Assembly (NCBI GenBank): GCA_000175855.1
Contig: ACYB01000035.1
Coordinates: forward strand, 330,001 to 362,000
From: Raphidiopsis brookii D9
GTDB lineage: Bacteria > Cyanobacteriota > Cyanobacteriia > Cyanobacteriales > Nostocaceae
DNA: 32,000 nt
Reading direction: 5' to 3'
Shown here: positions 1-32,000 of the stretch, one piece after another
How the letters are laid out: every line of letters starts with the position of its first letter
Numbering within the stretch: position 1 is the first letter of the stretch
Notes under the pieces: generated by a model
The model's input: the letters and a program-made list of their open reading frames with translations, nothing else
Database searches by the model: none
Told to the model about the DNA's origin: nothing
Translations under genes and position numbers: made by a program

Positions 1-1394
1 AACTCGCTCAGTTTGAGTTGACTAAAACTGAACGCGATGCTGCTCTGGATGTAGTTAAAAGTGCAATTGCATCTAGCATTGAGTCACTTGGGGAAGAAGA
101 TCCTATTCGCACAGCTGCAACAGCTAATAGTCAAGTACTAACGAATACTTTTAAAGACATTACTAAGTACTTTATGCGTCGTCAAATTGTTGAAGACAAT
201 GTGCGAGTAGACGGTCGTAAGTTAGATGAAGTACGTCCTGTTTCATCCCAGGTAGGACTCCTACCTCGTCGTGTTCATGGTAGTGGATTATTTAATCGTG
301 GATTAACCCAAGTGTTATCAGCTTGTACCCTTGGCACACCGGGAGATGCCCAAAGTTTAAGTGATGATTTACAAGTGGATCAGTCTAAACGTTACTTACA
401 TCATTACAATTTCCCTCCTTTCTCCGTAGGTGAAACTAAACCCTTGCGGGCGCCTGGAAGACGGGAAATAGGGCATGGAGCCTTAGCGGAAAGGGCAATT
501 TTGCCTGTGCTTCCTACCAAAGAGCAATTCCCCTACGTCATTAGGGTGGTCTCGGAAGTTCTTTCTTCCAATGGCTCTACCTCTATGGGATCAGTTTGTG
601 GATCTACACTAGCTCTCATGGATGCGGGTGTTCCCATTACTAAACCTGTCAGCGGTGCTGCTATGGGTTTGATTAAGGAAGGATCGGAAGTACGAGTACT
701 AACTGATATTCAAGGTATTGAAGACTTTTTAGGCGATATGGACTTTAAAGTGGCCGGTACTGATACAGGAATCACCGCACTACAAATGGATATGAAAATC
801 TCTGGCTTGTCTCTAGACGTAATTAAACAAGCCCTGGAGCAAGCTAAGGATGCTCGATTGCACATTTTGGATAAGATGTTGCAAACTATAGACAAACCAC
901 GAACTGAAACTTCACCTTTTGCACCACGACTAGTCACAATTAAAATTGATCCTGATATGATTGGTTTGGTCATCGGTCCAGGTGGTAAGACCATCAAGGG
1001 TATTACGGAGGAAACCGGTGCTAAGATTGACATCGAAGATAGTGGTATTGTGACTATTTCCGCTATAGATGAAAGTAGAGCCAAACGGGCAAAAAGTATA
1101 ATTCAGGGCATGACCCGCAAGCTCCACGAGGGGGATGTGTACTTAGGTCGTGTAACAAGGATCATACCAATTGGGGCTTTTGTGGAATTTTTGCCTGGTA
1201 AGGAGGGCATGATCCATATTTCCCAGCTGGCCGATTATCGTGTAGGTAAGGTGGAAGATGAAGTAGCTGTTGGTGAGGAGGTAATTGTCAAGGTTCGTGA
1301 AATTGATAGTAAGGGAAGAATTAACCTGACACGATTGGGTATTCACCCAGATCAGGCAGCTGCTGCACGAGAGGCCGCAGCAACAAATCGCTAG
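1..1394 (+). CDS. pnp: Polyribonucleotide nucleotidyltransferase (PNPase), C-terminal ~460 aa; the 5' end lies outside the window
   Basis: The ORF is open to the window edge. The translation has RNase PH core motifs ([16 protein letters not shown]), a KH motif ([14 protein letters not shown]) and an S1 domain ([20 protein letters not shown]). Confidence 0.95.
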
Positions 1395-1542
1395 TTTTAC
1401 ATAGCTTTGTCTACAAGGTTTAAGTAAAGAGGTGTTCTGGCTCACCCCCGGTGGCCGTGACACCTGGGTAATGGGATATTCTCCAGCAATTGTATAATTT
1501 TCTTAAGTCCAAGGAAAATTTAAAATTTACAGTTGTTATTCC

Positions 1543-1809
1543 ATGGTCAGGGCTAAACGTTTACCAGAAACTACTGCCCACGTGAGAATCACCCGTCAAT
1601 CCTGGCAACATGGCCTTCTTGAGGGTGATGTCAGTGCTGGCAATTTTGAATGGCATTTTGAATGGTATTTTCTCCGGGGAGAACTTTCCATTCAACCCTC
1701 TCGGGGAAGGGCCTTGATTAGGGATCCCCTGGGACGCTTTTTAGAAAAACAAGATTATCAGTTGGAACCGGGAGGAGATTATACTTTTATTATTCGCGCC
1801 GAAATATGA
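1543..1809 (+). CDS. Small hypothetical protein (88 aa)
   Basis: ATG-initiated ORF in an otherwise empty intergenic gap. No motif was recognised. Confidence 0.4.
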   Translation: MVRAKRLPETTAHVRITRQSWQHGLLEGDVSAGNFEWHFEWYFLRGELSIQPSRGRALIRDPLGRFLEKQDYQLEPGGDYTFIIRAEI

Positions 1810-1860
1810 ATTATAGCCACTACAGGCAATTCATAAACACTCCAATACTATTGGTCACAA

Positions 1861-2313
1861 CTAGAGGTTTTTGTGACAAACTCCAGTTTCTTCAAGATAG
1901 CGTTCAATTAAGAGAATTGCCACAATATCATCTATAACTCGTGGTGGTTGACGTAAACCTTTGGGTACGAGATTTGTCAATCCTCTGGGAGGAAACATCT
2001 GCCAATAACGATCCCTTGCAGCTAAGGTAGTGTAACGTTCATCTACTAAAATGATATCCAAACTGGGGTTTAATTCCTGCTCCAGTTGCTGTTTCCAAGT
2101 TTTGGCTGTGGTTTGATTTCCCATCACAATTGTGGAAATGGAAAAAGTTGTCCTGAAATCGGAAATACGGGTGATGACCTGTTTAGCGGGCACAACTTCG
2201 TGATGATAAAGTTTACGGTCTATTCCCATTACTGCTACACCACACTTGTCACGTCCAGGGTCAAAGCCTAAAATTGTGGACTGTGTTTTTATACAATTTA
2301 TTATATTATTCAT
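1861..2313 (-). CDS. ruvX: YqgF/RuvX-like putative Holliday junction resolvase / pre-16S rRNA nuclease
   Basis: N-terminal ILGFDPGRDKCGVAV and the later ILVDERYTTLAA fit the YqgF RNase H-fold pattern. The ORF track starts at a TTG (2319), but the ATG at 2313 lies 2 nt after the upstream gene's TGA, which suggests translational coupling. Confidence 0.65.
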   Translation of the reverse strand: MNNIINCIKTQSTILGFDPGRDKCGVAVMGIDRKLYHHEVVPAKQVITRISDFRTTFSISTIVMGNQTTAKTWKQQLEQELNPSLDIILVDERYTTLAARDRYWQMFPPRGLTNLVPKGLRQPPRVIDDIVAILLIERYLEETGVCHKNL

Positions 2314-2315
2314 TT

Positions 2316-3806
2316 TCAAGTGCTAAAAACAGTTTTTCCATTGGATATTGCCACCAGTCTAACTCTTAAAGGACCTGCAGTATATATATTTTCTGCAGCA
2401 ACTGCTTTTACTTCCAAAGGTTGTTGAGACTGCTCTAGTTCAGAAAAAAATCGTAAAAAAGTGCCATCTATCTCTATTCTCTCCACAATGCCAGCATTTC
2501 GCGCACGGAACTGGGAAGCAGAAATTACTAGATCTAGCCTTTGACGCAGTTGATATGATGTCATACTTTTCATATCCGCAGAGGTTGTGGCCAATACCTG
2601 ACCAGCAGAAAATACTAGTTGATTGGGCATAGCATCGGCGAAAAATTCTATTTGTTTTTCCCCTCTTACGTAGTTACCAGCAGAAAAAATTCTCACTACA
2701 TATTCCCGACCATCCTGAATTTGTTTAGTCAGTTGTTCCACCCTTTCTTCACTTATACGTAGTAAGTCTGTATTATTTTGGTTAGTTCCTGGTTCATTTA
2801 ATTGAGTGCTGGCGTTATTATTAGCTTCCTGAAATATTTGGCTAATGACCTGATTGGCAACATTAGGTTTCTTGACACTAACTACAGCGGATGCTATTAC
2901 CTGACCACGAACTAAAGCTAGTTTACCTAAACGTAGATCGCGATAAGACTGATAATATTTTTCTAACCTTGCTACTTCTTGTTCTAAATACTGCTGCTGT
3001 TTTTCCAGCTCCCCTAGTTGCACTTCTCTACTAGCGATAATTTGTTCTCGTTTCCTAATTTCTAAATTGCGATTTTGAATTAGCCTATCTAAACCAGCAA
3101 TTTTTCGATCTCGCTGTGCAATAATTGCCTTCCGGTTAAACAATTCTCTATCTCGTTTGGTAACTGCATTTTTAGCCTCGTCAATAGCCTGTTGCGCTTG
3201 AGCATATAACTCCTGACGTTCACTCCTTAATTCTCCCACTGCCAATTGTAAGGCTTGGCGTTGTTGGTATAAATTTTCCAGTTCACCCAGGGCCTGTCTA
3301 TACTGAATCACAACTTTACCTAGTTTGCTCTGGGTTCCCCGGAGTTGAGTTTGAGTTTTAATCTGTTTTGTATTAGTAATATCAAGTTTAGCTTGTGTAC
3401 TTTTCTGTTTACTATTTGCTTCTTGTAAAGACTTATTTGTTTGTATTAGCTTATCTTTAGCTTCTTCTTGAGCTTTTCTAGCTGCAATTAGTCTATTTTC
3501 TATGTTAATCCTTTGATCCTCAGCAACTTTTAGTTGTTCCCGTTTATTTCTGAGATCTTTTTGAATATCTTCCAACTCAAACACACCCTTCCTCAATCCC
3601 TCGTCAGCGGCAAATAAAATGGCCAAAGTGGTAGCAGAAATCACACTACCCGTAAAAATAGTGACAACAACTGCCGTTTTCTTCGGACGTAAATTAAACA
3701 GAGATAAACGTGCCTTACCTACTTTGGTGCCAATGCGATCGCCGAGGGTGGCAATCACACCGCCCAAAATTAAAATTGCTGCTATGAGGATGTACCCAGT
3801 GGCCAT
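2316..3806 (-). CDS. N-terminally membrane-anchored long coiled-coil protein (cyanobacterial DUF3084-like)
   Basis: There are two N-terminal hydrophobic helices followed by about 250 aa of Q/E/K/R/L-rich heptad-like sequence and a globular C-terminus. The family name is from memory only. Confidence 0.6.
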   Translation of the reverse strand: MATGYILIAAILILGGVIATLGDRIGTKVGKARLSLFNLRPKKTAVVVTIFTGSVISATTLAILFAADEGLRKGVFELEDIQKDLRNKREQLKVAEDQRINIENRLIAARKAQEEAKDKLIQTNKSLQEANSKQKSTQAKLDITNTKQIKTQTQLRGTQSKLGKVVIQYRQALGELENLYQQRQALQLAVGELRSERQELYAQAQQAIDEAKNAVTKRDRELFNRKAIIAQRDRKIAGLDRLIQNRNLEIRKREQIIASREVQLGELEKQQQYLEQEVARLEKYYQSYRDLRLGKLALVRGQVIASAVVSVKKPNVANQVISQIFQEANNNASTQLNEPGTNQNNTDLLRISEERVEQLTKQIQDGREYVVRIFSAGNYVRGEKQIEFFADAMPNQLVFSAGQVLATTSADMKSMTSYQLRQRLDLVISASQFRARNAGIVERIEIDGTFLRFFSELEQSQQPLEVKAVAAENIYTAGPLRVRLVAISNGKTVFST

Positions 3807-4042
3807 CTTAATCCTACCGCCAAAAAAGCTTTCATATACATTTTACTAATTCTATCCATGGTCTGTAGAGGAAAACAGCTGGAAAAAATAACAAAGTTCA
3901 AATATTGTTTGATAGTCAGCGTGGAGGCCAGCCACAACAGTTTATTTTTGCACCTTTTGCTTTATGATTAAAATACCCCTAGGGGGGATTTTACAGTGTG
4001 ATACTGTAGAAAAGTAAAGTTTAGTAACAAATATTAAAAACT

Positions 4043-4831
4043 TTGATTAGTAAAACACTCTCATCCTACAAAACTGTGAACTACTCCATTAAAAATGATT
4101 TACATACTTCCGATAGCAAAGCCATAAGTATAGATGAGTTCCATTCTCCTCTGTTCTTATTACCCGCCTTACCGAGAGCGATCGCCACCAGTCAAAGTTG
4201 GTTAATATTTGGAGCTGCGGTGTTTTTAGTATCCGTACCCGTATTTATAGAAGCGCCCCTAGTTAGATTTTTACCAACTATAAGTCTAGCCATTACTGGA
4301 TTATGGGTGTGGTTAAGTTTACAATTAATGTCCAATGAAAAAACTTATATTTGGGGTGATTTACTTCTAGGATTTAGTCTTACCTGGTTAACAGGGGCAA
4401 TTTACTGGGGTTGGTTAAGGTGGGAACCACTGTGGCACTTGCCCATAGAATCTATATGTCTACCCATGGCACTTTGGTGTTTACACAGAAACTGGGGTAA
4501 GATTGGTAACTTGTTTTATCTTGGTTCTCTATTTGGTACAGTCCTAACGGATGTATATTACTACCTAGTAGACCTAATCCCCTATTGGCGACAAATTATG
4601 AGAACTGATGTTCTGGGAGCATCAGAAATATTTAAAAATGCCTTAGCACAAGTACAAACTCCCTGGGGAGAAGGCTGGGCTATAGTTTTAGCTATATCAC
4701 TATTAGTTGCTGGTTTAGTGCCATTAAAAAATAAACAAAAGCATTGGTATGCATTTAGTGGAGCGGTTTTGAGTACAATCCTAGTAGACAGTCTATTTCT
4801 AGTAGCTGCGATTCTGGCTAAAAATTCTTAA
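4043..4831 (+). CDS. Multi-pass integral membrane protein (conserved cyanobacterial, DUF3120-like); true start uncertain
   Basis: Six or more hydrophobic segments rich in W/L/G. The TTG start in the track is uncertain, so the N-terminal ~40 aa may not be translated. Confidence 0.6.
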   Translation: MISKTLSSYKTVNYSIKNDLHTSDSKAISIDEFHSPLFLLPALPRAIATSQSWLIFGAAVFLVSVPVFIEAPLVRFLPTISLAITGLWVWLSLQLMSNEKTYIWGDLLLGFSLTWLTGAIYWGWLRWEPLWHLPIESICLPMALWCLHRNWGKIGNLFYLGSLFGTVLTDVYYYLVDLIPYWRQIMRTDVLGASEIFKNALAQVQTPWGEGWAIVLAISLLVAGLVPLKNKQKHWYAFSGAVLSTILVDSLFLVAAILAKNS

Positions 4832-4952
4832 CCATGGGAGAGCAACTAACTCATAGAGTGTCAATCAGAAGTTGTATAGTAGTTTTTGACTCCTACAAAC
4901 ATTCCCTCAGTGGAATGAGATCGGACTACCTGTGGGGGTTGATTTTTGTTTG

Positions 4953-5402
4953 ATGGAAAGAGGAAAGAAAATTGTGAAAGGATTAGTGCGTTTATTAACA
5001 GTTTTTAGTTTGTTACTGGGATGCTGGGGATGGTTAGGAATAACCCCAGCAGCTCAAGCTTGGGATTTTAGCCATGTTAACCTATACCAAACGCCAATTT
5101 TGGCAATTGCTCGCCAAAATAAAGCTGATCAGAAACTAGCAACGGATTTTGGTAAAAAAATAGACTTGAATAATACCAACATTTCTCGATTTCAAGGGAT
5201 CAGAGGGTTTTATCCGGTTCTGGCTAAAAAAATCATTGCTAATGCTCCCTATGCTAAGGTAGAAGACGTGTTGGAAATTAAGGGTTTGAGCGATCGCCAG
5301 AAAAAACTTCTAGCAAATAATTTAAGTCAATTTACCGTAACAAAATACGATGCTGAATTCAATGAAGGCGATGATCGTATTAACAACGGTATTTACAGAT
5401 AA
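4953..5402 (+). CDS. psbU: Photosystem II 12 kDa extrinsic protein PsbU
   Basis: The C-terminal sequence KIDLNNTNISRFQGIRGFYPVLAKKIIANAPYAKVEDVLEIKGLSDRQKKLL...GDDRINNGIYR closely resembles known PsbU. The N-terminus has a signal peptide ending in AQA. The ATG at 4953 is preferred over the GTG at 4932. Confidence 0.9.
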   Translation: MERGKKIVKGLVRLLTVFSLLLGCWGWLGITPAAQAWDFSHVNLYQTPILAIARQNKADQKLATDFGKKIDLNNTNISRFQGIRGFYPVLAKKIIANAPYAKVEDVLEIKGLSDRQKKLLANNLSQFTVTKYDAEFNEGDDRINNGIYR

Positions 5403-5428
5403 GACAAATACCTAATGGGTGAGGAGGG

Positions 5429-7159
5429 GTGAACAATTTTATCCCCCTAATCTCCCATTTTCTGATTCCTTGTTTATACCCATATACCTTAACCTTGACT
5501 GAAATAGATATTAATCAGACATTTGATGTATTAGTAATAGGTGCTGGTGCTGCTGGACTATACACAGCTTTATGTTTACCTGCATCCTTACGAATTGGCT
5601 TAATTACTAAGGAAAATCTTACCCTATCTGCTAGTGATTGGGCCCAGGGTGGTATTGCTGCTGCCATATCCCCAGAGGATTCACCAAAACTCCATATTGA
5701 GGACACCTTAAAAGCTGGTGCAGGTTTGTGTGATGTTAAATCGGTAGAATTCTTAGCCCATAAAGCTCCCGATTGCATTCAAGCCTTAGTAAATTTAGGC
5801 GTAGCCTTTGATCGTCATGGTACAAGCCTAGCCTTAACCTTAGAAGCTGCTCATTCCCGTCATCGAGTGCTCCATGCAGCAGATACTACAGGTAGGGAAG
5901 TAACCACCACCCTAGCAAATCAAGTATTATGTTGTCCAAATATTCAAGTGATTCAACAGGCTTTAGCCCTTTCTATCTGGTTAGATACAAAAACTGGACA
6001 CTGTCAGGGAATTAGTCTGTTTTATGAGGGAGAAGTAACTTGGCTAAGAGCGGGTGCAGTAGTTTTAGCCACAGGTGGTGGAGGTCAAGTATTTGCTCAA
6101 ACTACTAATCCAGCAGTCAGTACAGGTGATGGGGTGGCCATAGCTTGGCGTTCGGGTGCGATTATTCGCGATCCAGAATTTGTGCAATTTCATCCTACCG
6201 CGTTAATAAAACCAGGAAGGTTTTTAATTAGTGAAGCTGTAAGGGGGGAGGGAGCCCACTTAATTGATGATCAGGGGCGACGTTTTGCGTTTGATTATCA
6301 TCCCGCAGGTGAACTAGCACCCAGAGATGTGGTCAGTAGAGCTATCTTTAGTCATCTACAAGGTACCACCAAGGATTTAGCTACTGCCCATGTTTGGTTA
6401 GATATGCGTCCCATAGATCCGGATAGAATTCGCCAAAGGTTTCCTAATATTATTAAAGTTTGTCAGTACTGGTCCATAGATGTATTTAGTCAACCTATTC
6501 CCGTATCTCCCGCAGCCCATTATTGGATGGGTGGTATTCTCACGAATTTAGAAAATCGCACTTCCATTCCCGGTTTATATGCTGTGGGAGAAACTGCTAG
6601 TACTGGTGTGCATGGTGCCAATCGTCTGGCCAGTAATTCCCTACTAGAATGTATAGTGTTTGGGGCACAGATGGCTGATTTGAAATTGCCATCGGTAATA
6701 CCATCCAATTTACATCCCAGTCATCCCAGTTCCTGGGAATGTAATTTAAGCGGGTGGGAAAGCCAAAAATCAGTATTAGAAAGTATGAGAGAAAATTTGC
6801 CGCGACTAGTTTGGCAAAGTGCAGGTATTTGTCGAGAACAAGTAAGTCTAGACCAGGCGATCGCTCAGGTTGTATTTTGGCAAGGGGAGTTTGCCAGTTT
6901 ACCTTTGAGTCAGTTTTTAAAAACCTTACCTGGTGGAACACCAGCTAAATTTAATTATTCCGATATCAATCAGTTATTGCGTCTATGGGCAGAAACCCAA
7001 AATTTATTAGATGTGGCTTATTTAATTCTTAAAAGTGCTGCTTTTAGGAAAGAAAGTCGAGGTGGGCATTATCGTTCAGATTATCCGGAAGTGGTTAATG
7101 AATGGCAAGTGCACACAATGATCCAAGATGATCGTTGGTGGAAATCTGAGGGAATTTAG
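5429..7159 (+). CDS. nadB: L-aspartate oxidase
   Basis: FAD-binding DVLVIGAGAAGL, plus RHRVLHAADTTG and ESRGGHYRSDYP motifs. The start is uncertain: GTG at 5429 or in-frame TTG at 5495. Confidence 0.9.
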   Translation: MNNFIPLISHFLIPCLYPYTLTLTEIDINQTFDVLVIGAGAAGLYTALCLPASLRIGLITKENLTLSASDWAQGGIAAAISPEDSPKLHIEDTLKAGAGLCDVKSVEFLAHKAPDCIQALVNLGVAFDRHGTSLALTLEAAHSRHRVLHAADTTGREVTTTLANQVLCCPNIQVIQQALALSIWLDTKTGHCQGISLFYEGEVTWLRAGAVVLATGGGGQVFAQTTNPAVSTGDGVAIAWRSGAIIRDPEFVQFHPTALIKPGRFLISEAVRGEGAHLIDDQGRRFAFDYHPAGELAPRDVVSRAIFSHLQGTTKDLATAHVWLDMRPIDPDRIRQRFPNIIKVCQYWSIDVFSQPIPVSPAAHYWMGGILTNLENRTSIPGLYAVGETASTGVHGANRLASNSLLECIVFGAQMADLKLPSVIPSNLHPSHPSSWECNLSGWESQKSVLESMRENLPRLVWQSAGICREQVSLDQAIAQVVFWQGEFASLPLSQFLKTLPGGTPAKFNYSDINQLLRLWAETQNLLDVAYLILKSAAFRKESRGGHYRSDYPEVVNEWQVHTMIQDDRWWKSEGI

Positions 7160-7299
7160 GGTGAAAAACTATCAGTTACCATCCAAACTAAAACTTCTAG
7201 TATGGATGTGAGTGTACTGCTAGCAGTAATTGGTTGAATTTGTGGTCTTCAACTGTATTGATTCCAAAAGTTTGTTTGACTTTTTTCAGTCCAACTTAC

Positions 7300-8310
7300 T
7301 TACCGAAAGTATTTGAAATTTTGTGGACCCATATAACCGCTCAGTCTAGCTAAATCACTCAAATTTTGCACTCCACTATAGATTTTACCGTTAATTATCC
7401 AAGAGGGGAAGCCCTCAATCTTTGCTGCTTTACAGAGTGCTGGTTTACCTTTAGGACTGTCTGCAGTACATTCTACTGTGATGTTATTATTATTGATGAT
7501 TTGATAGGCTTCTTTACCAAAGAGTAGCTTCTGTTCATGACAATGGGGACACCAATAGGCAACGTACTCTTTAGCACCAATTTTTACTAAGTGCTGGGCT
7601 AGAGCAATTTCCGATTCTCCTGATTTGGTGGTTATTTCCCAACCAAAATTAGGATTGGGTTCTTCCCTGGGTGAAAAAGTAATACGTTGCTGACCGGAGG
7701 TGGTAGTATCAGTAGTGATATCAATAGGGGGTTTCGAGTAAATACCTAAAGTGGTAATTAGTGTGACTACAACAACTATCAACCCAATAAACAGAACTTG
7801 ACCTATATCCTCCCATTCTCTTCCTAAAACTGTCAAAATCAGCATACTCAAAGCAAAAAATGCTGATGCAATACAGTACCAACATACGGCTTGCAGTTGG
7901 AATGCTAGAACATACATTAAATAGCTACTGAACATACTCATGGCGATCGCCCCGATCAATAGTAGCCACCAACTTAAATTCTCTATTTGTTCTGTACTCT
8001 TGGTTTGACTACTTTTCTTGCTATTTTTATCCTTTAATCTTAGCAGAATAGGAGACATAGCTAGTATAAACATGGCTGTGTATGCTAACAATCCAAACAG
8101 AGCCAAAGGTTGACCAAACACAGTTCCCCAGTAACTGGAAAGAACATCCACACAACCTTTAACCTGCTCCCCAGCATTACATATAGGCGTACCACCCGTT
8201 AATTTTTCGTAAGTAAGATAACCAGTGTTAAGAATACCAAGAGTAGCGATCGCCCCGATGAGGGGACGAGACCAGTAATGAATCCAGGGAGTAGAACGAC
8301 GACGAATCAT
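7300..8310 (-). CDS. Vitamin K epoxide reductase (VKOR) family protein fused to a thioredoxin-like domain
   Basis: The membrane domain has a loop cysteine pair (CNAGEQVKGC) and an intramembrane CWYC. The C-terminal domain has WCPHC. Confidence 0.85.
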   Translation of the reverse strand: MIRRRSTPWIHYWSRPLIGAIATLGILNTGYLTYEKLTGGTPICNAGEQVKGCVDVLSSYWGTVFGQPLALFGLLAYTAMFILAMSPILLRLKDKNSKKSSQTKSTEQIENLSWWLLLIGAIAMSMFSSYLMYVLAFQLQAVCWYCIASAFFALSMLILTVLGREWEDIGQVLFIGLIVVVVTLITTLGIYSKPPIDITTDTTTSGQQRITFSPREEPNPNFGWEITTKSGESEIALAQHLVKIGAKEYVAYWCPHCHEQKLLFGKEAYQIINNNNITVECTADSPKGKPALCKAAKIEGFPSWIINGKIYSGVQNLSDLARLSGYMGPQNFKYFR

Positions 8311-8357
8311 AATTGTTTATCAGTTTAGTTATTTAGTAGTATTTTTGAACAAAACAA

Positions 8358-9170
8358 TTAAATTTTTGTAGTGATGCTTCTATGAGCAGCTTCTACAAAT
8401 TGACTCACACGGGTAGGATCAATGGGTTGAGAGATTTGACCATGACGTTTGAGAGAGCTGGAAACAATGACCCCATCAACTACTGGCATAAGAGTGCCAA
8501 TATTTTCCCAATCAGCACCGCTACCGATAAATACTGGAGTAGTAGCAGCAACCCTGCTAGCCAATTTTAAATCTTCCAAGCTGGGAGGACTACCAGTTTC
8601 CAAACCCGATAAAATCACCCCATCAGCCAAACCCCTTTCTATGGTATCTTTAATGGCCACACTCAGATGAGGATGACCTAAGGGACGAGCATGTTTAACT
8701 AATACATCAGCCAGAATTTTCACATCGGAACCTAATTCTCGACGATAACGGAGTAACTGATGTGCCCTTCCTTCTATTAATCCTTGATCGGTATCCATAA
8801 CACCGGTCAGAACATTAACACGAATGAATTCAGCCTTTACACAACTGGCGATCGCCATGGCACTTTCCGCATCGTTTCTTAAAACATTTAAACCCAGAGG
8901 TAAAGTGACCAGATTTTGAATTCTCTGTACTGCTAGGGTCATAGCACTAACCACAGCAGGATCAACGTGATTTTTAGTAAAGGGGGCATCAAAAAAATTT
9001 TCTACAATTAAAGCATCCACCCCACCACTGGCCAGGGCGGTAGCTTCCTGTTCAGCGCGGTCAATTACTGCTTTCAGACTACCTCCCCAGCGGGCTGATG
9101 TGGGTAAAGGTAGTAAATGAACTACACCAATAATGGGTTTACGAGTTTTGAATAGTTTATATAAGTTCAC
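8358..9170 (-). CDS. btpA: BtpA/SgcQ family protein (photosystem I biogenesis protein BtpA)
   Basis: N-terminal KPIIGVVHLLPLPTSARWGG and a TIM-barrel-like pattern typical of BtpA. Confidence 0.85.
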   Translation of the reverse strand: MNLYKLFKTRKPIIGVVHLLPLPTSARWGGSLKAVIDRAEQEATALASGGVDALIVENFFDAPFTKNHVDPAVVSAMTLAVQRIQNLVTLPLGLNVLRNDAESAMAIASCVKAEFIRVNVLTGVMDTDQGLIEGRAHQLLRYRRELGSDVKILADVLVKHARPLGHPHLSVAIKDTIERGLADGVILSGLETGSPPSLEDLKLASRVAATTPVFIGSGADWENIGTLMPVVDGVIVSSSLKRHGQISQPIDPTRVSQFVEAAHRSITTKI

Positions 9171-9864
9171 GTTTTTAATTTGACTAGAGCATTCTTGAAT
9201 CCAGGGATGGGGAGGTTGAGGGGGAGTTACAGTTCCTGTGGGTTCTCCACCAGATTTAACTGGTCATTGTCTTAATGTGTTTTGGCGTATTATTCAGAAA
9301 TTAATAAATCTCCTCATGCTCAAGATGTAAATTGCTGTTAAACCTTTCATAAGATATGTTAAGATAAAACTTGGCTACAAGAGGAGCTTGCCACTCAAAA
9401 AAATGCAAGACAAGTGTCCTGATTTTTCGGTATCTGGCTGTATGTAATATACAGCACAATCCTAAGAACCAGGTCGTGGAACTGCTTGATGGGTTTAGTC
9501 GCCTTGGCGATTTCCCGGAGGGTAGCAACTTCTCAAAAACAGCCCTTGGGGCGGCTTCCCGATGGGTAAATTAACAACGCGCACGCTAGGGTTTTGTAAA
9601 ATACCATTAAGCGAATCGTTAAAAAATATGAAAAGTGTCCTAACTACCTACCCAAAGACACCAGAATTTACCCGAGGAAACAAAATAACAAGAACATCAT
9701 AACATAACCTCAATCATCAAGTATGAATGGGGTTAGACCGTGTCGAGCATAAACTAGAAATCTAGAGTATAGATATCAAAAGAGAGTGTTCAATGCGGGT
9801 TTAAGGTGCAAGGAAGGTGTCCATCAACTTGTGTTAACAAAAAAAGTGAAGATATATTCAAGAT

Positions 9865-11184
9865 ATGGGTGATAAGCCAACAATTGCCATTTCACACCTA
9901 GGCTGCGAGAAAAACCGAATAGATACAGAACACATATTAGGACTGCTGGTAGAAGCGGGATACAGTGTGGACACGAACGAGGAATTAGCAGACTATGTGA
10001 TAGTAAATACCTGTAGTTTCATTGAAGCTGCCAGGGAAGAATCGGTGAGAACTCTAGTGGAGTTAGCCGAGTCTAACAAAAAGATAGTAATTGCTGGTTG
10101 TATGGCCCAGCACTTTCAAGAGCAACTATTAGAGGAGTTACCAGAAGCGGTAGCGGTAGTAGGGACTGGTGACTACCACAAGATAGTGAATGTGCTTGAG
10201 CGGGTGGAGAGGGGAGAGAGAGTCAAACAAATTAGTGTTGACCCTACATATATAGCGGACGAAAACACGCCCCGTTATAGAACAACCACAGAAGGAGTAG
10301 CTTATCTTAGAGTTGCTGAAGGCTGTGATTATGGTTGTGCATTTTGTATTATTCCCTATTTAAGAGGCAATCAGCGATCGCGTACCATTGAATCAATAGT
10401 AGGGGAAGCCAAGCAACTAGCAGCGCAGGGAGTCAAGGAGCTAATTTTGATTTCCCAGATTACGACCAACTACGGGTTAGACATTTATGGTCAACCCAAA
10501 TTGGCCGAATTGATTAGCGCCTTGGGGGAAGTAGATATTCCCTGGGTAAGAATGCACTACGCCTATCCCACAGGAATAACACCGGATGTGATTAAGGCAA
10601 TTCAAGAAACGGCGAATTTCCTTCCTTACTTGGATTTGCCCTTACAACATTCCCATCCTGAAATACTGCGCGCCATGAATCGTCCCTGGCAAGGTAGAGT
10701 AAATGATGGAATTATTGAGCGGATAAAAACCGCGCTACCAGAAGCAGTGTTGAGGACAACATTTATAGTTGGGTTTCCTGGGGAGACACAAGAGCATTTT
10801 GATCATTTGTTGGAGTTTACGGAGCGACATCAATTTGATCATTTGGGAGTTTTCACATTTTCACCGGAAGAGGGGACTCCAGCGTATAACCTACCAAATC
10901 AGTTACCACAGGAATTGATGGTAGAAAGACGGAATCAACTCATGGAAATACAACAGCCCATTTCCCTGCACAAAAATTGGCAGCAAGTGGGAAGAATAGT
11001 TGATGTCCTAATTGAACAAGAAAATCCCCAAACGGGGGATTTAATAGGACGTTCCGACAGATTTGCCCCGGAAGTAGATGGTCAAGTATATGTTCAGGGG
11101 AAAGCCAGCTTAGGAACAATAGTGCCTGTAAAAATCACCACTGCGGATGCTTATGATCTATACGGTGAAGTAGTCATGGCATAG
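9865..11184 (+). CDS. rimO: Ribosomal protein S12 methylthiotransferase RimO (radical SAM)
   Basis: N-terminal UPF0004 cysteines ([18 protein letters not shown]), a radical [11 protein letters not shown] motif and a C-terminal TRAM-like domain. Confidence 0.9.
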
Positions 11185-11248
11185 CAACCAAGTCCAAATA
11201 CAGATCTAAATAGAGATCCACAACTCACAATAAAATTTAGGAGAATTA

Positions 11249-12742
11249 ATGAGTAGTATTACCTTTCAAGAACTAGGCATTTCCCCAGAACGTGCGACCC
11301 ATCTAGAAAACATGGGGTTTACCACACCGACCAACATCCAGTCCCAAGCTATTCCCCAATTATTAGCGGGAAGGGACGTGGTAGGTCAGTCTCAGACTGG
11401 TACGGGTAAAACAGCAGCTTTTTCCCTGCCTATATTAGAGAGACTAGATCCTAACAAGAGAGCAGTACAGGCTTTAGTGTTAACTCCCACTCGTGAATTA
11501 GCAATGCAAGTTCATGATGCCATTTCCCAGTTTATGGGTGATAGTGAGCTGCGAGTATTAGCCATTTATGGTGGTCAATCCATTGACCGACAAATGATCC
11601 AATTAAAACGGGGCGTACATGTAGTAGTGGGAACTCCAGGAAGGGTAATTGACCTCTTGGAACGAGGTAGTTTAAAACTTGACCAAGTGAAATGGTTTGT
11701 TTTAGACGAAGCGGATGAAATGTTAAGCATGGGATTTATTGATGATGTGATTAAAATTCTCTCCCAAGCACCCCAGGAGCGTCAAACTGCACTTTTTTCG
11801 GCTACCATGCCCCCCTCTATTCGCCAATTGGTGAATAAGTTTCTCAATTCTCCCGTCACAGTGACCGTGGAGCAACCCAAAGCTACACCTACTAAAATTA
11901 ATCAAGTAGCCTATTTAATACCCAGACACTGGACTAAGGCTAAGGCCCTACAACCAATTCTGGAGATGGAAGATCCGGAAACAGCCTTAATTTTCGTGCG
12001 TACTCGTCGTACTGCTGCGGAGCTGACAAATCAATTGCAGTCCGCTGGTCACAGTGTAGATGAATACCACGGAGATTTATCTCAACAAGCTAGGGAAAGA
12101 TTATTAACCCGGTTCCGCAATCGTCAAGTACGATGGGTAGTAGCAACGGATATTGCTGCGCGGGGATTAGATGTTGATCTACTTTCCCACGTGATTAACT
12201 TCGACCTACCAGATAGCGTAGAAACCTATGTTCACCGGATTGGGAGAACGGGACGTGCTGGTAAGGAAGGAACTGCAATATCACTGGTTCAACCCTTTGA
12301 AAGAAGAAAGCAGCAGGCTTTTGAACGTCATAATCGCCAAAACTGGCAAGTATTGTCAATTCCCACCAGAGCCCAAATCGAGGCTAAACATATTCAGAAG
12401 TTAAAAGAGCAGGTTTCGGAAGCTCTCGCTGGTGAAAGATTAGCCTCCTTCCTTCCCATAATTAGTGAATTGACGGAAAAATATGATGCTCAAGCTATTG
12501 CAGCAGCAGCTTTACAATTGGCTTATGACCAGACACGTCCTGCTTGGTTACAAAATGGAGTAGATATTCCTGTGGAAGAACCCACACCCAAGCCAAAAAT
12601 CAACAAACGACGTGAGAGTGGTGATGGTAATGGAGTAGGTCGTGGTCGTTCTTGGTCTAAATCTGATTATGGTGACGAGAGCAAACCCACACCCAAACCA
12701 AAATTGAGACGTCGGGAACCATCGGTTAGTCCCAGCAATTAG
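11249..12742 (+). CDS. DEAD-box ATP-dependent RNA helicase with a basic Gly/Arg/Lys-rich C-terminal tail
   Basis: Q-motif region, AQSQTGTGKT (motif I), VLDEADEML (DEAD), SAT and HRIGRTGRAG (motif VI). Confidence 0.92.
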   Translation: MSSITFQELGISPERATHLENMGFTTPTNIQSQAIPQLLAGRDVVGQSQTGTGKTAAFSLPILERLDPNKRAVQALVLTPTRELAMQVHDAISQFMGDSELRVLAIYGGQSIDRQMIQLKRGVHVVVGTPGRVIDLLERGSLKLDQVKWFVLDEADEMLSMGFIDDVIKILSQAPQERQTALFSATMPPSIRQLVNKFLNSPVTVTVEQPKATPTKINQVAYLIPRHWTKAKALQPILEMEDPETALIFVRTRRTAAELTNQLQSAGHSVDEYHGDLSQQARERLLTRFRNRQVRWVVATDIAARGLDVDLLSHVINFDLPDSVETYVHRIGRTGRAGKEGTAISLVQPFERRKQQAFERHNRQNWQVLSIPTRAQIEAKHIQKLKEQVSEALAGERLASFLPIISELTEKYDAQAIAAAALQLAYDQTRPAWLQNGVDIPVEEPTPKPKINKRRESGDGNGVGRGRSWSKSDYGDESKPTPKPKLRRREPSVSPSN

Positions 12743-12803
12743 GATCTTTTATTGGGGGAAGACTTTATGTATTGAGCGATCGCCCCCCATCATAAGCTTC
12801 CAA

Positions 12804-12846
12804 CAACTACTGTGCATCCTGTTTAGTAGTTGACAGCACTAGTGCT
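12804..12846. terminator. Two adjacent hairpin-forming elements between the convergent helicase and folA genes
   Basis: The 8-bp arms caactact (12804-12811) and agtagttg (12825-12832) are followed by the perfect 12-bp palindrome agcactagtgct (12835-12846). No clear U-tract is present. Confidence 0.3.
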
Positions 12847-12881
12847 AAATTTATTGACGTTCAATTTCTACAAACTTAAAC

Positions 12882-13352
12882 TTAAAACCATTTTCTTCTA
12901 ATTTTTCCTCTTTTGGTTAATTTGCCAAAATTGCTAAATTCAGGAAAATATATATCACCTTCAAAACTCCCTTCCACAATTGTTAAATATAGCTTGTGCG
13001 CAAGTTCCATAGTCTGAGTATAAATTTGTTCTCCACCAGCAATAAATATCTCTTCTGTTTCACACATTTTGCTCCATTTAATTGCTTCCTCCAAAGAATG
13101 GAAAACCACACATCCAGGCGCTTGATAGTCAGTGTTTTTAGTTACAATAAGATTAGTACGATTTGGTAATGGATGATTGAAGGTAGCATAGGTTTTACGA
13201 CCCATAATTACAGGATGTCGCCAGGTAATTTCTTTAAAATAACGTCCATCACTGGGAATATCCCAGGGAATACCCCCACGAATGTGTTCATTTTTGGAAT
13301 CAGCTAAAATACGATCTTGGGAAATGGCAGCTATAAGACTAATAAGAGTCAT
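12882..13352 (-). CDS. folA: Dihydrofolate reductase
   Basis: GGIPWDIPSDGRYFKEIT...HPVIMGRKTY and IFIAGGEQIY fit the DHFR signature regions. An AAGGAG Shine-Dalgarno sequence precedes the ATG. Confidence 0.85.
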   Translation of the reverse strand: MTLISLIAAISQDRILADSKNEHIRGGIPWDIPSDGRYFKEITWRHPVIMGRKTYATFNHPLPNRTNLIVTKNTDYQAPGCVVFHSLEEAIKWSKMCETEEIFIAGGEQIYTQTMELAHKLYLTIVEGSFEGDIYFPEFSNFGKLTKRGKIRRKWF

Positions 13353-13463
13353 GATGGATAATACTCCTTGTTAATTTGTTTATTTGCTCTACATACCTCC
13401 AACTTTTTTAGTAAGGGGGTGTTTGACAGGGGATAACTAGACAAAAGCTATATGTTAATTTTT

Positions 13464-14870
13464 CTAGTCTTTTTGAATCGCATAGCATAAGGTACCAATA
13501 AACCATCCTGAATGCTGAGGACTTTTGGCAATTTCCGATTGCATAGTTTCCGTTCTAACTTTTAGGGCGGTAAAAAATTCTTGTAAATTATAGGTTTTGG
13601 AACCATCTTCCTCTCCGGTTCTGGTTTGCCAATCCCATTCTTTCCACCAATTGGGAACCGCTAGGGAAGAATTAATTAGATCAAACTGTAACTTGTAAAT
13701 ACCTGGTTCAGATAATTTATCAGGTTGGATAACTGCTGCAAATTTTGCTTGATTTTCCTCGGGGAGAATTTGCCAATCCTTTAATTCTATGGATGAAATT
13801 ATTTCTGAATTGCTATCGACCTGTACAAAAGTCCTCTTAAATCTATCAAACTTTTCACCTTTTACCTGAGCTTTAATCGTACTTGGATCTAGCAGTAAAC
13901 TATATTCTGAATGGAGGAAACTCACACCATAGTTAATGGTTGAACTCTGCTTTAAAGAAGAACTCAATTTTAGCATTTCCTGGTTACTTTTACTAACCAC
14001 CACACCCCCATTAACTAGGGAAAAAGGTTCAGTAATACCCTGTGGTAAGGACATGGGTGTCGCATCTAAAACAGAGATTTTATCCAATATATGATCAGGA
14101 TGAAAAATCATGAACTTGCTGTTATCACTATTTAGCAAAGCCTGATTTGTATTGTATTTTTTCAGCTGACTGAAATAGTATTTAATATCGCCATAAGGTC
14201 CAACAAATAATACATAAAATGGACGAAACTTTGCCGATTCTTGACCTGTATTATAGTCAAAACTTCTTGGATTGTTACCCTCTAAATAAATCTTACCGTC
14301 AAATTCACTTTTAATAGCCCAAATTCCTACCGCATAATCTCGATTCTCAATATTATAATAAGTATTATTAATTAATTTATTTAGCTTGGTTACATCTCCA
14401 CTATTTTGCTGCAGATCAGTAATAATCACAGTCATTTTTTTCTGCTCCTTTTCCGGGGAAATAATAGCAGCATCTATGGGACTGGAAACTTCTGGAAACT
14501 GGTTACTACTGCCATCATAAAATGTGGTGGTAACTCCATAATTATAGTATTCACTACTGGTGATCTTTTGCATAGGGCTACCAATTCGATAATATTCAAC
14601 CGGCAATTTATCACTTAACTCAAATAAATTTCTGATTGACTTGAGAGTGCTAACGTAGTTGGTTTCTCCCCCTCTTACATATCCTAACATGGAGCCACTA
14701 CCATCCAAGTAAATGCTTACACTGAGGTTATTTGATTTACTAGTATTAGCATTCTCCGCTGGAGTATGGCCAAGTTCGCATTTCAACTCTTCTTTTTTGT
14801 TACAAGCCACTATAAAAAGACTAAGTAACAACATAATCAAGCCTTTGCGGAAGTATGCTTCATGTATCAT
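13464..14870 (-). CDS. Predicted lipoprotein with an N-terminal vWA-like (MIDAS) domain and a C-terminal region of unknown function
   Basis: Signal sequence with lipobox LFIVAC (Cys codon at 14802-14804). The DGSGS (DxSxS) motif is encoded at 14691-14705 and a later TVIITDLQQN strand fits a von Willebrand A fold. The gene is divergent from the 15055 operon. Confidence 0.6.
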   Translation of the reverse strand: MIHEAYFRKGLIMLLLSLFIVACNKKEELKCELGHTPAENANTSKSNNLSVSIYLDGSGSMLGYVRGGETNYVSTLKSIRNLFELSDKLPVEYYRIGSPMQKITSSEYYNYGVTTTFYDGSSNQFPEVSSPIDAAIISPEKEQKKMTVIITDLQQNSGDVTKLNKLINNTYYNIENRDYAVGIWAIKSEFDGKIYLEGNNPRSFDYNTGQESAKFRPFYVLFVGPYGDIKYYFSQLKKYNTNQALLNSDNSKFMIFHPDHILDKISVLDATPMSLPQGITEPFSLVNGGVVVSKSNQEMLKLSSSLKQSSTINYGVSFLHSEYSLLLDPSTIKAQVKGEKFDRFKRTFVQVDSNSEIISSIELKDWQILPEENQAKFAAVIQPDKLSEPGIYKLQFDLINSSLAVPNWWKEWDWQTRTGEEDGSKTYNLQEFFTALKVRTETMQSEIAKSPQHSGWFIGTLCYAIQKD

Positions 14871-14891
14871 TTTTAACTCCTATTTGTCAAA

Positions 14892-14919
14892 ATTATTTTA
14901 TTACTTATTATAAAATAAT
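14892..14919. promoter_or_regulatory. AT-rich inverted repeat in the divergent promoter region (candidate operator)
   Basis: The 10-bp arms attattttat (14892-14901) and ataaaataat (14910-14919) are separated by 8 nt. They lie between the divergently oriented genes starting at 14870 (minus) and 15055 (plus). Confidence 0.3.
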
Positions 14920-15054
14920 ATTAAGTAACTTTACCACCAGTTCTATTGCAAATCCAAGAGTAGTATGTTAGCATAAGGGGAAACAACCATACTGAGTTTC
15001 AACAAAACGAGAAAATATTACAATATAAAAAAATACAAAAAATAGGGAGGGTTA

Positions 15055-15525
15055 ATGAAGTCCTGGCAACAAAGGATTATTGCATTCGCTTTCATTGGTG
15101 GAATCGTGATGTTTTTAGGACAAAGGGTAGTCTATGAGAATCAAATTGTACCCATTCAGCAAGTGCCAGTAGACGCTTGGCTGGTTAGTGACTATACCAA
15201 TGCTGCTCTCGCCATGTTTTTTGCTTGTCTTGTTTCAACATTACTTTGGTGTGCATTGGCAGAAAAGAGTCGCTTCAATGATGGAGCCGCTACAGCTCGA
15301 TGGAGATTACTCTGGTGGTTATTGGGAATAATACCAATGGTGACCATTGCGATCGCGGTTTTTTACATTAATCGGAGTAGCGAAGCTCACTTTTCACTAA
15401 TGGCATTCTTTTTGCTGGATGCCATCTTACTGTACTGGTTACCAACAGCAACCAGCTCCCCTGAAGCAGTAAAATATGTTCCACCATTGGCCTTTTGGTT
15501 GCGTCATAAACTAATGGGAGACTGA
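15055..15525 (+). CDS. Small integral membrane protein (about 4 TM helices), first gene of the candidate operon
   Basis: A strong SD (GGGAGGG) lies 5 nt before the ATG. There are four hydrophobic segments. The stop is 6 nt before the next ATG. Confidence 0.7.
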   Translation: MKSWQQRIIAFAFIGGIVMFLGQRVVYENQIVPIQQVPVDAWLVSDYTNAALAMFFACLVSTLLWCALAEKSRFNDGAATARWRLLWWLLGIIPMVTIAIAVFYINRSSEAHFSLMAFFLLDAILLYWLPTATSSPEAVKYVPPLAFWLRHKLMGD

Positions 15526-15531
15526 GGAAAA

Positions 15532-16467
15532 ATGTCAATTTATGTGATTGGAATTGGTGGTACTGGGGCTAAATCTATTGAAGCAATAATTCAATTAACA
15601 GCTATTGGACTCTTTGGGGAACAATCTGTAAAGTTATTGTTTGTGGACACTGATGAAACCAATGGTAATGTTTCCAGAGCGTTGAATAGTTTAGACACTT
15701 ACAATAAATGTTATGAGCTAGGACTAAATGGTAAATACCCGTGGATGCGCACAGAGATTGAACCCTTCCCCCTATGGTCACCATTCGCCGATAATCTTAC
15801 TAACAAAAACCTGGCAGTTATTTTTAACTACAATCTGGTCAAAGAAAATGATGCAGCTCTGGGTAATTTATTTGATGTACTTTATACATCAAAAGAGCGA
15901 GAAGCCAACTTGGACGTGGGTTTTAGGGGGAGACCTAACATTGGTGCGGCGGTGATGAGCCAAGTAAAAATGGATACTATTGATAATGATTTTTGGGGAA
16001 GTTTGATGGGTAAAATTCAGCAAGATACGGGAGGAGGAAAGCGACCAAAAATCTTTTTATGTGGTTCAATTTTTGGGGGAACAGGAGCTTCAGGACTGCC
16101 AACCATTGGGAGATTAATTCATAATAGATTGGAAACACTAAAAATTAGGGAGAAAGTGGATTTAGGGTGTCTATTTGTCTTGCCTTATTTTAGCTTTACA
16201 CCTGATGAGAATTCAGAGGAAGTTTACGCCCGTTCTGAACAGTTTCTTTTAAACACAGAGGCGGCACTCCGTTATTATGGCAGTCAGCCCCAGGAAATAT
16301 TTGACGTGGTTTATTTATTGGGTAATCAGCAATTATCCACGGTCAAAAAGTTCAGTATTGGCAAAAATACCCAGTGTAATGATCCTCATTTTATTGAACT
16401 TTATGCCGCGTTAGCAGCGCGACAGTTTTCATTAAAAACTACCCCGGGACAAAAACGGTGGTATTAA
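15532..16467 (+). CDS. Tubulin/FtsZ-superfamily GTPase-domain protein (311 aa)
   Basis: Motif order matches FtsZ loops T1-T5: IYVIGIGGTGAKS (T1), FVDTDETNG, GFRGRPNIGAAV (T3-like), FLCGSIFGGTGASGLPTIGRLI (T4 signature region, nt 16075-16095) and FVLPYFSF (T5-like). A GAGGA Shine-Dalgarno sequence is present. Confidence 0.7.
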   Translation: MSIYVIGIGGTGAKSIEAIIQLTAIGLFGEQSVKLLFVDTDETNGNVSRALNSLDTYNKCYELGLNGKYPWMRTEIEPFPLWSPFADNLTNKNLAVIFNYNLVKENDAALGNLFDVLYTSKEREANLDVGFRGRPNIGAAVMSQVKMDTIDNDFWGSLMGKIQQDTGGGKRPKIFLCGSIFGGTGASGLPTIGRLIHNRLETLKIREKVDLGCLFVLPYFSFTPDENSEEVYARSEQFLLNTEAALRYYGSQPQEIFDVVYLLGNQQLSTVKKFSIGKNTQCNDPHFIELYAALAARQFSLKTTPGQKRWY

Positions 16468-17039
16468 TGAATAGAGAAAATTCAAGAAACCTAACCTGGA
16501 AGGATATTCCAGATATGCAGGAAGTTTATCCAGAAATTGTAAATGCTACTCGTTTTGCCCTGGTTTGGTTATCTAATATTGCCCCGGAATTAGAACAGGC
16601 TAAAAAGATGGGTGAAAAAGTTTTTAGAACTGGTGCTGGTAGAAGTTGGTTTGTTAAATTTTTCCCAGCTTCCAGAGGGATTTTAGGAGGAGGTAGTCAA
16701 CCAATCGTTGATTTCAACAACATTAAAGAACAAGAGGCAATACAAATAATTAGCAATTGGTGTAACGACTATTTACGCTGGCTATGGAGTATTCATCAGT
16801 GTCAGGAAGAGAGTATTCAATTATTTAATGGAGATTATCTAAATACAGGAAATCTCAATGCCGAAAATCTAGCCAATTTAATTATTGAACAAACCGATAG
16901 TCGAGATAGAAACAAAAAGTCCCTGGATACAATTCAGAAACTTAAAGAAAGATTAGATCCTCAATCTATACCTGCGCCCAATTTTGGGGTTATTGGGCTT
17001 GCTAAATCTTTGTATCATGTTTGTAGGTTAACAGACTAA
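16467..17039 (+). CDS. Hypothetical protein (190 aa), translationally coupled to the tubulin-like gene
   Basis: The ATG overlaps the upstream TAA (TAATG at 16465-16469). The track's GTG at 16458 is an alternative start. No motif was recognised. Confidence 0.55.
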   Translation: MNRENSRNLTWKDIPDMQEVYPEIVNATRFALVWLSNIAPELEQAKKMGEKVFRTGAGRSWFVKFFPASRGILGGGSQPIVDFNNIKEQEAIQIISNWCNDYLRWLWSIHQCQEESIQLFNGDYLNTGNLNAENLANLIIEQTDSRDRNKKSLDTIQKLKERLDPQSIPAPNFGVIGLAKSLYHVCRLTD

Positions 17040-17089
17040 GAAATACTTGATTGAAAATTGGTGAATTAAAAAAGCAAGGGAAACTATAT

Positions 17090-17545
17090 ATGACAAGTTT
17101 ATTGTTACCAAGACTCAAAGATGATTGCGATGTTAAATCTGGAGTTGCTGGTGTGTGGGATGCTCAAGCACCAAATACCTTTAATCAAGTTGCTTCCAGT
17201 TTGGATTACAAAGCACCGGGAGAAATCAAAAATATCAGCTCTGTCCCCACTATTTGGGCCCGTCCTTTATCAGTAGAAATGGCATTGCATAATGATAAGT
17301 ATCCAATTCGAGAACAAATCATTGTTCAGTGGCAAGGAATGTTAACGGTTTTAGCCTTAGCAGAAGTGCGCGGGTTCCCCATTAAAGCCCAACTTTTGGA
17401 ATTAGGAGCTAAAAAGGATACTGACAATTTTGCTCGTTCTTTATATGAACTGTTACCAGATGATGGCAATAGTATTTACAAATTCAGTAATAACAAAAAT
17501 CCTTGGGAAGATTTATATATTTTACCTGGGATAATTCTCCCGTAG
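17090..17545 (+). CDS. Hypothetical protein (151 aa); possibly the N-terminal part of the following large protein
   Basis: ATG at 17090 (TTG at 17051 in the track). The ORF ends at the TAG at 17543-17545 and overlaps the upstream-open frame of the next ORF. Confidence 0.5.
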   Translation: MTSLLLPRLKDDCDVKSGVAGVWDAQAPNTFNQVASSLDYKAPGEIKNISSVPTIWARPLSVEMALHNDKYPIREQIIVQWQGMLTVLALAEVRGFPIKAQLLELGAKKDTDNFARSLYELLPDDGNSIYKFSNNKNPWEDLYILPGIILP

Positions 17546-17547
17546 GA

Positions 17548-20337
17548 ATGACTTCTCCAAGCACCTTAGTTGTTCCCGCTGAAGAAGGTATTTGGAATGG
17601 TTTACCTTGGTGGAATTCTACTAAAATGAGGTTTGAACCAGTACATAAATATTTAAATGATATTGAAAAAGCCCAGCTAGTATTTTGGTTAGATAACCTA
17701 AAAACAGAAATTGGGAAGCACCAAGGTAATGCTAGAGCGGTAAACACTATAGTTGGGTTAATCAATGATTTTATTGGCAGTTTGTCAGTGGAATCTTTAC
17801 CCGATTTTCAATTGACAAGCAATACAACATTTTTTGATGTCCCCTTAAATAGGGGAGCTTTAGCTGGCATGAATCTTCCTGTGAAGGTTCAATGGAGAGA
17901 ATCTAATGTGCGGGTAATTCCCAGCATGAATAAAGCTAATGTTAGACCACTATTAATTGTGGATAAAGAGATAGCGACAAGCTGGAATGAGGTATTACAA
18001 AACATTTGGGTTCACGAGGGAAAAACCTTAGCAGCTTTGCGTCCTGAAGATATAGAAAGATGGAATAAAACTAAGGAAGTAATTTGCCTAGCATCACAGG
18101 ATTTATTCCTACCTGAATTAAAATTTATAGATAAAGAAGGCATTTTACCCGGTGCTTTGCTTCCTGATGGCGGACATTCCTTAGTATTTAAAGGTCAGCA
18201 TATTACGCCTTTAATTCCCATCAATCCAATTTTATTTAGCTATTTCACACCAGAAGATTTAGCCACGAAAATTATCAAGCTTCAACTAACTAGAAATAAT
18301 TCCGGTACATCCCTGGTTAGAGTAACTTTGTCTATCCCTTTATACGGAGTAAAACAAGGGCAAGGTTCCCAGAATTTTTATGTTTACAAAGAATACCCTC
18401 TCTTGGAAGAAAATATCATTACAGAAGTGCCAGTTTTGGAAATATGGCCGGATTTCCGTGTAGAGGGATGGCAAGAATATTATGGCTTTTACTATGATGC
18501 TGCTTTGGGGGAAGACACCTTTCAAGTCAGTTTTCCTGCTGCCAAAAACACGCATAGTTTTAAAGAAGGACGGGATGCTTATCAAGTAGTTCATTTAGAA
18601 GAGTTTCCATCTTTTATTGACTGTAAAGATATCCATAAAAATACCATTGGTCTGATTTTGCTATCAACTCCAGAACAAATTAACCTAGATGGTAAATGGG
18701 TCGTTGGTGTTGACTTTGGCACATCTTTTACCAACATTTACGTCAATAAAAATAGTAGAGTTGTGGAACGTCTGGGACGAGAAAATCTCCACCGTAAAGT
18801 TACAGATGTTGCTATTGATACTAGATTCCCTAGCCTGTTTGAATTTTTCATTCCCGAAAGCTTTATTCCTGTGGATAAGCCTTTTCCCCTATCGACGGTA
18901 TTAACAACTAGGGGGAAAACTAATGCTAGGGAAGAACAAGTAAGTCCAATTTTTGATGGGCGCATTTATAGTCCTAACCTTAAAGGTTTTTCTCCCCAAG
19001 AAACATGGATAAAAACCAACTTAAAGTGGTCAACTACTAATCTTACAGATAATGAATTATTCCTCAAACACTTGGCGTTACATATTACAGCTCTAGCTGC
19101 TAGTAATGGCGTAAAAGAAATTCAATGGTCTTTATCATTTCCCTCAGCCTTCTCCTCGAGAGAACAAAATAGATACGCCTCAACGTGGAAAAGATTATTG
19201 TCTAAATTAGACCAAACTACAGGAATTAGCCATGTTATTCCAGAAAAAGATGATCCTAATTATTTTCGGACTGAAAGTATAGCATTTGCCCAATACTTTG
19301 CTGAACAAGAAAAAGGGTGTGATTTAGTTGGCAGTACCTGTATTGATATGGGTGGTGGTACTGCGGATATTTCTATCTGGGAAGATGATAAACTCCTACA
19401 TCAGTGTTCGATTTTGTTAGCGGGTAGTGAACTGTTTTCCCAGTTCATAGAAATGAAACCTAACTTTTTGAAAAAACTGGATCCTGATATTAAAGATATT
19501 AATGTTTGGGAAAGGCTAAGAGGTGCGGCTTTTAATGCTAAATTAGATGTGTGGATGCGTTTAGAGGCAGCAAATTGGTTAGAAAATAAAAGGGATAGAT
19601 TTGAGGAGGATAAGGAATTTCAAGGTCTAATCCGTCTTATGGCAATTGGTATTGCTGGATTATATTTCTATATAGGTCAAATTCTCTTTGTTCTCTCTCA
19701 AGAGGGAAAATATTCAAGAGATGAAATTACCCGAGTTTATATTGGTGGGAATGGTTCCCGTTTATTACACTGGTTAGCAGAAGGTGGTGAATTTACTCGT
19801 CACTCAGAAATCAATGGTTTATTTAATCAAATGATGACTGTATCTGCCAAATTAGCAGACACGGAGGAACCTACACGTCTGAGTCAAAACCCTAAAGATG
19901 AAGCTGCTTGCGGTTTAGTTTTAAGAACAAGAGAATTAGAAGGTTTGGGTAAAAAGGATAAGGATCCCATTATTGCTGGTGAAGATTGTATTATCAGTGG
20001 TGAAAGGTTTGGTTACCAAGAACGGTTAGATTTTAGAGGTAACAGTGTTACCCAATATGAAATTCCATCCCTAGGTCAATTGAAGTTGTTTTTAGATGCT
20101 TTTCACATCGGTTTAGATGATTTGGGTATTGAAACCATAAAGCCATTAGAAAAATACCGGGTTAAAGACCCAGGTTCAGAATATAATGTGAAATTGTGGC
20201 GTGCAACAGAAAGGGATTTGAGAAATTCTCTTAATGCTATCCAGGGTAATATTGAAGACATTAGAGAAGAACCCCCTTTTATAATGGCATTAAAAGCACT
20301 TCTAAGAGTCCTAGGTAGAGAATGGGCTGGGAAATAA
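17548..20337 (+). CDS. Large protein: N-terminal ~390 aa unknown region plus a C-terminal Hsp70/actin-fold (ASKHA) ATPase domain
   Basis: Phosphate-1 WVVGVDFGTSFTNIY (nt 18703-18741), WSLSFPSAFSSREQNRY (compare Hsp70 ITVPAYFND), ESIAFAQYF, phosphate-2 CIDMGGGTADISIW (nt 19339-19380), LAGSELFSQF, and adenosine motif VYIGGNGSRLL (nt 19735-19767). The ATG at 17548 is 2 nt after the upstream TAG, and the frame is open from 17503. Confidence 0.75.
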   Translation: MTSPSTLVVPAEEGIWNGLPWWNSTKMRFEPVHKYLNDIEKAQLVFWLDNLKTEIGKHQGNARAVNTIVGLINDFIGSLSVESLPDFQLTSNTTFFDVPLNRGALAGMNLPVKVQWRESNVRVIPSMNKANVRPLLIVDKEIATSWNEVLQNIWVHEGKTLAALRPEDIERWNKTKEVICLASQDLFLPELKFIDKEGILPGALLPDGGHSLVFKGQHITPLIPINPILFSYFTPEDLATKIIKLQLTRNNSGTSLVRVTLSIPLYGVKQGQGSQNFYVYKEYPLLEENIITEVPVLEIWPDFRVEGWQEYYGFYYDAALGEDTFQVSFPAAKNTHSFKEGRDAYQVVHLEEFPSFIDCKDIHKNTIGLILLSTPEQINLDGKWVVGVDFGTSFTNIYVNKNSRVVERLGRENLHRKVTDVAIDTRFPSLFEFFIPESFIPVDKPFPLSTVLTTRGKTNAREEQVSPIFDGRIYSPNLKGFSPQETWIKTNLKWSTTNLTDNELFLKHLALHITALAASNGVKEIQWSLSFPSAFSSREQNRYASTWKRLLSKLDQTTGISHVIPEKDDPNYFRTESIAFAQYFAEQEKGCDLVGSTCIDMGGGTADISIWEDDKLLHQCSILLAGSELFSQFIEMKPNFLKKLDPDIKDINVWERLRGAAFNAKLDVWMRLEAANWLENKRDRFEEDKEFQGLIRLMAIGIAGLYFYIGQILFVLSQEGKYSRDEITRVYIGGNGSRLLHWLAEGGEFTRHSEINGLFNQMMTVSAKLADTEEPTRLSQNPKDEAACGLVLRTRELEGLGKKDKDPIIAGEDCIISGERFGYQERLDFRGNSVTQYEIPSLGQLKLFLDAFHIGLDDLGIETIKPLEKYRVKDPGSEYNVKLWRATERDLRNSLNAIQGNIEDIREEPPFIMALKALLRVLGREWAGK

Positions 20338-20465
20338 ATTAGATGTTACCTGGAGGCTTTAATTTTATTAAAGCGCCATTGATAAATAGACTTAACTAAA
20401 TTGAGTAAATCCAATTGCTCGCTTACTTCCTTAAACCTATCCCTTGCTGAAGTTAGAGGTTGAAA

Positions 20466-21320
20466 ATGAAACACTTAAAATGCCCTGTTTGTGACTGTGA
20501 ATACAGTAAAGAAGTAAATCAGGTTTGTCCAACTTGCTCTTGGCGCATTATATCATATCCCTTATCTTATTCATATAATCTAAGTTTAATGGGAGCAAAA
20601 AGACAGGAGGAGATATTAGAATGGGAATGGGCTAATAAGTGGGCTAAAGCAATGTGGCAAAAATTATGTGAATTAAATGAAGAAAATTTGGTGCTACGCC
20701 AAAAGAATGATTCATTATCGGAAAAACATTTACAAAGTTTGCAGGACATACATAGTAATACTCAACATTTACCGGAAATATTAAGTATTTTACGCCAAAT
20801 CAGTGAAAAATACCAAAGAATTGACACTTTTTCTGACCCTTCTCAACTCCATGGGGAATCGGAGCAAATAGGTGAACAGAAAAATTACTTTTCAACTGAT
20901 CAAAAACAGTGCAGCGATGATTATATAGATGATTATATAATTGATGACCCACAAGTAATTAGTTTAGTGGAAACTTATAATAGTCATGGAGATTTTCTGG
21001 ATAAAATAGAAGTTTCTGAAACAGAAGATAGCAAGTCCCATCGTTGGTGTGGTGGTAAGGATCCGGCAATTTTTGAAGCTAATCACAAAAGTAGGGGAGA
21101 TTATTGGATTATTGATAATCAATATTTAGTGCCAAAATACGGGCAAAAGATTAATCAGCATAGTTATGAAACTATATCCATATTGTTTGAATGCTTAAAT
21201 TATCACTATAACGATTCCGTTGGTTTAAGGAGTATGATATTAGTTAAACCTGCTAAGGTTTCTCCCATTCATGATCAAGAAAAATGGAAATTACAAGACA
21301 CTGGAACTTTACAGTTTTAA
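20466..21320 (+). CDS. Zn-ribbon (CPVC...CPTC) plus coiled-coil protein with a C-terminal shared ~120-aa domain (paralog 1)
   Basis: N-terminal MKHLKCPVCDCEYSKEVNQVCPTCSW. The C-terminal domain (about nt 20946-21317) ends in LVKPAKVSP...KWKLQDTGTLQF. Confidence 0.65.
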   Translation: MKHLKCPVCDCEYSKEVNQVCPTCSWRIISYPLSYSYNLSLMGAKRQEEILEWEWANKWAKAMWQKLCELNEENLVLRQKNDSLSEKHLQSLQDIHSNTQHLPEILSILRQISEKYQRIDTFSDPSQLHGESEQIGEQKNYFSTDQKQCSDDYIDDYIIDDPQVISLVETYNSHGDFLDKIEVSETEDSKSHRWCGGKDPAIFEANHKSRGDYWIIDNQYLVPKYGQKINQHSYETISILFECLNYHYNDSVGLRSMILVKPAKVSPIHDQEKWKLQDTGTLQF

Positions 21321-21345
21321 TCAAAAACTAACCTTGGGGAATTAT

Positions 21346-22890
21346 ATGAAACTTATTAAGTATCACTTTTGCTTAACTCTGGCATTATCTGGCAAAATGC
21401 TCTTGGCCACACCACTTTATGCTACCGATATGGATAAACCGGTACAAACCCCAAACAACAATAGTGGCAATATTGAAGTTGTTAGTATCAATCACCAACG
21501 GAATATTCTAGAAAAATTTGCAGGTCTAAAAAATGCAGTAAAGTCCTTAAATCAGGACCTAAAAATTTTTGTTCAAGACAAGAAAAATACTGGAAGTTTA
21601 AATTCTAAAAAAGTTATTAGCCAAATTAATCAGTTAAAGCAAGAAGTTGCTAAATTATCTCTAACTCCCCAGTTATCTCCTTCAGTCAAAAGGAGTAATA
21701 GTATAATTAAAGAACTTGAACGTACTATGAAATATCTAGAAGACGGATTGAAAAAAAATGGAGTAACTGGAATACAAAAGTATTTGGGCTTTTTTGCCAG
21801 GAGAAGAGTAAATAACAAATACTATGGAAATTTTGGAGAGACAACACAGGAAGAAATAGAGAAATTTACTAATAAAAAAATCCAGGAACTGGAAAAAGAA
21901 ATTAAAATTATTAGTTCTTTGACTCCTAAATCTTTAACTGCTAGTAATAGCAAAAAACTTGTATTAAGTAATAGCAGTAATGTTAGTAATATTGATGGTA
22001 ATATTAACAATGATAGTAATAGTGATAAGGTTATTAACCCAAATTCTCAGCTATATAATTCGTCCAATAATTCAGAAGAGATGGCAGCACTTAAAAGAGA
22101 TTTATCTCGGATGGGTCTCATAATAGTCGTTTTATCTCTAATGTTTGCAGTTTTTGCTATTGTCTGTCTTTATAAACTTTATGAAGTTTTAGAAAACCCA
22201 GATAACCTTAACAGACTGATGAAGAATAATCAGGATATTAAGAATATTTACCAAGAGTTGAAAAATCTTAGTGGTAGACTAAAGAAACTTGAAACCTATC
22301 GGCAAAGTTTAACTGGTAATCCCAGTCCCAACTCAGATAAGTCAGATCAGTCCTCTAAGTCTCAACTTGATCAATTTTCTGCAAGTTCCCAAATTACAAA
22401 ACAAGTTAATCCAATTAATTCGGTTAATCGAGGTAAACCTCAAAAACCAACAATGGGTACCTCGTATAAGTTACACAAATTGTCAGGATCATTAGAGTCA
22501 AATAAAGAGTCAAATAGTGTTGCTAATCCCGGAAATCAATTGGTACGGGAATATAATAGTGGCGCTAGGTCACTAGCAAATACGGCAATTATTGTATCAG
22601 AAAGTGAACTTACAGCTGAACAACGTCGTCTTGGTCGTGATAGTCAACCTATTTTAGAGCCAAATAACCGGGGTAATTATTGGATTATTAACCATGGTGA
22701 TATGGATTACCTGGTTCCTAAACCGACAATGAAAGTTAATAATCATAATTATAACACCATGTCTAGACTTTTTAATTGTTTGGAATATGACCCTAACTCT
22801 AGTAAGTCTTTTAAACTGATTAACCCAGCAAAAGTTTCCCCAATGGGTGAAAAATGGCAGTTAGTCGAGGAGGGGGAATTACAATTTTAG
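21346..22890 (+). CDS. Bitopic membrane protein: signal peptide, coiled-coil and low-complexity ectodomain, one TM, then the cytoplasmic shared ~120-aa domain (paralog 2)
   Basis: ATG at 21346 with signal-like MKLIKYHFCLTLALSGKMLLATPLYA. The TM segment MGLIIVVLSLMFAVFAIVCLY is at nt 22111-22173. The C-terminal domain (nt 22537-22887) ends in LINPAKVSPMGEKWQLVEEGELQF. The track's 21271 start overlaps the previous gene and is unlikely. Confidence 0.65.
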   Translation: MKLIKYHFCLTLALSGKMLLATPLYATDMDKPVQTPNNNSGNIEVVSINHQRNILEKFAGLKNAVKSLNQDLKIFVQDKKNTGSLNSKKVISQINQLKQEVAKLSLTPQLSPSVKRSNSIIKELERTMKYLEDGLKKNGVTGIQKYLGFFARRRVNNKYYGNFGETTQEEIEKFTNKKIQELEKEIKIISSLTPKSLTASNSKKLVLSNSSNVSNIDGNINNDSNSDKVINPNSQLYNSSNNSEEMAALKRDLSRMGLIIVVLSLMFAVFAIVCLYKLYEVLENPDNLNRLMKNNQDIKNIYQELKNLSGRLKKLETYRQSLTGNPSPNSDKSDQSSKSQLDQFSASSQITKQVNPINSVNRGKPQKPTMGTSYKLHKLSGSLESNKESNSVANPGNQLVREYNSGARSLANTAIIVSESELTAEQRRLGRDSQPILEPNNRGNYWIINHGDMDYLVPKPTMKVNNHNYNTMSRLFNCLEYDPNSSKSFKLINPAKVSPMGEKWQLVEEGELQF

Positions 22891-23007
22891 GTTATGGTCC
22901 CAGTTATAGTTGTTATATTTATAGTATTAAGGCGCTTGGCTTGATAATTTTTTTTTGAGAAACAGATTTTTCTAGAATAACTTTGTTAACAATTGGAGAT
23001 TTTAAAT

Positions 23008-23895
23008 ATGGTTGATTTAAATGATATTGTTCATAGAATCGAAGAAATAGAAAATCACTTACTAATGTTAGCTGACCGCGTACAAGATGACTCAGTTATG
23101 GTAACTGGTGCTTGGAAAGTGCCAAAAATTATCCCCACAAATATATCTGAACTGGAAATAATAAAAGTTTATAATGATGTACCTAAAGTTTTATTTAAAA
23201 ACTCAATTGTTACGGAGTTAACCGAAGAAAGTTATCGAGAAGATAACCGAGATCAATCAATTATCTTGGAATTTGATCAATATGGTAAATATTGGTTAAT
23301 CGTCTCAGATGAGAATAATGTTTTTGTTTTACCTGCAATGGATATCAAGTTACACATTTATAAGCTAAAAAGCATGGCTAAGGTATTTGATTTTCAGGGC
23401 ACTCCCTCTATGGAAAATCATTGTCTGTTAATTAAACCTGCAAAGGTTCAAAGTTTACCTAGTGGGAGAGAATGGAAACTAGAACAAAAGGGAATTCTAG
23501 AGTTTACTAGTAATGTTCATCAAGATTCGTTGAGAAATTTCTTTTATACCTTACAGGATAGTCAAGCAAATACCAATTTAGAAATACTCAAAATTAATAA
23601 GCAATTAAGTCAAATTGAACTGCAATTACAACAGGTTCCTGAAGAGAGTCAAAATATAGGTTGGCAAGTTAACATATCAGAAACCATTAAAGATAACCAA
23701 GCAAATACCAATTTAGAAATACTCAAAATTAATAAGCAATTAAATCAAATTGAACTGCAATTGCAGGAGTTCTCTCAACGGTTTCAAGACTTACAGTATA
23801 AACTTACAAAAATGTCAGTTGATATTAAAGATTATTTTGACCTACAAGTAGATTTACTTAAGGTCCGTTTAGAATCCTTGGAAAATATAAAGTGA
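23008..23895 (+). CDS. Soluble coiled-coil protein with the shared ~120-aa domain in the centre and a duplicated C-terminal coiled-coil unit (paralog 3)
   Basis: The domain lies at about nt 23152-23505 (GKYWLIV...LLIKPAKVQSLPSGREWKLEQKGILEF). It is followed by two copies of QANTNLEILKINKQL(S/N)QIELQLQ. Confidence 0.6.
   Translation: MVDLNDIVHRIEEIENHLLMLADRVQDDSVMVTGAWKVPKIIPTNISELEIIKVYNDVPKVLFKNSIVTELTEESYREDNRDQSIILEFDQYGKYWLIVSDENNVFVLPAMDIKLHIYKLKSMAKVFDFQGTPSMENHCLLIKPAKVQSLPSGREWKLEQKGILEFTSNVHQDSLRNFFYTLQDSQANTNLEILKINKQLSQIELQLQQVPEESQNIGWQVNISETIKDNQANTNLEILKINKQLNQIELQLQEFSQRFQDLQYKLTKMSVDIKDYFDLQVDLLKVRLESLENIK
23563..23762 (+). repeat. Intragenic direct repeat: two 65-bp copies with a 135-bp period
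   Basis: Positions 23563-23627 and 23698-23762 are identical except for one position (g/a). The repeat is in frame (45 aa period). Confidence 0.9.
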
Positions 23896-23932
23896 ATCCC
23901 TCTACAAAACTTCACAATTAATCTAATCCACC

Positions 23933-23958
23933 GGGGAAAGATTTTTAACTTTCTCCCC
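23933..23958. terminator. Hairpin between convergent genes (possible bidirectional terminator)
   Basis: ggggaaag (23933-23940) pairs with ctttctcccc (23949-23958) with one bulge. No clear U-tract is present on either strand. Confidence 0.25.
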
Positions 23959-23993
23959 TGTGATACGATTTGACACAACCTTTATTTACCATT

Positions 23994-24877
23994 CTAGTCA
24001 TTATCCCAGGCCAACTTAGCTGCACCTACCATACCTGCACTATTACCCAATTGTGCTGGTAAAATTTGTAGACCCATACGAGAACTTGGTAAAACACGTC
24101 TTTCAATTTCTTCTTGCATTGCTGGTAAAAAATACTCGAAACTAGCACTAATACCACCACCAATAATAATTGCTTGGGGGGTAAGTACATATATTAAACT
24201 GGTTAAACCAATGCCCAGGTCTCTACCATATTCTTGCCAAAAAGTCAAGGACTGAATATCACCTTGTTTAGCCAATTCCCCTAGTCTAGCTGGGTCCTTT
24301 CCTGTGCGACGATGAATAGCACCAATGGAGGTGTATTGTTCTAAAGAACCTTGATTACCACTGTTACATGATGGCCCATTAGGATTAAGAGTAATTAGTC
24401 CTAGTTCCCCTGCTGCACCTTGATGACCAACAAATAGTTTGCCATGCAAAATAATAGCTCCACCCACACCGGTTCCCAAGGTCAACAAGATTAAGTTTTG
24501 AAAATCACGCCCTGCACCTAACCAAGCTTCTCCTAATCCTGCGCAATTGGCATCATTGGCAAGAATTGTGGGTATTCCCGTACGGTTTTCTAACCATTCT
24601 GCTAATGGTACATTGTCCCATCCCTCAAGATTGATGGCCACTTTGGCAACTCTCCCCGTTGCATCCACAGGTCCTGGAGTTCCTACCCCCATGCCTAGGA
24701 TTCTATCATTCTGCTCAATCAGGGAATTTATCCCCCTAACATTGTAGATAATACAGCTTCTGGAGTCGCTGGTTTAGGAGTCTGTAATATTATAGTTTGT
24801 AAGCAGTTACCATTAGGATCAAATACGCCTAGTTTTATGGATGTTCCACCTATATCAATACCAATTACCACTTCCAT
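23994..24877 (-). pseudogene. ROK-family sugar kinase (glucokinase-like) interrupted by a 1-nt frame break in a C5/G5 homopolymer
   Basis: The N-terminal 49 codons (24877-24731: MEVVIGIDIGGTSIKLGVFD...) end at a TAA at 24728-24730. The downstream frame reads ...GINSLIEQNDRILGMGVGTPGPVD...ANDANCAGLGE. One extra base in the run at 24732-24736 would join the two frames. Confidence 0.8.
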
Positions 24878-25031
24878 AACCCCCCTAAGATAGATGTACT
24901 ATTTACATGAATGTGTCAGAAATAAGATTATAATACTAGATGTGAAGATGTTGCATATACTTGACTACTTTTTATTGTGAATTTGTTTCTAATTTTAATT
25001 TGTAACTCCTAATTTTGAGGAGGTAAAACCT

Positions 25032-25958
25032 ATGGAAAAACATATCAGAATTGTGTCCTTAATTCCCAGCGCTACTGAAATAGTATCTACCCTGGGACTC
25101 CAAAATGCTATTGTTGGTCGCTCCCATGAGTGTGACTATCCCCCAGAAATAGCTGGTGTGCCTGTTTGTACCCAAGCCCGATTAAATGGTAATGGTAACA
25201 GTAGTGCTATTCACGATGAGGTAAGTAAAATTCTTCAGTCTGCTTTGGGTATTTATAAGATCAAATTAGATGTTTTAGAAAAATTAAAACCTACTCATAT
25301 CATTACTCAAGCTCAATGCGATGTTTGTGCAGTTAGTTTGTCAGATGTGGAAAAAGCTGTGAAGGAACTTACCCATCTTTCACCTGAGATTATTTCTTTA
25401 CAACCTACCACCTTAGGAGATGTATGGGGTGATATTGAAAGAGTAGGTCAAACTTTCGGAGTGAATTCAATAAAAATACTAGAAAATTTAGAAGCACGGG
25501 TAAAAATTTGCAATAGAAGAATAAATGGACTTTCCTTGGGAGAAATGCCCACAGTTGCTTGTATTGAGTGGACTGACCCGGTGATGACTGCGGCAAATTG
25601 GATACCTGAGTTGGTAGATTTGGCGGGAGGAAAAATCTTGTTTACCGTTATGGGTAAACCTTCTACCCGCATTAACTGGGAAACTCTTGTTGCAACTAAT
25701 CCAGATGTAATTATTTTTATGCCCTGTGGCTTTAATTTAGAAAGGACTCAACAGGAGGCTAAATTGTTAACTCAACATCCAGACTGGGGCAAACTCCATG
25801 CAGTCAAGACTGGAAGAGTATTTGTCACAGATGGCAACGCCTATTTTAACCGACCAGGACCACGTTTGGTTGATTCTGTAGAGATTTTGGCGGAAATCCT
25901 ACACCCGGACATTTTTGAATATGGTTATCAGGGTACTGGGTGGGAACTGGCCAATTAA
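25032..25958 (+). CDS. Periplasmic-binding-protein fold protein (cobalamin/Fe-siderophore-binding, BtuF-like), with no obvious signal peptide
   Basis: N-terminal RIVSLIPSATEIVSTLGLQNAIVGRSHECDYP is typical of this family. A GAGGAGG Shine-Dalgarno sequence lies upstream. Confidence 0.75.
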   Translation: MEKHIRIVSLIPSATEIVSTLGLQNAIVGRSHECDYPPEIAGVPVCTQARLNGNGNSSAIHDEVSKILQSALGIYKIKLDVLEKLKPTHIITQAQCDVCAVSLSDVEKAVKELTHLSPEIISLQPTTLGDVWGDIERVGQTFGVNSIKILENLEARVKICNRRINGLSLGEMPTVACIEWTDPVMTAANWIPELVDLAGGKILFTVMGKPSTRINWETLVATNPDVIIFMPCGFNLERTQQEAKLLTQHPDWGKLHAVKTGRVFVTDGNAYFNRPGPRLVDSVEILAEILHPDIFEYGYQGTGWELAN

Positions 25959-25974
25959 CAACACCTACTACCGT

Positions 25975-28245
25975 TTATGTCGGTGATCTCTCCATTTCAC
26001 CCACCCTGCGAATATTGAGAATGTCACTCATTTTTTTGATCTGCACAAACAAATGTTCTAATTGACTGCGATCGCGCACTTCAATACCAAAGTTCATCAA
26101 TGCTGGTTGACCAGAGGTAGTCTTGACATCGGCGTGACGGACATTGATGCCTTGATCACTAAGTCTAGACAGAACATCTTTCAAAACGCCTACTCTATCC
26201 AGAGTCTCGATTTGAATGTCCACTGGATATGTTTGGGGACGATGGCGATGTTCCATGGCTGTATTCCATTGTACAGGTACTAACCGTTCATATTCTACCT
26301 GCTCTAAGTTATGGCAGGCTTGACGATGAATGGATATACCTCTTCCTCTAGTTACCACACCAATAATTGCTTCTCCGGGAATTGGTGTACAACATCCAGC
26401 TACATGATAAACCAAACCTTCTACTCCTAAAATTGGCGAGTCACTGGACTTGGACGTAGTGGGAAAGCTATCCTTAGATGTTTTAGGAGATAAATCTTTA
26501 GGTAAAAACGAAATTATGTCAGCTACAGGCTGCTGTGACTTGATTATATCTCGCCAGCGATTTAACACTAGATTTAAGGTAATTTCTCCATACCCCAAAC
26601 CTGCTAATAAATCTTCCACATTGTGGTAATTGCACTTTTCTGCTATAGTCTGCATGGGGTTAGATTTTAACAGGTGATCAAATCCGGTTTTGCCTAATTC
26701 TTTCTCTAATAATTCCTTACCCCTAGTAATATTCTCTTCCCTTCGGGAACGTTTGTACCATTGTTTAATTCGATATTTTGCTGCTGAAGTGCGGACAAAA
26801 TTCAGCCAGTCTAAACTGGGATGACTATTTTTTTGAGTAATAATATCAACAATATCCCCATTCTGTAGTCGTGTTGATAGCGGTACAATGCGCCCATTCA
26901 CCCGTGACCCTGCGCAGTGGTTTCCCACTTCTGTATGAATCCGATAGGCAAAGTCTATACTAGTAGACCCTGGACTCAGAGCAACCACATCTCCTTTAGG
27001 GGTAAAAACATAAACATCATCTTCAAATAAGTTATCTTTAACACTGTCTAAATATTCTTCGGCATCTTTCAAATCACTTTGCCAATCTAATAATTGCCCT
27101 AACCAGGCAAATTTTTCATCCGTCCCTGTAGCTTGAGCTGTAGATCCACCTGTTTCCTTATACTTCCAGTGAGCTGCAATACCATATTCTGCTACCTGGT
27201 GCATTTCCATTGTGCGAATTTGCACCTCTAGGGGACGACCAGTTAAACCAATTACACCTGTATGTAAAGACTGATAACGATTAGGTTTGGGCAAGCCAAT
27301 ATAATCTTTAAATCTACCAGGGATGGGACAAAACGCATCATGTACCACTGCCAAAGCGCGATAACATTCCTCATTTGTTTCCACAATAATTCTTAATGCA
27401 GCCAAATCATAAATTTCATGAAATTCCTTTTGCTGACGCTGCATTTTCTGATAAATGCTATACAGGTGTTTAGGACGGCCACTAATATCCAAACATTTAA
27501 TTCCCGCTTGTTCAATTCTCTCCCGCAATACCTCCTTAGCTTTGTTTAATTTTTCTTCTCGTGCGGTTCTTTTTTCCGCCACGTGTTCTTGAATTTCTCG
27601 ATAAGCATCTGGTTCCAAATATTTAAACGCTAAGTCTTCTAATTCCCATTTAATGTGCCAAATACCCAACCGATTAGCTAGGGGGGCAAAAATGTCTCTA
27701 GTCTCCTGGGCACTGCGACGACGACTGGTTTCCGACATATACTGTAGAGTGCGCATATTGTGTAACCTGTCTGCCAACTTCACTACAATCACTCGGATAT
27801 CCTGGGCCATGGATAAGAACATTCGCCGAAAATTTTCTGCTTGACTTTCGGTTTTGCTGGTGAAGTTAATTTTCGATAATTTAGTGACACCCTCCACCAA
27901 TTGTCTGACCTCATGACCAAATTTCTGTTCTATCTCCTCAATTGTGACTTCTGTATCCTCAACTACATCATGTAGAAACCCAGCTGCTATCATAGGAGCA
28001 TTACCACCTAAATCCTTTAATAAATCAGCTACTGCTACTGGGTGAGCTATATAGGGTTCTCCTGATTTTCTGTGCTGTCCTTCATGTAGTTCATAAGCAA
28101 ATTTTAAGGCGTTACAAACTAAACTGTTATCATTACACCTTCGGTCATCCTCTCCTGAACCACTGTTGCTAGTATTTTCCTGAAGGCATGTTTTTAACCA
28201 TTGAGGTAGGTTAATCTTTGTCGAACAATCAATAGAGCTGGTCAT
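25975..28245 (-). CDS. spoT: Bifunctional (p)ppGpp synthetase/hydrolase (RelA/SpoT homolog)
   Basis: HD hydrolase domain (HPVAVA...FLHDVVEDT), synthetase region (GRPKHLYSIYQKM, YQSLHT), a TGS domain and a C-terminal ACT-like domain. Confidence 0.95.
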   Translation of the reverse strand: MTSSIDCSTKINLPQWLKTCLQENTSNSGSGEDDRRCNDNSLVCNALKFAYELHEGQHRKSGEPYIAHPVAVADLLKDLGGNAPMIAAGFLHDVVEDTEVTIEEIEQKFGHEVRQLVEGVTKLSKINFTSKTESQAENFRRMFLSMAQDIRVIVVKLADRLHNMRTLQYMSETSRRRSAQETRDIFAPLANRLGIWHIKWELEDLAFKYLEPDAYREIQEHVAEKRTAREEKLNKAKEVLRERIEQAGIKCLDISGRPKHLYSIYQKMQRQQKEFHEIYDLAALRIIVETNEECYRALAVVHDAFCPIPGRFKDYIGLPKPNRYQSLHTGVIGLTGRPLEVQIRTMEMHQVAEYGIAAHWKYKETGGSTAQATGTDEKFAWLGQLLDWQSDLKDAEEYLDSVKDNLFEDDVYVFTPKGDVVALSPGSTSIDFAYRIHTEVGNHCAGSRVNGRIVPLSTRLQNGDIVDIITQKNSHPSLDWLNFVRTSAAKYRIKQWYKRSRREENITRGKELLEKELGKTGFDHLLKSNPMQTIAEKCNYHNVEDLLAGLGYGEITLNLVLNRWRDIIKSQQPVADIISFLPKDLSPKTSKDSFPTTSKSSDSPILGVEGLVYHVAGCCTPIPGEAIIGVVTRGRGISIHRQACHNLEQVEYERLVPVQWNTAMEHRHRPQTYPVDIQIETLDRVGVLKDVLSRLSDQGINVRHADVKTTSGQPALMNFGIEVRDRSQLEHLFVQIKKMSDILNIRRVGEMERSPT

Positions 28246-28603
28246 AGGAATAGTAGGTTTTTTAGTTGGTTAATGCTTTTGGTATTTGGTTTCAAAACTG
28301 TGGATATAGTCTTGAAACTGGGCAGTTTTTGCTGCAAATCGATTAAGAATCTAGTTCTGCCATCAATTTTTCCGATCATGGCAGAACTTAGTAATCTAAT
28401 TCTCGCTGAAATGGGTTATTATGGAGCAAATTGCCTATTTATAGCTCTAGGCAAAACGCTATAGACAGGGAAAATGGGTGACAGAACTGGTTAGGCGTTC
28501 TGTCTGACCTCCAGTCCCGGTAGCTACAATTAGGCTGCAACTATAGGTCAATAAGGATATAGAAGATATAATTGTACTCCAGATTCAAAAAATAGAAGTC
28601 CTA

Positions 28604-28957
28604 ATGTCCTTTAAATATCAAAAATATCAAGAATTGAAAACCTTGGTGGAGCTATTGTTATCAGATGTTAACAAAGCTCATGTCTACGATCCCACCTGGA
28701 AATCCCTTCTGGGTGAGATCAGCGGGTTTTTTGCACGAGAAATTGCCGTCTTTACTGATTTGGAATCTCGTCAGCAGTCTTATCAAACAGAGATAAGTAA
28801 GCAGATACGTTTGTTGGAAGTTGATATGATGTTTTTACAAAGTGCAAAACAGACAGTAACTATAAAATCACGATTAGAAAATATTCAACAAAGAGCTGAG
28901 ACTTTAACTAAGTATTGTCAGACCATGTTAGAAATAAGCATTTCTGTTAACGATTAA
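28604..28957 (+). CDS. Hypothetical helical protein (117 aa)
   Basis: ATG-initiated ORF with helical, coiled-coil-like composition. No motif was recognised with certainty. Confidence 0.5.
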   Translation: MSFKYQKYQELKTLVELLLSDVNKAHVYDPTWKSLLGEISGFFAREIAVFTDLESRQQSYQTEISKQIRLLEVDMMFLQSAKQTVTIKSRLENIQQRAETLTKYCQTMLEISISVND

Positions 28958-29148
28958 CCACTGGTTCACCACCATGTAGTGGGAATGATAAGATAAATTT
29001 ATCCAAATGCCATGGTTTCTGAATGGGAGTCACTAGACTTATTTCTAGACTATATCAACAATCTTAACCTATATCACTCCAATATAAACCAAGGATGAAT
29101 GATTTAATTTACTAATATAAAATTTCCATGAAACCTCTTGCCATTTTC

Positions 29149-29240
29149 TCAAAACTAGTGATATATTCTAGTTGTGTGTGAGGAGCAAATTTCAAGAAGC
29201 GCTTAGGGTGGAAACACGGCAACACTCCTGGGCGCTTTTT
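29149..29240 (-). ncRNA. Candidate Yfr1-like small RNA (strand assignment uncertain)
   Basis: The minus strand reads GCUCCUCACACAC (complement of 29176-29185 = CUCCUCACAC), a 10/11 match to the conserved unpaired Yfr1 element ACUCCUCACAC. It is flanked by two hairpins (29198-29236 and 29153-29173), as in the published Yfr1 architecture. Against this reading, the larger hairpin pairs better on the plus strand. Confidence 0.35.
29198..29240 (+). terminator. Rho-independent terminator on the plus strand
   Basis: AGCGCUUAGGG (29198-29208) pairs with UCCUGGGCGCU (29226-29236) over 11 bp, including three G-U pairs that become C-A mismatches on the other strand. A UUUUU run follows through 29240. 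Confidence 0.6.
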
Positions 29241-29263
29241 GATTGTCTAGCTTTAGTCAGAAC

Positions 29264-29995
29264 CTAATCAGATGCCATAATTTGTTGCCATTCTTCGGGG
29301 GAAAGAGGTTCCTCTTCCAGATCTATATTAAAGACATCACAAGCAGCAGCAATCAAACTGGGAATAATAACTTCTCGAGTCAGACTTTTAGGGAAGTTAA
29401 TGGGAACAAAGGAACTTTCACCAAATATGGTCTCAAACAGTTCCTGATCTGGTTCCAAGGCCATGGAGCCATGTTGGAGAATGGTCTTATCAGTTCGCAG
29501 TTGGGCGCTACCAATCAGTTTAGCACCATTTGATAGGATTAAATCTGCACCCGTTGCAGTTCCAAAGCAGTTAGGATTGTGGATATAACCCCTTCCTGCT
29601 TGACCATAGCTTAATTGCACCCCAAGTGACCCCCATCCTTGAATCAGAAAGTCACAAATCTTGGTGTAAGATTGCAATCGGTTCCCGGTTATTGCTGATG
29701 TGATAACGGTGTAGGTTAAATCACCTTGATGTAGAACCGCCCTACCACCACTCGGACGACAGACTAAATCTATCCTCTCACCTTGCCAAATTAAGTGATG
29801 CCAAAAGTCTGGGTATGTTTTTTGATGATGGCCCAGGGAAATAGCAGGGGGAGACCAGGTATAAAACCTGAGAATTCCAGAGTATGTTTTTAAAAATTGG
29901 TGCTGATAGTGTTGCAGTAACCACCTATCAACTGCCATTTGTATTTTACCAGGTGCTGGAAAGCAGGGAATTAACCGCCAAATTTGTTTGACCAC
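29264..29995 (-). CDS. Biotin/lipoate A/B protein ligase family protein (lipoate-protein ligase-like)
   Basis: FYTWSPPAISLGHHQ, RPSGGRAVLHQGDLTY and NGAKLIGSAQ motifs. The GTG start at 29995 (MVKQIWRLIP) is preferred. The track's extension to 30283 is hydrophobic junk that overlaps the divergent gene. Confidence 0.8.
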   Translation of the reverse strand: MVKQIWRLIPCFPAPGKIQMAVDRWLLQHYQHQFLKTYSGILRFYTWSPPAISLGHHQKTYPDFWHHLIWQGERIDLVCRPSGGRAVLHQGDLTYTVITSAITGNRLQSYTKICDFLIQGWGSLGVQLSYGQAGRGYIHNPNCFGTATGADLILSNGAKLIGSAQLRTDKTILQHGSMALEPDQELFETIFGESSFVPINFPKSLTREVIIPSLIAAACDVFNIDLEEEPLSPEEWQQIMASD

Positions 29996-30051
29996 AAAAA
30001 GTTGGAAAACTACTATAATATGGTACAGAATTCTGAGCAAGGAAAAGAAAA

Positions 30052-30627
30052 TTGCAAGAATCACAACAAAAAGCACCAATACACAAGATATCAAAAGAAC
30101 CAACATTCTACTATTTTGCATACGGTTCTTGCATGTGCCCGGTAGACCTAAAGCGATCGCTTGGTGAGAATGTCCATCCTTACGTAATTGGACATGGCAT
30201 ACTAAAAGAATATAGATTGAGATTTTATGGTTACTCCCACTTACGTAAATGCGGGGTTTTAGATGTGGTACAAGATAGTACATCTCTAGTTAGGGGCGTG
30301 CTATACGAACTACCGTGGAGGTTCAGTGGAAATTTGGATAAGCGAGAGGGGGTATGCCAGGAATTCTATCGTCGTGAGATAGTTAACATTCAGCACGAAG
30401 GTGAAATATACAAAAATGTTCGCACGTACGTTGTGGTAAATAAATTACTAGAGGAAATACCACCAAATGATTGGTATTTTAATGTAGTATTAAGAGGTGC
30501 AATTACCTGTGGGTTACCAGAAGAATATTGCTGGCATTTGTTTGACAAAATGCACGGGTTACAACAGAAATCGCACCAAACCTCTAACATCGATAAAAAG
30601 AATTTTAAGAAGACCCGCAACTCCTAA
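30052..30627 (+). CDS. Gamma-glutamylcyclotransferase (GGCT/AIG2-like) family protein
   Basis: N-terminal FYYFAYGSCM resembles the YFAYGSN(M/L) motif of GGCT-fold proteins. The TTG start is uncertain. Confidence 0.6.
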   Translation: MQESQQKAPIHKISKEPTFYYFAYGSCMCPVDLKRSLGENVHPYVIGHGILKEYRLRFYGYSHLRKCGVLDVVQDSTSLVRGVLYELPWRFSGNLDKREGVCQEFYRREIVNIQHEGEIYKNVRTYVVVNKLLEEIPPNDWYFNVVLRGAITCGLPEEYCWHLFDKMHGLQQKSHQTSNIDKKNFKKTRNS

Positions 30628-30648
30628 ACCCAGTAAACCTAGTAATGG

Positions 30649-31245
30649 TTAGTCTAATTCCCGACGACCTTCTAGTGCTTTAGCCAATGTAATTTCATCA
30701 GCATACTCTAAATCACCACCCATAGGTAAACCGAAAGCGATGCGGGTTACCCTGGTAAATGGTTTAAGTAACCCAGCTATATACAGAGTTGTAGTTTCCC
30801 CCTCCACACTAGGACTAATGGCCATAATCACCTCTTGGGGTTTTTGTTGACTGACGCGACGGACGAGAGCTTGTAAAGTCAACTGTTCAGGTCCCATACC
30901 ATCCATAGGGGAAATCACCCCGCCCAAGACGTGATACTTACCCCTATACTCACGGGTTTTTTCCAAAGCAATCACATCGCGGGAATCAGCAACCACACAA
31001 ATAGTTTGACTATCTCGATGGGGATTGCGGCAAATTTCACACACAGGTTCTGCTGTAAGATGATAACAAACCTGACATAACCCCACTTGTTTTTTGGCAT
31101 CAATTAATGTTTGTGCAAGAGCTTCAATTTCAGACTCTGGACGCTTTAGGATATATAAGGCTAGGCGTTGGGCAGACTTGGGCCCCACTCCAGGAAGGCG
31201 TTGTAATTGTTCAATTAATCTGGCTAATGGGCGTGTATAAACCGT
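30649..31245 (-). CDS. recR: Recombination protein RecR (no canonical start codon in frame)
   Basis: HhH region (V)[27 protein letters not shown], Zn finger [16 protein letters not shown] and a Toprim domain. The conserved N-terminus extends upstream of the track's GTG (31188). An AGGAG Shine-Dalgarno sequence lies 7 nt before an ACG codon (31243-31245). Confidence 0.85.
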
Positions 31246-31360
31246 AGACTTTCTCCTGTATTTACTAAACTTATTTTATAGTGATGATGATATTAAGTTT
31301 AGCATTGGGTTGCTGGGCGTAACGTCTACAATTATTTTATATAGTATATATATTATTATA

Positions 31361-31843
31361 CTAAATATAGTACATAGGATTCTCCTGTGACCTTATTTCC
31401 CTTTCTTGACACAGGTCCTGTAAGGTGTAGCGACCTAACACCTCTACTGAAGCTATGTTGGCCCGCTCCCAAATTTCCCACACTAGGCTTTTCTCTATGG
31501 TCAAAACCTTAGCATTTCTCTTTTCATTCCTTTCCCCTTCTATTAAAGTAACTATCTCTAGCAAGCTGATCTCCCAAGGTTCACGCACCAATAAAAAACC
31601 CCCTTTTGATCCCCGCTGGCTTTGCACTATTCCTGCACGTCGTAATTGGGTGAGAATTTGCTCTAAGTAACGCTCTGGTATCGGTTGTTTGGCGGCAATG
31701 TCGTTGATCGTTAGAGTCGCTTTCTTCCCGTAATTAATAGCTAGCTCTAATAGTGCTAACAGTGCGTACTCCACTTTGGCAGACAGCTCTAAAAGTCCGT
31801 AATTTTGACTATTCCCGTCGGTGTTTAAAATATTATTGTTCAT
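31361..31843 (-). CDS. Rrf2 family transcriptional regulator
   Basis: The winged-helix region LSAKVEYALLALLELA...INDIAAKQPIPERYLEQILTQLRRAGIVQSQRGSKGGFLL is typical of Rrf2/IscR-like proteins. No C-terminal Cys cluster is evident. Confidence 0.85.
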   Translation of the reverse strand: MNNNILNTDGNSQNYGLLELSAKVEYALLALLELAINYGKKATLTINDIAAKQPIPERYLEQILTQLRRAGIVQSQRGSKGGFLLVREPWEISLLEIVTLIEGERNEKRNAKVLTIEKSLVWEIWERANIASVEVLGRYTLQDLCQEREIRSQENPMYYI

Positions 31844-32000
31844 TGATTTGTTTATGGGTTTTTATGCGAGACTAGTTGCTTTCTCATTTTGTGATACTAA
31901 AATATCATAACTCTATCGGTTTTTCGTATTTTTGTCTACCCAGAGCAAAAAACCTAAAAATCCATCTTTTAGGTCCTAATTTAATGTATACTACGATTAC

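What the first reader, a model, noticed from the sequence alone, without database searches (positions are those of the whole stretch)
13464..23895. Candidate undescribed system: tubulin-like GTPase plus giant Hsp70/actin-fold ATPase operon with a vWA lipoprotein and three domain-sharing partner proteins
Nine consecutive genes without a housekeeping assignment lie between folA and a ROK kinase. The core is five same-strand ORFs with operon-like junctions. There is a 6-nt gap at 15525/15532 and a TAATG stop-start overlap at 16465-16469. A gap of 11 to 50 nt follows 17039, and the junction at 17543-17550 is either TAG-GA-ATG or a frame overlap. In order the ORFs encode a 4-TM protein, an FtsZ/tubulin-superfamily GTPase domain, two small unknown proteins, and a protein of ~930 aa (about 1090 aa if fused). 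The C-terminal half of that large protein carries all Hsp70/actin ATPase fingerprints. A lipoprotein with a vWA MIDAS motif is transcribed divergently. Three more proteins follow on the same strand: one cytosolic Zn-ribbon, one N-out bitopic and one soluble coiled-coil. They share a single ~120-aa domain. The locus therefore combines a tubulin-fold GTPase, an actin/Hsp70-fold ATPase, and predicted periplasmic, membrane and cytoplasmic partners. I cannot assign this combination to any characterised system. One reading is an envelope-spanning cytoskeletal or membrane-remodelling apparatus. The other is an NTP-dependent conflict (anti-phage) system of the kind enriched in multicellular cyanobacteria, with the shared domain acting as a homotypic adaptor.
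Basis: partly seen in the sequence, partly recalled or inferred. Interest (0 to 1): 0.88.

Follow-up and report, generated by a model that had tools for sequence, protein, structure and literature searches.

The report
Tubulin-like plus actin-like envelope gene cluster
This is a real, widely conserved but never-studied gene cluster that pairs a tubulin/FtsZ-like GTPase with a giant actin/Hsp70-like ATPase and cell-envelope partners; it evolves fast, sits on plasmids in some strains, and is most likely an accessory (probably anti-phage) machine, though two of its genes look split here only because of sequencing errors.

Summary
The window comes from Raphidiopsis brookii D9. ORFs 15532-16467 and 16458-17039 are one ~502-aa Tubulin_2 gene. 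ORFs 17051-17545 and 17503-20337 are one ~1081-aa gene. Each is split by a 1-nt homopolymer indel that is absent from a 99.6%-identical strain.

The module is a vWA-like lipoprotein, a 4-TM protein, a tubulin-like GTPase, an ASKHA (actin/Hsp70-fold) ATPase and 1-8 proteins sharing a ~120-aa domain. It is conserved in at least 196 species genomes (the best 80 almost all named cyanobacteria), in Acidobacteriota and in many metagenomes. Outside cyanobacteria it usually also carries a ZorA/ZorB-like proton-motor pair.

Natural fusions (tubulin-like+ATPase, ATPase+shared domain) argue for one complex. The cluster also lies on plasmids, occurs twice in some genomes, and diverges far faster than its flanks (46-77% versus 91-97% identity).

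No characterised system matches. The nearest are the computationally predicted FtsZl1-vWA and tubulin/Hsp70 conflict systems.

My best reading is an envelope-linked conflict system (confidence ~0.5). The main rival is membrane remodelling.

The parts
13464..14870 (-). Gene 1: a 468-aa predicted lipoprotein (CRD_02229). It has a signal peptide and lipobox LFIVAC (Cys23, nt 14802-14819), a MIDAS-like DGSGSM motif (nt 14688-14705) and a VIITDL motif (nt 14412-14429). It is probably a divergent vWA domain followed by a beta-rich C-terminal region.
   Evidence: ORF. N-terminal hydrophobic segment. C23, D56, S60, M61, G63 and D152 are invariant (T151 >=90%) in 45 homologues. Homologues lie next to the cluster in 40/56 cyanobacterial loci and 28/30 other loci. 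The vWA fold is unproven.
14871..15054 (.). Divergent 184-nt intergenic region between the lipoprotein gene and the + strand genes. It contains one promoter-like site at 14884-14911 (+).
   Evidence: 10/12 match. The scan found no more sites than shuffled sequence, so this is weak.
15055..15525 (+). Gene 2: a 156-aa membrane protein with four predicted transmembrane helices.
   Evidence: segments 8-26, 50-68, 85-103, 111-129. A homologue lies immediately upstream of the tubulin-like gene in 64/69 cyanobacterial loci and 32/43 other loci.
15532..17039 (+). Gene 3: a ~502-aa tubulin/FtsZ-superfamily GTPase (Pfam Tubulin_2) with a helical C-terminal domain. In this window a missing A at 16450 (A5 instead of A6) splits it into ORFs 15532-16467 and 16458-17039. 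Loop motifs: T1 at 15550-15573, T3 at 15919-15945, T4 at 16075-16095, and a possible T7 (NDPHFIE) at 16378-16398.
   Evidence: Pfam. Homologues of ~500 aa. Indel. AF2 model pLDDT 83.4, pTM 0.88. Foldseek top hits are tubulin, FtsZ and PhuZ. Family-wide invariant loops. Coordinates.
17090..20337 (+). Gene 4: a ~1081-aa protein. The N-terminal ~540 aa have an unassigned fold. The C-terminal ~550 aa are an ASKHA (actin/Hsp70-fold) ATPase, starting at about nt 18690. A missing T at 17519 (T4 instead of T5) splits it into ORFs 17051-17545 and 17503-20337. Motifs: phosphate-1 at 18709-18735, connect motif at 19273-19299, phosphate-2 at 19342-19374, a Gly-rich hydrophobic helix at 19636-19695, and the adenosine motif at 19741-19767.
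   Evidence: Homologues of 1080-1095 aa. Indel. AF2 pLDDT 85.5. Foldseek hits to Hsp70 NBD, Hsp110, MreB and ParM at E down to 2.5e-7. Motifs. Invariant D/G/K/E residues in both cyanobacterial and other branches.
20460..21320 (+). Gene 5: a 280-286-aa soluble protein with an N-terminal Zn-ribbon (CPVC...CPTC, nt 20481-20537), a coiled-coil-like middle and the shared domain at its C terminus (nt 20946-21317).
   Evidence: 44/198 shared-domain proteins in related loci have an N-terminal CxxC...CxxC.
21271..22890 (+). Gene 6: a ~514-539-aa bitopic protein. It has a signal-like N terminus (nt 21346-21423), a long polar, coiled-coil-like region that is probably periplasmic, one TM helix (nt 22111-22182) and the shared domain at its C terminus (nt 22525-22887).
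   Evidence: In 72/76 TM-containing shared-domain proteins the domain follows the last TM helix.
22993..23895 (+). Gene 7: a ~300-aa soluble protein with the shared domain near its N terminus (nt 23140-23511) and a C-terminal coiled-coil-like region containing an internal repeat.
   Evidence: Orthologue in CENA303.

Best explanation
The seven genes encode one multi-protein, envelope-associated NTPase system.

Shown:
- A cytoplasmic tubulin/FtsZ-superfamily GTPase and a giant actin/Hsp70-fold ATPase are encoded side by side in almost every locus and are fused into one polypeptide in some organisms.
- The ATPase is likewise found fused to the ~120-aa shared domain.
- A lipoprotein with a MIDAS-like motif and a small 4-TM protein are nearly always encoded alongside.

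Inferred:
- The lipoprotein (periplasmic side) and the 4-TM protein form the envelope-facing part.
- The GTPase and ATPase form the nucleotide-driven cytoplasmic core, arranged somewhat like the FtsZ-FtsA pair.
- The variable shared-domain proteins (Zn-ribbon, bitopic, coiled-coil and, elsewhere, WD40 fusions) act as interchangeable adaptors. They dock on the ATPase through the shared domain and link it to the membrane or to targets.
- In most non-cyanobacterial versions a ZorA/ZorB-like proton-driven stator with a long cytoplasmic coiled-coil tail supplies the envelope link. In cyanobacteria the bitopic shared-domain protein may do this job.

Most likely role (inferred): an accessory biological-conflict system, such as anti-phage or anti-mobile-element defence. 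An envelope disturbance would trigger nucleotide-dependent assembly of the tubulin-like/actin-like core. That assembly, rather than a classical enzyme toxin, would be the output, or it would recruit one.

The splits of two genes in this window are most likely homopolymer sequencing errors, not biology.
For: One system:
- In 79 cyanobacterial loci the tubulin-like gene is adjacent in 70/73, the 4-TM gene in 64/69, the lipoprotein gene within 4.5 kb in 40/56, and a shared-domain gene directly downstream in 59/68.
- In 49 further loci (Acidobacteriota MAGs and metagenomes) the tubulin-like gene is adjacent or fused in 43/46 and the lipoprotein gene is upstream in 28/30.
- Tubulin-like+ATPase fusions: P0287, P0300, L139, L140.
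- ATPase+shared-domain fusions: P0321, P0335, P0373, P0274, P0353.

Active NTPases:
- The T1, T3 and T4 loops are invariant in 96 tubulin-like sequences.
- The phosphate-1 and phosphate-2 Asp/Gly residues, a Gly of the adenosine motif, and the Lys and Glu residues are invariant in both branches of the ATPase family.

Accessory or conflict character:
- Against another Cylindrospermopsis genome with the same downstream synteny, the flanking genes are 91.5-96.8% identical. The lipoprotein is 86.5%, the 4-TM, tubulin-like and ATPase proteins are 74.7-77.2%, and the three shared-domain proteins are only 46-50%. The number of adaptor genes also differs, 4 instead of 3.
- The number of shared-domain genes ranges from 0 to 8 per locus, and 7/94 are fused to WD40 propellers.
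- Three genomes carry two divergent copies.
- The full cluster sits on a 47.5-kb mobilizable plasmid of Gloeothece verrucosa PCC 7822. A divergent type sits on large Picosynechococcus plasmids.
- In co-directional (non-cyanobacterial-type) loci, 15/22 carry a MotA_ExbB+coiled-coil protein and an OmpA/MotB-like protein. Their best defence-library matches are ZorA and ZorB (ZorB E=3e-17).
- McrBC-like, GmrSD, HNH and SNase genes flank three of the first five non-cyanobacterial loci.
- One homologue carries an N-terminal trypsin-like peptidase plus a VMAP-M1 domain typical of predicted conflict systems.
- Kaur et al. 2020 predicted tubulin/vWA and Hsp70 modules as conflict systems.

Sequencing errors: all five 1-nt differences from a 99.6%-identical strain lie in homopolymer runs, and they also break the ROK kinase gene and change the end of folA.
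Against: - No core protein matches any PADLOC defence model.
- No nuclease, protease, TIR or other toxic effector is conserved in the cluster.
- A Pfam survey of 91 neighbouring ORFs in non-cyanobacterial loci found mostly housekeeping families. In the window the flanks are folA, a DEAD-box helicase, a ROK kinase and RelA/SpoT.
- The ATPase tree is largely coherent at family level within cyanobacteria. The cluster is also retained in the small Raphidiopsis/Cylindrospermopsis genomes. Both points would suit a physiological role.
- MotAB-like stators also power non-defence machines such as Tol-Pal, TonB and gliding, and cyanobacterial loci lack them altogether.
- No phage-challenge, expression or localisation data exist.
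- No protein-protein contact was modelled.
- The vWA fold of the lipoprotein is unproven.
Confidence: 0.5

Rival explanations
1. The cluster encodes a physiological membrane-remodelling or envelope-maintenance cytoskeleton. The tubulin-like GTPase and actin-like ATPase would polymerise at the inner membrane, as FtsZ and FtsA do. They would be coupled to the periplasm through the lipoprotein, the 4-TM protein and the bitopic adaptor, or elsewhere through a Tol-Pal-like MotAB/OmpA module. The job would be to shape, repair or vesiculate the envelope. This is the role Makarova and Koonin proposed for FtsZl1-vWA-OmpA operons.
For: - The tubulin-like protein belongs to Pfam Tubulin_2, the FtsZl1 family. 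That family's operons were predicted to act in membrane remodelling and include vWA, OmpA/MotB and, in Magnetospirillum, an Hsp70-like protein (PMC2875224).
- There is no toxic effector in the cluster.
- The flanks are housekeeping genes.
- The phylogeny is coherent at family level.
- The weak best sequence hits of the ATPase are to FtsA and MreB.
- The components are predicted to span periplasm, membrane and cytoplasm.
Against: - The cluster is patchy in distribution. The scan found a relative in only 196 of the species genomes it covered.
- It is plasmid-borne in several strains and duplicated in some genomes.
- Its proteins are far more diverged than the flanking housekeeping proteins between close relatives. 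The adaptors are at 46-50% identity and differ in copy number. That is unusual for a conserved structural machine.
Confidence: 0.3
2. The cluster encodes an envelope-spanning surface machine for adhesion, gliding or export. It would be analogous to the myxobacterial Agl-Glt gliding complex, which combines a TolQR/MotAB-like motor, an actin homologue, a small GTPase and a vWA-domain lipoprotein adhesin. That comparison comes from my own knowledge and was not tested here.
For: - The parts list is similar: a MIDAS-motif lipoprotein, an actin-fold ATPase, a GTPase, and in non-cyanobacteria a MotAB-like stator with an OmpA domain.
- One neighbour carries peptidoglycan-binding domains.
Against: - No homology to Glt/Agl, type IV pilus or secretion-system components was found.
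- The cluster occurs in planktonic and unicellular cyanobacteria as well as filamentous ones.
- The GTPase is tubulin-like, not Ras-like.
- Fast divergence and plasmid carriage are not expected of such a machine.
Confidence: 0.08
3. In this particular strain the locus is a decaying remnant. The two frameshifts would then be real, and they inactivate the tubulin-like and ATPase genes.
For: - Both central genes are interrupted in the deposited sequence. They are annotated as separate hypothetical proteins, CRD_02231 (311 aa) and CRD_02234 (929 aa).
- Some other deposited strains also list ~925-928-aa versions of the large protein.
Against: - Both breaks are single-base length changes in A5/A6 and T4/T5 runs.
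- The same kind of change also hits the ROK kinase gene and folA within the same 20 kb.
- There are no other disabling mutations, and the coding sequence is otherwise 99.6% identical to an intact copy.
- From my own knowledge, the D9 genome was produced by pyrosequencing, which is prone to exactly this error.
Confidence: 0.12

Closest known systems
FtsZl1 (Pfam Tubulin_2) - vWA - OmpA/MotB operons, predicted membrane-remodelling system (Makarova & Koonin 2010, PMC2875224)
   Same: - A highly diverged tubulin/FtsZ-superfamily GTPase that hits Pfam Tubulin_2.
- An adjacent secreted or membrane protein with a MIDAS motif.
- Many lineage-specific membrane partners.
- OmpA/MotB-family proteins in non-cyanobacterial versions.
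- One listed operon (Magnetospirillum amb2961) even has an Hsp70-like giant protein.
- The system is uncharacterised experimentally.
   Different: - The FtsZl1 proteins described there are ~900-1100 aa with a long coiled coil. The cyanobacterial ones listed (Ava_1848, alr2043, Tery_1707) lie at other loci.
- The protein here is ~500 aa with a compact helical C-domain and no coiled coil.
- The giant ASKHA ATPase, the 4-TM protein and the shared-domain adaptor family are constant here and are not part of the 2010 description.
- The P-loop GTPases and protein kinases frequent in those operons are absent here.
GAP1-N2 / DO-GTPase-centred conflict systems with tubulin+vWA or Hsp70+GrpE themes (Kaur, Burroughs, Iyer & Aravind 2020, PMC7159879)
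   Same: - They combine tubulin-superfamily, vWA and Hsp70-superfamily proteins in variable multi-gene neighbourhoods.
- They are interpreted as NTP-dependent, assembly-based conflict systems enriched in multicellular bacteria.
- One homologue of the ATPase here carries a trypsin+VMAP-M1 module from that world.
   Different: - Those systems are defined by one or two TRAFAC-clade GAP1-like GTPases and an FNIII-repeat protein. Neither is present here.
- Their tubulin and Hsp70 themes are described as non-overlapping and mainly in Firmicutes and Actinobacteria. Here both folds are always together, and the hosts are Cyanobacteria and Acidobacteriota.
- The Hsp70 there is a true chaperone with GrpE and DnaJ. 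Here only the nucleotide-binding fold is recognisable.
Zorya anti-phage system (ZorAB motor plus soluble effectors; Hu et al., PMC11946911)
   Same: - Most non-cyanobacterial versions of this cluster end with a MotA/ExbB-type protein carrying a long cytoplasmic coiled-coil tail and a MotB/OmpA-type peptidoglycan-binding protein with the conserved TM aspartate.
- The best defence-library matches of these two proteins are ZorA and ZorB.
- The overall logic is similar: an envelope-anchored motor paired with soluble cytoplasmic partners.
   Different: - There is no ZorAB-like pair in the window or in 79 cyanobacterial loci.
- There is no ZorC/D/E/F/G homologue.
- The soluble partners are a tubulin-like GTPase and an ASKHA ATPase, not a DNA-binding protein and a nuclease.
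- The ZorA matches are weak (E about 1e-5 to 1e-8).
FtsZ-FtsA pair of the bacterial divisome
   Same: - A tubulin-fold GTPase encoded next to an actin-fold ATPase.
- The weak best sequence matches of the ATPase's phosphate-2 region are to FtsA and MreB.
   Different: - No family-level membership: FtsA scores 17 bits against a cut-off of 31.8, and ftsZ TIGR00065 scores 14.5 against 295.
- The ATPase is three times larger, with an unrelated N-terminal half.
- The cluster is accessory and sometimes plasmid-borne.

Membership tests
FtsZ/tubulin superfamily (Pfam clan; family Tubulin_2 = FtsZl1) | Profile match above the curated threshold | tested here: met
   PF13809 Tubulin_2 scores 31.6 bits against a cut-off of 27, E=1.3e-7. 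PF00091 Tubulin is below its cut-off (22 vs 33). Most homologues carry precomputed PF13809.
FtsZ/tubulin superfamily (Pfam clan; family Tubulin_2 = FtsZl1) | Glycine-rich nucleotide-binding loops T1 and T4 (GGGTG[ST]G-type signature), plus T3 | tested here: met
   GIGGTGAK, GFRGRPNIG and FGGTGASG are present. Their Gly, Thr and Pro residues are >=93% conserved in 96 family members.
FtsZ/tubulin superfamily (Pfam clan; family Tubulin_2 = FtsZl1) | Tubulin/FtsZ GTPase fold | tested here: met
FtsZ/tubulin superfamily (Pfam clan; family Tubulin_2 = FtsZl1) | Canonical FtsZl1 architecture: GTPase domain, extended coiled coil and alpha-helical C-domain, ~900-1100 aa | tested here: not met
   The protein is ~500 aa and the model shows no long coiled coil. 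It is a distinct short subfamily.
FtsZ/tubulin superfamily (Pfam clan; family Tubulin_2 = FtsZl1) | GTP-dependent polymerisation with a catalytic T7 residue supplied in trans | not testable with these tools
   Q281-x-N283...E289 is conserved. It could be a T7 equivalent, but no structural superposition or assay was possible.
ASKHA (actin/Hsp70/sugar-kinase) ATPase superfamily | Phosphate-1, phosphate-2 and adenosine motifs | tested here: met
   VDFGTSFTN, IDMGGGTADIS and IGGNGSRLL are present. The key Asp and Gly residues are invariant in 56 cyanobacterial and 52 other homologues.
ASKHA (actin/Hsp70/sugar-kinase) ATPase superfamily | Two-lobed actin-like fold | tested here: met
   Foldseek against the PDB gives 140 hits at E<=1e-3. 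The top ones are DnaK, Hsp110, BiP nucleotide-binding domains, MreB and ParM at probability 1.0, with TM-score normalised to the target of about 0.5. Only viral Hsp70 homologues were found in BFVD.
Hsp70 chaperone family proper | Family-level profile match and a substrate-binding domain with J-protein/GrpE partners | tested here: not met
   There is no Pfam or NCBIfam HSP70 hit. The best hits are FtsA at 17 bits (cut-off 31.8) and MreB at 11 bits. There are no DnaJ or GrpE genes in the cluster. Profile searches against PDB sequences give E>=0.047.
von Willebrand factor A (vWA) domain | MIDAS motif DxSxS ... T ... D | tested here: met
   The D-G-S-G-S motif has D56 and S60 invariant. The downstream T151-D152 pair is conserved (T151 >=90%, D152 invariant) in 45 homologues.
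von Willebrand factor A (vWA) domain | Profile or fold match to vWA | tested here: inconclusive
   The window protein has no Pfam hit at E<=1. VWA is the commonest hit among 45 homologues, but in only 2 of them, best E=0.0028. hhalign against one genuine vWA protein aligns the MIDAS strand at E=0.12. The PDB profile search was negative.
Zorya defence system | ZorA (MotA-like with a long tail) plus ZorB (MotB/OmpA-like) encoded in the system | tested here: not met
   Both are absent from the window and from 79 cyanobacterial loci. They are present in 15/22 co-directional non-cyanobacterial loci.
Zorya defence system | Type-specific soluble effectors ZorC/D, ZorE or ZorF/G | tested here: not met
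   No PADLOC hit was found for any core protein, in the window or in an Acidobacteriota locus.
GAP1-N2 / DO-GTPase conflict systems (Kaur et al. 2020) | One or two TRAFAC-clade GAP1-like P-loop GTPases and an FNIII-repeat protein | tested here: not met
   No P-loop GTPase or FNIII family was detected in any of the nine ORFs at E<=1. The definition is taken from PMC7159879.

The most novel reading that the evidence does not exclude
This would be a new class of envelope-triggered immune system in which the effector is itself a cytoskeleton. An envelope sensor would consist of a MIDAS lipoprotein, a 4-TM protein and either a ZorAB-type proton motor or a bitopic adaptor. On phage attack it would trigger co-assembly of a tubulin-like GTPase and an actin/Hsp70-like ATPase. 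Fast-evolving adaptors carrying a new ~120-aa docking domain would direct that assembly. It would also link the old 'FtsZl1-vWA' orphan operons to Zorya-type signalling.
Probability: 0.35. Interest if true: 0.9.

Novelty: new variant of a known kind. Interest (0 to 1): 0.72.

Why it matters
The large Tubulin_2/FtsZl1 branch of the tubulin superfamily has had no known function since 2010. This work defines a compact, sharply conserved seven-gene module with clear testable partners: a giant actin-fold ATPase, a new docking domain, a MIDAS lipoprotein and a 4-TM protein. It adds natural fusions that predict who binds whom.

The module is also tied to ZorAB-like proton motors outside cyanobacteria. 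It occurs on plasmids of Picosynechococcus strains, whose close relative PCC 7002 is, to my knowledge, genetically tractable.

If it is a defence system, it would be the first to use tubulin- and actin-fold NTPases together, and it would be relevant to bloom-forming toxic cyanobacteria and their phages. If it is a remodelling machine, it would be a second FtsZ/FtsA-like pair with a non-division role.

Either way the question is now directly testable.

Tried and rejected
- PADLOC models on all nine ORFs and on an Acidobacteriota copy gave no core hits.
- NCBIfam gave only sub-threshold noise.
- Profile searches of the tubulin-like, ATPase, lipoprotein and shared-domain alignments against all PDB sequences found nothing significant.
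- A 5.8-billion-protein search with the shared-domain alignment found nothing at E<=1e-3. The domain is too short for that database size, so the search was wasted.
- The promoter/terminator scan found no more sites than in shuffled sequence, so it does not settle operon structure.
- I looked for ZorAB-like genes in the cyanobacterial loci and found none.
- I followed up ARC6-like IMS and Zn-ribbon neighbours seen in a Pfam survey. The Zn-ribbon ORFs I could trace were in one locus (L092), and an IMS-domain gene is annotated near the Picosynechococcus plasmid copy. I did not establish these as a recurrent part.
- The ORFs directly downstream of the ATPase gene in loci without a recognised adaptor had no Pfam match.
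- No phage record encodes a relative of the ATPase.
- I considered and rejected translational coupling at the TAATG junction.
- I considered and rejected chance adjacency of unrelated genes.

Full report
**Source and state of the sequence.** Exact look-ups place the window in Raphidiopsis brookii D9. The DEAD-box helicase is EFA72849, the lipoprotein CRD_02229, the 311-aa ORF CRD_02231 and the 929-aa ORF CRD_02234.

The gene model is wrong in two places:
- The 311-aa tubulin-like ORF has about 2000 relatives, and the best ones are ~500 aa. The closest (P0001, 96% identical, 502 aa) runs straight through the 'TAATG junction' and covers ORF 16458-17039 as its C-terminal domain.
- The ~1090-aa homologues of the large protein likewise cover ORF 17051-17545 plus ORF 17503-20337.

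Cylindrospermopsis raciborskii CENA303 is 99.6% identical to the window over 20.4 kb and has intact 502-aa and 1081-aa genes. The alignment shows five 1-nt differences, and every one is a length change in a homopolymer:
- 16450 (A5/A6), which splits the tubulin-like gene.
- 17519 (T4/T5), which splits the large gene.
- 24731 (C5/C6), which truncates the ROK kinase.
- 12911, which alters the end of folA.
- 12753 and 22949, both apparently outside the listed ORFs.

This is the signature of homopolymer sequencing error rather than gene decay. From my own knowledge, D9 was pyrosequenced. The cluster therefore has seven genes, not nine, and the two 'small unknown proteins' are fragments.

**What the proteins are.**
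- Tubulin-like protein. The N-terminal ORF passes the Pfam gathering score for Tubulin_2 (31.6 vs 27 bits). An AlphaFold2 model built on 50 homologues is confident (pLDDT 83.4, pTM 0.88). Its top Foldseek hits in the PDB are almost all tubulins, FtsZ, PhuZ and OdinTubulin at probability 0.93-1.0, with low TM-scores, so it is a very diverged member. The T1, T3 and T4 nucleotide-binding loops are essentially invariant in 96 family members, as is a Q-x-N...E segment that could correspond to T7. Residues ~310-502 form a helical domain with no recognisable relative.
- Large protein. Its model (pLDDT 85.5) gives 140 PDB hits at E<=1e-3, led by DnaK, Hsp110 and BiP nucleotide-binding domains, MreB and ParM. 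The phosphate-1, phosphate-2 and adenosine motifs are present, and their key residues are invariant in both a cyanobacterial alignment and a non-cyanobacterial one. It is not an Hsp70 family member: there is no HSP70 profile hit, no substrate-binding domain, and no DnaJ or GrpE. Its N-terminal ~540 residues match nothing.
- Lipoprotein. It has a lipobox cysteine, a DxSxS motif and a downstream T-D pair conserved in 45 homologues. A vWA fold could not be shown. The window protein has no profile hit, 2 of 45 homologues hit weakly, and hhalign aligns only the MIDAS strand at E=0.12.
- 156-aa protein. It has four hydrophobic helices.
- Three downstream proteins. They share a real ~120-aa domain. 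It is C-terminal in the Zn-ribbon protein and in the bitopic protein, and N-terminal in the coiled-coil protein.

**Conservation.** A scan of one genome per species found 196 genomes encoding a relative of the large protein, and nearly all of the best 80 are named as cyanobacteria. In those loci:
- The tubulin-like gene is adjacent in 70/73.
- The 4-TM gene is present in 64/69.
- The lipoprotein gene lies within 4.5 kb in 40/56.
- A shared-domain gene lies directly downstream in 59/68.
- There are 0-8 shared-domain genes per locus.

A profile search of 1.84 billion cluster representatives found 2141 clusters (824 at E<=1e-30). Of the top 150, 61 are closer to non-cyanobacterial copies. Named examples are Acidobacteriota MAGs, including Chloracidobacterium and Pyrinomonadaceae.

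The non-cyanobacterial loci and a metagenome scan show a constant array. The order is lipoprotein, 4-TM, tubulin-like, ATPase and shared-domain protein(s), usually followed by a MotA_ExbB protein with a long coiled coil and an OmpA/MotB-like protein. In 49 such loci:
- The tubulin-like gene is adjacent or fused in 43/46.
- The lipoprotein gene is upstream in 28/30.
- A ZorAB-like pair is present in 15/22 loci where the lipoprotein gene is co-directional.

The best defence-library matches of the pair are ZorB (E=3e-17) and ZorA (E about 1e-5 to 1e-8). The B subunit keeps the transmembrane aspartate. Cyanobacterial loci have no such pair.

**Evidence for one complex.** Natural fusions join the tubulin-like protein to the ATPase (P0287, P0300, L139, L140). 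Others join the ATPase to the shared domain, at its C terminus (P0321, P0335, P0373) or at the N terminus of a shortened paralogue (P0274, P0353). Among 198 shared-domain proteins:
- 38% have a TM helix, and the domain almost always follows the last one (72/76).
- 22% have an N-terminal Zn-ribbon.
- 25% carry two or more copies of the domain.
- 7 of the 94 scanned are fused to WD40 propellers.

I infer that the shared domain is a cytoplasmic docking module for the ATPase. The proteins carrying it would be interchangeable adaptors, loosely comparable to J-proteins for Hsp70 or membrane tethers for FtsZ/FtsA.

**Housekeeping or accessory?** Several results point to accessory.
- Against another Cylindrospermopsis genome that shares the downstream ROK, cobalamin-binding protein and RelA/SpoT synteny, those flanking proteins are 91.5-96.8% identical. 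The lipoprotein is 86.5%. The 4-TM, tubulin-like and ATPase proteins are 74.7-77.2%. The three adaptors are 46-50%. That genome has four adaptor genes instead of three, and a third strain has the cluster elsewhere.
- Even between D9 and CENA303 the adaptor genes carry in-frame 12-nt indels.
- Three genomes hold two divergent copies, and the Nostocales copies fall into two lineages.
- The full cluster lies on a 47.5-kb mobilizable plasmid of Gloeothece verrucosa PCC 7822. A third, very divergent type lies on large plasmids of Picosynechococcus strains.
- McrBC-like, GmrSD, HNH and SNase genes flank three of the first five non-cyanobacterial loci.
- One cyanobacterial homologue has an N-terminal trypsin-like peptidase plus VMAP-M1 module.

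Against a defence role:
- No core protein matches PADLOC.
- No toxic effector is conserved.
- A survey of 91 neighbouring ORFs is mostly housekeeping.
- The tree is coherent at family level.
- MotAB-like stators also drive non-defence machines.

**Comparison with what is known.** Literature searches found no description of this architecture.
- Tubulin_2 corresponds to the FtsZl1 family of Makarova and Koonin (PMC2875224). They predicted a membrane-remodelling system with vWA, OmpA/MotB and GTPase partners. Their cyanobacterial examples are ~900-1100-aa coiled-coil proteins at other loci, and one Magnetospirillum operon includes an Hsp70-like giant. A later survey still treats Tubulin_2 proteins as divergent orphans (PMC9871819).
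- Kaur et al. (PMC7159879) predicted conflict systems built on GAP1-like GTPases, with either a tubulin+vWA theme or an Hsp70+GrpE theme, mainly in Firmicutes and Actinobacteria. The present cluster has no such GTPase or FNIII protein and always carries both folds.
- Zorya (PMC11946911) shares the ZorAB-like motor, but only in the non-cyanobacterial versions, and none of its effectors.

I therefore file this as a new variant of a computationally predicted, experimentally uncharacterised kind. It is not a member of any named system.

**Verdict.** The folds, the shared domain and the conservation are real. The gene count and the junctions are artefacts.

The best-supported mechanism is an envelope-linked complex. 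Its cytoplasmic core is a tubulin-like GTPase and an actin-fold ATPase, served by variable adaptors. It is most likely an accessory conflict system (confidence about 0.5), with membrane remodelling as the main rival (about 0.3).

The steps that are shown are the fold assignments, the gene linkage, the fusions, the mobility and the fast divergence. The steps that are inferred are the topology of the complex, the adaptor role of the shared domain, the trigger and the output.

Noticed in passing
window 24731 (and ORF 23994-24692, - strand): The ROK-family kinase gene is also truncated here, to a 232-aa ORF compared with 294 aa in strain CENA303. The cause is a C5/C6 homopolymer difference. A T-run difference at 12911 changes the 3' end of folA (156 vs 166 aa). 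The assembly appears to carry systematic homopolymer errors, so other split genes in this genome should be treated with suspicion.
   Followed up: yes
window 20916-20939 and 23012: The only multi-base differences from the 99.6%-identical strain inside the adaptor genes are two in-frame 12-nt indels: a perfect tandem duplication GATGATTATATA in gene 5 and a 12-nt deletion in gene 7. There is also a 3-nt indel at 18534 in the ATPase gene. This suggests repeat-mediated length variation in the adaptor genes.
   Followed up: partly
window 20000-24000: G+C drops to 0.31-0.35 across the three shared-domain genes, compared with 0.40-0.44 in the flanking housekeeping genes and 0.37-0.40 in the core genes. 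This could reflect foreign origin, fast evolution or Asn/Ser/Lys-rich low-complexity coding.
   Followed up: no
window 19636-19695: The ASKHA domain contains a strongly hydrophobic, glycine-rich helix (LMAIGIAGLYFYIGQILFVL; hydropathy 1.97). Its Gly and Tyr residues are conserved in both cyanobacterial and other homologues. It might be a membrane-inserting or oligomerisation helix, but burial in the model could not be checked.
   Followed up: partly
window 21968-22026 and 22494-22516: There are an imperfect 30-nt tandem repeat and a 12-nt repeat inside the predicted periplasmic/linker part of the bitopic adaptor, a region rich in Asn and Ser.
   Followed up: no
window 23500-23800: The coiled-coil tail of gene 7 contains the segment 'QANTNLEILKINKQL(S/N)QIELQLQ' twice, about 45 residues apart, so it is an internal duplication (seen in the translation).
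   Followed up: no
window 29172-29243 (+): An Rfam Cyano-1 RNA motif scores above its gathering score (50.7 vs 41 bits). It lies outside the cluster.
   Followed up: no
L001 18323-20521; also L007, L059, L070, L080: Some loci carry an extra ~730-800-aa paralogue of the ATPase that lacks the first ~350 residues. In L059 it is fused to a shared domain. So there is a second, shortened ASKHA subunit in 5 of 47 loci.
   Followed up: partly
L152 1-6080 and L153 2651-6122: In other Cylindrospermopsis strains the cluster is preceded by arrays of Uma2-family (restriction-endonuclease-fold) genes, four in a row in L152. The upstream flank is thus variable while the downstream flank is conserved.
   Followed up: no
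P0237 (cyanobacterial metagenome protein, 1364 aa): This homologue of the ATPase has an N-terminal Trypsin_2 peptidase plus a VMAP-M1 domain. It could be a rare effector fusion or a gene-calling artefact.
   Followed up: no
L083 5555-6334 and L088 5538-6149: A staphylococcal-nuclease-like (SNase) gene lies directly upstream of the lipoprotein gene in two Acidobacteriota loci. It is on the same strand in one and the opposite strand in the other. It is a possible lineage-specific effector.
   Followed up: no
L150 17278-19116 and L092 4205-5513: Genes for ARC6-like 'IMS domain' proteins and Zn-ribbon proteins lie near two divergent copies of the cluster. ARC6/ZipN is an FtsZ-anchoring protein in cyanobacteria and plastids (my own knowledge). 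The link was too sporadic to call.
   Followed up: partly

What the first reader, a model, noticed from the sequence alone, without database searches (positions are those of the whole stretch)
15532..17039. Short FtsZ/tubulin-fold GTPase lacking an obvious C-terminal/T7 domain, coupled by TAATG to a 190-aa unknown ORF
The 311-aa product reproduces the order of the FtsZ nucleotide-binding loops: GIGGTGAKS (T1), VDTDETNG, GFRGRPNIG (T3-like), GSIFGGTGASGLP (T4) and VLPYFSF (T5). Its T4 region GGTGASG is only a near match to the tubulin signature [SAG]-G-G-T-G-[SA]-G and to FtsZ GGGTGTG. I also could not see a T7-type synergy loop or an FtsZ-like C-terminal domain. The next ORF starts on the stop codon and could supply the missing C-terminal function as a separate subunit. 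Its frame is closed by a TGA at 16395-16397, so this is not a simple recent frameshift of one long gene.
Basis: partly seen in the sequence, partly recalled or inferred. Interest (0 to 1): 0.7.

Follow-up and report, generated by a model that had tools for sequence, protein, structure and literature searches.

The report
Frameshift-split tubulin-like gene, not two subunits
The "short FtsZ plus 190-aa partner" is one ordinary 502-residue cyanobacterial tubulin-like gene cut in two by a single missing A in a run of A's, most likely a 454 sequencing error, so there is no new two-subunit tubulin here.

Summary
The two ORFs, the FtsZ-like motifs, the TAATG overlap and the upstream TGA are all in the sequence. 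Adding one A to the A5 run at 16451-16455 joins both ORFs into a 502-aa protein. It aligns end to end with more than 120 cyanobacterial homologues of 490-512 aa, the best 97% identical. A profile search found 2159 cluster representatives, almost all about 500 aa. A 96.6%-identical metagenome contig has A6 at this site and an intact gene.

The window is Raphidiopsis brookii D9 (EFA72853.1/EFA72854.1), sequenced on 454/GS20. Two more one-base homopolymer losses split the next gene (1082 aa when intact) and an unrelated glucokinase. The pattern fits pyrosequencing undercalls, but a real recent mutation is not excluded.

The intact protein is a divergent member of Pfam Tubulin_2, the family built around FtsZ-like 1 (Makarova and Koonin 2010). 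Its N-terminal domain has an FtsZ/tubulin fold. Its C-terminal part is helical and not FtsZ-like, as already described for that family.

The gene sits in a conserved, uncharacterised cyanobacterial operon: a 4-TM protein, the tubulin-like protein, a giant Hsp70/actin-fold ATPase (fused to it in some organisms) and variable paralogues. Interest in the finding as stated is low. The operon is moderately interesting.

The parts
15532..17039 (+). One tubulin-like (Tubulin_2 / FtsZ-like-1-related) gene, 502 aa when intact. In the window it reads as ORF1 15532-16467 plus ORF2 16467-17039.
   Evidence: One added A gives a 1509-nt ORF, the same length as the intact gene in L001, with no other stop. It covers 97-100% of >120 homologues of 490-512 aa. 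The junction TPGQK-TVVLMNRE is conserved. It differs at 2 of 459 positions from C. raciborskii PAMP2012 P0403, which reads exactly the repaired junction.
16451..16455 (+). A5 homopolymer, the site of the one-base loss that splits the gene (A6 in the intact relative).
   Evidence: The gapped blastn alignment of window and L001 shows a single-base gap here, AAAAAA versus AAAAA.
15055..15525 (+). 156-aa protein with four predicted transmembrane segments. Its stop lies 6 nt before the tubulin-like start. It is the first gene of the conserved operon.
   Evidence: Hydropathy scan. Found immediately upstream and co-directional in 77 of 80 related genome loci. No Pfam or NCBIfam hit.
17090..20337 (+). 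Giant partner gene, 1082 aa when intact, with an Hsp70/actin-fold (ASKHA) ATPase domain in residues ~535-900. In the window it is split into 17051-17545 and 17503-20337.
   Evidence: T5 to T4 at 17520-17523 relative to L001. Repair gives a 3249-nt ORF. Homologues are ~1075-1118 aa. AF2 pLDDT 85.6. Foldseek top hits are BiP/DnaK NBD, MreB and ParM, E ~2e-6, TM up to 0.58. Motifs DFGTS 542 and DMGGGT 753. Adjacent in 78 of 80 loci. Fused to the tubulin-like protein in P0309 and P0280.
17520..17523 (+). T4 homopolymer, the site of the second one-base loss (T5 in the intact relative).
20460..21320 (+). 286-aa variable operon protein: N-terminal CxxC...CxxC zinc ribbon, a coiled-coil-like middle, and a ~75-aa C-terminal domain shared with the next two genes.
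   Evidence: Sequence and motif inspection. Alignment of the shared domain. Weak rubredoxin-like hit. Relatives downstream in 61 of 80 loci at only 23-44% identity.
21271..22890 (+). 539-aa variable operon protein: one central TM segment, a low-complexity N/S-rich region, and the same C-terminal domain.
   Evidence: In-frame 18-nt length difference from L001.
22993..23895 (+). 300-aa variable operon protein: the shared domain in the N-terminal half, followed by coiled-coil repeats.
13464..14870 (-). Divergently transcribed 468-aa putative lipoprotein (signal peptide ending IVAC) with a DGSGS MIDAS-like motif. It may be a vWA-like partner.
   Evidence: Sequence. Found upstream on the opposite strand in 59 of 80 loci. 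No Pfam, NCBIfam or PADLOC hit, so the vWA assignment rests on the motif alone.

Best explanation
Window 15532-17039 is a single gene for a 502-residue tubulin-superfamily protein, a divergent Pfam Tubulin_2 / FtsZ-like-1 relative. In this record it has lost one A from an A6 run at 16451-16455. This creates a premature stop (ORF1) and leaves the last 190 codons as an apparent second ORF that begins at an internal Met codon.

The loss is most likely a homopolymer undercall of the 454/GS20 assembly of Raphidiopsis brookii D9. Whether artefact or real mutation, it is not an evolved two-subunit arrangement.

Inferred for the intact protein:
- It binds GTP through conserved T1, T3, T4 and T5-like loops in an FtsZ-fold N-terminal domain.
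- That domain packs against a family-specific helical C-terminal part in place of an FtsZ C-terminal domain.
- It works with the Hsp70/actin-fold giant ATPase encoded next to it, a small 4-TM protein, and rapidly diverging coiled-coil paralogues.
- Together these would form a membrane-associated, nucleotide-driven assembly whose biological role is still unknown.
For: One gene:
- The conceptual one-base repair gives 502 aa covering 97-100% of >120 homologues of 490-512 aa, the best 97% identical.
- A profile search finds 2159 representatives with E <= 0.001, nearly all 480-520 aa and matched end to end.
- The family motif VVLMNRE spans the break.
- In the AF2 model (pLDDT 85, pTM 0.90) residues 309-313 form a beta-strand and the whole chain is one compact unit.

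One-base lesion:
- L001 is 96.6% identical over 8.2 kb. Inside these two genes it shows only two single-base gaps against the window: A6/A5 in this gene and T5/T4 in the next. Every other coding-region indel in the 8.2 kb is a multiple of three.
- Repair restores ORFs of exactly 1509 and 3249 nt. Synonymous changes outnumber non-synonymous ones: 27:19 and 30:16.
- C. raciborskii PAMP2012 (2 differences in 459 aa) reads ...GQKTVVLMNRE....

Artefact:
- ORF1 and ORF2 are EFA72853.1 and EFA72854.1 of R. brookii D9.
- That genome was assembled from 454/GS20 reads at 27x with few Sanger reads (PMC2821919).
- A third one-base loss in a G-run splits an unrelated ROK glucokinase 8 kb away.
- All three are losses in runs of 5-6 bases. 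From general knowledge, this is the typical pyrosequencing error.

Family:
- PF13809 scores above cut-off for ORF1. All 81 aligned homologues hit it at E <= 0.01, best 3.5e-11.
- Foldseek's six matches with E <= 0.001 are FtsZ or tubulin, and CetZ and PhuZ follow at E 2-3e-3.

Operon:
- The 4-TM protein, the tubulin-like protein and the giant protein are adjacent in 77-78 of 80 loci.
- The tubulin-like and giant proteins are fused in P0309 and P0280.
Against: - No reads or independent resequencing of D9 were available. The repaired proteins are not present as exact sequences in the 15-billion-protein collection, so a real frameshift in D9 cannot be excluded.
- D9 has a reduced genome, in which real gene decay is plausible.
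- Tubulin-fold evidence is qualitative. Foldseek TM-scores are only 0.2-0.39, and a Rossmann-type reductase appears from rank 7.
- PF00091 is below its cut-off. The PF13809 match covers only about 70 residues around T4.
- GTP binding, hydrolysis, polymerisation and the functional link to the neighbouring genes are inferred, not shown.
Confidence: 0.9

Rival explanations
1. The one-base deletion is real in strain D9. The tubulin-like gene, and the giant ATPase gene after it, are recent pseudogenes in a genome undergoing reduction.
For: Mutations also favour homopolymers. D9 has the smallest genome among the filamentous cyanobacteria compared in its genome paper (PMC2821919). Two adjacent genes of one operon are both hit. 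Another Cylindrospermopsis assembly (LB2897, L084) retains only the 3' 190-codon part of the gene next to unrelated DNA. No independent intact D9 sequence was found.
Against: A third, identical type of lesion lies in an unrelated housekeeping glucokinase. That fits a technology error better than selective loss. There are no further stops or decay downstream of either break. Synonymous changes outnumber non-synonymous ones. The platform was 454/GS20 with minimal Sanger correction.
Confidence: 0.17
2. One reading: an evolved split in which a 311-aa GTPase domain and a translationally coupled 190-aa subunit assemble into a two-chain tubulin-like protein.
For: The TAATG overlap exists. The break falls near the boundary between the FtsZ-like N-terminal domain and the helical C-terminal part.
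Against: Homologues are fused essentially without exception. The few short representatives listed are other sequences, not the window's protein: one of 311 aa, one of 330 aa that also stops near the domain boundary, and one of 379 aa with an unrelated tail. Their origin was not examined. The split deletes the invariant V310 and L312 and the beta-strand 309-313. ORF2's ATG is an internal Met that is not conserved across the family. The nearest strains, 2-16 aa different, are intact. The same kind of lesion occurs in two other genes.
Confidence: 0.02
3. If the A5 allele is real, full-length protein is still made at a low level. A -1 slip of tRNA-Lys on the A run (CAA AAA CGG) would give exactly the native junction GQK-TVVLMN.
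For: Reading the sequence directly, a -1 slip after AAA makes ACG GTG GTA TTA ATG the next codons, which reproduces the conserved sequence.
Against: Five A's is a weak slippery site, and no stimulatory structure was looked for. All relatives encode the protein in one frame, so this would be accidental leakiness and not a programmed mechanism.
Confidence: 0.02

Closest known systems
FtsZ-like 1 (FtsZl1) family of Makarova and Koonin 2010 = Pfam PF13809 Tubulin_2
   Same: N-terminal FtsZ/tubulin-type nucleotide-binding domain with recognisable T1 and T4 loops. No confidently identifiable T6-H7/T7 elements. No FtsZ or tubulin C-terminal domain, and an alpha-helical C-terminal part instead. The organism also has a conventional FtsZ, from general knowledge. 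The operon includes membrane proteins and a possible vWA-like protein (PMC2875224; PF13809 hits).
   Different: About 500 aa instead of about 900-1100 aa, with no long coiled coil. The PF13809 match is marginal (29-32 bits, about 70 residues). The 2010 list holds a different Trichodesmium gene (Tery_1707 at 2.60 Mb) from the orthologue found here at 1.86 Mb. The constant partner here is a giant Hsp70/actin-fold protein, not the OmpA proteins, protein kinases or P-loop GTPases of the published operons.
FtsZ, TubZ, PhuZ and CetZ (canonical prokaryotic tubulin-superfamily cytomotive proteins)
   Same: Best structural matches of the AF2 model. Same order of T1, T3, T4 and T5-like loops. GGTGASG occupies the position of GGGTG[ST]G.
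   Different: PF00091 is below threshold. There is no sequence match to any PDB chain. TM-scores are only 0.2-0.39. The C-terminal GTPase-activating domain and the canonical T7 motif are absent, so head-to-tail polymerisation with T7-stimulated hydrolysis cannot be assumed.
NTP-dependent conflict systems of Kaur, Burroughs, Iyer and Aravind 2020 (GTPase-centric systems with tubulin or HSP70 components; VMAP ternary systems)
   Same: Tubulin-family and HSP70-family proteins are combined with membrane, vWA-like and highly variable components in multicellular bacteria (PMC7159879). One homologue of the giant partner (P0229) carries N-terminal Trypsin_2 and VMAP-M1 domains beside a Trypco1 gene.
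   Different: No DO-GTPase, GAP1, MoxR or Pfam-recognisable vWA was found in the operon. The published tubulin-containing versions are in Firmicutes and Actinobacteria. There are no PADLOC hits. The core appears vertically conserved across cyanobacterial orders, unlike typical defence islands.
Homopolymer-length errors of 454 pyrosequencing assemblies
   Same: Three single-base losses, each in a run of 5-6 identical bases, in a GS20-based draft.
   Different: Nothing distinguishes them from real slippage mutations without the reads.

Membership tests
FtsZ/tubulin superfamily | Glycine-rich T4 signature GGGTG[ST]G / [SAG]GGTG[SA]G, with T1, T3 and T5 loops in the canonical order | tested here: met
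   GIGGTGAK (T1), GFRGRPNIG (T3-like), FGGTGASG (T4, a near match with one extra residue) and LPYF.F (T5-like). Their key residues are invariant in 81 homologues.
FtsZ/tubulin superfamily | Significant match to PF00091 (Tubulin/FtsZ GTPase domain) above the gathering score | tested here: not met
   22 bits for ORF1 and 17 bits for P0001, against a cut-off of 33. Only residues 2-46 match. 31 of 81 homologues reach E <= 0.01.
FtsZ/tubulin superfamily | FtsZ/tubulin fold of the nucleotide-binding domain | tested here: inconclusive
FtsZ/tubulin superfamily | T7 synergy loop and C-terminal GTPase-activating domain (alpha/beta, FtsZ_C or Tubulin_C) | tested here: not met
   After helix 287-302 and strand 309-313 the model is almost entirely helical. 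No FtsZ_C or Tubulin_C Pfam hit. A conserved W-x-D-[IL]-P-[DE] segment at 323-328 sits at the topologically equivalent place, but its role is only a guess.
FtsZ/tubulin superfamily | GTP binding and hydrolysis, and GTP-dependent polymerisation | not testable with these tools
   Needs purified protein.
Pfam Tubulin_2 (PF13809) / FtsZ-like 1 | Score at or above the PF13809 gathering cut-off (27 bits) | tested here: met
   ORF1 31.6 bits, P0001 29.2 bits. All 81 aligned homologues match at E <= 0.01, best 3.5e-11. PF13809 is precomputed for most hits.
Pfam Tubulin_2 (PF13809) / FtsZ-like 1 | Architecture: N-terminal FtsZ-like domain, extended coiled coil, helical C-terminal domain (about 900-1100 aa) | tested here: not met
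   The family here is about 500 aa. There is no long coiled coil in the model; the longest helix is 329-360. Cyanobacterial FtsZl1 proteins listed in 2010 are 910-1114 aa and are different genes.
Pfam Tubulin_2 (PF13809) / FtsZ-like 1 | Operon with a vWA-domain protein | tested here: inconclusive
   The divergent 468-aa lipoprotein has a DGSGS motif and is conserved in 59 of 80 loci. It gives no vWA hit in Pfam or NCBIfam.
   More than 120 close homologues and about 2000 representatives are single chains of about 500 aa. The junction is conserved across the break.
DO-GTPase/GAP1 conflict systems (Kaur et al. 2020) | TRAFAC-clade DO-GTPase(s) plus GAP1 as core genes | tested here: not met
   No Walker A motif in any operon protein. 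No Pfam hit to GAP1 or GTPase families.
Known anti-phage defence systems (PADLOC-DB 2.0) | A match of any operon protein to a PADLOC model | tested here: not met
   No hits for 10 proteins of the region.

The most novel reading that the evidence does not exclude
Leaving the frameshift aside, the intact locus could be an undescribed two-NTPase machine that is conserved and apparently vertically inherited across cyanobacteria. Its parts would be:
- a ~500-aa tubulin-superfamily GTPase without a canonical T7 loop or FtsZ C-terminal domain;
- a ~1080-aa Hsp70/actin-fold ATPase, obligatorily paired with it and fused to it in some organisms;
- a 4-TM anchor;
- a set of fast-evolving coiled-coil paralogues sharing a novel ~75-aa domain;
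- a divergent MIDAS-motif lipoprotein.

It might act in membrane or envelope remodelling, or as a conflict or cell-death system of multicellular bacteria. One partner homologue carries Trypsin and VMAP-M1 modules. This ~500-aa family was not in the 2010 FtsZl1 census, and I found no paper that describes the operon.
Probability: 0.45. Interest if true: 0.55.

Novelty: new member of a known kind. Interest (0 to 1): 0.12.

Why it matters
- It removes a false lead. There is no minimal FtsZ with a detachable C-terminal subunit here. There is only a broken copy of a normal gene in an old 454 draft, which GenBank still lists as two hypothetical proteins.
- It flags at least three homopolymer frameshifts in 32 kb of the R. 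brookii D9 assembly. This matters for anyone using that genome for gene-content or 'minimal genome' arguments.
- It shows that the intact gene belongs to a large, uncharacterised, ~500-aa branch of the Tubulin_2 family (about 2000 clusters at 50% identity). This branch is tightly coupled to an Hsp70/actin-fold giant protein in cyanobacteria. That pairing would be worth an experiment, but the present finding does not establish it.

Tried and rejected
- PADLOC and NCBIfam scans of ten proteins of the region gave nothing for the operon proteins. Only the DHFR next door was recognised.
- A profile search of the family against all PDB sequences gave no hit at E <= 1.
- The first AF2 run of the 1082-aa partner failed and was repeated.
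- Exact look-up of the three repaired proteins, to find an independent resequencing of D9, found none.
- Literature searches for the locus tags, PF13809 and tubulin/vWA/Hsp70 combinations found only the 2010 FtsZl1 paper, a 2023 phylogeny that sets Tubulin_2 proteins aside, and the 2020 conflict-systems paper. Nothing covers this operon.
- I considered the DO-GTPase/GAP1 tubulin systems and rejected membership, because no P-loop GTPase or GAP1 is present.
- I considered the LB2897 190-aa ORF as independent support for a real split. I rejected it because that contig simply loses homology upstream of window position 16449 and continues into unrelated DNA.
- Rfam and tRNA scans found nothing in the locus.
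Full report
**1. What the sequence shows**

The window holds an ATG-started ORF at 15532-16467 (311 aa). A second ORF's ATG at 16467-16469 overlaps the TAA stop, giving TAATG, and runs to 17039 (190 aa). The second frame is closed upstream by TGA at 16395-16397 and is open from 16398.

They are not a chance pattern. ORF1 scores 31.6 bits on Pfam PF13809 'Tubulin_2' (cut-off 27). It also gives a sub-threshold hit of its first 46 residues to PF00091.

**2. The two ORFs are one gene**

I inserted one A into the A5 run at 16451-16455 and translated the result. This gives a 502-aa protein whose junction reads ...SLKTTPGQK-TVVLMNRENS.... Searching with it returned more than 120 cyanobacterial proteins of 490-512 aa that cover 97-100% of the query. 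The best, P0001, is 97% identical and exactly 502 aa.

V310, L312 and R315 are invariant. V310 and L312 are encoded upstream of ORF2's ATG in ORF2's frame, so both predicted products lack them. ORF2's 'start' is an internal Met that is not conserved in the family.

A profile of 81 homologues was searched against 1.84 billion cluster representatives. It found 2159 proteins with E <= 0.001 and 1035 with E <= 1e-30. Almost all are 480-520 aa and match end to end. The few shorter entries listed are different sequences whose origin I did not examine.

**3. The lesion at nucleotide level**

P0001 is encoded on an 8221-bp metagenome contig, L001. Its intact operon encodes products of 156, 502, 1082, 280 and 545 aa. 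L001 aligns to window 14851-23053 at 96.6% identity.

Within these two genes there are only two single-base gaps:
- A6 (L001) versus A5 (window) at 16451-16455.
- T5 versus T4 at 17520-17523 in the next gene.

All other coding indels in the aligned 8.2 kb are multiples of three. Repairing each site with one base yields ORFs of exactly 1509 and 3249 nt, the lengths of the L001 genes, with no other stop. Synonymous differences outnumber non-synonymous ones, 27:19 and 30:16. There is no sign of decay.

A near-identical Cylindrospermopsis raciborskii MAG protein (P0403, 2 differences in 459 aa) reads exactly the repaired junction GQKTVVLMNRE.

This does not hold, because the lesion lies inside the 69-nt stretch where both frames are open.

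**4. Artefact or real mutation?**

Exact look-up identifies ORF1 and ORF2 as EFA72853.1 (CRD_02231) and EFA72854.1 (CRD_02232) of Raphidiopsis brookii D9. That draft was assembled from 454/GS20 reads at 27x, with only a few hundred Sanger reads (PMC2821919).

Eight kb downstream, an unrelated ROK glucokinase on the minus strand is split in the same way. Adding one G to the run at 24732-24736 restores a 294-aa protein that includes the N-terminal DIGGT motif.

That makes three single-base losses in 32 kb, each in a run whose true length is 5-6. By general knowledge this is the classic pyrosequencing undercall, at about the expected rate for GS20 consensus. I put the probability of an artefact near 0.8.

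It is not proven:
- The repaired proteins are not in the public collection as exact sequences.
- D9 has a reduced genome.
- A real slippage mutation would look the same.

If the A5 allele were real, a -1 slip of tRNA-Lys on CAA AAA CGG would regenerate the native junction. This is only a remark from reading the sequence.

**5. What the intact protein is**

All 81 aligned homologues hit PF13809 (best E 3.5e-11), and 31 hit PF00091. No PDB chain is detectable by sequence.

AlphaFold2 on P0001 with the 81-sequence alignment gives a confident single-unit model (pLDDT 85.1, pTM 0.90). Its elements are:
- Alternating strands and helices up to residue ~263.
- A helix at 287-302.
- A strand at 309-313, which is the VVLMN motif cut by the frameshift.
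- An almost purely helical remainder, with helices 329-360, 398-422, 486-497 and shorter ones.

Foldseek against the PDB puts FtsZ (S. mutans, B. subtilis, E. coli) and tubulins in its six matches with E <= 0.001. CetZ and PhuZ follow at E 2-3e-3, and probabilities are 0.99-1.0. TM-scores are only 0.2-0.39, and SDR-type Rossmann enzymes appear from rank 7. The nucleotide-binding domain is therefore best read as a very divergent FtsZ/tubulin fold. An FtsZ-type C-terminal domain and a canonical T7 loop are indeed missing.

This is not new. Makarova and Koonin (2010, PMC2875224) described exactly this for their FtsZ-like 1 family: T1 and T4 present, T6-H7 not identifiable, and a helical C-terminus. 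A later phylogeny equates FtsZ-like proteins with Pfam Tubulin_2 (PMC9871819).

The present ~500-aa family is nevertheless a distinct branch:
- It lacks the long coiled coil.
- It is half the size.
- The 2010 census lists a different Trichodesmium gene (Tery_1707, 1090 aa, at 2.60 Mb) from the orthologue found here at 1.86 Mb.

**6. Genomic context and likely mode of action (inferred)**

In 80 related genome loci, all cyanobacterial apart from one contig binned as Chloroflexaceae, the arrangement is conserved:
- A 156-aa protein with four TM segments lies immediately upstream in 77 of 80.
- The ~1082-aa protein lies immediately downstream in 78 of 80.
- A divergently transcribed ~468-aa protein lies upstream in 59 of 80. 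It has a lipoprotein signal and a DGSGS MIDAS-like motif, but no recognisable vWA hit.
- Downstream lie one to several poorly conserved proteins (23-50% identity).

In the window these downstream proteins are three paralogues that share a ~75-aa C-terminal domain. One combines it with a zinc ribbon, one with a TM segment, and one with coiled coils.

The 1082-aa partner models well (pLDDT 85.6). Its residues ~535-900 match Hsp70 nucleotide-binding domains, MreB and ParM (E ~2e-6, TM up to 0.58). It has DFGTS and DMGGGT phosphate motifs.

Two representatives, P0309 (1605 aa) and P0280, are natural fusions of the tubulin-like protein and this partner. This supports a direct physical partnership. 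One partner homologue, P0229, carries N-terminal Trypsin_2 and VMAP-M1 domains next to a Trypco1 gene on a ParA/ParB-bearing contig. That links the module to the effector-sharing network of conflict systems described by Kaur et al. 2020 (PMC7159879). The defining DO-GTPase/GAP1 or MoxR/vWA cores of those systems are absent here, and PADLOC finds nothing.

My best guess is a membrane-anchored assembly. In it, a GTP-dependent tubulin-like subunit and an ATP-dependent Hsp70/actin-fold subunit act together on, or through, the variable coiled-coil proteins. Whether it serves envelope or membrane remodelling or a conflict or cell-death function is open. None of this is shown.

**7. Verdict**

The tubulin-superfamily assignment and the absence of an FtsZ C-terminal domain hold. 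The 'short protein plus separate subunit' and 'not a frameshift' claims do not.

The thing is a frameshift-split copy, very probably through sequencing error, of a member of a known but uncharacterised family. Interest in the finding as stated is low. The intact operon is a reasonable but separate lead.

Noticed in passing
window 17090-20337 (+), break at 17520-17523: The gene after the tubulin-like gene (1082 aa when intact, Hsp70/actin-fold ATPase) is also split, into 164-aa and 944-aa ORFs, by loss of one T from a T5 run. Repair restores a 3249-nt ORF.
   Followed up: yes
window 23994-24877 (-), break at 24732-24736: An unrelated ROK-family glucokinase is split by loss of one G from a G-run. 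Repair gives a full 294-aa protein. This is the third homopolymer frameshift in 32 kb and points to 454 assembly errors in R. brookii D9.
   Followed up: yes
window 30649 to ~31235 (-): The conserved N-terminus of RecR ([18 protein letters not shown]) is encoded in frame upstream of the first ATG/GTG/TTG. A good Shine-Dalgarno (AGGAGA) is followed 6 nt later by ACG. This suggests a non-canonical or miscalled start codon.
   Followed up: partly
window 29172-29243 (+): Rfam Cyano-1 sRNA (RF01701), 50.7 bits against a gathering score of 41, in the 1-kb gap upstream of the lipoate-protein ligase-like gene.
   Followed up: no
L084 (C. raciborskii LB2897, VOIM01000141.1) 1178-1769: This assembly keeps only the 3' 190-codon part of the tubulin-like gene. 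Homology to the window starts at window position 16449, a few bases from the D9 frameshift site, and the upstream DNA is unrelated. The downstream genes there are also shortened (929 aa; 139 + 363 aa). It is either a rearrangement or a chimeric contig.
   Followed up: partly
P0309 (L085 309-5126) and P0280: Natural fusions of the tubulin-like protein (residues 1 to ~470) with the giant Hsp70/actin-fold partner (P0309 residues 508-1597, 35% identity to P0121, E 3e-167). This is Rosetta-stone evidence that the two proteins work together.
   Followed up: partly
P0229 (L086 5639-9733): A homologue of the giant partner carries N-terminal Trypsin_2 and VMAP-M1 domains. It sits next to a Trypco1 gene and ParA/ParB on an 11.5-kb contig, with no tubulin-like gene nearby. 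This links it to the VMAP-type conflict systems of Kaur et al. 2020.
   Followed up: partly
window 20460-21320, 21271-22890, 22993-23895 (+): Three consecutive genes encode paralogues sharing an unannotated ~75-aa domain (G.YW.I...P...K...F...L..PAKV...W.L..G.L.F). It is combined with a zinc ribbon, a TM segment or coiled coils. Orthologues are only 23-50% identical while the core genes are 50-76% identical.
   Followed up: partly
window ~20927 and ~22013 versus L001: In-frame length polymorphisms between near-identical strains in the variable genes. A 12-nt repeated unit (GATGATTATATA) is present twice in the window, and an 18-nt stretch is missing from an Asn/Ser-rich low-complexity tract.
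   Followed up: no
JGI metagenome 3300059473 contig carrying P0390 (no DNA held): A distant family member (512 aa) is preceded by 500-aa and 175-aa genes in the same order as here. Divergently transcribed Trypsin_2, DUF805 and SNase genes lie beside it, which looks like an effector-type neighbourhood.
   Followed up: no

Follow-up and report, generated by a model that had tools for sequence, protein, structure and literature searches.

What is the role of a domain of about 120 amino acids that recurs in three consecutive + strand genes of Raphidiopsis brookii D9, on three different scaffolds? The genes, here called A (20466-21320), B (21346-22890) and C (23008-23895), lie in the window, the 32,000-nucleotide stretch of DNA analysed here, and carry aligned copies of the domain at nt 20946-21317, 22525-22887 and 23146-23508, respectively. 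In pairwise BLASTP, A and B share 46% identity over 123 amino acids (E 2e-24), B and C 30% (E 6e-13) and A and C 25% (E 1e-8). The likeness of these blocks is well above chance, which confirms the block that a first-pass annotation of this DNA had seen in three adjacent genes. The motifs it had listed by eye were all found (YN, VSET, G(D/N/K)YW(I/L)I, (Y/F)(L/V)(V/L)P, LF(E/N/D), PAKV, W(K/Q)L and G.L(Q/E)F), and its description of domain placement was accurate: the domains of A and B finish at the stop codon (...LQF-stop), and that of C is internal and followed by about 130 amino acids. An HMM scan of all ORFs in the window identified these three copies only. The ORFs have alternative starts (20460/20466, 21271/21346 and 22993/23008, with ends at 21320, 22890 and 23895), and start codons were corrected for B and C, as translations from the ATGs at 21346 and 23008 are identical to the deposited proteins EFA72858.1 and EFA72859.1, respectively.

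The scaffolds around the domain differ. Gene A encodes an N-terminal Zn ribbon of the CPxC...CPxC form (CPVC...CPTC, residues 8-26, nt 20481-20537), followed by a helical linker and the domain; its Trichodesmium orthologue has a weak match to Pfam Zn_Ribbon_1. Gene B encodes a signal (21346-21423), a periplasmic helical region, a TM segment (22111-22173), a low-complexity cytoplasmic linker and the domain. Its orthologues have lipobox-type signals (e.g., LIGC, LVAC, MVGC). Within the periplasmic helical region, a profile of 12 orthologues revealed a PG_binding_1-like motif (21736-21879) that matched residues 7-57 of the phiKZ gp144 peptidoglycan-binding domain (PDB 3bkh, E 7.4e-4), covering only part of that domain, and also 9xps (E 0.0066). 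Single orthologue sequences gave no Pfam match for this motif, and from the signal or lipobox and the single TM segment we infer that it would lie in the periplasm. In gene C, the domain precedes a coiled-coil-like tail with a heptad-like pattern and a 23-amino-acid internal duplicate (23563-23631 and 23698-23766), and weak matches to coiled-coil families were the only ones obtained.

The domain belongs to a large family, with 1039 representatives at E ≤ 1e-3, of which 736 reach E ≤ 1e-10, whose named sources are all cyanobacteria. The first-pass annotation had called it unnamed, and this was borne out. The block shared by the three window proteins had no match at E ≤ 0.1 in Pfam-A 2025 or NCBIfam 20, and no Pfam family covered the domain in 102 scanned family members, where WD40 was the only Pfam family found (4/102). 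PADLOC 2.0 and PHROGs 4 gave no matches to the domain, and its best profile match among PDB sequences had an E of 0.83. Fold prediction, proposed earlier as a check, yielded a mixed alpha/beta AF2 model with 4 helices and 9 strands (pLDDT 92.8), for which Foldseek found no match in PDB (best E 0.5) or BFVD (best E 0.7).

Across 294 domain instances, the positions that are at least 88% conserved are Y13, V27, G53, Y55, L66, P68, F86, P104, A105, W116, L118, G122 and F126. Conservation is highest at aromatic, Gly and Pro positions, and no polar residue is invariant. We consider it highly improbable that the domain binds a small molecule or nucleic acid through a distant known fold that Foldseek missed in PDB and BFVD. 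An invariant basic or polar cluster is absent and no HMM library gave a match; moreover, gene C has no Zn ribbon, and the name given by JGI was assigned automatically.

Two subtypes of the domain can be distinguished: C-type domains occupy protein C-termini, as in A and B, and N-type domains occupy N-termini ahead of coiled coil, as in C. This split is robust: of 230 cases, 225 had a nearest neighbour of their own class. In 136 of 148 representatives, no more than 10 amino acids separate the domain from the C-terminus, and in 64 it starts inside the first 40 amino acids. Representatives contain one to four copies, with partner modules that include an N-terminal Zn ribbon (n = 21), TM segments (n = 19) and WD40 repeats (n = 4). 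In many family proteins, coiled coil occurs together with both an N-type and a C-type domain, and small single-copy, single-domain proteins of 120-180 amino acids also occur. The differing localisation modules noted earlier in the three window genes (Zn ribbon, signal plus TM and coiled coil) thus all recur family-wide.

Next, we focused on the genes beside which the domain is found. Domain genes adjoin one conserved cluster in 22 of the 23 contigs with enough context. This cluster contains p468, p156, TubL and Hsp70L, followed by A, B and C, so that the tubulin-like and Hsp70-like neighbours on which the first-pass proposal depended are indeed present in these 22 contigs. The product of the core gene p468 (13464-14870, - strand) is a conserved lipoprotein. 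Its first strand ends with a vWA-like MIDAS motif (DGSGS, 14691-14705), and its C-terminal half is a beta-sandwich. The gene is transcribed divergently from the cluster here and lies at the cluster's far end in Trichodesmium and Okeania. Orthologues were found at 13 of 19 loci. The protein has a conserved N-terminal Cys, the motifs DGSxSM and TVIVTD (the latter on a strand) and strands that alternate with helices, and four homologues are named 'VWFA domain-containing protein' in UniRef. In the AF2 model (pLDDT 86.1), the C-terminal half matched Ig-like domains only and the Foldseek top 50 contained no vWA entry; p468 had no Pfam or PDB HMM match. The vWA assignment is based on motifs and is only partly supported. 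The + strand operon opens with p156 (15055-15525), identical to R. brookii D9 EFA72852.1, which encodes a small integral membrane protein of about four hydrophobic helices. Its orthologues are present at 14 of 19 loci, and the four hydrophobic segments are conserved in an alignment of 12 of them.

The two NTPases of the core follow. TubL (15532-17039, + strand) is a Tubulin_2/FtsZ-like GTPase: it scores above the PF13809 cut-off of 27 bits (31.6 in the window, 35.5 in the Trichodesmium orthologue) and has both GTP-binding motifs, GIGGTGAK (15550-15573) and the tubulin signature GGTGASG (16075-16095). Intact TubL has about 500 amino acids (490-510). In the window, the loss of 1 nt from an A5 run near 16450 has split it into two pieces (15532-16467 and 16458-17039), as seen against the Anabaena and Sphaerospermopsis orthologues, and in C. 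raciborskii it is intact in one assembly (L022, 506 amino acids) and split in another (L023, 363 + 141 amino acids). Hsp70L (17090-20337, + strand), a giant Hsp70/actin-like (ASKHA-type) ATPase of about 1090 amino acids when intact, is likewise split in the window, where 1 nt is missing from a T4 run near 17524. Both core NTPase genes of the window are frameshifted, a counterpoint to the docking role proposed below.

Hsp70L contains GVDFGTSFTN (18706-18735), IDMGGGTADISIW (19342-19380) and IGGNGSRL (19741-19764), in the order expected of the ASKHA phosphate-1 (DxGT), phosphate-2 (DxGGGT.D) and adenosine (GG..) motifs and invariant in 12 orthologues. Its Pfam matches to FtsA (E 0.003-0.008) and Hydantoinase_A are sub-threshold. 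Membership of the Hsp70 (DnaK) family was rejected, as neither a Pfam HSP70 match nor a detectable Hsp70 substrate-binding domain was found and comparison with PDB by sequence and profile gave no match. The label 'Hsp70-like' therefore denotes the ATPase motifs and the sub-threshold FtsA matches, not family membership. Identity of Hsp70L to the Trichodesmium MAG_R02 orthologue is 52-87% in cyanobacterial orders outside that lineage, and mean column identity is 68%.

The linkage between the domain and Hsp70L is strict. Hsp70L lies upstream at all 16 genome loci that were found via the domain, all of them cyanobacterial, and TubL, p156 and p468 are also present at nearly all of these. The same association was seen on the contigs of C. 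raciborskii and of family members P0004, P0005, P0009, P0017, P0027 and P0007. The recurring order is Hsp70L, Zn-ribbon protein (the first gene past Hsp70L at most loci), TM protein and N-type coiled-coil protein. As the same genes stand in the same order beside one conserved cluster across cyanobacteria, A, B and C are three conserved orthologous groups. The first-pass annotation had called them paralogs; the shared domain stands, and casual or recent paralogy does not. The core genes are fragmented in L015 and T. erythraeum, and one family member (P0038, L028) is distant from any core gene, again a counterpoint to the docking role.

After the core, the array contains 3 to at least 7 domain genes, and complete arrays each have at least two C-type and at least one N-type domain. 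Between the window and C. raciborskii, identity is about 65% in the domains, 37-49% in the linkers and 63-87% in the core proteins, as one would expect if a docking module under constraint were joined to spacers that evolve fast. An orphan domain copy is flanked by mobile elements, and the C. raciborskii cluster is flanked by a Uma2 array. These features, together with the WD40 fusions, the differing copy number and the faster divergence of array proteins than of the core, could indicate a conflict system against phages or for programmed death, in which a threshold would be set by the NTPase core and sensor or effector roles would fall to the diversifying domain proteins, which would recognise invader molecules or build death-inducing assemblies. 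This would mirror the logic proposed for vWA/GTPase/tubulin/HSP70 systems of multicellular bacteria, where tubulin or HSP70 is combined with variable components (Kaur et al. 2020, PMC7159879). We regard such a system as unlikely, as PADLOC had no match for any component and neither a recognisable toxic or enzymatic effector nor a DO-GTPase or GAP1 is present. Moreover, A, B and C are orthologous and in fixed order across orders, their domain is conserved at about 65%, the small genome of R. brookii has kept the cluster amid housekeeping genes and the cluster is also found in unicellular genera.

A profile of the 294 instances detected no copy of the domain in Hsp70L, TubL, p468 or p156 (hhalign against their alignments, probability ≤0.3%). 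As no core protein contains the domain, like-with-like pairing between the array and the core is excluded at the sequence level. The first-pass annotation had suggested homotypic or hub-binding adaptors; the homotypic link to the core falls, and the adaptor role is retained as our interpretation. The lack of a core copy would also suit self-association, with N-type and C-type domains binding each other or themselves, so that A, B and C would assemble among themselves into a coiled-coil lattice or filament. The NTPases would then only remodel this cytoskeletal or envelope scaffold, and the domain would not dock on the core. The two robust subtypes, their joint presence in every complete array and the many proteins that combine N-type domain, coiled coil and C-type domain or hold two to four copies are consistent with this. 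However, the single-copy, single-domain proteins of 120-180 amino acids speak against it, and the strict Hsp70L linkage and the extra Hsp70L copies described below are explained more simply by direct use of Hsp70L, which makes self-association rather unlikely in our judgement.

Instead, the alpha/beta module may be a non-catalytic protein-protein docking domain of one cyanobacterial cluster, with Hsp70L as its most likely partner, a proposal to which we give about an even chance. The adaptor function is suggested by the structural type of the conserved residues, the terminal position and the synteny. Hsp70L is the likely partner on the basis of extra, N-terminally truncated Hsp70L copies within three arrays (L013, L016 and L027) and of the Limnofasciculus locus, where domain genes are kept with only residues ~486-1091 of Hsp70L and without TubL; docking is probably on the C-terminal half. 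The loci behind this argument are a handful, some perhaps decaying. A neighbour with Hsp70-type ATPase motifs and the position at protein termini would also fit a client tag that marks A, B and C for folding, unfolding or translocation. Classical Hsp70s, however, bind extended hydrophobic peptides. The domain is instead modelled with confidence as a globular fold, and Hsp70L has no detectable substrate-binding domain, so that a client tag is very unlikely.

If the domain docks as proposed, scaffolds from different places in the cell would be gathered on a single partner in the cytoplasm, for which the ATPase half at the C-terminus of Hsp70L is the likeliest candidate. Gene B, with its signal or lipoprotein anchor and peptidoglycan-binding-like motif outside and its C-type domain in the cytoplasm, would link the cytoplasmic TubL/Hsp70L assembly across the inner membrane with the cell wall, whereas A, with its cytoplasmic Zn ribbon, and C would supply other contacts or oligomerise the assembly. 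With a periplasmic p468 lipoprotein and the four-TM p156 in the cluster, the system seems to reach across the envelope; the similarity of the gene B motif to a peptidoglycan-binding domain and the lipobox in both gene B orthologues and p468 point the same way. We infer from these patterns that the domain binds, which protein it binds and that the assembly would cross the envelope. If true, this would be one uncharacterised machine joined to several scaffolds, including one that is anchored in the cell wall.

How does this cluster compare with known systems? Operons of FtsZl1 (Pfam Tubulin_2), vWA and OmpA genes were predicted to encode a membrane-associated complex, none of which has been characterised experimentally, and one such operon, in Magnetospirillum, has a DnaK-like gene (Makarova and Koonin 2010, PMC2875224). 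Similar to these, the present cluster has a divergent Tubulin_2-type GTPase beside a secreted or membrane protein of putative vWA type, membrane proteins, a candidate peptidoglycan-binding protein and lineage-specific genes without recognisable domains. However, the putative peptidoglycan-binding element is PG_binding_1-like instead of OmpA, the ASKHA-like protein of ~1090 amino acids is a constant partner and TubL has 490-510 amino acids, unlike FtsZl1 (~1000-1100 with a long C-terminal extension). The only listed FtsZl1 of T. erythraeum, Tery_1707 (1090 amino acids), is at 2.6 Mb and the present cluster is at 1.85 Mb. Based on size and this separate locus, we rejected TubL as a member of the FtsZl1 set. 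That study (PMC2875224) contains no description of the shared domain.

Cyanobacterial coiled-coil-rich filament-forming proteins (CCRPs) are proposed to make up structures of the cytoskeleton or associated with the envelope, in a report whose abstract makes no mention of a tubulin-like/Hsp70-like operon (bioRxiv 10.1101/674176 / PMC7002697). Gene C and many family members resemble CCRPs in being coiled-coil rich. The likeness to PG_binding_1 of the phiKZ gp144 endolysin (motif G-L...V..IQ..L...G.FG..T...I..F) concerns the partner module of gene B and not the shared domain, and it is partial.

Death-like domains are helical, and EADs are reportedly shared between core and effectors. We rejected an EAD/Death-like adaptor, as the modelled domain is mixed alpha/beta and not all-alpha, and also EAD-type homotypic coupling, as the core NTPases do not contain the domain. 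The cluster consists wholly of p468, p156, TubL, Hsp70L and domain genes; none of its proteins matched a P-loop GTPase family, and the absence of GAP1 was judged from architecture only. DO-GTPase/GAP1 systems are found mainly in Firmicutes and Actinobacteria, tubulin and HSP70 are separate themes there, and EADs have been likened to Death-like domains (Kaur et al. 2020, PMC7159879). The present cluster resembles these systems in its constant NTPase core with variable linked genes, its common Zn ribbons and TM segments and the proposal that a small shared domain would couple components through protein-protein contacts (PMC7159879). Like EADs, the domain sits at the termini of unrelated architectures in the great majority of representatives, with Zn-ribbon, TM, coiled-coil and WD40 partners.

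Genes A (20466-21320), B (21346-22890) and C (23008-23895) are three consecutive plus-strand ORFs that share a block of ~120 residues, encoded at nt 20946-21317, 22525-22887 and 23146-23508, respectively. As the pairwise BLASTP E-values show (A-B, E 2e-24 with 46% identity; B-C, E 6e-13; A-C, E 1e-8), the similarity of the blocks is real. This confirms the claim of the first-pass annotation that three adjacent genes carry one common domain. All the motifs quoted there were found in the block, and the domain is, as had been stated, C-terminal in A and B, where the stop codon marks the end of the block, and internal in C, where ~130 residues follow. An HMM of the block detected no further copies among the ORFs of the window. 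Gene A encodes a CPVC...CPTC motif (residues 8-26), and gene B a hydrophobic N-terminal signal and one transmembrane (TM) helix (residues 281-301 of the long ORF). The tail of gene C is heptad-like and coiled-coil-like, and contains a near-perfect 23-aa duplicate, QANTNLEILKINKQL(S/N)QIELQLQ, at 23563-23631 and 23698-23766 (spacing 45 residues). Translated from the ATGs at 21346 and 23008, genes B and C are identical to EFA72858.1 (CRD_02236) and EFA72859.1 (CRD_02237) of Raphidiopsis brookii D9, the genome that the window matches, and the 156-aa protein encoded upstream is identical to EFA72852.1; all three entries are annotated as 'hypothetical protein'. Promoter and terminator scans were uninformative, with counts no higher than the shuffle expectation, and TRF found no relevant tandem repeat.

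The domain family is new and uncatalogued. Neither Pfam nor NCBIfam matched the block in the A, B and C proteins at E<=0.1, no Pfam family was common to the 102 family members that were scanned (WD40 alone was seen, in 4/102), and PADLOC and PHROGs gave no matches. The AlphaFold2 model of the domain, made from a 9-sequence alignment, has an alpha/beta fold (pLDDT 92.8, pTM 0.86) with the element order H H E H E E E H E E E E E. With this model, Foldseek retrieved nothing from the PDB (best E 0.52) or from BFVD (best E 0.73), and a profile search of PDB sequences gave a best E of 0.83. One rival explanation is that the domain is a ligand-binding fold that these searches missed. Conservation was assessed over 294 non-identical instances, in which Y13, V27, G53, Y55, L66, P68, F86, P104, A105, W116, L118, G122 and F126 are each at least 88% conserved. 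Across these instances the domain has no invariant polar residue, which makes catalysis less likely and favours a structural or binding role.

The family is large. A word-indexed search for homologues of the three copies had yielded eight proteins, but an exhaustive HMM/profile search recovered 1,039 representatives at E<=1e-3 (of which 736 reached E<=1e-10 and 208 reached E<=1e-30), showing that the picture of a tiny family was wrong. Among the best 148 representatives, 67 proteins contain one copy of the domain, 74 two, six three and one four; the C-terminus lies no more than 10 aa beyond the domain in 136, a CxxC...CxxC ribbon stands at the start of 21 and a TM helix occurs in 19. The copies fall into two subtypes, resolved by their position in the protein and by a nearest-neighbour test (the nearest neighbour was of the same subtype class for 225/230 instances); average-linkage clustering merely split off outliers. 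N-type domains (...YWLLPK...WKLE...) occupy N-termini ahead of a coiled coil, and C-type domains (...EVSETEESI.QRRLG...YLVPK...WQL...) occupy C-termini. In the window, A and B carry C-type copies and C an N-type copy. The latter is preceded by a short extension (22993-23150), a helix followed by V.VTGA, that is common to an N-type subgroup (proteins P0031, P0034 and P0040). In 4/102 representatives, a seven-bladed WD40 propeller follows an N-type domain, a coiled coil and a C-type domain (locus L019, 991-3330; proteins P0034, P0037 and P0059).

We then consider the genomic context of the family. With C-type sequences as seed, a scan of genomes identified 16 loci, all cyanobacterial; as the seed was a tight C-type alignment, these loci are biased to one subtype, which was offset by nine look-ups of other family members. 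The loci belong to Calothrix, Nostoc, Cyanomargarita, Symploca, Trichodesmium (three), Okeania, Microcoleus, Pelatocladus, Sphaerospermopsis, Anabaena, Xenococcaceae, Pleurocapsa, Chlorogloea and one uncultured genome. The gene of the Hsp70/actin-like ATPase Hsp70L lies upstream of the domain genes in 16/16, and the genes of the Tubulin_2-type GTPase TubL, the four-TM protein p156 and the lipoprotein p468 are also present in those loci with enough flank. Independent look-ups showed the same context in Trichodesmium, Limnofasciculus, C. raciborskii and the contigs of family members P0009 and P0017; that of P0027 has the core context with an Hsp70L copy downstream, and P0007 adjoins a p468 homologue. 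Leaving out one contig too short to judge, domain genes are linked to the cluster on 22 of the 23 informative contigs. The association of homologues with tubulin-like and Hsp70-like genes, which the first-pass annotation had named as the point on which its reading could fail, thus held. The exception is P0038 (a TM helix and two C-type copies; locus L028, 10001-10975), which lies far from core genes, beside DDE transposase and group-II-intron-type reverse-transcriptase genes.

The gene order is conserved: Hsp70L is followed by a Zn-ribbon protein, a signal and TM protein, an N-type coiled-coil protein and zero to four more domain genes. Every complete array includes two or more C-type domains and one or more N-type domains, and the window holds the minimal set of C, C and N. 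A, B and C therefore represent three orthologous groups of one conserved cluster. Under one rival explanation, the domains self-associate, with N-type and C-type domains binding each other. Three arrays include a second Hsp70L copy that lacks the N-terminal ~280-350 residues (L013, 10646-12742; L016, 10354-12591; L027, 7529-9604). The Limnofasciculus baicalensis locus (L002, 4600-11500) contains p468, p156, three domain genes and only residues ~486-1091 of Hsp70L, with no TubL. In C. raciborskii (L022, 11653-21407), p468 is neighboured by seven genes of the Uma2 family (restriction-endonuclease fold), of which six form an uninterrupted run (14452-21407); between the first and this run lie a resolvase and a fragment of an IS605/Cas12f-like TnpB. 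The p468 gene of the window (13464-14870, minus strand) has a 97% identical homologue on metagenome contigs L024 and L025, where a TonB-dependent receptor and NDK lie downstream, unlike the window, where this flank is DHFR (12882-13352). What flanks the cluster thus varies among close relatives.

Taken together, the protein data indicate that products of the cluster belong to the periplasm, the membrane and the cytoplasm. TubL (15532-17039) scores above the Pfam Tubulin_2 cut-off and keeps GIGGTGAK and the tubulin signature GGTGASG. Hsp70L (17090-20337), ~1,090 aa if intact, is highly conserved, with a mean column identity of 68% across orders, and its motifs GVDFGTSFTN, IDMGGGTADISIW and IGGNGSRL follow the order typical of actin/Hsp70-type ATPases. 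Among family models, FtsA alone matched Hsp70L, below threshold, and sequence and profile searches of the PDB gave nothing significant; by its motifs we therefore call it ASKHA-like (actin/Hsp70/sugar-kinase ATPase superfamily) and not Hsp70. p156 has four conserved hydrophobic helices. p468 has a conserved N-terminal Cys, DGSGS after the first strand and a TVIVTD strand, and four of its homologues are named 'VWFA domain-containing' in UniRef, whereas HMM searches for a vWA domain were negative and Foldseek matches of its AF2 model (pLDDT 86) were to Ig-like domains only, in the C-terminal half. The vWA-like assignment of p468 is thus partly supported. Most gene B orthologues start with a lipobox signal, and a profile of their conserved periplasmic motif matched the peptidoglycan-binding domain of phiKZ gp144 (E 7.4e-4; single sequences fell below Pfam significance).

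The reading frames of A, B and C are unbroken. Comparison with intact orthologues located a one-base deletion in TubL in an A5 run near 16450 (window 16440-16460) and another in Hsp70L in a T4 run near 17524 (window 17515-17530). A ROK-family glucokinase gene (23994-24877, minus strand) is likewise broken up, its N-terminal ORF having 49 aa (24728-24877) and the other 232 aa (23994-24692). Three frameshifted genes in 10 kb point to sequencing or assembly indels rather than decay; the D9 genome was pyrosequenced. The TubL and Hsp70L frameshifts are probably such errors, but could be recent pseudogenisation.

The best-supported candidate role for the shared domain is that of a non-catalytic docking module. 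It would bring its scaffolds (cytoplasmic Zn-ribbon, wall-anchored bitopic and coiled-coil proteins) to a cytoplasmic NTPase assembly, where its partner would most likely be the C-terminal half of Hsp70L. The factual parts of the earlier interpretation stood; its functional part, an adaptor role, is one that we infer. Profile-profile comparison of the domain with Hsp70L, TubL, p468 and p156 detected it in none of them (probability <=0.3%), so like-with-like coupling of the domain to core proteins is not supported. The truncated Hsp70L copies and the Limnofasciculus locus offer thin evidence that fits a pairing of domain proteins with the C-terminal ATPase half of Hsp70L, and of TubL with its N-terminal part. 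Alternatively, the domain may be a client tag that marks proteins for the ATPase.

Between the window and C. raciborskii, p468 is 87% identical and p156 73%, TubL 82% in its N-terminal and 63% in its C-terminal part, and Hsp70L 85% and 68%. Whole proteins are 44% (A and B) and 58% (C) identical. As the domains of A and C are ~65% identical whereas the linkers of A and B are 37-49% identical, the module is constrained and the spacers are fast-evolving. In a further rival reading, a conflict system would combine a constant core with a diversifying array. However, several observations speak against a defence island: the genes keep a fixed order, the domain is conserved, no PADLOC match or toxic effector was found, and R. 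brookii has kept the cluster among housekeeping genes. Beyond docking, a wider and rather doubtful reading is that the domain is a new fold and the common plug of an undescribed, cyanobacteria-wide envelope-spanning machine, in which cytoplasmic TubL and Hsp70L would be coupled via domain-bearing adaptors to a periplasmic vWA-like lipoprotein and, through gene B, to peptidoglycan. On this reading, the cluster would encode a novel cytoskeletal or mechanochemical system of bacteria rather than a defence island. If true, ecologically important cyanobacteria (Trichodesmium, Crocosphaera, Cylindrospermopsis/Raphidiopsis, Microcoleus, Nostocales and Pleurocapsales have the cluster) would share a system that is conserved and wholly uncharacterised, and in which a divergent tubulin is paired with a giant actin/Hsp70-type ATPase, both tied to the cell wall. 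Being a single small, confidently folded module and a marker of all accessory proteins of this system, the domain would offer an experimental handle, and databases would gain a family of about a thousand representatives.

Neither the cluster nor the domain was found described in literature searches (locus tags, Tubulin_2 and tubulin/HSP70/vWA in cyanobacteria). Kaur et al. (PMC7159879) described DO-GTPase/GAP1 systems with tubulin or HSP70 themes, along with effector-associated domains (EADs). We rejected a DO-GTPase system, as the cluster has no DO-GTPase and, judged by architecture, no GAP1. In comparison with EADs, the shared domain is alpha/beta and not helical, and the core proteins carry no copy of it. 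The nearest described theme, with a common logic, is the FtsZl1 (Tubulin_2)-vWA-OmpA operon set of Makarova and Koonin (PMC2875224). FtsZl1 proteins are ~1,000-1,100 aa long, unlike TubL, and identity with the published operon was rejected because the FtsZl1 of T. erythraeum lies at another locus and is twice the size. Makarova and Koonin (2010, PMC2875224) predicted that Tubulin_2-type proteins build membrane-associated complexes, and the present cluster, an undescribed variant of the Tubulin_2/vWA/peptidoglycan-binding theme, would provide a testable case for this long-standing prediction.
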